A stretch of DNA of 55,777 nt from Chiloscyllium plagiosum. Lineage: Eukaryota. Shown here piece by piece: positions 1 to 55,777 of the stretch. The DNA lies in contig NC_057718.1 of NCBI RefSeq assembly GCF_004010195.1, forward strand, positions 85,557,625-85,613,401, in the 5' to 3' direction. Made by a program: the position numbers and the translations under genes. The first letter of the stretch is position 1, and the number at the start of each line of letters is the position of its first letter. A model generated the notes under the pieces. It had not been told where the DNA came from. It ran no database searches and saw only the letters and a list, made by a program, of their open reading frames with translations.

Positions 1-1746
1 CTCTCAGGCTCGCATCCTTCCTGTTGGACTCGGCAAATGGCTCTATGCAGCACACAGACAAGGCAGGAGAGAGAGGGCAGCCCGGTCTGACTCCAGATCT
101 GACTGGGAAGCTATCTGATTCCCACCCATTGATTGAGACTGCACTGACAATGTTGGTGAAGAGCAGTCTGACCCAATTGCAGATTCCCTCCCCAAAGTCC
201 ATTTTGGAGAGAACATCTCTCATATACGTAAGTGATATCCTGTCAAAAGCTTTCTCCTGGTCCAGGCTGATGAGGCAGGTGTCTAGCTGCCTGTCCTGCA
301 CGTAGGCGATCATATCCCTGAGGAGTGCGAGACTCTCAGCGATCTTCCTGCCCGGTACAGCATAGGTTTGGTCAGGGTGAATCACCGACCCCAGAGCAGA
401 CCTGACCCAGTTGGCGATGACTTTTGCCAAGATTTTGTAATCCACATTCAATAGTGATATTGGTCTCCAATTTCTGATTTCCTCCCTCTCCCCCTTCCGC
501 TTGTAGATGAGGGTGATGATGCCTTTCCTCATGGATTCACTCATGGTACCTGCCAGAAGCATACTGACATACAGCTCCAGCAGGTCCTGGCCAATCAAGT
601 CCCACAGAGCAGAATAGAGCTCAACCGGTAAGCCGTCGCTTCCGGGAGTTTTATTCTTTTCGAAGGACTCGATGGCCTTGGCCAGCTCATCCAGACATGT
701 GGCTGGTCCAGCCTCTCCCGTGTTCTGTTGTCTAAGACCTCTGTGATAGAGGACAGGAACGACAGGGTTGGCTTCGAGTCATACAGACTGGCATAGAAGG
801 ACTTGCTGATCCTCATGACGTCAGCCTGAGATGACGTTACGGAGCCATCTTCTTCCTTCAGGCTGCTGAGCATGATCTCTCTTTGTGCACTTTCTGGAAG
901 AAGAAATTGAGCAAGTCTCGTCCTGCTCCACAGAGCGGACCCCAGACCGGAATATTATCTTGCAGGCCTCGGAGGCAAAGAGCGAGGCTTGCTGGCCCTT
1001 GACCTCCTGGAGGTTCTCCATGACATCGACCCCCATTGTTTGCAGCAGGAGTAGGTTCTGCATACTTTCCTGGAGTTGGGACAGTTTTCCCAACCTCTCT
1101 CTCGCCTCCTGAACACCTTTGAGGATGAAGAACCTCTTGATGTTCCCTTTTACTGTTTCCCACCAGTCCGCTGGGGACTCAAAGAGGGGCTTCACAGTTC
1201 TCCGTCCTGCGTAGTCCCTCTTGAGCTCCTCAATGTTTCCCGGGCTCAACAGCTTGGTGTTCAGCTTCCACGTTCCCTTACCAGCCCGCTGCTCATCCTG
1301 TAGGTGACAGTCGGCCAGCAGGAGGCAGTGGTCAGAAAAGAACACTGGCTTGACGTCAGTGGATCTGACCGAGAACGTTCGGGACACAAACAGGTAATCT
1401 ATCCTTGAGCGGATAGACCCGTCTGCCCGTGACCAGGTGTATCTACGCTGCGCTCCGTCTGCAGGGGTGAAGACGTCGTGCAGCTTGGCATCTTTGACCG
1501 TTTCCATCAGGACTCTGGACATGGTGTCCAGCTTACTGTCCCTGCCGCCGGATCGTCCATCTGCATCAATGATACAGTTGAAGTCTCCGGCCAGAATGAC
1601 CAGCCTGGACATAGCCAGCAACAGTGGAAGCTGCTGCAGGACGGCCAACCGTTCACTCTTACCCATTGGGGTGTACACATTAATCAGTCTCAGGGGAGCG
1701 TACATGACATCAGTGAGGAGGAGGCGCCGCCCATCATCTCCTTAAC
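1..1746 (-). mobile_element. Tx1-clade (L1 superfamily) non-LTR retrotransposon ORF2 fragment, APE endonuclease + reverse transcriptase; 5'-truncated, frameshifted, runs off the left edge
   Basis: ORF 821-1705(-) has APE motifs LINVY, ILAGDFN, YTW..RSRIDYLFVS, FFSDH, WKLN. The minus strand over 1-520 reads RT motifs WRPISLLNVDYKILAKV, SLDQEKAFD and SGVRPGCPLSP. Confidence 0.9.
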
Positions 1747-2700
1747 CACATCAAAACAGTAGCAGGTAAACTGTGAGGTAGACTCGGCATCAACAGGGCA
1801 GTAAGCAATTCTGCTTACAGGAAAGGTGGTACATAAAAGTTGCCATTAATGTGATGGTAACTGGTAAACTGATATGGAAACTCATCCCCATCAGTGGAAC
1901 ATTTACAATAAACACCCCTCAATAGGATGTCAACAGGTTAACTGACAGGTAAATTCCCTAACCATTGGATAACAACAGATAAACTCACCAGTAAACTCCA
2001 TGTAAATAAGCAAGTTACAGCAAAACTGATAGGGACATTCCCCTCCATTGGACAGAAAAGGTAAACCCACAAGTAAACTCCCATCAGTAGGACATTAATA
2101 GGTACGCTTTTATCAATAAGGCAGTTATAGGTGAACTCACCATCAGTAGGACAGTTACATGTAAACACCCCCAGCAATAGATAAGTTACAGATAAATAAT
2201 TCCTCAGTCAGACAGTTACAGGTGAACTCCCAGTGGAACATTTACAGGTAAACTTCCCGTCAATTGGGCATTAACAGATAAATTAACCATCAGTGGGACA
2301 GTTACAAGTAAACTTACCATCAAAGGGTTAGTAACTGGTGAACCCTCATCAGTGAAACAGCTATAGGTGAACTCTCCATCAGTCACACAGTTACAAGTAA
2401 ACTCACCATCAATCGGACAGTAACAGGTAAATTCACCATTAGTGGAACTGTTACAGGTGAAGTACCCATCAGTGATACAGTTATAGATGAACCCCATCAG
2501 TTGGTTATTTACAGGTGAACTCCTCATCAGTGGCAGTGTTACTGTTAAATTCCACATCAGGGGACAGTTTCAGCTAAACTCACCATCACTAGGGCAGTTA
2601 CAGATAAAGTCATCAGTTGGACAGTCACAGCTGGACTACCCACATTTAGGACAGTTTAAGTGAACTCCCATCAGTTGGACAATACAGAAACACTGCCATT
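1747..2700. repeat. Degenerate tandem array (minisatellite), unit ~30 bp, consensus about CCATCAGTGGGACAGTTACAGGTAAACTCA, roughly 30 copies
   Basis: Successive units are visible, e.g. ccatcagtcacacagttacaagtaaactca / ccatcaatcggacagtaacaggtaaattca / ccattagtggaactgttacaggtgaagtac. The array gives a 10-aa periodicity in the ORF track. Confidence 0.92.
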
Positions 2701-3339
2701 AGAGTTATAAGAGATGTAAAGCACAGAAAACCAATTCTTCAGTCCAACTCATCCATGCGGACCAGATATCTTAACCAAATCTAGTCCTATTTGTCAGCAT
2801 TTCACCCATATCCTTTTAAATTCATATACCCATTCAGATGCTTTTTAAATGTTGTAATTGTACCAGCCTCTACCACTTCCTCTGGCAGGTCATTCCATAC
2901 ATAACCTCTGCGTGAAAAAGCTGCCCCTTAGGTCTCTTTTAAATCTTTCCCCCCTCACCTTAAACTTACTCCCTCTTGTTTTGATCTCCCCCATCCCAGC
3001 AAAAACACCTTGTCTATTTACCCTGTCCATGCCCCTTGTGGTTTTGTAAACCTCTATGAGGTTACCCCTCAGCCTCTGAAATTCTGGGGAAAATAGCCCC
3101 AGCCTGTTCAGCCTCTCCTTATAGCCCAAGCCCTCCAACCCTGGCAACATCTTTGCAAACCCTTTCTGAACCCTTTCAAGTTTCACAACATCCTTCCTAT
3201 AGGAAGGAGACCAGATTTGCACACAAGTATTCTAAAATTGGACTAATCTATGTCCTATACTGCTGCAACATGCCCTCCCAATTCCTATTCTCAAAGATCT
3301 GACCAATAAAGGAAAACATACTAAACACCTTCTTCACTA
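2701..3339 (-). mobile_element. CR1-type LINE 3' fragment (RT C-terminus + 3' tail), part 1
   Basis: ORF 2890-3222(-) QIWSPSYRKDVVKLERVQKGFAKMLPGLEGLGYKERLNRLGLFS...TRGSKFKVRGERF is typical of the CR1 ORF2 C-terminus. Confidence 0.88.
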
Positions 3340-4207
3340 AGCGAATGCGAGGACTGCAGATGTTGGAGAAGAGAGTCAAGAGGGTGATGCTTGAAAAGCA
3401 TACAGGTGAGGTAGCATCCGAGGAGCAGGAGAATCGACATTTTGGGCAAAAGCTCTTCATCAGGAATGAGGCTGTGAGCCGAGGGGGTAGAGAGATATAT
3501 GGGGGGGGGGGGGGAGACAGGGGAGAAGGTAGGTCGGAGAGGAGGGTGGAGCAGATAGGTGGGAAGGAAGATAGAAGGTTGGAACTGGGATAGGGTGAGG
3601 GGAAGGGAAATTGGGTAACTAGTGAAATTCACATTGATCCCGTCTGGTTGGAGGTCCCAAGGCGAAAGATGAGGCTTTCTTCCTCCAGAGGTCAGGTGGT
3701 GAGGGAGTGGCAATGGAGGAGGCCCAGGACTCGCACGTCCTTGGCGGAATGGGAGGGGGAGTTGAAGGGTTTGGCCATGGGGCGGTGGGGTTGGTTGATA
3801 CGGGTGTCCCTGAGATGTTCTCTGAAGTGCTCTGCAAGTAGGCATCCTGTCCTCCCCAATGTAGAGGAGACCACATCGGGAGCAAGGGACACAGTAACTG
3901 ACATGTGTGGAAGTGCAGGAAAAGCTCTGATGGATGTGCAAGGCTCCTTTGGAGTATTAGACAAAGGTTAGGGGGGAGGTGTGGGCACAAGTTTTGCAAT
4001 TCCTGTACTGGCAGAGTAAGGTGTCAGGAAGGAAGGGTGAGTTGGGGTGGGGGCATGGACCTAACAAGGGAATTGCAGAGGGAATGGTCTTTACAGAAAG
4101 CAGATAGGGGTGGGGAGGGAAATATATCTCTGGTAGTGAGGTCCATTTGTAGGTAGCGGAAATGGTGGAGGATGATTTGATGTACGGAGGTTGGTGGAGT
4201 GGTACCC
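3340..4207 (-). mobile_element. Penelope-like element fragment (GIY-YIG endonuclease + 3' end with decayed hammerhead), flanked by a 14-bp TSD
   Basis: ORF 3321-3941(-) [24 protein letters not shown]. The direct repeat CACCTTCTTCACTA occurs at 3326-3339 and 4208-4221. Confidence 0.88.
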
Positions 4208-4350
4208 CACCTTCTTCACTATCCTATCTACCAGCATTCTAAAGTCATTTTATTCAGCAACACTTCACAGGACCTTACCATTAAGTGCATAAGTCCTACC
4301 CTCATTTGCCTTTCCAAAATGCAGCAAGTCACATTTATCTAAATTAAACT
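4208..4350 (-). mobile_element. CR1-type LINE fragment, part 2 (continuation after the PLE insertion)
   Basis: The sequence resumes after the TSD and carries the CR1 RT 'FNLDKC..LHFGK' segment on the minus strand. Confidence 0.75.
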
Positions 4351-4449
4351 CCCCTCATTAGTGGGACAATTACAGGTAAAATCACATCAGTTGGACAGTT
4401 ACAGGTAAACTCACCCTCAGTTGGACATTTTCAGGCAACCTCACCACCA
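4351..4449. repeat. Remainder (~3 units) of the 30-bp tandem array
   Basis: ctcattagtgggacaattacaggtaaaatca / catcagttggacagttacaggtaaactca / ccctcagttggacattttcaggcaacctca. Confidence 0.88.
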
Positions 4450-4780
4450 AGGCGTGAGTTAGAGGAAACCCCGCCCCTTTCCGTTTGGCAGTTGCCGCCC
4501 GTCGTGCGCGCGCCCCTCGACGTCCCGTTGTGACTTGCGCCGCGGTGACGTAGTTGACTGCGCGCACCGCCGTTCCCAGTGTGGGCGGCTGGCCTCGGGC
4601 TGCGTTGTCCAGTGGAGCGGAGCCCGGGATCATGAAGGAGGCGGAAGGTCTGCGGCAGCGCCGGCCACAGCAGCCGCAGGTCGTTTCTGATGAATCGCGG
4701 GACGCTGAGACCAAGCATGTGAGGTAGCGGCTGAGTAAGGGATATTGGGGGATGTCGTGGCGGTGGCGGTGGCGGTCATA
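4450..4780 (+). promoter_or_regulatory. APMAP: CpG-island, TATA-less promoter and first exon region of APMAP
   Basis: CpG/GC-rich stretch in an otherwise CpG-depleted window. GC boxes CCCCGCCCC 4469-4477 and GGGCGG 4583-4588, CRE-like TGACGT 4546-4551; the ATG at 4632 has A at -3. Confidence 0.8.
4632..4723 (+). CDS. APMAP: APMAP exon 1 (coding part) [30 protein letters not shown](S)
   Basis: ATG at 4632; donor AG|gtagcg in phase 2, matching exon 2. Confidence 0.92.
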
Positions 4781-7700
4781 TAACAACCCTTTGACAGTAA
4801 CCTTGCTAACTGGGTTCCTTAATGTAATAGACTGGGTTTGCCCCTTCTTTAGAGGTCAATATTAACAGAATGGGAGATAAGATTTAGTCCGCTGTTCCAA
4901 CATTCTACAAGATCATGGCTGATGTGGTTATCTTCCATCCCTCACTTTCTTGTCTGCCCGCCACTGTCTGCATTGAGTAAATTAATAAACGCAGACTTCA
5001 AAGCTTTCTGGGGAGATAATTTGACATAATAACAAGGCCCTGGTAGAAAAGAAATCTGTCTCTAAATGAACACCTTTTATGAAACTGTGATCCTTATATT
5101 TCTCTCTCTCTTTCTCACATAATGATTCCTTGATGAAGGGCTTATGTTTGAAATGTTGATTCTCCTGCTCCTGGGATGCTGCCTGACCTGCTCTGCTTTC
5201 CCAGCACCACACTCTCCACCTGCACAATATATGACATGGTTGTGGTACTTTCCCAACAAAGTCACCTCAGGATTTTGTGTATTTCAAAAGATCACCTGTC
5301 ATATTTTTACAACTCCAGTAGGTAAAGACACCTCCATCCCTGACATGGGAGTGTTTGATGGGGATAATGTAGTTGGAATGTTTACTCGATCTAACCCTAT
5401 GCTGTATCTGTTTAATAGGGACAGTATAGTTTGTTATGTTCTGCTTAGGGTAAATGGAGCTTTGCTATTAGTCTGAAAGAGTGGGAATAGAAATGTGACT
5501 AAATGTATTGAGGGTATGTGGTTTATATGGTTTACAAGGATTTCGCTAAGGCCTTTGACAAACTCCCATGTGGAAGGCTGGTCCCAAAGGTAAGAAGCCA
5601 TGGCATCCAAAGTAAGTTGGCAAACTGGATCCAAATTTGGCTTGGAAATAGGAGGTAAAGGTTGATGTTGGAGGATTGCTTTTGTGATTGGAAGTCTGTG
5701 AGCAGTGGTATACCACAGAGATCACTGCTGGTACCCTTGCTCTTTATATACATGACAACTTGGATGCTCATGCAGAAGGTATGATTGGTAAATTTTCAGA
5801 TGACATGAAAATTGGTGGTGGTGTTGATAGGAGGATTGTCTGAGGCTACAGTCTGATATTGTTCAGCTGGCGAATTGGCTTGTGCAATGACAGATGGAAT
5901 TTAACCTTAATAAGTGTGAGGTGATGCATTTTGGGAGGTCTGATAAAAGAAGAGAATACACAATGAATGGTAGATCCCGAAGGAGTACCAAGGAACAAAA
6001 GTACTTTGGCGTACAAGTCCATGGATCTCTGAAGATGTCAACACAGGTAAACAAGGTGGTGGAGAAAGCATTTGGGATTGACGGGGTGTAGAATATAGTA
6101 AGGAAGTCTTGTTACGATTTTATAAAATATTGGTTAGCTCTGAGATGTAATGCTGTGTGTAGTTCTGGTTGCTACACCATCAGAAGGACGTGATTGCACT
6201 GGAGAGGATGCGGAAGAAATTCACCAGGATATTGACTGGGATTGCTTTCCTTCGAGCAGATGAGGCTGAGGCAGGATCTGATTGAAATATACTGCATATA
6301 GGAAGCATTATCAGGGCAGATCATGAAAATCTTTTCCCCTTGTTGAAGATCAGAGGGCATAAGTTTAAGGTGAGGAGTCAGGGGTTAGATGAGATCAGAG
6401 GAAAATATATTCTCACCCAGAGAATGGTAGAAATATGGAGCACGCTGCCTAAGAAGGTGTTGGAGGCAGGTAATCTCACAGTATTTAAGAAGCATTGGGA
6501 CAAGCACGTAAAGCAACAGGCCTAGTGCAGGTAAATTGGATTAGTAGTTTGGTGTTTGTTAGTTGGGATAGATATGATGGGCCAAAAGGCCTGTATGAAT
6601 GTTCAATTTTCCTTTGTAAGATAAATCCTTCATCCCAGGAGTGAGCTGAGTGAGTCGTCTTTGAGCTGCTTCAAATGCAATTATGTATTTTTTTAAATAA
6701 GGAAATCAGAACTGTACACAGTGTTCTAGATGTGGTTTCATCAAGGCCAAATAGACCTCCTTAGATACATTTCATTCCTCATGCAATAAACGCTAACATT
6801 CTATTAGCTTCCTAATCTCGTCAATTTTTTACATGTTAACTTGTACCAGGATACCCAAGATTCCTTTGTGCCTCTGAGTTCTGAAATTTCTTTACATGCA
6901 AATTGTATACTGTTGTTCATAAGATCACTCCCTCATCCGGTTATCAGTCAAGTAAACATTCTCTGAATTGTTTCTAATCCAATTATACGTACTTTTAAAA
7001 ACCAAAACTGCATGTGAAACTTCAGATGTCGTTTCACCAAAGCTCTGTAGAACTATAGGAAACCATTGCTGTTTTACGTTTCATTCCCTTGAAATAAATG
7101 ACAGTTTGTTTCCATTCCTTATCATTTTCTGTTTGTACATTCTAACATTTTGTGAACACTTATGAACTGGGCACCCAGAATTTTCTGTACTTCAGAGTTC
7201 TGTAATCTCTCCCCATTTAGATAATATGCTGCTTTTCCATAATTCCAGCCAAAATGGACAATTCACATTTTCTGAGATTTTATTTTATCTAAGTATTTTT
7301 CCGATTCATTAAGTCTGCAAGACTCTCTATCCTCCTCATTGACAACTTACTCGCTTCTTTATCTTGGTGTCATTGGCAAATTTAGCTACCATTCATTTGA
7401 TCTCTTCGTCAAAGTCATTGACTGTTTACAATAGATGTCAGTGTCACACCACTGATCCTTGAGGCAGTCTGCTAGTTTTAGCTAGTCATGCTGAGAACAG
7501 CCTATTTATCTCTACTGTTAAAAAATTACACAACATCAGGTTATAGTCCAACAGGTTTATTTGGAAGCACTAGCTTTCAGAGTGCTGCGCCTTCATCGGT
7601 GGTCGTCCTGCCTCCGATGTCCACCGAATCCAACACCGGCTCCTCCACGTCATACCCCTACTGTGTATTCCCTGTTCAGGAATCAATTCTTTATTCATGC

Positions 7701-10700
7701 TGTTATTTTCTGTAGTAACTTTTGATGCAGCACCCTATTATTTGCCTTTTGGAGCTTGAAGTACAGATTTTCCTTTATCCATCTTGCTTCTTACTTCCTC
7801 AAAAAATCTCTTGTAGATGAGTTAAACGCCATTTTTCTTTCATAAAGCCATGTTGACTCTGCTTGATCATGTTACGATTTTCTAAGTACTGTATCTTGCT
7901 GCAATCACAATAATGGATTCTAGCAATTTTCCTATGGCAGCTGTATATACTAGCCTATAATTTTTGTTTTCTGACTCTGTCCTTAAATAACGGTGTAATA
8001 TTTGCTTTTTTATCATTTCTGGCACCTTTCCAGAAGGAAAGGGTTTTGGAACATTGTCAGTAATGTCTTTTCTTTTCAAGGTTTTTAGATGAAGGTCATC
8101 CAATTCTGGTGACTTAGTTTATAGATTCAATAATTTTCTCAGCAGCTCTTCCCTGGTGATAGTGATTGGTTAAGGTGGCTCCTTCATGCTCACCTTATCT
8201 TTGGAAGGTTTTCTAACCTTCTTCAGCAAAGACATCCATAAAATACCTGTTCAATACCTCTGCCATTTTCTTGTTTTTCATTATCGATTCCCCAGACTCA
8301 CACTCTGAAGGACCGACATTGGCTTCAGTTACTCTTTTCCTATTTAAATATTTGCAGAAATTGTTGTGTCTCCTTTTATATTACAAGTTATCTTTTTCCC
8401 TTTTTCAAGTCATTGTTTGCCCCTTGAAATCTGACCAATATTTTGACCTATCACTGATCTTTGCAGATTTGTAGTGCGTCTTTCAATTTGAATGGATCTT
8501 TAACTTCCTTATTTAACTACAGATGATTCTTTTTCATTGAGATAAACCTTTGCCAAGAGTTATTTAATATCTACCACCACATCTCTGGTGCCCTATCTTT
8601 TAACCTAGTTCTTCAGTTTTCTTTTGCTAACTCTGCCTTTGTAACCTTATTCAGGTTTAGAACACTTGTCTTGGACCCATACTTCTACCCAGGAAACTGA
8701 AAGTGAATTTTCTGCAAAGGTTTCCCACAGTTGCAGGGTGGTATGTATTTAATAGGTTTCTTGCATTGGAAACTTGTGTGATTGTTAGTGGAAAGCATGT
8801 TATGGAGAGGTAAGTATGTTGTGCAGTCCTAGATATGAACCATGTCGGGTGGGTTAAGTAGGGAAATATATTGTTTTTATTTTGTGTTATGAGTATCTTG
8901 GATTAGGCCAGATTTGTTGCTTGTTCCTAACTCCTCTTGAAAAGGTGATGATGAGCTATCTTCTTGAACTAATGCAGTCAGTCTATCTTGTCTATGTATG
9001 TACACCCAGAATGCTGTTGGAAAATGAGTTTCAGGATTTTAACTTGGTTGGCAGTAAAAGAACATCAATATAGTATCAGACTGGATTGTTTTTGGCTTGG
9101 TGATGTTTCCTTGTATCACGTGCCATTGTCCTTCAAGGATGTAAGTTTACAGGTTTCCAGGTACTGTGGAGGAACCTTGGTGAGTTCCTGCAGTGCATCT
9201 TATAGAAGATGCGTACTTTTGCCTCCAACATTTGTTTGAACGCGGTGCCAGTTGTCCAGGCTGTTTTATCCTAGATTGTGTTGAGCCTCTTGAATGTTTT
9301 TGGAGTTGTTTGATTCAGGCAAGTAAAAGAGTATTCTTTCGTACTTCTGACTTTTGCCTTGTAGATGGTGAACGGGATTTGGAGAAGTAGGAGCTGAGTT
9401 ACTTGTCACATATTGATTTTAATGGGTTTGTCATCACAGTCACCTTGCATAGGCAGTTGACTATTTATTGCTATTTTCTGATATTTTATTGAGAAGCTGC
9501 AGTTTAGGTATGATTCATTAGTCATTTAGGCAAAAAAAGGAAATATGTGACCTCTGACAGATGAGAATGCTTTGCTGATACCTGAACCATTGAAAACACA
9601 GGAGTAGAGACAGCATACTCCCACGTTTGTGGTCTGACATCTCTTGTGATGGTCACTAGTAGTATTTGGTGGTTTCAGTACCAACAGTCTTTGTTCTTCC
9701 ATTTGGTTGATGACCTGTTGATTGATGTACCTTATTTTGGGAACTGGCCATCAAAATTACTTTAATCAGCTGTCTCAACCCTCTTGGCCCTTGGACATGA
9801 GACTGCTCCCTACTATGTCAGATGACAGTTCTTCCTTTGCCTTCCTCTATCTACAGGTGTGTTTTCATTCTTTCTAAGATCAAAATCTTATCTTTGATAT
9901 ACTGCATTAATGTGAGTAGGGTGGCACCTAATAAATCTTGGAGAATCAGAGTTTTGATTCTTATGGTATCTTTTCTGTTTTCATTTAGAGATTTGTTTGT
10001 TTGAAGAAGGCTATGTATGAATGTGACAGTTAGATAAGGTCTCATTCTACACAGGAAGTATCAAATATGGAATGCTGAGTTAACACCGATTGGAAGAAGA
10101 CCGCTAGTTCTCAACAGAGAACTTTCAGCATTTATACTGCTCTTTTACTGATGGTGTTATACAGCTGTTCCAATTAAGATTCTGGTCAATGATAACTTCC
10201 TGGGATGCTACTAACAGTTAAAATGGTTCATGCTGTTTGGGGATTTATTAATGGTTTGAATGCAATGATGCATTAGGATTCCTCTTTCCCACCATGTGAT
10301 ATCTTGTTCATTGTAGAAATTGCATGTAGTCTACATGAGAGAACATAGAAAATATAGAAATATAGAAGATGGGAGCAGGAGTCAACAATTTGACCCCTTG
10401 AGTTTCCTGTGCCATTCATTATGACCCTGGCTGATCAGCAAGCTCAATACACTAATCCTGTCCTAAAAGTTTTACCCCTAATCTTTAAACTGTGACTTCT
10501 TGTTCTGGACTCTCCCACCATCGGGAACATCGATCCTGCATCAAAGCTGTCTAGAATTGTCTAGATTTCTGAGATCCCACCTCATTCTTCTAAACTCCAG
10601 TGAATACAATCCTAACTGACTCAATTCCTCCTACATCAATCCTGCTGTACGCGAAATCAATTTGTTGAATGTTTGCTGCACCCCCTCTATAGGAAGGACA

Positions 10701-13700
10701 TCCTTTCTGTGATAAGGAGATCAAAACTTCACACACTATTCCAGTTGTGGCCTCACCAATGCCCTGTATACTTGCGGTAGACATCTTATACTCGAATCTT
10801 CTTACTGGAAAGGTCAATGTACAGTTGCCTTCTTTACTACCCACTGCTCCTGTATGCATACTTTTAGTGACTGGTGCACAAGGATACCTTGGTCTCGTTG
10901 AACATTTCACCACCTCAATTTGCAAGCATTCAGATATTAATCTGCATTCCTATTCTTTGCTACCGGAGTGAATAACTCCATATTTATCCACATGATACTG
11001 CATCTACCTTTTGCTCAGCCTGTTCAAATCACACTTAATTTCTGCATCCTTCTCAGCTCACACTTCCACCAAGTTTTGCATCATTTGCAAATATTCAGAT
11101 AATGCATTTAGTTTACTCATTTAATCAGTAACATATTTAATAAATAACAGGGGTCATTGTGTCAAACCTGACTAGTCACGACCTGCCGAACATTTATTCC
11201 TACTGTTTTCTGTCTGTAACTAATTTTCTAACCATCTCAATACACTTTCCCCAATCTCAAATGCTTTAATTTTATGCACTGATTTCTTACGTGGGACTAT
11301 ATTGAAATGCTTCTGAAAATCCAAGTAAACCACATCCACTATCAACCGTACTAGTTGCATCCTCAAAGAATTCCAATAGCTTTGTTAAACATGATTTCCC
11401 TTTTGGAAATCCATGCTAACTGTGACTAATTTTCCTAATGTTTTCTAACTGTTCTGCTGTAGAACCCTTGGTAATAAACTCTAGCATTTTCTCTTTTTGT
11501 GATGTCAGACTCACAGGCCTATATTCCATTTTCTGTACCCTTTTTAAACATTAGCTACCTCTCAATCTATAGGAACTGTGCCAGAGTCTATAGAACGTTA
11601 GAAGACGACAACCAATGCATCCACTGTTTCTTGGGCCACTAGGGATTTCTTAACCTTCACTTCCATCGATTTCTGCAACATCATTTTTGTGCTAATACAG
11701 ATTTGCTTCTGTTTCTCTATCATTTGTGGTATACGTTATTCATCTCCTCCTTTATGAATACAGAGGGAATTTAATTGGTCACCCGTGTCTTTGTTCCCCA
11801 TTATAAGTCCCCTTGTTCCCTTAAGGGACCGTCATTAATTTTCACCAATCCTTTTCTCTTTACGTATCTATAGAAACCTTTATGGTCAGTTCTTACATTC
11901 CCTGTAAGCTTACTCTCATACTCTATTTTCCCCTTCTTGATCATTCCCTTGGTCCCCTTTTGACTTCTAAGCTGTTCCCAATGCTCAGGCCTATTATTTT
12001 TATTCTTGCTAATTTGTATACTTCATTTTTGTATCTCATACTATCTTTAACTTTTCATTATTCTCTTTGCACTTTTGCATCAGACAGTAATAAACAATTT
12101 TTGTAGTTCACCCATTTGATCTTTGGATAGGCAATGGCAAACACTAAATGTCGTTCCTTTCATTAACATTTTCCAATCCATCATAACCAGCTTATAACAT
12201 TGTAGTTTCCCTTAAGTCTCAAAATCAACTACCTCACTCTCCATCTTGATGAAAAATTGTATCATGTTATCGTCATTCAACTTCACTGTGTCTCTCACAA
12301 TTGTGTTACCAATTATTCCTTTCTCATTGCATAATACCCAGTGTCAGATGGTCTGTTCCTCAACGTATTGGTACAGAAAACTATCCCATATACAGTCTAG
12401 GAATCCCTATTCTACAGTATTGTGACTAATTTGATTTGCCAAATTTATATGCAGATTAAAGACATCCGTGTTACATACTCCTATACTGCATGCATCTCTG
12501 ATTTCCTGTTTATTGCCGTTCCCACCATCACCATTACACTTGGTGGTCTATATACCACCTGTACGAGTGTTTTTTGGTATTTTTCCAGTCTACACATATG
12601 GATTTTACATTGTCTGAGCTAATATCTTTGCTAAATATTGTGTTTATATCTTCTTTAACCAGTAATGCAAGTCCTTTTCCTTTTTGTCTATCCTTCCAAA
12701 ATACTGAACACCTCGGATATACATTTCCTAACCTGCCTATCGCCCTGCAGCTTTGTCTCCGTAATCCCAACCATATCATACCCATTTCCATCTATTTGCG
12801 CAATAATTTGTCTGCTTTATTTTGAATGCTCTGTGCATTCAGGAAAAGCCTTAAGGCTTGTCTTTTTAACATTGCTTGTTCCATTCCCACTATATTTTAC
12901 TATGGCCTTGTTTGACTCTGGTCCTTGATCCCTCTGCCTATCACTTCTCTGATTCCCCTTGCTGACTTTTGTTCTTGTCCTTGATTACCCTCCCTGTAAC
13001 TCCTTGCAAAGGTTTCCATTCCCCTGTCAATTTAGTTTAGACCCTCCACTACTCTAGCAAATAAGACTCAGTCATGCCCAGGTGTAATCTGTCCAGTTTG
13101 TATTGGTCATGCCTTCTCTAGAACCAGTCCCAAAGCCTTGGGAATCTGAAAGCCTTCCTCTTACGCAATTTCTTTAGCCATATATTCATCCAATATATCC
13201 TGTTTCTATGCTGACCAGCATGTGGCACTGGTAATAATCCTGAGATCACTTTGAGGTCCTACTTTTCAGTTTGCTTCCTAACTTGCTGTGTTCTGCTTTT
13301 AGAACTTTTTTTTACATTGTGTACCTGTGTACCTTGTATACCATGACTGGGTGTTAACCCTCCCTGCCTCCAGGATGTCCTGTGACTGCTCTGCGACATC
13401 CTTGACCCTGGCACCAGGGAGGCAACATGCTATCCTGGAGTCTCATTTGTGACTGCAGAATCATCTAACTATTCCCCTAACAATTGAATCCCCTATGACT
13501 ATTGCAATTCCACTCTTTTTGCCCATCCCCTGTGCAGCAGAACCAACTGTGGTATCACGAACGTGGCTGTTGCAGTTTCCCCCTGAGAGGCTGTTTCACT
13601 CTACAAGGAGTGAAAGGAAGTGGTAATGAGACTAGTGAAGCAACAAAAGTTGGATCTAGAGGAATTGCAAATGGCAACAGAATTATTACCAGAATATAAA

Positions 13701-16700
13701 ACTTGAAAGAACTGTGGATGCTGTAAATCAAACAAAAACAGAAGTTGCTGGAAAAGCTCTGGCAGCATCTGTGGAGAGAAATCAGAGTTAACGTTTCAGG
13801 TCCAGTGACCCTTCCTCAGAACTGATGCTAGCTTGGAAAATGTCAGTTTGTATTCAGGTTTATGCATTTTCTTCTGAAATTGTTAGACTCTGTGTTGATA
13901 TACCTTAATGCCTCTAAATCATACATTTTGAAAAAAAAACTTAGGGCAACAGTTTTTTCTGTACAGATGTTTTTTGCCTTACTCTGTAAAGTTTGTACTT
14001 TGCTGTTCTTTGAATATTTTTCTGAAGACTTAATGAAGGTTGAAATATTTGTGGGGCACACATCCTCCTAAAACATTCATTGAGAAGTTACCAAGTTAAT
14101 GTAAAATAACATTCTCTTTCCACAATAAATTCCTGAGTATCTTTCTCTTTTAGTGCATATAGTGGGAAGGTTTTCCGGATAACCTTGACAACCCTCATTG
14201 TGACTCTTCTGGCCCCATTACTGGTGGCAACATTGCTGCTGGAGTCACCAATAAACCCTGAGCCTTTCAGGTAAGTGTTCATTTGCTCTGGATCAAATGT
14301 TAATATTGTAGCCAATAATCTCCAATTGTATATCATCAGCTGGAAGGCGTGGTTGAACAGCATACCAACTCTTGCTGTTTGGACTGGCGTATGGAAATGT
14401 TAGTGGAAGGCTGCTGGTCAATTGATCTATTATCAGAATAATGCAGCTGCTTCTGGAGGGTCGGATCAAGAAGGAATAAAAGAAAAAGTTCCACTTGGAG
14501 GAAAAATCAAGTTGAGTGAGGAAGCAAGGTGCATGAAGGAAAATGTTAAATATGAATTTATAGGATATTAGCTTAAAAATAAGATGAAATTTATCATATA
14601 GAAAAGAAATGGGTGCTAAAATTGCATAATTGTTATTTTGTAAAATAAGGTCAGGGCAAAGATCATCAGTTATGAACTAGCATAAGCAGTAATTGCAAAA
14701 CAGCCTGTTAATATAGGAGTAGATCTGTGGAGTGCAGGTTTACACGAATATAAGACTATAAGACATAGGAGCAGAAATTAGGCCATTCAGCCCATCGAGT
14801 ATGCTCTGCCATTCAATCATGGCTGATAAATTTCTTAACCCCATTCTCCTGCTTTCTTCTGGTAACCCTTGATCCCCTTGCTACCTAAGAACCAATCTAT
14901 CTCAGTTTTAAATATACTCAATGACCTGGCGTCCACAGCCTCTGTGGCAATGAATTCCATAGATTCACCACTCTCTGTCCAAAGACGTTTCTCTTTATTT
15001 CTGTTCTAAAAGGTCTTCACTTTACTGTAAGGCTATGCCCTTGGGTCCTAGTCTCTCTTACTAATGGAAATATCTGGATTAGTGGTGGGAAGAGCACAGC
15101 AGTTCAGGCAGCATCCAAGGAGCTTCGAAATCGACGTTACGGGCAAAAGCCCCAACCTCTACTTTGTCCGTGCCGTTCAGTATTCTGTATGTTTTAATTA
15201 GATCCCTCCCAATCCTTCTAAACTCTATCAAGTATAAATCCGTAGTCCTCAAATGTTCCTCATATGTTAAGCTTTTCATTCCTGGAACTATTCTCGTGAA
15301 TGTCCTCTGAACGTGCTTCAAGGCCAGTATATCCTTCCTGAGATATGGGGTCCAAACTTGCACACAGAATTCCAAACATGGTCTGACCAGAGCAATATAG
15401 AGCCTCAGAAGTACATCCCTGCTTTTACAGTCCTCTCACAATAAATGCCATCATTGCATTTATCTTCCTCACCTCTGACTCAACCTGCTAGCTTACTTCA
15501 GAGAATCCTGGACTAGAACTTCCAATTCTCTTTGTACTTCAGACTTGTGAACTTTCTCCCCATTTAGAAAATAGTCCATGCCTCTCTTCCTACTAAAGTG
15601 CATGACCTCACACTCTCGCACATTGTACTCCATCTGCACATTCTTTGCCCACCCTCCTAACCTGTCCAAATCCTTCTGCAGCGTCTTCCTCAATGCTGCC
15701 TGTCCCTTTACCTATCTTTGTAAAAGATTGGAATCATATTTGTTAAACCTGCTTGCAAAATACAATTGACTTAGGGAATCAGTTGAAACATAGTGAAGGT
15801 TATTTTGCTTTTTTTTATTAAAAACATACAATTTATCATGAGCAGAGTAAAAGCCAATTGTTAATACTTCTATGCGTTTACTGATTGTTTTATAACACAG
15901 TGAGTAGCCTAAAATAAAGAAAGATGGCTGATATAAGCAGGTGGCTTGGCTGCAACTCCCATAGTATTGAACTACCTTTCAATTTTAATACAGCAAATGG
16001 TCAAGGGGCCATTGCAATGCCATGCAACATCTGTTGACTAAGATCAATGTCGCTAACTCCAGGCTATAAAAGAAATGCTTCTTGCCTAAAAATCAGCCAT
16101 GAACTTATCTTTGAGCACTCTGCAAATAAAAACCTCAAGTTGTTATGGACCAGACCAAATACCCTCAAAATATTCAGAAGATAGGCTAGACCCTAACTTT
16201 TTCGTATATTAGAGGTGAATGTAAGCTGTTGAGTTCCAAATGCAACTCGATTGATCAAGCGATTGGCTTTAAAGTAAAACACACTTTATTCATCCCCTGT
16301 AGTTAAAATACAGCAACAGAAAGTAGGAATTGGCATAACTTAACTCTTTTGAAAGACTTAACAGAATAGTAGATTATTTTACTAATAAACAGTAACAGTC
16401 TCAATATAGTAACATCCCACTAACACAGCCTTGGCAAAAGGCAAATTCAGAAAATAGTTGTCTGACATGCAACTCCAGCAGCCCAGGAGGAATAATATCC
16501 AGAGAAAACTTGGGGGGCAGTTTAAAAAAACTACAACTCCTAGTTCTATGAGAGCTTGATCGCACTTGTTCAGGCTGCTCCAGTTGTTCCAAGTTTTAAA
16601 AAAAAAAATCTTAAGGCCTCAGAAGCTGTTTACTCTAGTTTGTTTGGTACTGCATCTCTGCTTTGAAACCTTTCTTCAAAAAATCCAGGACAAAATAACC

Positions 16701-19700
16701 TCTTAAAACTGCGTATCATCACAAAGCACAATAGTGAAACAGAACTCACGTTTAAGGAAAACTTCCTTAAAACTTTTGAAGGTATTTTTAAAGAGAAGAA
16801 ACTGCCTGCAACTCCTCAACTGGCAACTAGACAGTCAACTCACTCCAACTCAAAGTAATTCCAGATTGCTAACTCCAATTTTGAACTTCTGGACTCCATC
16901 TTAAAAGCCAGGACACATTTCTCAATTGTTTTCTATTTAACTAAATAATCTCTTTATCCATTTTGATTCTATGTAAGTCTGTGTTTACATGTGCTTGTGT
17001 TGCAAGGTAACTCTGTGTTTTAAGAATATGTGGAATAAACCCTACTTCTGATTTACCTATACCAATGTTGATATGATTTTTACAAAGTCAGAATTTGTGA
17101 GCAGTGAGTGGGAGAAGTATGCCTCATCTCTTTCATAAAGCAGAAAAACTAAATAACAATCTGCTTATGGAGAGGTAGTGAGAATAGGGAGAGTTTTTAA
17201 AAAAATGTGATCTGTCTCGAACAGTTCTCTTGATTGAAAACAGAAGATGTGGGGCGATTAAGTATCATCTAACTTTTTAAATTTTGAATTTACAATTTTG
17301 AGTACTGTTTCTCACTAAACCAGTATAGGAGAATAAACAAAACTGTTTAGAACTTAATAAAATTATAAACGTTAAAACGCTACTCCTTACTGCTACACTC
17401 ATGCTTGTCAACCAATAGAGGAGGCAATTACTTTATAGTGTAAACAGTATTTGAGATATTGAAAATGAATAAATTTGATAGGATAAATAGAGAAAAACAA
17501 TTACCCCTATGGTGGGGTTCCAGGTCAAGATGTTTTAACCTTAAAGTTGATAAGAGAACATTCAAAGGTGATGTGTGCAAGCACGTCATATTGAAGGATA
17601 CTAGTAATCTGCATAAATGTGCTGTCACCTGCATGGTATATTGGAGTTTCACTGGAAGTCTGAATTTTCGAAGATGAGGTATTTCTAGTCATTGCTGTCA
17701 CAATTACAAATCATGCCAACTATGGCAATTCCACAAATATTCTCATTCAGGAGCATTTGCTATTTATACATACTGTTTCTAACCTTTACTCCATTTTAAC
17801 ACCATTATTTCCACTAAAGTTGGAATGTTTCTAGTTAATTCAGTTATTAAATCAAGTTTGTTTGTCCTTAAAGTATCCCTAACTTCAGGTTTTTAACCTT
17901 TTATGATTGCTTTCTTTCTTGTCTGCAGTTACAAGGAACCTCCTCTGCTGACAGGTCCTTTAGAGCCCAACCTTAAACTCAGACAAGCTGAACGCTTATT
18001 TGACGGCCAGCTGATTGGACCAGAATCTATTGCACACCTTGGAGGTATGGATTCACTTTGGTAACTTTAATATTAAACCTGGTTTTAGGGTAGGAGAAAG
18101 TTTGTAAAATTCAAGAAGCAAAGTCTTTTCGTTACTATTCTTCTGGTCAGTGCAGCCCATGTTACTATAGAATCAAGATTCATATTGCAGAAGGAGGTCA
18201 TTTTTTTCCATGGTGCTTGGGTCAATGCTTACAAGAATCATCCAGTTCACCCCACTCTCCTCTTTCCTTGTAGCCCTACAATTTTTACTTTTTCATGGAT
18301 ATCCAATTCCTTTTGAGCATTACTATTGATTTTGCTTCCACCCATTTTATTTCAAGCAGTGCAATACACAACACGACCCCAACGTCAGTGAAAACAATTT
18401 AACTCTACCAAAACTGTATACAATGTTGAACCCCTCTAATAAATCTCCCTTAAAACTATTTTGTCCAAGGAGGAGATCCTTGTTTCTTAATCCTCTCCAC
18501 ATAATTCTTAATCCTCTCCACATCCTCTGGGCGGCACGGTGGCACAGTGGTTAGCACTGCTGCCTCACAGCGCCAGAGACCCGGGTTCAATTCCCGACTC
18601 AGGCGACTGACTGTGTGGAGTTTGCACATTCTCCCCGTGTCTGCGTGGGTTTCCTCCGGGTGCTCCAGTTTCCTCCCACAGTCCAAAGATGTGCGAGTCA
18701 GGTGAATTGGCCATGCTAAATTGCCCATAGTGTTAGGTTAAAGGGGTAAATGTAGGGGTATGGGTGGGTTGCGCTTCGGCGGGTCGGTGTGGACTTGTTG
18801 GGCCGAAGGGCCTGTTTCCACACTGTAAGTAATCTAATAATTGAAATATGTAAGACATGACCCACTATCACCAGTTTTTATACATACATACAAAGAAGGG
18901 CACCGCTTTGACTGGGACAGCACACACACACACACATACTAGGACAGGTGAAAGACACGCACAACAATTCTTAGAGGCATGGCATTCTAACCAGAACTCC
19001 ATCAATAAACACATCGATTTAAACCCTATCTATCTTCCCTTGAAAAAAAAAGGAACCGGAAATGACATCACCAACCTTAAGAAACCAAGACCTATAAATA
19101 GAGAGGCGGGACATATCACCAGCACTTCACCAGAGATTCTCACTGACGATGTTACCTAGAATGGTGACGAAATGTCTGAAAACAAACCTTCAAGCTCAGA
19201 CTTATCAACCTGAGCTACAAATCTTCTCAAAAATCACAAACATAATTGAAGTCTCTTATTCCTGCTACCATTTCAGTAAATGTCTGTCCTTTCTCTAAGT
19301 TATGTTGGGCAAGACAGAACTAGATAGTTTATAGTAGCATGCTACACCATAGTAATTGTTAATGAGAGTATAATGACCAAAGGCCAAATCTTTTGAGATG
19401 TGTCACTGTGCAATTCTGTTAAATGCACTATGATGAATTGTAGGGAAATGTTTTTTGAATAATTTTTGGACATGGTTGATGAAATGCTCTTAAATTTTAC
19501 ACTATATTTACAGTGTCACCTATAGGTCAGTGGGAGCACTGCAGTTTTGGAGTCAGTTCTTACGAGCTCTACAACCTGCAGTGCTGGTAGGAAAGAAGTT
19601 TTAAGGATTTTGGCCTAGCCAAATTGAAGGAATAACGGATATGGTTTCGAGTCAGAACAAAGAAAATTACAGGGTAGGAACAGGACCTCCAAGCCTGCAC

Positions 19701-22700
19701 CAAATCAGATCCTCTATCTAAACCTGTCGCCTGTTTTCTAAGGATCTGTATCCCTTTGCTGCCTGCCCATTTCATGTATATGTCTAGGTACATCTTAAAT
19801 GACGCTATCGTGCCCGCCTCTGCCACCTACGCTAGCAATTCATTCCAGACACCCACCACCCTAAGTGTAAAGAACTTTCCGTGCATATCTCCCTTAAACT
19901 TCTCCCCTCTCACCTTGAACTCGTGGCCCCTAATAATTGAGTCCTCCACTCTGAGGGGAAAAAGCTTCTTGCTATCCATGCTGTCTACACCTCTCATGAT
20001 TTTGTAGAGCTCAATCAGGTTCCCCCTAAACCTCTCTCTTTCTAATGAAAATAATCCTAATCCACTCAACCTCTCTTCATAGCTAGAAGCCTCCATACCA
20101 GGAAGCATCCTGGTTAACCTTTTTATCCTCTCTCCAAAGTATCCACATTCTTTTGGTAATGTGGCGACCAGAACTGTACACAGTATTCCAAATGTGGTCG
20201 AACCAAAGCCCTATACAACTATCACATGACCTGACAACTCTTGTACTCAATACCCCATCTGATGAAGAAAAACATGCCTTATGCCTTCTTAATCACTGTA
20301 TCGACTTGCATTGCCACCTTCAGAGTACAATAGACCTGTACACCTAGATCTCTCTGTACATCAGCTTTCCCCAAGGCTTTTCCATTTGCTGTATAGTTTG
20401 CTCTTGAAATAGATTTTCCAAAATGCATTACCTCGCATTTGCCCGGATTGAACTTCACCTGCCATTTCTCTACCCAACCCTCCAATCTATCTATGTTCTG
20501 TTGCATTCTCTGGCAGTCCCCTTCACTATCTACTACTCCACCAATCTTTAGTGACACCTGCAAATTTGCCAGTAACACCACCTATACGTTCCTCCAGATC
20601 ATTTATGTATACCACAAACAATAGTGGTTCCAGCACGGATCCCTTTGGAACACCACTAGTCACAGTTCTCCATTTGGAGAAACTCCCTTCCACTACTACT
20701 CTCTGTCTCCTGTTGCCCAGCCAGTTCTCTATCCATCTAGCTAGTACACCTTGGACCCGGTACGACTTCATTTCTCCATCAGCTGACCAAGGGGAACCTT
20801 ATCAAATGCCTTACTGAAGTCCATGTATATGACATCTACTGCCCTTCTCTCATCAATCAACTTTGTCACTTCCTCAAAGAATTCTATTAAGTTGGTAAGA
20901 CATGACCTTCCCTCAATATCCTCTTCAGCAGCTTCCCTACCACTAATGTTGGACTCATCAGTCTGTAATTACCTGGATTATCCCTACTACCCTTCTTAAA
21001 CAAGGGGATAACATTAGCAGGTGGTGTATAGTTTGGAGGTGAATCTGCAGATGGTGGTGTTCATATAAAATCATACAGCATAGAAACAGACCCTTTGGCC
21101 TACCATCTCTTTGCCAACCAACAAATACAAAACTACTCTAATCCCATAGCCAGTATGCCTGGTATTTTAAGTGCTCATCCAGGTGCTGCTTAAATGTTCT
21201 GCCATCATCTACTTCCAGTATCCTCTCAGGCCTCATGTTTCACATTTCTATTATTGTCTGGGTGAAAAAATTATTTTTCAGATCTTTTCTAAATCACTTG
21301 CTTCTCAACTTAAACTTATGCCCTCTAGTATTAGTCATGTCTGCCATAAGAAAGAGAATCTCATGAGACACTCTGTGTATATCTCTCTTATTTTTGTAAA
21401 CTTCAGTCAGGAACCATCCCCCTCCTGAGCCGCCTCTGCTCCAAGAAAAACAAATTCAGCCTATCCAGTCTATTCTCCTGACACAGACTTTTCATCCCAG
21501 TCAACATCCTGGTGAATTTCCTCTGTGCCCTCTCCAGTGCAGTCATGTAGTTTTGATTGCACTGGAGAGGGTACAAGGCGATGGATCTTGGGGGATACAT
21601 TTGGAAAATGTTTTTGAGGGAGTCTTTGTGAATTACTGCAATGCCTCATGCAGATGGTACACACTCATGCCACTGTGTATTGATGATGAAAGGAGTGAAT
21701 ATTTAAGGTGGTGATGGTGAACCAAACAAGGGGTGTCAACCCACTGAAGTTACAATGCAGGACTACTTGCATGCCAAATAGCAGAAGCTGCATGCAAGTA
21801 GACAGAGCTAAGTGATTGCACAGTGTATGAATTCAATGTATGGTGATTGACAATAAAGCAACTTGCTGGAGTAGAAGTTTCTGCAACAATGGGAGAGTCC
21901 AATACATAAGTGCAAAGAACAAGGCTAATGTAATTGCATTTACTTTTAGCCAGAAATGTCAACTGTATGATCAATCTCAAGCTCTTCCTGAGGTCCCCAT
22001 CATCACAGATGCCAGTTTTCCACCAATTTAATTCTGTCAGTTTGATATCAAAAAGGACCTGAAGGTACTGGATACTGTAAAGGCTATGAGTGCTAAATAT
22101 TTTGACCATACTACTGAAGAGTTATGCTCCAGAAATAGCTGCACTATGGGGAATGTAGATAATAACCCAGGTATATGCTGTTTACAAAAAAGCAGTACAA
22201 ATATAACCTAAGCAATTACTGTCCCATTACAGGAAGTCCCTGATTAACAAGTGTCCAATTTACAAATACTCAAATTTATGAATGTTGTCCTATACTGGGG
22301 AGTAGGTTTCAAGACTAGACATACAAACATTCCTGTACTTACGAATGGCTGCTTTACATGGCCCTGTATTGTGTTCCAACGATTGTACAAACTGACTTGC
22401 AAATGGAATCCAGGACAGAACCCATTTGTGGCCTGGGGAGTGTATATAGTCTATTGTTCATTTTCAGGCAAATGATGGAATTGGCCATTGGCAGTGGTAT
22501 TAGATAGCACTTGCTCAGTCATAGTCTTAGTTTGAGTTCCACTAGAGCCAATTGACTCCCACGCTCATTATAGCTTTGGACCAAACAAAAGAGTTAAACT
22601 CTAATTTTGGTCATGATTCGGAGATGCCGGTGTTGGACTGGGTGTACAAAGTTAAAAATCACACAACACCAGGTTATAGTCCAACAAGTTTAATTGGAAG

Positions 22701-25700
22701 CACACTAGCTTTCGGAGCGACGCTCACAATCACCTTATGAAGGAGCGTCGCTCCGAAAGCTAGTGTGCTTCCAATTAAACCTGTTGGACTATAACCTGGT
22801 GTTGTGTGATTTCTAATTTTGGTGACAGCAGCTGCCCATGACATTAGCGCAGTATTTGACTGGGTGAGACTACAGGGAGTCCTAAATGAGGTTCATGGGA
22901 ATTTGAGGAAACCACTTTACTGACTGGGATCATGCCTAGCACAAGGAATTAGAAGTCAACTAACTCAGCCTTAGTACTGTCTGTGGCCCAATCCATCTCA
23001 GTTGCTTCATCATTGTCATTCCCTTCATCATAAGATCAGAAGTGGGATTGTTCGCTGATGATTTTAAAATATTCAGCAGCTATCATAACTCCTCCGACAT
23101 TGACGGAGTCTGTGTCCACGTGTAGCAAGAGTAACACAATATCCAGGCTTAGGCTGATTAGTGGTAAGTGACATTTTTGCCACTCAACTGCTAGCCATTT
23201 ACCATTTCTAATAAATAAGGTTCTAACCACCTTGCTTTGATCAACAGAATTACAATCACTGAATGCACCAGCCATATAAATGCTGTGGCTGTCAGAAAAT
23301 GACAGAGTCTGGGAATTCTGTAGTGAGTAACTCCCTTCCAAAGCTTGTCCACTGTGTACAAGGCACAAGTTAGGCATGTGATGGGATACACTTCACTTGC
23401 CTGGATTTGCACAGCTCCAGTCACATTCAAGAAGCTCAGCATGATCCAGGACAAAGCAGAACACTTGATTGTCACCCTATTTGTCATGTTAAATATTATC
23501 TTATCAAGAGTGCTTCGGGAGCATCTGCCAAACCCAGAGCCATACTGCTCAGAAGGATGAAGGAGCACCACTTAGGAGTTCCTTTTCATAGTGCTGTGAC
23601 ATGGAACTTTATTATAGTTACCTCAATGTGGCCTAGTCAAAAGCCTAAACTTCTTCCCTGACAGTACTGTTGGTGTACCTCCAATACAAAGACGACAGTA
23701 GTTCAAGAAGGTAGCTCAGTATCACATTCTCAAAGGCAATCAGGGCTTGGTAATAAATGCTGGTCAAGTGAATGACACCTGCATCTCCTGAAGGAGTAGA
23801 TAAATTGGCTTGACTTTCCTTTTTTTATTAATGTTCCAGTACAGACTTTACTATTATGATTCATGTTCCTTGACATTTTTTTCAAGCAGCAAGCCCCTTG
23901 AAGTGGTAATGTAATAATGACCAGGTAATATTCTTTCATTATGTGGGTTGAGGAATGAATGTTGACCAGGATGCTATGAAGAACCCTTCTGTCTTTGTGA
24001 GTGTTTTGGGATCTTTTATATTCACATGAGGGGCAGATGTGGCCTTGGTTTAATATCTCACCCATAAGGCAGCATCTCAGTGCATCACGTTCTCAGTACA
24101 GTACAGAAATTATTTTGCACATGAATCTTCTGTCGTCATGACAAGATGCACAAAAGGAAGGAAATGGTCTCTTGTGCTGAAACACTATCTTAAAACCTTT
24201 CAACTTTATTAGCAATCTTTCTTTTAATTGTGTTTGTTATATCAGGGAATTATGATAGCCCTTTGTATGACATTAGTAATTAATGTTGGTTTCGGGTCAG
24301 TTTTGTGATTGTGGATCGAACAGCAACTAAATTAGCATTAACTATACTCATTTGGAGTTGAATCTTTTTAACTGATGCTGAGGAAGGGAATATTCATCCT
24401 ACTCAGATGAATTGGCAGCATTCTAGCCTCTGAGGCAAAAGACTCCAATCCCAATCTAAGGACTTGAGCACAAATCCAGGCTGACATTTCAGTGCAGTCC
24501 TGATTAGATAAAGTTTTTTCAAAGAAGTGTAAGAGATTTTTTCCTTGTAGTCTTGGGCTTGATTTATTATTCATCCCTCAACCATTGTTACAAAAAGCAC
24601 ATTATCATGGCTCTATACCATTGTTTATTGCTTTATCTTGCATAAATTAGCAACTGTCTTTTCCTACAACAGTGGTTTTGCATTATTGTCAGCAAAGAAC
24701 ATTAGGACATCTTGAGGTCATGAACCTCAAATCCATTTTACTGCTCCTCGGATGCTGCCTGAACTGCTGGCTCTTCCAGCACCACTAATCCAGAACCTCA
24801 AATCCAAGTCTTTTCTTTTTAGTTCTGATTAAACTTGCAGCTGAGGATATGAGTGACCGGATCTCTAGTTTTGCTTTTTTCTAGGAAGGTGCTGAGTGAA
24901 GCTTGTTTTGTAACTGAATTCTATATGTGGGATCTCTGCAGAGGTCATATTCACTGGTACGGCTGATGGACAGATTCTGAAAATAAGTGATGGACAAATA
25001 CATACCCTGGCAAGAATAGGCAAACTTCCTTGTGGTGAGTCATGGACAAAAATGACTGTTTTCTTTGATACGGTTTCGGAGTAGTTTTTACATCAAGCTG
25101 TATTTAGTTAAGTGGTCCTGCAGTAATAGTCACTTTTTCAAATGGCTTTATTTTCTGTTCTCTTTAGCTTTAACTTAAGTGTTAATTTAATAACAAACTG
25201 GCTGCTTTGTAAAAGTTGGCTTGATGGTGAGAATAAAATTAATTTAAAGTTCATGTCTAAAGTTAAGAAAAATAAAATATCTTTAATGCTACCCCTGATT
25301 TCACTTTGGCTGCACAGCAACAGCACAGCAGGGCAGAGGTTGAGCCTTTGCTCATGGTGGTTTAGAGGAACGGGAGCTGATCATACTAAAGTATAGGATA
25401 CTAAGGGGACTTGACAGGGTACATGTAGGAAGGACCTTTCACTTTGTGGTCAAGTATGAACTAGGGGCCACAGTTTGAAGCTTAGGAGTCTCATTAAGAC
25501 AGATCAGGAGAAATCTTTACTTTGAGATCCATTCTCTGGAATTCTCCTCTTCACAATGCAGTGGATGCTAAGTCATTGAATAGATTCAAGCCCGAGTAAG
25601 TTGGATTTTTGAATGATGGAGTTGAGGGGTTTGGGACTGAACAGGACTTGAAGCCACAATCAGATCAGCTGTGATCCTATCAAAATGGATCTTAAGGCTT

Positions 25701-28700
25701 GAAAGGCTATAAGGGCCTATTCCTACCCCTAATCCTTGAGTTTTTGAGAAACTATTTAATTCCTTTTCTATGTTGCTTTACCTTCTTGCTCTCTGTTTTC
25801 TTTATCTTATTTTCTCTCATGATATCCTTCCAACTGTTGATGTTGCTGAAACTTTATTTTGAATCCAGGAACAAGAGAAGATGAACCAACTTGTGGAAGA
25901 CCTTTGGGAATCCGAGTAGGCCCTAATGGGACTCTGTTTGTGGCTGATGCTTACTATGGATTATTTGAGGTTAATCCAGTCACAGGTAGAGTATTTTAAT
26001 CACCTGGAAGATAATTGATCACTAAGAACGTGTAAGATTTATAATGGATCTGGTGTTTATTTCTTTGTAAAGAGAGAATGCTCTTCCCTCTCCAGTACCC
26101 CAAGGATTAGGCTGCACAACTTTGATGTCCAAGGGAATGGAATGGAATGAGCTAACTGTTCTTACACCACACACTGTACAACTTTTATGTCATCCCCAGT
26201 CTCAATCGTTCTACAGACTATTGCTTGGCTAGGTAGGAAAGTGAACTGTGAAGAGTATATAGAAATGTTTCAGTGGAATTTGAAGAAGCTAAGTTAGTGG
26301 GCACATGCAAGGCAGATATATTGTAATGTGGATAAATGTGAGGTTATCCGGTTCAGGAGCAAAAACAGGAAGGTGGATTATTATCTGAATGGCTACAAAT
26401 TGAGAGAGAGAAGTATGCAATGAGATCTGGGTGTCCTCATACAGCAGTCATTGAATGTAAACATGCAGGTTCTGTAGGCGGTCAAGAAGGCAAATGGTAT
26501 GTTGGCCTTCATAATGAGGTTATTTGAATAGAGAAGCAGGTATGTCTTTCTGCAATTATACAGGGCTTGGTGGCACCACGTCTGGAATATATACAATTTT
26601 GATCTCCTTATCTGAGGAAAATGTTCTTACTATAGAAGGAGTGCAGCAAACCTTTACCAGACTGATTCCTGGGATAGCAGGGCTGGCATATAGGCTTTTG
26701 GATTAAGTTCGTTGGAGTTCAGAAGAATGAGAAACCTAAAAAGTTCTAGCAGGGCTAGATGGGTTAGATGCATGAGGACTGTTGATGGAGTCCATAACCG
26801 GGGTCACAGTCTAAGGATATGGGGTAAATCAGTTAGGACTCTGATTAGGGGAAATGTCTTAATCCAGCATGTTGGTGGAATTCTCTACCACAGAAAGCAG
26901 TTGAGACCAAAATCTTGAATGTTTGAGGAACGAGTTGAATAAAACACTTGAAGCTAAAGAGATCAAAAGATATGAGGGAAGAGTGGGAAAATCTGTTGAG
27001 TTGAATGATGTACTGTGGTTATCATAAATGTTGGAGCAGGCTCAAAGGGCTACTCATATGGCCTATTCCTGCTCATGTTTTCTATGATTCTATATTGGCA
27101 TACTGAGAATTGAAATTGGAATGTCAGCAGAACAAGTTATTTGAATTGGCAGAACTCCACAATGTGCTTTTCTAATAGTTGAATCTCTGTCAAGAGAGGA
27201 AGGCTGCGTAGGTGGTAATATCACTGGACTCATAATCCAGAACCCCAGTCTTGTGTTCTGAGGACATGGGTTTGAATCCCACTGTGGTAGATGGTGAAAT
27301 TTGAATTCAGTTTTAAAAATCTGAAAAGAAAGCAATGGTAATCATTTAACCGTTGTTAATTGTTGTAAAAACAATTTTAGACTCTCATGTCTGTGGAGCT
27401 CTTGCAAAAATTTGCAATTTCCTTTTCTGTTTCATGATATTTTGCCTGGACCTTATAGCAATTCTACACCCAATTTTGTGCTGCTTACGTGGGTAGGATC
27501 CAGAAAGTCAGATTCACATTAGTTCTGTTCAAGAGTCAGCAGATTCAAAGCTTTAACTCTGTTATCTCCCCATAAATGCTGCCGGAGCTACTGAGTTTCT
27601 CAAGCAATTTCTGTTCACTAGTAAATTCACAACTTGCCAAATTCTCTGGACAGCATGAGCACGGCCCAGTTTCAGGTAGCATTATGCTAAAAAGACAGCA
27701 ATTAAAAAGTAATAACAAGTATGCCGTTTTCCTTCATTGAAGCCCCTCACCCCAAGCATCAATTCCTTTTGATTCCTGCATAAAATGATCCTCGCTGTTT
27801 CTTGATTTCATGGTGAAAGCAGAAGTCAGTTCAGGAGGAGCTCATTCAAATTACACGTGATTAAAGTAGGTGAAGGTTTTCAGAGGCTTACTTTTGCAGT
27901 GACCTATTTTTCTATCCCCTTTCTCCTACTTGCCAAGGAGCTACTGACTGCCACTTCTCTCACCACTTGCGTCTAGTGTTAAGTCCAGAGGTGCCTTCCA
28001 ACATCACTGCTAAACTCTTGCCGATGGGTCACAGGATGAAACTGAAAACCCACAGATGGCAGCTGATCTTTCAGGTTATCCAGGCCAGAGGTTTGCAGTT
28101 GTACAATCCAGCTGTTCTAAAGGCCATGTTCACGAAGGCATGGAAGATGGCAAGGTAAACTGCACATACCAACTGCTTCCACCACACTGGGTTGAAATCG
28201 GCTATGACTGAACAAGGCGCTTAGAATGCCAAGGAGTAGGGTGAAACCAACAAACCCAATTATGAGGTTCTTTATACTCTCGTGTAGCGGCCATGGAAAT
28301 TCCACCAGAGCCAATCAAGAAAACGTATGTCAAGGTGGACAGCATGACACCATGCTGCACAATGTAATTGATAGAAGAGGCGATAATAGATGCACTACAT
28401 TCTTTAACCAAGGTATTTGAGGCTGATGACCCTGAAGAGTTCAATGAATGCTCACTCAGTCAACTGCCCATTTTTTTTGCTGAAGATGCAAAGGCCATGG
28501 AGATGATCCAGGATTTTGCAATGTAGCATGAGAACGGTGGAAATATATTTGACAACATAGCGGATTAAATCACAGAGGTAGCATGCTAAACAGAAAAAGA
28601 TCACTGAGTTTTTCTGGCACTGACTCCCAACTTTATTTGTGTGTTTTTACGGTGTGTTTTTATTTGGAATTTTGTTTTGGTATAATGGTACATTTGAACA

Positions 28701-31700
28701 AATTGGATTGTATAGGCCCCTCCATTGCTATCTTGATGCTCCATTTAACACACATTTCTGGGTGCACCTCCTGGGATTTGTTCTGTTGTGAATTTACTAT
28801 ATTATGAAATGTTGTTTTATCAAAGATTCTTGGTTAATTGTAGCAGTTGCTGAAAGTCTCCATTGAATTCGTGATGTTTACAATCTAAACATCCAGACAT
28901 TGGAAGATAAGCTCTTTTGTTTGAAATCTTTAATGAAACAGGCCTGTTTATATAGACTTCATGGTTCCAATCATGGACAGCACTTACCTGTTCTGTCATA
29001 AATAATTTCAGGTGAAGTGGAGATGCTGGTCTCTGCTCAGAAGATTATTCAAGGCAGGCGAATGGCCTTTGTGAATGACCTCAGCATCACACAGGATGGC
29101 AGAAAGATCTACTTCACTGATTCCAGCAGTAAGTGGCAGAGAAGAGATAACCGATACCTGGTGATGGAGGGCACTGCTGATGGGCGGTGAGTATTTTGGA
29201 GTTCTGTCTTTACTTGTATTGTTAGTTGTGGTTGTATTGTTAACAGATGACAAACTTTGTATTTATGTAACATCTTTTCCTTTTGGTTCTCCTGGAATCA
29301 CTGACTTATGCTGTTCCATTTTAGCAGCTGTTGGCTGTCCTCTATCCAGCCTGAATTGACTTGCACAAACCTTCGAAATTAATTTGTTAAGGAGACATCA
29401 TGGCCAAACATGACCTTCACTCACATGCCCTTTCTATTAGAGATCACTGTGCAGCCTGGATTGTCTCTCCGTTGTCTCTTTTTAGTGTTTGGAGTAGAGG
29501 TCAACACATCTCTGATAATTAAAACTGAAGCACCCAAAGAAGCTCGTCTTACTTCATAATCTGATAAAGAAGTGTGACAAGTGGTGTAACGTATCTCTCA
29601 CCACCACCCCCACCCCAGACTGATATGAAGGAGTGGTTAAATTAAGTGAAATTCTTTCATTCACTCTGTACTCAATAAGGAACACCTTATCTAACTCCAA
29701 CAGTGAACGAATTAACAGAACAATTAATAAAATGAACAATTCCTCTCAAACTACCTATTTCAGAATAAATCAAAATTCTAATAGGATGATGTTCAAATAA
29801 ATACAAGCCCCACTTAAATAACAAAACAAAATATTAAAACTTAGTCTGAAGTTCACACAATGTGTCTTAAGGAATGTTCCGCTGTTTCTCCTGTCTTCAG
29901 TTGATTCTGCTGTCAGAGATGTTTTCTCAGTAATTTCTTCTGTTCTACCTCTCTCAAGTAAATTCTGGTGTCTGGAAAATTATCTAAGAGTGCTGTGTAC
30001 CTTTATGAATAGATAGTGTTTTTGGAGAGCGTGGAGATGTCTGTGAGAGTGAGATGTTTTTCTTCAGATGGCAGAGAGTACCATCTTTCTCAAAGATGTA
30101 CTCTCAGTTCAGATGGCAGTTGGCTCTCAGTCAGTTTTCAAAATGTCCACATGTTTTATATTCTTGTATATTTTTTACAATCAGATTGGTTCCTGGTAGT
30201 CAAAATCATCAGGTTTAAATGTGATATGTTTTCAGTATCTAAGAGCTTGGTCTAAAATAATTGGCTGATTCAAGCTAGTTACCAAAACAACAAAACAAGC
30301 CTAAGATTTTCCAATGACACAGCCAATTTTTACATGTTTCCAATTTAGAACTATCTATGTATCTATAGCTGCTTGCAGATATTTTTTTTAAAATCCCCAA
30401 GCTTTGAAAAGTACTTTATCTCTTAAAGGGACCACACAGTCTGCCCTCCTGTCACTTAAACAAACAAACTCTAGCTTTCTGCCTTCCACTTCATGAATAC
30501 TCTACTCAATCTTGAAGTGTTAGGAATAATGAGATATGGTTGAAGTGCCCAGAGCAATGATTTAAATGTGAAGCTGTCTTGGTCAGCGTGATTCTGTGTC
30601 ACACAGAATGCTGCACTAATCAGCTAATTTGATCATACTGAGTTTCTCTTAATTTCTACTTCAATGTTAAAGATGTTCCCTTGCATCTTCCAGTTTGTAA
30701 ATCTTTTCACTTATTGGCATTGAAATTCTATTGAGTTCTTTCCACGGGCTGGTACTGTCAATGTCCTTCTAGAACGACTTGTTTGGTTTATCTGTCTCCC
30801 ATTTGGTTATTATCTGTGAAATTGACCAGTTTAAATTGTCTCTAAGACCATGTAATTTGTTTAGATCATAAACAGAAGTCCCATAATCTGTCTCTGAAGC
30901 ACTCCATTGAACAAAGTCTGACAACTCTTATTTTTGGACTATTCTAATTTCAAAACCTACTGTCTTTCTAACCATCCTTTACCTTTTTTATTGTGGTTAT
31001 GGCCTAAGTGTTTTCTCATGCCTTTAACCTGACAAGCTTCCTGGACTTGTTTTTCCATTACATCAATATCTTATTAATCTATCCGGAATCTAATCTGGCT
31101 AACCTCTAAATATTTTTTCTGTGTTGAAAATTGTCAAGAATTCAAATCCCATACCAATAAAAGGGGGCGGGGGGAGATGTAATATTTCTAACTACAGAAA
31201 TGTAGATTCTAGGATACATTGAATGATAATTGTCCTGAACTGGGATGTATTTGCCAACATTACGTCAGGTACAAATGGGCACCTTCAAACAAAAGCAAAT
31301 GTAGCACTACTACTTAAGGAAAAGTAGCCATAGTCTCGGAGAACCACAAGGTTGCACTTGCATTGGAGACAGACGACTTGTGGTGGTTTAACCTGAGGGT
31401 CACCACACCTCAGACGAAGGGCAAGGTTGAAAAGTGGAACCTTCACAGTCAGCCCAGCCAGCATGGGAATTGAATCTGTGCTGTTGGCATTATTGTTCAT
31501 TGTAAACCATCCAGCCAACTGAACTACCCAGCCTCCACTACTACAATATAACATGTAATGAAAGTATTCCTTCTGTGTTGTGATCATTTTCTCAATTACT
31601 TCCAGACCCATTTTGATCCGTAATTTTATATATGAGCTCAATGTTTAGTACAACAGTAACCTCAAGATTTGACAAAGGGTTTATGAACTGAAAAGATTGT

Positions 31701-34700
31701 TCAACATTCACCAAATATTTTGCTAAAATTTCCTCTTCGATTCAGTACACCTCACCAAATTATGAACCAGTGAGTAGCGATTACTGTTTCTCCCTGAAAT
31801 AAACTGAGCACTTGAGGTGCTGCGACTGCCACCTATGAAATTGAACTTAATGGATAATAATAGTGATTTATTATGTTTTAGTTGATATCATTTGCAAATC
31901 TTTCTGCACTCCTTGCTTATCTTTTGGTTTTGAGGTGAGAAAAAAAGTCAATACTCACCATTTTTAATTTCTTGAAATATTCTTGCCTAGTTGTTAATCC
32001 TGTGTGTAATTGATATTATTATTATTGCAGATTAATGGAATATGACACAGTAACAAAACAAGTGGAGGTATTAATGGATGACCTAAGGTTTGCAAACGGA
32101 GTCCAACTCTCTCCAGCTGAGGACTATGTACTAGTTACTGAGACGACCATGGCTCGAATTAGAAGGTGAGAATAAAATGCTGTGCATAAATAATATCTGT
32201 GTGAACAAGACCATTATTAGATTGCAGGTACATTTGCTACTTAGTTTTATTAAAAGCAAATCTGTCATATTCCCTTAAAATGTTCTCTGCATATTTCTGT
32301 GGATCATACAAAAAGTATTACTCTAAGTAAAACATGCTTTGTCTAGGAAAGAACAAATTACAATACCTAATCTATTTTATGTTTCCCAAGATTGGCTTAC
32401 AACAAGTAAAGAAAATGTTCTATAAAATTTATGGAATCAGTATAATGGCTACTGAATAGATGGTAATCTGTCGAGCATAGGATCAGTTATTTAAGCTCCT
32501 TGAACCTTTTCCACTATTGAGTGGGATCATCACTGATCTGTAATCCTAACCCATATTTATTAATACCTTTGACTAACAAAAAGAAACTAACTCAATTTAA
32601 AATTAACAATCGATGTGGCATCAATTGAGGTTTGTAGAAGAGCTGTAGATTTTACTTTTTTTGTATGTAGAAATGTTTCTGAATTTTACTGCTGAAAATG
32701 CTGCCTGCAATATTTCCCTGGCCCTAGACTGTCTAATAGTGGAAATATTTCCTCTCTGTCTCTCTTATCTGTTGTCTTTAATATTTTGAAAACTTCGATC
32801 TGCAATGAAACTCACGTTACAGTAATTTTACTCTTCCACCTCCACTGTTAGCAGTGTCACCTATCTTTGTGTCATTGGCTAATTTTGAATACGTAGCATT
32901 TTAGCCCATCCTCAAGTTGAAAAATGGGGTGAACAATTGAGGCCCCGATATAAATCTTTGTGGAATGTTTACAAACTTGTGTTGACTCCTGCTGGTCAGC
33001 TGAATGGTTTTGCAATCTTCAGTCACTTTTTCTTAATTATTCACTCCACTAGTTTTCTGACAATAGAATTTAGCCTAGTTGGTGTCTCATCCTCTGGTTT
33101 TCCTATGTTTATTAAACAGCTGAATGATGTGCATAATTTTCTATTCCGAAGGAATGCTTTTCAACTTGTGAGAATTTTGGAAGATTATAGCCAAAGCATC
33201 AATAATATTCTCATCAATAATAACTTTCTTTAATCCCTATTGTGGGAAATCTTTTGGTCCTGGGTTATTTCTCTCTTCTTTGCCGATATGTATTTGTTAC
33301 TGTTATTTAGCATGTTTCTTTAAGTCCCTGTCCCTGATTTCAATATTAGTTTCCTTGGTATGCCTACCAAGCTAATCTCTTTCTCTGCTGTACATAGCCA
33401 TACAAATAAATCCTTAGCATGTCTATTGTTCTTTATTGACAGCATCAATATTGAGTTTTCAAGGGGTTTTTGTTGCTTTTTCTTTTATTCAATCATGGGA
33501 TGTGGGTGTTGCTGGCTAGTCCAGCATTTCTGCTGAATTCCCCAGAGGGCTGCCAACCACGTTGCTAGGGGCCTGGAGTCATGCATAGGTCAGACCAGGT
33601 AAGGACATCAGATTTCCTGCGCCTAGGAAGCCAGTTCATCATTAGACTTTTAATTCCAGTTTTATTTTATTATTGAATGCAAATTTCACCATCTACCATG
33701 GCGGGATTTGAACCCGCGACTACAGAACATTACTTGTATCTCTGAATTAATAGTCTGATGATAATGCCCACTAGACCGTTGCCTCCTTTTATCCTATTTT
33801 ATCCACTTTTTCTTTTCATTAATATTTCTGGTAGTATAGAAATGTATTTGTGCTATGTAATTCAATTCTGGCTCTTTTTTGGAATGCAGTTGCAGCATAA
33901 CTAGATTATCATGACTAGTTTTGGATAATATCTGTTACCTCCCTATACCAAGTTGGTGCTATTTTAAGTATTTAATGTATAGTTCTGTTTTATTTTTAAT
34001 TTGTTGAAATCCTGATCTTTCCAGAATTTGTACTGAGCTGTGATCTTACTTGGATTACTATTGCACAATAGGAATAGTTGACATGATTCCAACTGTCTTC
34101 CTTCTTTAAGAGCTTTTCAAAATTCCATAGCATTCATTTTAAGTACTTCAGAATTTGACTTTTTGTAACATTGCGCTTTAATTCTTTCCAACCTGAAGAT
34201 TTTCAATTACTTTTGGATTTGAATTGAAATGAATAATTAGTATGAAAAAATGCTATTTGTTCTGATGCACTTTGCACATTTCTTTTCCTTATTTTTTTAC
34301 AGCTTTGTCCCCCTTTGTCATTCTTTGCATCTATCGTATTAATCAGGATCTGTGATTTTGTTTTGTTGGATTTAGGTTGACTCTTGCCTCTTTAGTGATT
34401 CATGGTTGACAATTTTGTCAAGTAAACTCCTTAAGAGAATAATTTCATTTGAATCAAATTAAGTTCTTTCTTTAACACTGTCCACTGATTTCTACCGTTT
34501 TATTGGTTATCACATTTACACTTCACTGCATCCAGTTTCTCTATCATTGCATTGAATTCAGTTTTCCTTAAGTGTAGCATTTTACTGGCTGTTGAGTATT
34601 TTACCCTTTAAAACTTGAGCTTGATGTTGTAATCACTATTCAATGAATGTCTGTGCACTGTGAGGCATTTTACTAAGTCTTTATGGCATACCCTTTTGTT

Positions 34701-37700
34701 CATTCTAGGCCATATTGTACAGGTTACTATTGTGAATGTACTCTAGAAATTCACCAGTTTTCTGACATATGCTAATCTGCTTATCACTAACTAATAAGAA
34801 AGTTGAAATCCCTATTAAAATTGTGCTACCATTGCTGCAGATATTTTCTAAACTAACTGTTCAGAAACATTATTGCACATCTCTGGGACAGGTTAGATTT
34901 GAGTCCAGGTCTCCTGGTTTTAGAGTTAGGGACAGTACCACTGCCACAAGAGCAAACTTGTTTAATGTAAGCAAGTTACTGTGTAACAGTTGGCACAAGA
35001 GTCCAAACACAACTGCTGATACAGTCTTAAATATTTCTGTGTTCAATCTTTCTGTGTTCAAGTGATGTTTATACTGTACAAGGGAAGAGTTCTGATTGGT
35101 TGACAAGTAGACGCTGATTCAAAGAGAGGTTGCCATGGAGAATGTATCAGTTAATGATTGCGAAGCATTTTGGAAATTAACTGTCATCATTATCCATTGT
35201 CATGAATTGTCATGATGAGTGCATTGTAAAATGCTTTCACAAATGTATTTCTTTTCAACAACAGTGAAAAGCTTTACTACCAAGTGAGTATTTGTATACT
35301 TTTGTATTCATTGATTCTACCCGTCAAATCTTCCCTTCCTGCATGCCTCTCATGTCCTTTGTTATCTTCCTTAATGGTAAACGTTACTCAACCTCTTTTA
35401 TAAATTTACCACCCTGACAGTCTTTCAGCCATGAATCTGTAATGGCTACCATATTAGAATTTGCACCTGAAATTCAATTTGTTCCTTATGCAAAGAGCAC
35501 TTTTAAGACAAACACTAACCTGTCCTTTTGCTCTAATATTTTACTGACATTTTTCTTATTTCTCATTTCTTGATTAATTATTTAATATCTTTTGATTTCA
35601 TTTTATCCGTAGCACCTAAGCACAATTTCTGGCTGTTACTCCAAACTTTTCCTTTTTGGTTACGTCTTGAATTATCATTTATGCTAACTTTACTCCATGA
35701 ACACTTCACCCATTTACAAGTCTAGAGCATCTACCACAACCTTTATTTATCCTTGTCATCAGGACAGTGTAGTTCGAGTTGAACTCATTCCAACTGTACA
35801 TTTCAGTCCTGGTGAAATGCTGGTAACAGTATCTGACTAAATGGAGCACCTTTCTCCTACTTCACACTTTTGACCATGTGTTCATGTCCCTTATTTGTTT
35901 ATCTGCAGACCAATTTGGACATGATTTCACTAATAATCCAGTGATCATAATTTTTGAGGTCTTGTCTTTAAATTTAGTTCTTAGTTTTGCTTTATTCCTT
36001 CATATAAGCTGGCTGTCATTGGCTAAGTCAATACTTCCAGCCCACTCCTAATTGCCATGGAGAAGTTGGTAGACATTAAATGCTGCAGTCCTACAGGTTA
36101 AGGGCACCAACAGTGTTGCTTTGTTACATTTGAAACTGATAAGGAAGTAAAGAGCAGCCAACTCATCAAGCCCCCCCCCCCCCCCTTCTGCAGGTTGACT
36201 TAAGGCTGATGGATGTCATGCTTCCACCTTTCCCAAGCCCGGTATGCCATGTAATCTTTGAGATAAAACAAAGGTCTGGAGAAAGTTCTCAGGCCAGTGT
36301 GCAGCAAAGTATTTTAGAAAGGTCCTCTCTCTCAGCTTTCAGGCTATCCAAACCATATTTAGGATTGAGTATTTGTTATCTATGCCTACATCTACCTCAT
36401 TGTAGATTAAACAATACAAACCTAATCTTCCAGTCAAAATAAAATATTTGGATTAACAGGATATTGAGAGCAGGGAAGGAAAGAGAAGGAAACAATGTAA
36501 AAGGTTTACCCTGTAAAGTGCTAAAGTCGATGGGTTTAATAACTTTGTGACAAATCAGGTTGCCAGAATTGATAACATTTTCCACATCTAATCAATCATA
36601 ACTAATCAGCGCTATAACTCTGTGACAAAGATACAGTGACAACTTGTATGTGCATTAAGTGGAACTTGTTTTAAGCTGTTGTTGCACATGAGAAGTATTG
36701 AGTCTTTCCAGTAGAGTGCAGTATGGCACATTTTATGTTGTTTGTTGTCCTTGTAACAAGAACAAATTGCTGTGTGATGTCCTATTCTTTTCCTGTCTAG
36801 GGACAATTCATAAAGTGAGTTTTTGTTTAAAAAGTTAAGCATACAAAATCAGTAATTTCAGTAATTTCCTGCCAATTACTTCAGCTGCAATAAGGAAATG
36901 AGCTTTTAGTTTCTCATAGTTGGCATGTCCCAAATATAAAATGACACCCTAAACTGGAGCAAGCACAAAGTGCTGCAGTTCGCTGTGCTCTGACAAGACT
37001 GACAATCAGCTTAACCACAAGGATAATCAGATATTATTATGTTGATGTGTTTCCATTTTATTCTTATAATTTATAGGAACCATTCAGTGTGTTACATTGA
37101 TTCCATTATACTTTGATACTTGAAATGTATCAGTACTTTGAAACACATGCACATTTCAGTACATAAATGAACTTAAAGCACAGAGACAGGCCAATCTCCA
37201 TGCACCATTAACTTACTTTATAAAAACAATTTAGCATCTGCTTCAAAGTATTTCCAGGTCAAGTACAGAATAAAGCCATGTGGAGAATAATTTTAACTCT
37301 TCTCTAATGATGTCTTAACACTGACTTGAGAGTTTGAGTTTTTTTTGGTGTTTAACACCAACAGTTCATTCTTCTGAGAACATTCCGAAGAAGGGTCACT
37401 GAACCTGAAACTTTAACACTGATTTGTTTCCACAGATGCTGCAAGACCTGTTGAATTTTTCTAGCAATTTCTGTTTTTGTTTCTGATTTTCAGCATCTAC
37501 AATTCTTTAGGTATTTTGTTCAGGTGATAGTAGCACCAGTTAAGCATGGACAAGTGCAAAGTGAAAAGAAATATAAACTGAATGAAGAGATAATGATTTG
37601 TCACTCAAACTTTGTGTCCTTGCCAGATACCACATCTCTGGATTAAGAAAAGGAGGACATGATATATTCTTTGACAATCTTCCTGGGTTTCCTGACAATA

Positions 37701-40700
37701 TCCGACCAAGTAGTTCAGGAGGCTATTGGGTTGGCATGGCAGTACTACGCCCAAATCCTGGCTTTTCTATGATGGATTTCCTTGCTCCAAGGCCTTGGCT
37801 TAAGAATTTGATTTTCAAGGTAGGAAATACTTCATTGTTGGCTTGCAATACAGAAAAGTTACAATGGATCAAAAACACTACACAAGATAGGTACAGGACA
37901 TTCAGATGTTATTTCCTAGTTTAGCTGTGTTTGTGAAATTTGTGCAGTGCTATGGAACCTTTCAACTGAGCAGGTTTTTAATTTTGGTTCCTAACTTGTA
38001 TTCCTGGAAGGAAGCAAAGACAACGCCCATAAGTATCTTACATGCCAGAACATTTCTGTGGCAAGTTTGTCGACTCTAGTAATGGTTAATTTGAGTGACC
38101 CCCTTCCATATTTCAAATGCAAGAAAATGCATTATGAATGTAGCTTAATTTAAGTATTATAGCCACAGCATCATTTTGGTGAGTCTGAGCTGCATCCCTT
38201 CCAAAGCAGGTATATTCATCCTAAAATACATTGCCCAGAAATGAAAGCTGAATAGGATCATATCCAGGCTTGTATAAATGCAACTTAGCACCAATCCTTT
38301 TGTATGTTACACCCATTAAGATAAAGGCCAATGTCAATTAGCTTCATCATTATTTTCCCCCAGTTTGTCAGCTTTTAATGGCTTCTGTATTTAGGCTCAT
38401 AAATCTTTGTACTGCCATAATTGACAGCTTCTTGCCATTTCAGATGTAATCTATCTATCTTATTTCCAAAGTGGGCGACAAAACAATTTCCTAATTATAC
38501 TCCATCTACTACTGTTTTGTTCACTGACTTACTATAATCAGTATCTTTTGCAACTTGCTGCACTGTCCAGTAAGTATTTCTGGACAAGTATTAGGAAAGG
38601 AAGCTGGCCAACTCCAAACATAATCCTTTGGGTGAAGGGAGGCGAAGTTGTTTCTGAAGTGGGTGATGCTGTGATTTAGCTGTGTTATGACTGAGATGAG
38701 CTGTAAGGGGCAGTACACTTACATCATAAATCATTCTGTGAATAAATGTACATTCTGATGCAGTGCAAAGTTATTTTTAAAAAACACACTTGCAGTTATA
38801 TAATGCCTCAATGTTCCGAAGAGATTTTTAGTGAAGTACTTTTTTTGAGGTGTAATAATATAGGAAGCATGACATCTAATTTGAATAAAAGTCCCACAAA
38901 TTATAAGCTGGTAATGATCAGGTAATTTATTTCAGTGACATTGTTTGGGGGCTACATATTGACCAATATCTCCCTGTTCTTTGAATTGTATTACATCTGC
39001 CAGAGGTGGGGTCTCAGTTTAATGTTTTACCTGAAAAGTAGCACCTTATCAATACTGCAGTGAGAATTTCAACCTGAATTACAGGCTCGAGCCTGTGAAG
39101 ATGACCAATCAAAATCCTCCTTGCTCTGAGGTGAGAGTGTATCACTGATCCACTGTTGATTAGAACATAAGAAATAGGAACAGAAGTAAACCATTTGCCT
39201 CCTCAAGCCTGCTCCACCATTCAGTAGGATTATGGCTGATCTGACTCCTACCATTTCTCTGTAACCATTAATTCCCCCACTGATAAAGTATCTATCCACC
39301 TTAAACTTAGATATACCCAAGGTCTCTGCCCCTAAAGCTGGCTGTGGCAAGGAGTTTCAAAAAACCCAACCATCTGAGATGAGACGTTCCTCTCTCCAAA
39401 CCTTAAATTGGTGCTGCTTTATTCAGAGACACTGTCCTTTGGCCCTAGACTCTGCCATGAGGGGGAATATCCTCTCTGGCATTTACCCTGTAAAGCCTCT
39501 TTAGAATTCTATATGTCTCAATGAGATTGCCTCTCATTCTTCTAAACTCCAGAGAGTAGCGTCCCAATCTGTTTAGCCTTCACTCATAAAACACTCATTC
39601 CATACTGGGGATCGTCCTAGTGGACCTTCTGTGAACTGCCTTCCATGAAATGATAAAGAAATAGAACAGAAGTAGTTTGTTCAGTCCTCAAGGCTGCTTG
39701 GCCATTCAGTGAGATCACAGCTGATCCAACGTTTCTCACATCCATTTTTTGGATTGGGCGGATGCTGTTCAGAGGGTTAATGTAGACTCAATGAACGGAA
39801 TGGCCTGCTTCCACACCACAGGGATTCTATCAATATCTCTCTGCAAACTGTTTGTGTCCCTCTCTCGACCTTTCCATCCATTTTTGCATCAGCAATATGT
39901 TTGCCTTCTTCCTTGATGCAGTTACACAGCTTGAACCAGTTTCAGCTTCAATTCATGTTGTTCTGAGAGACTGTTATGGACCAGGCCAGACCTCAAAGTA
40001 TTTTAAAAGGTAGCCTAGACCCCAACTACTTCTTATTTTAAAGGCAGATGTGAAGTGGATATTCCAGGAGTGATGCAGGAGTGAGTCAAACCACTCGGTT
40101 TTAAGCAAACAGAATTTATTTAAACACTACAGTTGAAATATGAACAAAAGTGAGCAGAATGTAGAATAACTTAACTATTTGAAAACCCAACCGACCTGAT
40201 ATAGCAATTTAGCTAAGGAGCTGTTCCAATTCCCATAACATCCCATAAACACACGCCTTGGCAAAAGGTAAATTCAAACTCCGGTTCTTACAGGCAGGAG
40301 GAAACAATTTCCAAAGAGACTTTGGAGAGAAAGCCAGTCAGGAACTATCTGCTGAAGCTTGGAACTTTTCTCTGCATTGCTGCAGCTCCTCATTGTTACA
40401 ATTAACAGAAACTAGTAAAAAACCTGGACGAGAAGAACTGACCACTCCTCTGCCATTGTTAAACTAGGCTCTTGCCCAGGCATTTCAGCACTTCTACCTT
40501 TACAACCTCTCTTGAGGAAAAAAAAGGACAAAATAACCTTTTAAAGCATCATCCCCCCTTAAGAAATGAACCATAAATGTACAAAGATGGCTTCATTTTA
40601 AATCCCTTAGACTTACCCTGTTAGTACACTACAATACATATACATTACATTAACTACAACCATGCAAACATGCACTACTATGTTTTATTTCAGTCTGTTA

Positions 40701-43700
40701 ACTCCTGCCACCAAACGCCTTAGTTTATTCATCCAGGTCTCGACAATGTGTCGGCAATTACGTTTTCTCGTCCTGCCACGTGCATATTTTTCAAATTTAA
40801 TGGCTGCAATAACAAGCTCCATCTAAACAGTCTGGCATTTTTTGTCCTTAAATTTCTCAAAACCCTTAATGGGTTATGGCACCATATTGGCAACATAAAT
40901 GTTGAAATGTTGTAACACCAACACCAAGCTCAAAGTCGTCTCAATTGTCGAATATTTCTGGTCATCTTCTGGATATGGAAGGATCCTTTGGGGTCTTGGT
41001 CTTAGGACATATGTTCTAAGACCCCAAAGGATTCTTCCATATCCCACAGAAATTTACCTGTACTTCCACATACATCATCTACTGCATTCGTTACACCCGA
41101 TGTGGTCTCCTCTACATTGGGGAGACAGGACGCCAACTTGCAGATTGTTTCAGAGAACATCTCCAGGACACCCGCACTGGACTGTGATGAGCGGGCAAAC
41201 GTGGATGCAGGCCTTACAATGGCAGGGGAAGGTGCTGGGAGGGGACGGTGGGTTAGTGGGGGACATGGACCTGACAAGGGAGTCACGGAGAGAATGGTCT
41301 CTCTGAAATGCAGATAGGGTCGGGGAGGGGAATATATCTATGGAGTGGGGTCTGTTTGTAGGTAATGGAAATGGCAGAGGACGATGCGGTGTATCTGGAG
41401 GTTGGTGGGGTGGAAGGTGAGGACCCAGGTGAGGTGTGGGATGTGGAGGAGATGTGCTGGAGGGCATCATTCACCATGTGGGAGGGGAAATTGCGGTCTT
41501 TGAAGGAGGAGGCCATCTGGAATGTTCTGTGGTGGAATTGGTCTTCCTGGGAACAGATGTGGTGGAGGAATTGGGAATAAGGGATAGTGTTTTTACAGGA
41601 GGCAGGGTGGAGGAGGTGTAGTCCAGGTAGCTGTGAGAGTCCGTGGGTTTGTAGTAGATATCAGTGTTGAGTCGGTTGCCGGAAACGGAAGTGGAAATGG
41701 AGAGGTCCAGGAAGGGGGGAGAAGTGCCTGAGATGCTCCAGGTGAACTTAAGATCGGGGTGGAAAGTGTTTGTGAAGTTGATGAACTGTTCAACCTCCTC
41801 GTGGGAGTCATTGATGTAGCGGAGGAAATGAAAGGGAATGGCGCCGGTGTAGCTACAGAAGATGGACTGTTCCATTTACCCGACGAAGAGGCAGGCGTAG
41901 CTGGGGCCCATGCAGGTGTCCATGGCTATCCCTTTAGTCTGGAGGATTGGAAGGAGAAGTTGTTGAGGGTGAGGACCAGTTCAGCCAGTCGAATGAGTGT
42001 GTTGGTGGAAGGCTACTGGTTGGGTGGGTGTGAGAGGAAGAAACAGATGGCTTGGAGGCCTTCGTCATGGCGTATGGATATGTACAGGGACTAGATGTCC
42101 AAGGTGAAGATAAGGCATTGGGGACTGGCAAATTGAAAGTCAAGGAGGAGGTGGAGGTGGTGTTCCAAACATAGGTGGGGAGTTCCTGGACTGAGGGGGA
42201 CAGGACGCTGTCAGAAGTATGCAGTGATAAGTTTGGTGGGGCAGGAGTAGACTGTGACAATGGGTCGACTAGGGAAGTCAGGTTTGTGGATTTTGGGTAG
42301 TTGGTAGAACTCGGTGGTGCAGGGTTCCCAGACTAAGGTTGGATGCTGTGAATGGGAGGTCCCCAGAGGTGATGATGTCGCGAATAGTCTGAGAGATGAT
42401 GGTTTGGTGATGGAGGGGGTGAGATCGTGGTCGAGGGGGCATGAGGAGGATGTATCTGAATTGGTGCCTGGCTTCAGTAGTATAGAGGACAATGTGCCAA
42501 ACTACCACTGTGCCCTCCCTATCTGCAGGTTTGATGGTGAGGTTGGAGTTGGAGCGGAGGGCTGCGCATTGTGAGAGTGAGAGGTTGGAGTGCGTGAGGA
42601 GGGTGAACAGGTTGAGGCGGTCTATGTCCCAGCGGCAGCTGGAGATGAAGAGATCAAGGGCATATAACAGACCAGCCCAGGCTGTCCAGGTGGATGGGGT
42701 GTGCTGTAGGTGGGAGAAGGGGTCCTCCGAGGGTGGGTGGGAGTCCTGGTGGGAAAAGTAAACCCGGAGGCGGTGGAAGAAATGTTCAATGTTGCAAAAT
42801 GTGTCGAATTCATTGATCCAGGAGCATAGGGGGTTTTCCAATGACCTGATGTATTTAACATGTCTGGCAAAATTCAACTGCATCCTTGTGCAGTCCAGGC
42901 TAGTAAAAATGTTCTTATATTTTAGCTTGCGTTTTTATTTCTCCTAAATGACCTCCTACTGGTAGTTCAAGCGCTATCCACAACACCACCTTTCTGTAAT
43001 CCTCTGGGAATATGACTTGATGAACTTCTGCCTGTTTTTCATCTGCCTGAATATATCATGGTCTCCATTTCCTCATTAAGACATAATTTTTAAGATAGTA
43101 GCACTCAGATTCTTCAGGTTCTTCTTCCGTGTATGCTTTTTGATACCATTGTTTCAGTCTGTTGTCTTTCTGTTATAACTCAGTTAATTTCTCTAAACTA
43201 AAACTATCCACTTTGTCCTCCACCAGCAGCTGTTTTGTCTCAGCCATTTATTCAAATGTGGTCTCCGATAATTCTATTTCAACTTCCTTCTCTGTATTCT
43301 TTGGTTTCTCCTCTTGTTTCATTTGGTGACTTTGTGAACTTGTTACCACACAGTCAAGTAAAATCTCAGCACATGCTTCCTGTAATACCTCAGTTGCCTG
43401 ATTTTCACACTGGCTTTTTGACCACAGCAGGCAGTACACCTCCTGTGACCCAGCTATATATATCATTAGCAAGGACAACTTGTATTCCTGGAGCCAAGAG
43501 TCCTTCCAGTACTCTTACCCTGACTTTTCCACTTTCCACTGGACAGTCTTAACCTCACTTTATATAACTGAGCACTTCTTGTCTCACTGTGAATTCCACG
43601 TATTGGCACTTTTTCTGGGATTAGTCCTTCTGAGTTACATATCTCCTCATCTCCCAACATCAATGATTGACATGAACCCGTATCTCTTAATACTATAACT

Positions 43701-45724
43701 TCTTTACCTGCTGCTCCTTGCGAAGGTAAGGTTTAATTGCATTGGCACGTAAATGGTTTAAGATGATCTGGCACTTCCTCCTTAACCATCCTCTAATCAG
43801 GTTGGATATTCTGCTGCAGCTTTTTAGCCTCCTCGGTGCCTTCCTTTACCACTTCAACAAAATTTACTGGCTTATCCTGTTTTCCTACATCTGGCTTCCC
43901 ACTTTTTTTTTCTAACCCACCAACACTATGATTTCTTGTGGCCTACTTTGTTGCATAGAAAACACTGGAGTTTTTAAACTTCTGTTTCCCCTGCATGGGT
44001 TTCCTTTTTACCCTGTGGTTAGCTATCTTTACTATCTTCACTGAGACCTACCTTTCCCCTACCACTTGAGGATTTCTCTTTTTCCCCAATTTCTATCCCT
44101 CACTGATCGAAATTGATGTTGAAAGCCAAACTTTGATTTATGAACCAACTCATCGTCAGCCATTTCAGTAGCTAATCTTGCCATTGTAATTCTGTTCTTT
44201 CACATGACTTCCACATGAACTATTTCAGGAAATGAATTTTTGAACTCCTTCAAAATTCAGAGGAATCTCAATTATCTGAGTACCGATTATCCGAAGGAGA
44301 TCTTGAGGTCCCGATGGGAACATTATATCAAAGACGTGTTTCCAACAGTGATCGTGTCTTTTGTTTATAGTGATTAAACAGGCATCGTCTCCAAATGATT
44401 GACTGACTGACTGCCCGCCCTCTCTCTCTCTCCACACTTTCTCTCAAGTTCTACACAGCCATGTACCCTAAACCCCCCTTCCCACATAACCTCTCCAACA
44501 TTGTTCTGTACAGGGCAAAGGTGGAACCTGTCTAAAAGTTGCAGTAAATAGTTGTGTGTGTGGCTGTGGCTGCGTGTGTGTGCGCTATTTGGAGACTTAC
44601 CCAATAAAGGTAACTGCAGCAGTCTTGTTGGAGTCCAGTCCAGCTGCCCCAGGAGAGGGGGTGGGAGGCAGTGTTGGACAGGGTTTGGGCGGTGTTGCAC
44701 AAGTTTGGGGTAGTGTTGGGGGGGGGGTGTAGTTTTGGGGGTGGGGAGAGGTGTTGCCCGGGGTTGGGGGCGGGGTCTCCACGCTGTGTGCTGCTGCTAG
44801 TCTCCTGAACAGGGAGCAGACATTTTAAAAACTCCGAGCTCCAGAGGAAAGGCATTTAATCGATTAACCGAATAATCGATTATCCGAACGAAATAGTGCC
44901 TGCCCATCAAGTTTGGATGATTGAGGTTCCCCTGTAATCGTCTCTCTAAGAGTGTCATATGTTTGATCTATTTTTAATGCCTTTATGCACCTATCAAAAT
45001 TGCTTTGTTTGATCCTTTTAAAGGAGAAAGTGAGGGCTGCAGATGCTGGAGATCAGAGCTGAAAATGTGTTGCTGGAAAAGCGCAGCAGGTCAGGCAGCA
45101 TCCAAGGAACAGGAGAATCGACGTTTCGGGCATAAAGCCCTTCTTCAGGAAACTCAATGTATGTTTGATCAGGGTCGCTCCTTAGATTCCTGAAACATTG
45201 CCTGTAGGCTTCTGGCACAAGCTCATGTGCACTTAAGATGGCTTTCTTCACCTCCTCGTACGCCCCAGATACCTCCTCTGATAGTGATGTTCTATCTACT
45301 AGCTTTGTTTGGATCAACAATATCTACATGGTCACTGACCAATTCAAATAAAAACAAAAATTGGTACTATATTTCTGTTTTTTTTTGTTCTGTCCGATGT
45401 TAATGTATTCACAGGTCACTTTTGCAGATCAAAAGGAGTGACTGTTATCTTCCACTTTTTCTCTTGTAAATGCCTAACAGTCCTTACTGTGTTTGTGATT
45501 TGTACCCTTTTTAGCTGTTCAGTCAGGAGATGACAATGAAGTTTGTACCCAAGTATGGCCTTGTATTGGAGCTAAATGAGGATGGATCCATCAACAGGAG
45601 CTTCCATGATCCCCATGGAGTGGTGGTGCCTGCAGTTAGTGAGGCAGATGAGCATGATGGTTACCTGTACCTTGGTTCCTATTATTCCCCTTTCCTCTGC
45701 CGGCTGGATCTCAACAAGGTTTAA
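4632..45724 (+). CDS. APMAP: Adipocyte plasma membrane-associated protein (type II membrane protein, strictosidine synthase-like/SMP-30 six-bladed beta-propeller); 9 coding exons, 1248 nt, 415 aa
   Basis: Exons of 92+117+116+93+117+175+135+193+210 nt splice in frame through GT-AG introns. The translation matches vertebrate APMAP throughout ([59 protein letters not shown]). Confidence 0.97.
5121..5222 (+). mobile_element. Short PLE 3'-end fragment with decayed hammerhead motif
   Basis: ttccttgatgaagggcttatgtttgaaatgttgattctcctgctcctgggatgctgcctgacctgct; same family as 3345-3470 and 45021-45152. Confidence 0.75.
5480..6597 (+). mobile_element. CR1-type LINE RT/3' fragment, decayed
   Basis: [18 protein letters not shown] and [16 protein letters not shown] segments, with stops and frameshifts. 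Confidence 0.85.
7518..7603 (-). mobile_element. Short PLE-end fragment (GAAAGCTA hammerhead family), decayed
   Basis: Closely similar to the arm of the 22612-22811 cassette (acacaacatcaggttatagtccaacaggtttatttggaagcactagctttc). Confidence 0.75.
10341..13620 (-). mobile_element. Long, heavily decayed CR1-type LINE (3' tail through RT and endonuclease)
   Basis: Tail aacatagaaaatatagaaatatagaa at the left end. The endonuclease-like segment '[19 protein letters not shown]' is in ORF 12534-12791(-). Confidence 0.75.
13700..13850 (-). mobile_element. PLE 3'-end fragment carrying a hammerhead motif
   Basis: Same family as 37381-37507 and 51052-51202 (gttaactctgatttctctccacagatgctgcc...cttttccagcaacttctgtttttg). 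Confidence 0.75.
13781..13826 (-). ncRNA. Minimal type I hammerhead ribozyme motif (core intact)
   Basis: RNA: AUCAGUU-CUGAGGA-A-GGGUC-ACUG-GACCU-GAAA-CG-UU^AACUCUGAU. Stem I AGUU/AACU, stem II 5 bp, palindromic ACGU stem III. Confidence 0.75.
14154..14270 (+). CDS. APMAP: APMAP exon 2, transmembrane helix: [38 protein letters not shown]
   Basis: ctttctcttttag| acceptor, |gtaagt donor, 117 nt. Confidence 0.96.
14748..15720 (-). mobile_element. CR1-type LINE 3' fragment, interrupted at 15073-15152 by an ~80-bp PLE-end piece
   Basis: Tail ataagactataagacatagg. ORFs 15079-15375(-) and 15493-15693(-) contain [13 protein letters not shown] and [13 protein letters not shown]. Confidence 0.85.
16141..16723. 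mobile_element. Solo LTR (583 bp), same family as the LTR at 39972-40551
   Basis: TGTTAT...ATCACA ends; 4-bp flanks AAGT/AAGC; shares blocks such as tgttatggaccag, cctagaccc, ccttggcaaaagg.aaattca and ggacaaaataacc. Confidence 0.8.
17929..18044 (+). CDS. APMAP: APMAP exon 3 [38 protein letters not shown]
   Basis: ttgtctgcag| acceptor, |gtatgg donor, 116 nt. Confidence 0.96.
18529..18838 (+). mobile_element. HE1-like tRNA-derived V-SINE, young full-length copy
   Basis: A box tggcacagtgg, B box ggttcaattccc, V-domain ctgtgtggagtttgcacattctccccgtgtctgcgtgggtttcctccgggtgctcc, tail cactgtaagtaatctaat; CpGs retained. Confidence 0.9.
18846..19241 (+). mobile_element. PLE 3' fragment (endonuclease C-terminus + hammerhead) with 9-bp TSD
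   Basis: Translation [36 protein letters not shown] at 18837-18845 and 19242-19250. Confidence 0.8.
19137..19182 (+). ncRNA. Minimal type I hammerhead ribozyme motif, sense strand of APMAP intron 3
   Basis: UUCUCA-CUGACGA-U-GUUACC-UAGAAU-GGUGAC-GAAA-UG-UC^UGAAAA; predicted cut after 19176. Confidence 0.75.
19593..21020 (-). mobile_element. CR1-type LINE RT/3' fragment
   Basis: ORFs 19827-20108, 20279-20581 and 20526-20771 (-): [50 protein letters not shown]. Confidence 0.9.
21066..21555 (-). mobile_element. CR1-type LINE 3' fragment
   Basis: ORF 21403-21600(-) [13 protein letters not shown]...[16 protein letters not shown]. Confidence 0.75.
21700..23790 (+). mobile_element. Old CR1/L2-group LINE of a second family, decayed, with nested insertions
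   Basis: RT C-terminal remnant [36 protein letters not shown]; 3' tail ggcaatcagggcttggtaataaatgctgg. Confidence 0.65.
22612..22811. mobile_element. 200-bp palindromic PLE-end cassette with 12-bp TSD
   Basis: Inverted arms 22656-22725 and 22743-22812 (69/70 complementary); TCTAATTTTGGT at 22600-22611 and 22812-22823. Confidence 0.88.
23880..24110 (-). mobile_element. Deu-domain SINE remnant (similar pieces at ~24410-24720 +, ~38800-39150 -, ~48750-48900 +)
   Basis: gcagatgtggccttggtttaatatctcacccataaggcagcatctc resembles the reverse complement of the Deu core. Confidence 0.55.
24736..24792 (+). mobile_element. 57-bp PLE-end micro-insertion with 14-bp TSD
   Basis: GAACCTCAAATCCA at 24722-24735 and 24793-24806; the insert matches the reverse complement of ~55653-55711. 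Confidence 0.85.
24942..25034 (+). CDS. APMAP: APMAP exon 4 (E)[30 protein letters not shown]
   Basis: tctctgcag| acceptor, |gtgagt donor, 93 nt. Confidence 0.96.
25869..25985 (+). CDS. APMAP: APMAP exon 5 (G)[38 protein letters not shown]
   Basis: gaatccag| acceptor, |gtagag donor, 117 nt. Confidence 0.96.
26200..27090 (+). mobile_element. CR1-type LINE 3' fragment
   Basis: NVDKCEVI and [14 protein letters not shown] remnants; tail tttctatgattctat. Confidence 0.8.
27200..27375 (+). mobile_element. tRNA-head SINE 5' part (same family at ~33485-33785 - and ~47905-48270 +)
   Basis: gtggtaatatcactggactcataatccaga...gggtttgaatcccac...ggtgaaatttgaattc is shared between the copies. Confidence 0.65.
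27619..28799 (+). mobile_element. Internally deleted pogo/Tigger-like DNA transposon with 15-bp perfect terminal inverted repeats
   Basis: TAGTAAATTCACAAC 27619-27633 / GTTGTGAATTTACTA 28785-28799. Transposase-like remnants [13 protein letters not shown] (cf. PPNTTSKLQPMDQ) and AMFTKAWK...TNCFHHTG. Confidence 0.7.
29012..29186 (+). CDS. APMAP: APMAP exon 6 (G)[57 protein letters not shown]
   Basis: aatttcag| acceptor, |gtgagt donor, 175 nt. Confidence 0.96.
29490..30455. mobile_element. Decayed LTR-like sequence related to the solo LTR at 54900-55609
   Basis: Loosely shared blocks (taattaaaac..ataatctg..aa; gattgg..gtcaa..at; taattggct..attc). Ends and TSD are not resolved. Confidence 0.4.
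31318..31532 (-). mobile_element. tRNA-derived SINE (third family)
   Basis: The minus strand starts gggtagttcagttggctgga...agattcaattccc (A/B boxes), followed by ctgaggtgtggtgaccctcaggttaaaccacc. Confidence 0.6.
32031..32165 (+). CDS. APMAP: APMAP exon 7 (R)[44 protein letters not shown]
   Basis: ttattgcag| acceptor, |gtgaga donor, 135 nt. Confidence 0.96.
37381..37507 (+). mobile_element. PLE-end fragment with decayed hammerhead, ~120 bp upstream of exon 8
   Basis: cattccgaagaagggtcactgaacctgaaactttaacactgatttgtttccacagatgctgc; same family as 13700-13850. Confidence 0.7.
37627..37819 (+). CDS. APMAP: APMAP exon 8 (R)[64 protein letters not shown]
   Basis: ccttgccag| acceptor, |gtagga donor, 193 nt; lies inside ORF 37598-37924. 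Confidence 0.96.
39161..39655 (-). mobile_element. CR1-type LINE 3' fragment
   Basis: Tail tagaacataagaaataggaacagaagta followed by CR1 3' UTR and C-terminal sequence. Confidence 0.75.
40961..42850 (-). mobile_element. Penelope-like element (RT + start of GIY-YIG) with an inverted GIY-YIG segment (41021-41180, +)
   Basis: [24 protein letters not shown] and [26 protein letters not shown] on the minus strand; [26 protein letters not shown] on the plus strand. Confidence 0.88.
44258..44934. mobile_element. Non-autonomous Tigger/pogo-like DNA transposon (MITE-like, 677 bp) inserted in the Gypsy gag
   Basis: Imperfect TIRs CAGAGGAATCTCAATTATCTGA / TTGGATGATTGAGGTTCCCCTG followed by TA; subterminal CGATTATCCGAA repeats; gag sequence resumes on both sides. 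Confidence 0.75.
45021..45152 (-). mobile_element. Young PLE-end fragment with core-intact hammerhead (45115-45152), inserted in the Gypsy gag
   Basis: RNA: UUC-CUGAAGA-A-GGGC-UUUAU-GCCC-GAAA-CG-UC^GAUUC; CpGs retained. Confidence 0.8.
45515..45724 (+). CDS. APMAP: APMAP exon 9 (coding part) [69 protein letters not shown]
   Basis: ccctttttag| acceptor; TAA at 45722-45724; ORF 45530-45724. Confidence 0.96.
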   Translation: MFSQEMTMKFVPKYGLVLELNEDGSINRSFHDPHGVVVPAVSEADEHDGYLYLGSYYSPFLCRLDLNKV

Positions 45725-45992
45725 CATGCTTGGTCTGAAGTGAAAGGATTTTTGCCGAAGGTCCATCTACAAAAGCTAATTTATAACATCCCGCCAACTG
45801 ATACTTCAAGAAAATGCATTTCAAAAGTTTGCCATGCTTTGAAGATCATAATGATGAATGTTCAAGATTTAATTTTGTTTTGTTTGACCTTTAAATATCA
45901 ACAAGTTTCCTCAATGATTTGTGAAACTAGACAATGAGGAATAATTTCTGATTATGTTCATTATGAAACAGTTCATTGTCTGAAGTTGGGTT

Positions 45993-46104
45993 AATAAAAG
46001 TTTGTGAAATTAATATATTGCACTAAACCTATAACTATCTACTTTTGGAAGTACAGCAATCATATTAACCAATTTTGTGAATTTATGTAATGTGATGCAA
46101 TAAA
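45993..46104 (+). terminator. APMAP: Candidate APMAP polyadenylation signals AATAAA (45993-45998 and 46099-46104)
   Basis: Canonical hexamers in an AU-rich 3' UTR. The second is followed by a GU/U-rich tract (ttgtgatgtttgtggttcttctgttt, ~46151-46176). Confidence 0.65.
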
Positions 46105-49100
46105 CATTATGGATTTTGGAATTTACTGAAAGTTTAATTGCTAATTCTGATTGTGATGTTTGTGGTTCTTCTGTTTAATAATGTGACAGATTTAGGCTCC
46201 ATTCAATTGAGCTTTGGGTTTAGATCGATTTGGGAGGACACACTTGAATCATGATTTGGAGTTTTTAATTGGAGAACCACACCAGGATATTATTGTCTGG
46301 GTCAAAAAGTAAACAAAATTATCAATTTACATATCAATTAGTGACTACAACATTAATAGGCAGATATTGGTAGATAGCTAGTCCTATCTGTTAACCTTTC
46401 AGTATTTTCTCTATCTAACAATGTCGTTCCAGAAATTAAAGATTTGGGCGAGACATTTCCTCTTCATTTTCCATCCAGTCCCACACGGATGTAAACATAC
46501 AGAACAGACTGTCATAAAGAGAGAACATTCACAGTCAATTTTCTTTGAACAATTGAGATGCTATCATACTAAATTACTTACAGTTTTGAAGGAGATTAAA
46601 TGCTTCTTAAATGGAAATCAGAGTGTAATGTTTATGATAGAATTTACATCATGCTACATTTTGATGGATTGAATGGGCCTTATCAAAAGTTGCCACTGCA
46701 CTGTTGTTTTGATTGTAGCATTCAAGGCTACCTCATTTATAAAGATGTACAGGTACGAAATGGAAGCTGTCATATTCAGCTTCCTCCATGCTGGCTACTG
46801 AAATGTTTTAGCTTTGCAAGTGGTTATACCTATTGCTAGTGTGATCAGTGATGGGTCAGACTGGCCCTTTCTCATTCAAACACAATGGTTTATTTCCAGT
46901 TACTACTTGTCTTTTAAAATAATTTTGAAAAATTTTTCACTGTTCCAAACCTCTTCCTCAGGCAGTACTACTAGTCTTGTGAATAGAAGAATGAATGAAA
47001 ACAGTTGATAATGTTTTTCAATTGTATGACCAGGTGTTAAAAAGTCATGAATAGTGGGCTTCTGCATTATAAATTGAACCTGAATGTGATTTTTTTAATC
47101 TAGCAGAGTATCTGTACTGAGGATGGTTAAACTTGTTACAGCTTAAAGTTTAGCTACAGTAATTGTATAAATTATAACCTGAAACTAAGAGGAAAGATCA
47201 CTAAACACATTCCCAGATTATTTCAACTGAGTTCTCCATCCTGCCTTTACAAGACTGTTGATGGGACACTGCAAGATTGTACTTCTAGTCATTAAGACTA
47301 GGCATTTAAATTTATAAGACTGCAGCATACCTTGTCTTGCATTGTTCATTAAAAAGATGATCATGCTGAAACTTATTCTTCCGTGTTTTTGTTTAGTGAT
47401 GCAACACTAGTTTATGGAATGCCAAGGATGGGAACACAACTAATGTAAGGATTATAATCTCTTTTATGGCTGCATGAGGACATAATTTCAGTAAAGGAGC
47501 AGACATTGGAATAGATCTGATTTACATTAAGTTTCCCTCCTTTTGCATCTGTCAAATTCTGGAGAAATAAATCGACCATTTTATCTCAACGTTCCTGTAG
47601 GGGTGGCAGACTTTCTCTCAAGCCCTTGCATCCCTGTCTGAAGCATAGTATGTGAAGCATATTTCAACAAACATGTTCTGAATTAGAAAGTTATTGCACT
47701 AAGTCACATTTAAGAAACTTGATTACATAATCTAGTACATACTCTAGGACGATTATTGACAAAAGACTATAGTCAGAAAAGGCTGGAAAAATCTTGTAGC
47801 ACCCATTGAGATAAAGAAGAGTAAAATGCTTTAGGCTGCTGGCCTATCATCAGCATACTCTAGTGAGGGAGTGGAGAGGGAGTTGCTCGAGGAATTAAGA
47901 CAGGGGAAGTGATGGCAAAGTGATAATGTCAATGGACTAGAAATCCAGAACCTCCGGTTAATGTTCTGGGGATATGGTTTTGAATTCTGCCATGGCAGAC
48001 AGTGAAGCTTGAATTCAATAGTGGATAATGACGTTTGAAATCTGGAATTCCAGTGATCACACAACCATGCTCCTAAAAATGCATCTGGTTCACTAATGCC
48101 TTTTAGGGAAGGAAATCGGCCATTCTTGCATGGCCTGGCCTACATGAGACTTCAGACCCATAGCAATATATTTGATTCATAACTGCCTTCTGAAATGGTT
48201 CAGCAAGCCATTCAGCTTAAGGGTAATTAGGGATGAGCAACAAATACTAGCCTTGCCAGCAGTGCTGACACCATAAAAACTAGGAACAGGAGTGGGCCAT
48301 TCAACCTTTCTAGCCCATTCCACCATTCAACCGGTTTATGTTTGAACCTCTATCTTAATGCCATATTTCCACATTCTCCCTGTACCCCTTGAGTCTTTAA
48401 AATCTCTATCTTGAATATATTCAGAGACTTGCCCTCCACAGCATTCTGTAGTCCAGAATTTCACACGTTTACTACCTTCTGAATGAATAAACCTTTCCTC
48501 ATTTCAGTCATAAATGGTCTATCCTCTATTTGGGACAGTGTCCCTGATTCTTGACCTCCAACCAATGGAAACATCCACTCTATCAGCTGGTATGTCCAGT
48601 CCTGTCAGACTTTTATATGCTTCAATTAGATCCCCTTTTCATTCTTCTAAACTCTTTGTGAATACAGGCCCAGTCGAGCCAATCTCCCATCATAGGACAG
48701 TCCTTCCATTCCCAGTATCAGTTTTCCAGTATCAGCAGTACTTTGCTGAGTGAAGGACTACTGCAGTGTCAGAAATGCTGTACTTTAGATGAAATGTTAA
48801 TACCTGTCTGCACCATCAGGTAGTTTTGACACATCTAGAACACCTGGAAGAAAACTGGAGTTTTCCCTGGTACTCTGGCTAATAGTTATCTCTTGTCCCA
48901 CTTTTAAAAAAAAAGTTCTATTTTTGCTTTATGACAGCAAGATATTTGAAAGTGCTTTGCAGCTTATGGTCACTGATGGAGGAATTTCCTGTTAAGCTCT
49001 ACCATGCACAACAAGCAATTAAATAATTGTTTCTGGTCCACTGTCAATATGAATGACTCTTAATTGTTGCTTGTTTACACTTTTTTTGGGGGTAGCTAAA

Positions 49101-50371
49101 GTCAAAGAATAAATAGCCTTATTGTGAATTCCATACACATGAGTTAGTTTTAAAGAAAACTGTTGTAAAAGTGGGATCAGTGGTGAAGTAATAGTTTTTA
49201 AATAAAAAACAAGTTGTGAACCATAATAGTGTCACTGTTGGCGCAGGAACATTTAAAAACTTATTCTGTAGATATGAGAATCACTTATGTTAGTCATTTC
49301 TAATTTCCTTTGAACTAAGTGGTTTGCAATGATATTTGAGGGTAGTTAAGAATCAACATCATTGCTATGGATCAGGAACTGCATGATCAGACCAGATAAG
49401 AAACTACCTGAATGTCATTTGTAAACCAGATGGTGCCACCATTTCGTTCCAAACTTATTAATGAGTTAAATTTCAGTTTTTTTTTCCTTGCTGCTGTGGT
49501 GGGATTTGAGCAGATTAGTCCAGGCCTTGGGATTATAGTACACTGCCACATCCATTTGTGTTATATGCCTCCCTTTAATGCCTGTTGCAGGAAACAACTA
49601 TGGAGAGAGGCCTAATTTGTAGATTAGGCCATTTTTATGGAGCATTTCCAAATCTCAGGAGCTATGACCTGGGATTGATTCCTTTTTAATCTGAGAGCTA
49701 ATAAGTTCCATTAAATTCTGGTGCAACCTCATTTGCAGTAATTGTATGTGGTTTTATTACTTTTGCATTTACCTCATGAAGCAGATTCTGACTAGAGTAG
49801 GAGAACAAGAAAGATTCCTGGTTTAAGTAGATTGAGATAATAGGGCAGACTTTATTCTTGGTCTTAAAATTAGAGAGGCATACACTTAAGAGATGATCTG
49901 ATTCCACTGGAATTATGAAGGGCACTGGGAGCTTGCAAGACTGCCAATAAGTGAATATTTACATTGGCGTTCTGACAAAATGGTTTTTCATTACCCATCC
50001 CTAGTTGCTCTATGAAGATGGTGACACAACTGCGTGAGAGCAGATAAAAGTCACGATGTGGGACTGCAGTCTTACATTGAGAAGACTAAGGATTACATGC
50101 TTCCTTTCTGAAGGACATTTATGAAGCTGTTAGATTTATTTATGGTAATCATTCTCTATTTGCTGATACTGGTTTATTTGATACTAGAGAAATGTGACAC
50201 TTAGTGAAATGAAAAGTGTAGGGACAGAATTGGAGCTCACTTTTATTTCTCAAGGGATGATTGATCTGTGGAACAGGGATCTTTCCGCAGCAGTTCTGTG
50301 TACATATAAATTAGGTGCAGAAATAAATGTGACCCCTCAAATCTGCTCTGATTAAATCATGGCTGGTTTGA

Positions 50372-51363
50372 TTGTTTCAAAAATTCTCAATTGTTTTAAA
50401 TAGAAGATCCCCTTATAAGCTATGTTCCTTGGTCTGGTTTTCTCTCACGACGGACAATATCCTTTCAGCAGCCATCCTATCGATTTTCCTCAGGATCTCA
50501 TTCTTCTAAACTGTAATGGATATAGGCCCAACCTTCCCTTGCCTACCTGAATATAACCTTTGACTTCCACTTAAAAAAATATTCAATAATCCTGCGTCCC
50601 GCTGCTTTTTGAGGAAGATCATTCCGGAAAATAAAATCCTTAGGGAAAAAAAAACTCATCTCCAACTTAAATAGGAGATCCCTTCCTTTTAAACTGTGTT
50701 CTCGATTTTAAGCTTTTTCATAAGGGAAGCATCCTTCCAGTACACACTCTGTCATGAGCCTCAGGATGATGTGCTTCCCCTCATTCTTCCAAACTATAAC
50801 AGATATAAGCAAACTGATGTCTGTAAACCTGGCTGCACACTTTCATTCAGGGGAAAAAAAAGACCTGGAGTGGGGTTAGGTCATTTGGCCCATCAAACAT
50901 GCTCCACTTGCCTGCCTACCCTTGATACTCTTTGAATCCCTAGAGAATCAAAAAATATGTATCTCTATCTTAAAGACATTCAGTGACTCTGCCTACACTC
51001 TGGAGAAGAGAGTTCCGCAATATTCCATGAGAAAGAAAACAAAATTCTCAAAAAAAAACTGCAGATGCTGGAAATTAGAAACGAAACCAAAAGAGAAATT
51101 GCTGGAAAAACCTCAGCAGGTCTGGCAGCATCTGTGGAGAGAAATCAGTTAATGTTTCAGGTCCAGTGCACCTTCAGCAATTTTGGTTTTGATTTTGTTT
51201 CAAAAATTCTCAATTGTTTTAAATAGAAGATCCCCCTTATAAGCTATGTTCCTTGGTCTGGTTTTCTCTCACGACGGACAATATCCTTTCAGCAGCCATC
51301 CTATCGATTTTCCTCAGGATCTCATTCTTCTAAACTGTAATGGATATAGGCCCAACCTTCCCT
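50372..51363 (+). repeat. Near-perfect 168/169-bp direct repeat pair (50372-50539 and 51195-51363)
   Basis: The copies are identical except for one extra C in a C-run, and both lie within decayed CR1 3' ends. Confidence 0.92.
51052..51202 (-). mobile_element. PLE-end fragment with a short inverted tail and 11-bp TSD
   Basis: AAAATTCTCAA at 51041-51051 and 51203-51213; hammerhead truncated within stem II. Confidence 0.7.
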
Positions 51364-51436
51364 CGTAAGATAACCAGTTCCATGGACAAAAGGGGCTAAC
51401 TAAACTTTTTTGTTGAGCTGCTTTGAATGCGATTTT

Positions 51437-51466
51437 ATATGTGTGTGTGTGTGTATATATATATAC
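51437..51466. repeat. (TG)n(TA)n microsatellite
   Basis: atatgtgtgtgtgtgtgtatatatatatac. Confidence 0.85.
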
Positions 51467-53093
51467 ATGAGACTGAATGTGGTTTCACCAATGCCCTGTA
51501 CAGCTAACAAAACGCTCTTACTTTGATTTCACATTCCTCTTTATAAGTGACAGTATTCCATTTACCTTTCTAATCTATTGCTGTAACTGTATACTAACGT
51601 CTTGCAATTCATGTACCAGGTCCCTCTGTACCTCAGTTTTGTGATCTCTGTCCATTTTGATAAATGCTGCTGTTCAATTCTTCCTCAAAGTGGATAGTTT
51701 CATTTTTTTTCACACTGAACTCCATCTACTAACTTTTTACCCGCTTAACTTACTTATATCCCTTTTCAGATTCTTCATGTCCTCTTCACAACTAAGGTTC
51801 AGCAATTTTAGCAGCTGTAGTTTCAATTCTTCATGTGAGTAATTGACAGATTTCTAGCTTTTGAGGCTCCAACACTGTTCCATGTGCTCCAGTTACATGT
51901 TGCCAGCTCAAAGAAAAGCCTCTTTACACTCTCACTCTGTTTCCTGTTACCTAACCTATCCTCTAACCGTACTAATAATATCTCCTATACCATGGGTTCT
52001 CATATTGTGTAATAATATTTTATGTAAAATATCGTCAACTGCCTTCCTGAATTTTACATACAACACAAGTACTTCCTGTAAACATTTTAATTAATTTATC
52101 AAACACACATTTTCCCCTCCAGAATCACGCTAACTCTGCCCAATTGCAGTGAAATTTTCTAAAGTGCCCAGGCATAGTCTCCTTAATAATAGCTTCCAGC
52201 ATTTTTCCTGTGAAAGATGTCAAGTTGTAATGGTTTCCCACTTTCTGCCATGCTCCTTTCTTGAATAGTGGAAAATAGTATTTGATGGAACTTTCTTAGC
52301 ATCTAGGGAATTTTGAAAAATTAAAAGCAATGTACCTATTACGTCAGTACCCATTTCTAGAAGACTCTTGAACGCTATCTATCAGGACCTATGTACTTGA
52401 CTTCCAGTTCTAATAATTTTCTCAGCCCAATCTTTGTCATTGTTTTAAGTCCACAAGATCTCAGAATTGTTACAGTGCAGAAGGAAGCCATTCAGCTCCT
52501 TATATCTGCACCAGCAGTCTAAGAAGCACTAGGATCTAATGCAGTTCTCCTACATTTTCCCCATACTCTAGCACATTATTTCTATTCAACTATTGAACCT
52601 GCCTCCACCATATTGCCAAGCAGTGCATTCCAGACCCAACCATTCATGTGAAAAAGTTTTTGTTTAAAATATTACATTTACTTCATTTACAAATCACTTT
52701 AAATCTGTGCCTTCTCATTCTCTCTCCCTAAGTATCTGGATTTCTGATGATTTTGAGAAATTTTCATAGCCTCCTCCTCACCAGGGTCCCAATCTCTCCA
52801 ATCTATCCTCATAACTGAAATGTCTCATGCCTGAAAACATTTGTGCAAATATCTCCAATGCAATGACATCGTTCCTATGTGACACACAGAACTGTACACA
52901 ATATTGCAGCAGAGTCTAGTGAGTATCTTGTACCAGTGCAGTGTAAACTCCTTGCTCTTTTACTCCATGCCGCTGTTAGCCCAATTCAGGATACTGTATG
53001 CTTTGTTGATTGAGCCCCACTCGTCCTGCCACTTTCAGTGATCTACACACATATGCACCCAGACTAATGCTCCTGCACACCCACCTCCTAAAT

Positions 53094-53359
53094 ATTAGAT
53101 TAGATTACTTACAGTGTGGAAACAGGCCCTTCGGCCCAACAAGTCCACACTGACCCATTCCCCTACATCTAGTATTACGGGCAGCCTAGCGTGGCCAATT
53201 CACCTAACCTGCACATTTTTGGATTGTAGGAGGAAACCGGAGCACCCGGAGGAAACCCACGCAGACAATGTGCAAACTCCACACAGAGTCGCCTGAGGTG
53301 GGAATTGAACCCGGGTCTCTGGCGCTGTGAGGCAGCAGTGCTAGAAACCGTGCCACCCC
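53094..53359 (-). mobile_element. HE1-like V-SINE (with internal deletions)
   Basis: Reverse complement of the 18529-18838 family; (TCTAA)n tail. Confidence 0.9.
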
Positions 53360-54131
53360 AGGATATTGTATCCTGAAATGGAAAATCTTCAACCCTTTGA
53401 TTCCTCAACGATCAAACAAGACTTTGGTTTCTTTGTCTAAATGCTATTCATGTATGCATGGGAGGTGTACCCATCAAAGATGGTGCACAACTGATTAGCT
53501 ACAAAACAATGGTTTTATACTATATTTTACAGGTAACAGTTTTCCAACAAAAGAAGTTACACGTTCTTGTCTCTGTCCGACGGTGTTCATTCCAACTTAT
53601 CTTGCTAGTACACGTGATTATATTATTATGTTCAAATTTATACATGATTATTTTATCCAATCAAATCCAAATGTTCATGAGTACATCATTCTAATAAAAT
53701 CATTACATGTTCATGTCTATTGACTGTAAGTATGCACTTTGATTATAAAATTTTTATTGTCTTTTACCCCCCCTTTATTTATACTGTCCATCTAATTTCT
53801 TCCTACTAAAATGCATCCCTTCACATTTCTTTGCATTAAACCTCATCTGCCACCTATCCACTCACTGCATTGACCTGTCCATGTCTTTTTGAAGTTCCAC
53901 AAGGGTTCACAGTGCTTCAAAGTTTTGCATCATCTGCAAACTTTTAAATTGACCCCTGCACACTAGGATCTAGTCACTTTTTAAAAGGTTTTCATTTTGA
54001 GTTGTAGCAAAGAGGGGTTGGTACAGGGCTAAGAGTCCATAGAAGGTGGAGCAAATACATTCTCCCAAACAGTTTAAGAAAGACTGGGTTCTTGCAAGTA
54101 CAGTATTGTAATCATTTAATAATCTAACACT

Positions 54132-54468
54132 GGGTACCACAGTGGCTCAGTGGTTAGAATTTCTGGCTCACAGCACTAGGGACCCTGGTTCATTCCCACC
54201 CTCGAGCGACTTTCTGTGTGGTGTTTGCTCATTCTCCCCATGTCTGTGTGGGTTTCCTCCAGGTGCTCTGGTTTCCTCCCACAATCCAAAGATGTGCAGG
54301 CTAGGTGAATTGGCCATGCTCAATTGCCATAATGTTCAGGGGTGTGTAGGTTAGATGCATTAGTCAGGGTAAATGTAGGGGAATGAGTCTGGTTGGGATA
54401 CTCTTCAGAGGGTCGGTATGGATTTGTTGGGCCAAAGGACTTGTTTTCACACTGTAGGGATTCTACGA
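54132..54468 (+). mobile_element. HE1-like V-SINE, older subfamily
   Basis: gtggctcagtggttag...ctgtgtggtgtttgctcattctccccatgtctgtgtgggtttcctcc...cactgtagggattcta. Confidence 0.88.
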
Positions 54469-54899
54469 TCTCTGCTTCAGTAACACAAAGCTTGATTTAC
54501 TGCTTAATGAGTCTACAGCCAATCAGCCTTTAATTAAATCTATTCTGTTATAATAGTAAAATATACAATCAGCAGATTGGATATGCATGTATTTGTTCAG
54601 AGGAAGCAATATCTCACTTCTTGGACAAAAATGAGAAAAACTCTTGAAAGGCCCAAGCTATTAGCTCTTGAGGAGAGAACATTCAACAAGAACAATCAAT
54701 CCCAGCTTTCATAACAAAGTAAGGAGTTACATTTTCAGTTAGTACACCCAAAATTGATGCACACCTATTGAAGTGTAGCCACTTTCACAATAAAGCAACA
54801 GTTAAATGGGGTGTTACAAGGTTAGTGATGTTGACTGAAAGATTAATATGCTCAGATTTTACAGACAGTTCCAGTTTTCTCCAGAATAGCTTTGTTGAC

Positions 54900-55609
54900 T
54901 GTTATGACACCGGGTAAATCCTCCTGCTTAATTTAAAACCAGCAACACAGAAAAGCTTTATCCTGTCCAATAATCTGTAAAACTTTGAGTGGCTAAGAAC
55001 TATTTAAAGTAAAAATTAACAACTTCATCTCTTAAAGAATAACAGAGAATAATTAACTCACAACTATTTACACCTCCTTTCTCTAATCTATCTTTACTTT
55101 CCCTTCTATAATACTAGACTGATAAAACTCCCAATTACGATTTACAAGAAAATTCAAATTTTAAAACCATGCAGCGGTCGAATCTTCTCTTTATCTTCAT
55201 CGGTAGATTGGCTCTCTAGGTCTGTGTGGAGGTTTTTCTCTGTGCGAACTTCTTTTCGAGATAGGAACCTCTCAGAGAGTTCTGACTAGCAGTCTACTGC
55301 TGTTGGTCTGGTGGCAGTTCTCCTCCTAAATGTTCAATTTTCCCTGGTCTTATACCCCAAAGCATCGGATTGTGTCATTGGCTTTTAAGATTGTCAATAT
55401 ACTCAATTCAAACTTGATTGGAATTTGGTATGTTTCAGGGTATAATTTAAACCGATTGGCCTAATTTGAATCTGTTTTGTCATTTCCAGGCAACCAGCTG
55501 CCCCAGTAGCTGGAGCACATGTTATATTGTGTCTTATTGAGAACACTAGGTGTTGTCACTGCTAGCTTTTACTCTTTTAAAGGCATATTACACCCATATC
55601 TTCACAACA
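54900..55609. mobile_element. Solo LTR (710 bp) with perfect 4-bp TSD
   Basis: TGTTATGA...TCACAACA inverted termini (7/8); TGAC at 54896-54899 and 55610-55613. Confidence 0.82.
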
Positions 55610-55650
55610 TGACTCTTCTCCATGCACTGAAAAGGACAGAGAAGCCTCAT

Positions 55651-55777
55651 TCTGGATTAGTGGTGCTGGAAGAGCACAGCAGTTCAGGCAGCATCCAAGG
55701 TCCAGCAAAATCGATGTTTCGGGCAAAAGCCCTTCATCAGGAATAAAGGCAGTGAGCCTGGAGTGTGGAGAGATAAG
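55651..55777 (-). mobile_element. PLE 3' end with hammerhead motif (55708-55744), runs off the right edge
   Basis: RNA: AUUC-CUGAUGA-A-GGGC-UUUU-GCCC-GAAA-CA-UC^GAUUUUGCUG...CCACUAAUCCAGA. Confidence 0.8.

Follow-up and report, generated by a model that had tools for sequence, protein, structure and literature searches.

How a short piece of a retroelement comes to begin next to the very bond that a ribozyme is predicted to cut is the question raised by an insertion of 57 bp in the genome of Chiloscyllium plagiosum. It lies in a window of 55,777 nucleotides, by which we mean the whole stretch of DNA that was analysed (RefSeq assembly GCF_004010195.1, contig NC_057718.1, positions 85,557,625 to 85,613,401 of the forward strand). 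Positions in the parent repeat family are counted from the predicted hammerhead cut, GAAACGUC^GAUU (GUC^G), with the first base 3' of the cut, a G, as +1. The reading that we consider probable is that a Penelope-like element (PLE) left the insert as a 5'-truncated stub and that elsewhere chains of the same stub restart at the predicted cut through run-off and jump-back.

The insertion and its boundaries

The insertion comprises three features:

24722..24735, plus strand: left copy of the target-site duplication (TSD), 14 bp; its last four bases, TCCA, match family -2 to +2, TCGA, at three of four positions
24736..24792, plus strand: insert, 57 bp; pLTR +3 to +60 with a 1-base deletion, from the Neptune-like PLE subfamily ending ACTAATCCAGA; without the ribozyme core
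24793..24806, plus strand: right copy of the TSD, 14 bp; its first three bases, GAA, equal family +61 to +63, the short 3' end

The perfect 14-bp duplication described in the initial annotation was confirmed, since the window contains GAACCTCAAATCCA in exactly two places, spaced by 71 bases and with no extension of the match on either side. The limits of the insert were set by alignment to an intact genomic copy of the family. Its start had been placed 1-2 nt past the cut, and it does fall within 1-2 bases of +1, but the exact base is blurred by microhomology: the final A of the left 14-mer is also family +2, and the match of TCCA to TCGA spreads the 5' boundary over -2 to +3. The 3' boundary is blurred in the same manner by the GAA of the right 14-mer, family positions at which reverse transcription (RT) likely started.

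Contigs of four runs, three from organism A in three studies and one from organism B, reach the insert from either flank, which rules out an assembly artefact. The organism B flanks show about 10 differences in 310 bases. An empty site in a related organism had been proposed as a check; no joint skipping the insert was seen among the listed contigs of the four runs, and the insert is shared with the organism B contigs. The insertion is thus real and older than the split of organisms A and B. In itself, the single 57-bp insertion is ordinary, a 5'-truncated pLTR stub of a Neptune-like Penelope element.

The parent family and its predicted hammerhead

The 42-base pLTR core has 11,488 exact genomic copies, and an 18-base anchor common to the sister subfamilies has 132,046. 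Reverse-transcriptase and C-terminal GIY-YIG motifs occur in frames that precede pLTR copies, in separate pieces rather than in one whole ORF; Pfam matched them to RVT_1 (E 0.005) and GIY-YIG (E 0.0004-0.009), both below the curated cut-off, and gave no match for the N-terminal RT piece beyond the window. A CX4CxxC linker and two cysteines inside GIY-YIG are present in the frames L065 and L003 (e.g. C-HRRN-CKTC). According to the available text of PMC8557442, a CX2-5CxxC linker marks Neptune-like PLEs and its absence marks Penelope/Poseidon. The family also shows the pLTR, the 37-bp optional tail at one end, the inverted 5' copies and the TSDs that are hallmarks of EN+ PLEs. The parent therefore appears to be an EN+ PLE, Neptune-like, the clade name being given by motif only.

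The minimal type I hammerhead criteria were taken from the accessible part of PMC4209133. The majority sequences of subfamilies A (62 arms), B (7) and C (24) contain CUGANGA, GAAA, G10.1-C11.1, palindromic 15.2-16.2 and an NUH triplet; subfamily D was represented by only 2 arms in this comparison. These majorities vary at hammerhead position 7, in loop II and 3' of the cut, while the catalytic boxes are constant. Helix I, AUUC/GAUU, pairs as C-G, U-A, a U-U mismatch and A-U, that is, 2 bp and a mismatch against the 4-5 bp of the criterion. The minimum-energy fold retains helix II, with a z-score of -0.05, and an Rfam search of the window returned no hammerhead. Six loci (L121, L193, L197, L206, L221 and L239) carry a variant in which three bases are inserted 3' of the cut (GATTTTGCTGAAGCTCC); it is apparently a recombinant of two haplotypes.

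The window holds further copies of the family:

55651..55777, minus strand: 3' pLTR of a longer copy of the same subfamily, with the short-site end; crosses the cut; RT-coding sequence lies past the window after an N gap
55709..55744, minus strand: minimal hammerhead motif in that copy (CUGAUGA at 55740-55734, helix II GGGC-UUUU-GCCC, GAAA)
15073..15152, minus strand: copy of the same subfamily, -20 to +62, with the short-site end; crosses the cut (15133/15132)
45026..45151, minus strand: sister-subfamily copy with a CUGAAGA core; reaches from about -31, across the cut, to the long tail
5125..5210, plus strand: older sister-subfamily copy, from about -32; crosses the cut
3343..3497, minus strand: older sister-subfamily copy with tail; crosses the cut

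The predicted cut in the 55651 copy lies between 55713 and 55712 and has AUC where the family has GUC, a substitution that reads as CpG decay; across the assembly gap, this copy continues into a PLE reverse-transcriptase frame. No TSD is evident by eye at 15073..15152. The shared 3' end reported for the copies at 15073, 24792 and 55651 holds, all three stopping at CCAGA. The first and last of these read through the cut (to -20 and beyond -65, respectively), and the 3' end is all that they have in common with the insert.

Other repeats were noted in the window. A decayed PLE RT fragment at 42141-42628, minus strand, has 46-67% identity in pieces to the frame L080. Another repeat family accounts for a near-perfect 79-bp inverted repeat at 22647-22821, whose right arm resembles a hammerhead (TTATGA-A-GGAGC-GTC-GCTCC-GAAA); it probably derives from a different PLE as a fold-back stub, and the Rfam microRNA matches there were under threshold. 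A degenerate tandem repeat with a 30-bp unit occupies 1906-2684 and 4355-4468, and an exact 131-bp duplicate (50409-50539 and 51233-51363, 824 bp apart) reflects either a recent duplication or an assembly overlap.

Fixed 3' ends and scattered 5' ends

The ends of family copies were read in an unbiased set of 101 arms, made up of the first 100 matches to the core on contig 1 together with neighbours. The 3' ends are bimodal, 46 being short (+59 to +69) and 55 long (+85 to +99, with 42 at +98/+99), and inverted partners combine one long and one short end in 31 of 31 arm observations, where readable. In the Anolis PLE, as the accessible text of Frangieh et al. (PMC11167929) describes it, reverse transcription begins at two internal sites bounding the tail. 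The two fixed 3' ends match these internal starts, so no 60-nt RNA is needed to account for them, and by this analogy the CCAGA 3' end is most likely an RT start rather than an RNA end.

The 5' end was readable in 63 of the 101 arms and censored in 38. On the 3' side of the cut, three arms begin at +11 to +18, 13 at +4 to +10, a bin inflated by lenient scoring, and none at +1 to +3. Upstream, the counts are 1 (-1 to -10), 7 (-11 to -20), 13 (-21 to -28), 10 (-29 to -35) and 16 (beyond). The scarcity of ends just 5' of the cut (1) and their frequency just 3' of it (13, with the lenient scoring) could be due to trimmed run-off cDNA. An earlier impression that many copies start near the cut was rejected, because the query had included the duplication and was hence biased.

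Genome-wide, about 9% of all arms have their 5' end within -4 to +10 (4,498 filtered matches). Among 76 such arms, +1 to +3 holds 12 against 13.2 expected; the 76 come from 91 of 100 listed places examined, 15 having been dropped as false truncations (the 3-base-insertion subfamily, T-run growth and small indels). Exact +1 starts are in excess, at 268 of 1,046 truncated arms intact from +1 (purine at -1) against 156 expected, a share of 0.256 against the 0.139 simulated for uniform ends, while no rise is seen in the +2 class (359, with 407 expected). A recurrent inversion joint in which GA provides the microhomology makes up part of this 1.7-fold excess at +1 (by eye, about 5 of 27). Of the first 100 places in the +1 class, the analysis read all 27 that have a purine at -1 and 46 of the 73 that have a pyrimidine there; for the +2 class, 70 of 100 listed places were read, with L267 taken separately, and the solo and inversion classes were assigned partly by eye.

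Stand-alone copies reach 1.3 times the uniform expectation at +2 (103 estimated, interval 66-146, against 79; 20 of 70 read) and 1.4 times at +1 (60 estimated, interval 23-113, against 42; 6 of 27 read). Neither excess is significant, both intervals including a ratio of 1. Close sisters of the insert, stand-alone, short-ended and TSD-flanked, make up 8 of the 70 +2-class loci. The sharp 5' peak at the cleavage site that had been anticipated is therefore absent, both in bulk (0 of 101 at +1 to +3) and in stand-alone copies. What survives of the proposed enrichment at the cut concerns a minority of events, namely the 268 against 156 exact +1 starts and the restart and U6 junctions described below, and does not extend to most stubs.

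Head-to-tail chains restart at the predicted cut

Some stubs are arranged head to tail, so that the junction records where copying restarted; two places among the truncated arms intact from +1 were the first to show the short end joined straight to +1. Restarts following the short site in subfamily A lie at the cut in 10 of 20 loci, nine at exactly +1 and one at +2 with two filler bases. Within the search window of -5 to +10, all 11 matches, corresponding to 10 loci (L272 and L273 being one), fall at the cut. The junctions read CCAGA/G, CCAGAA/G or CCAGAAT/G, apart from one with a GA overlap and the +2 case. Control windows gave six loci over -41 to -19 and four over +10 to +24, all scattered (-38/-36, -37, -34, -32, -31, -21, +13, +17, +24 and +24). 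The survey covered 52 positions (-41 to -19 and -5 to +24), and the binomial probability of at least 9 of 20 loci at one pre-specified position of the 52 is about 5e-11.

The other subfamilies vary in precision. All 3 subfamily B loci, with 5 junctions, restart at +1, and a wider subfamily B pattern yielded no further loci; in subfamily D, 1 of 2 matches restarts at +1. Subfamily C is looser, with 12 loci at +1 to +8 (1 of 12 at +1, the rest at +3 to +8), mostly through short homology, and none of the 12 restarts 5' of the cut. Among five matches with long-site restarts, one is blunt at +1, three use TTGATTT homology across the cut and one lies at +4. The match at L373 is probably fortuitous, and L374 may represent a pair of neighbouring insertions.

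The +1 junctions occur in five haplotypes, as defined by +5 to +9, and in five junction forms, mostly blunt, which indicates that they arose separately rather than from one inherited duplication. The arrays have 2-4 units (L264, L268, L269, L369 and L370), often with the long tail only on the unit made first. L269 is a trimer of a 62-nt unit. Two +1 junctions are present in each of L369 and L370, where the long tail is restricted to the first-made unit. In both L267 and L372, a first unit that reads across the cut is followed by one that ends at it. Neither the insert nor the +1 arrays contain CUGANGA and GAAA. Repeated restarts are also found at +17 (L325/L326) and -21 (L322); these chains point to re-initiation that does not depend on the cut, so that resetting appears to be a general habit of the RT and +1 its commonest boundary.

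Several chains are notable for their form. L325/L326 (G000:C7, ~76.663 Mb) contains seven or more units of ~45 bp, almost all of which restart at +16/+17, as well as an inverted long-tailed arm. L306/L307 and L303 are trimers of a ~102-bp unit in which TTGATTT homology joins post-tail sequence to the cut region. The subfamily C chains L311, L314 and L318 consist of 4-6 short units with slightly varying microhomology junctions.

U6 sequence joined at the same base

When U6 3' ends were searched upstream of the anchor, 4 of 4 matches, in 3 loci and three haplotypes, were joined at +1. At L381 (G000:C31:9505844-9508875), where U6 was confirmed by Rfam, both inverted arms carry an identical U6/+1 joint; L379 and L380 have only short U6 3' pieces, which Rfam left uncalled. 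In the U6/LINE-1 chimera model, as presented in the available text of PMC6789731, RtcB joins U6 to retroelement RNA, and the acceptor needs a 5'-OH. The same joint in both L381 arms would be expected if U6 had been ligated to a 5'-OH end before copying. One L381 arm also has a head-to-tail U6 repeat, which suggests the same resetting on a U6 template.

A proposed model for cut-bounded copying

The restart and U6 junctions support the view that, in a minority of events, the template really does end at the predicted cut. It is likely that the hammerhead cuts in the germ line, and likely that the RT runs off the cut end and re-initiates repeatedly. On balance, we lean towards a model in which the hammerhead sets the 5' boundary, the telomerase-related RT resets repeatedly into 62-nt chains, and some 57-62-bp inserts are single rounds of this process.

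In such a scheme, most element RNA would be left uncut and give rise to the common stubs, while a minority would self-cleave through the hammerhead, perhaps with assistance from protein as in Anolis, leaving a 5'-OH end at +1. The endonuclease would nick the target 14 bp apart, and RT primed at the genomic nick would start at +98 or +62, priming at +62/63 being aided by GAA microhomology. On arrival at +1, the RT could join the target, join the opposite arm or reset to +62; joining at the 5' side would proceed by microhomology, and re-initiation after run-off would take place on the same or a partner RNA. For the Anolis element, the accessible text of PMC11167929 reports uncut RNA as the dominant substrate in vitro, cleavage as dispensable and no RNA-seq ends at the cut. 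No pile-up of read starts or ends was found here in 1,897 raw reads of one poly(A) single-cell run, which is a weak test; a second run yielded no reads.

Competing explanations

For the present insert, RT would have started at the shorter internal site (+62) and stopped about 60 bases on, and the question is what stopped it. The insertion may possibly be a single round of the cut-and-reset cycle, copied from ribozyme-cut RNA, with a start at +62, run-off at +1 and the loss of 1-2 bases on joining. The boundary within 1-2 bases of +1, the existence of cut-bounded templates documented by the restart and U6 junctions, and the eight sister loci in the +2 class are consistent with this origin. However, stand-alone starts exceed the uniform expectation only by the factors of 1.3 and 1.4 given above, the junction also matches two bases 5' of the cut (TCCA/TCGA), and most sisters overlap their target at ATT(T), a match that AT-rich targets favour at any cDNA length. 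We regard this origin as a tenable but minority reading, and ordinary truncation with TCCA/TCGA microhomology as probably the correct one for the present insertion.

The chains themselves could have been formed by RNA ligation before RT, a 3' end near +62 being joined, in a linear or circular molecule, to the 5'-OH at +1. The junctions are identical within L269, L369 and L370, and the U6/+1 joint common to both L381 arms fits the RtcB-first model (PMC6789731, available text). Against this, a circle of +1 to +62 has no source for the long tail on the first unit (L265, L266, L271, L274 and L369-L371), and a small RNA circle was rejected as the template for arrays with such a tail; moreover, the two L268 junctions differ by one base, the donor-side spread (CCA to CCAGAAT) equals that of ordinary short 3' ends, and ligation would still require a cut at +1. 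We consider RNA ligation unlikely as the source of the chains, and run-off and resetting at the cut end remain preferred.

Another origin for a 5' boundary at this base would be a minor capped transcription start at +1, or at +2 if a cap G was copied, whose agreement with the predicted cut is accidental. TC/GATTT at the cut presumably resembles the initiator consensus, and a G precedes 16 of 27 exact +1 starts by eye, yet nearly all blunt restarts lack an extra G. In addition, ends at -29 to -35 are common (10 of 101), yet the zone from -41 to -29 has only five scattered restarts, against 10 at the rare +1 end; resetting per end is thus far more frequent at +1 than in the -29 to -35 zone, which argues against a second capped start. 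U6 ligation, for its part, requires a 5'-OH (PMC6789731, available text), and a capped start is accordingly very unlikely.

The initial annotation had proposed that the free RNA of about 60 nt, from the cut to CCAGA, is itself mobile, a ribozyme-defined micro-retroelement. The 62-nt unit from +1 to +62 is indeed copied in tandem at L269, L369 and L370, and a few hundred stand-alone inserts of 57-62 bp are likely, by extrapolation from the 8 of 70 examined to the class of 359. The proposal is nevertheless largely refuted and highly improbable, as the short 3' end belongs to the family as a whole (46 short, 55 long) and recurs identically on copies of all 5' lengths, one having RT sequence upstream, and there is no bulk 5' peak, none of the 101 arms starting at +1 to +3. 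The long tail that is often present on the first unit of restart chains implies a template extended past +62. The unit itself lacks both promoter and ribozyme, and the Anolis template requires sequence well 3' of the start sites (PMC11167929, accessible text). Finally, no diagnostic short-copy subfamily exists, the five haplotypes being common to long copies.

Least probable of all are DNA-level duplications or assembly errors as the source of the chains, since, although L272/L273 and L306/L307 are each one locus matched twice and the long-site trimers use a 7-base homology, most +1 junctions are blunt and without homology, they lie on many contigs and haplotypes in three subfamilies, and point changes separate the units of one array.

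Relation to known systems and significance

The pLTR stubs, tails, inversions and minimal hammerheads are already known. EN+ PLE insertions (PMC8557442, PMC3846280, PMC11167929) are described with a pLTR, an optional 30-40-bp tail, an inverted 5' copy and a TSD, and the present family shares with them two 3' ends 37 bp apart, strong 5' truncation, inverted arms, microhomology joints and a variable TSD, besides RT and C-terminal GIY-YIG with the CX4CxxC linker of Neptune-like elements. In contrast, the accessible parts of these papers describe no cut-restart chains, and a literature search, with most subscription journals outside its reach, found no description of cut-bounded restart chains.

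With the minimal type I hammerhead (PMC4209133, accessible part), the motif shares the CUGANGA/GAAA boxes, the extra base before helix II, G10.1-C11.1, palindromic 15.2-16.2 and GUC, and differs from it in a helix II of 4 bp and a very weak helix I. The in vivo role of PLE minimal hammerheads is described as unknown, and their activity there as 'still a mystery', in the available text of PMC7761336, whereas in the present family the predicted bond is marked by junctions in the DNA. Non-LTR retrozymes (bioRxiv 10.64898/2026.07.22.740005; PMC7229834; available text) are likewise PLE-pLTR-derived tandem arrays that depend on PLE enzymes, but they have a hammerhead in each unit and are thought to spread by circles. 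The 62-nt units begin at the cut, lack the ribozyme, number 2-4 per array and are dead ends, and neither the insert nor the +1 arrays have the complete hammerhead per tandem unit that characterizes a retrozyme. As in U6/LINE-1 chimeras made via RtcB (PMC6789731, available text), the U6 3' end is joined to a retroelement RNA that is then retrotransposed, although the acceptor here is one fixed base, the predicted hammerhead product.

In telomerase repeat addition and R2 template jumping, the enzyme copies to a 5' template boundary, resets and adds a head-to-tail repeat. Most junctions here are without realignment sequence, the events are rare and the unit is 62 nt, so that, by analogy, the chains would work like repeat addition but are not telomerase. 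According to the accessible text of PMC8557442, telomerase RT has the RTs of PLEs as its sister group.

DNA junctions that coincide to the base with the predicted bond, as they do here in several subfamilies, provide a cheap genomic read-out of cleavage in any PLE-bearing genome. If the proposed mechanism is true, repeated resetting to an internal start would represent repeat-addition-like behaviour in the retroelement class nearest to telomerase, and such resetting may be a way in which tandem pLTR arrays are seeded.
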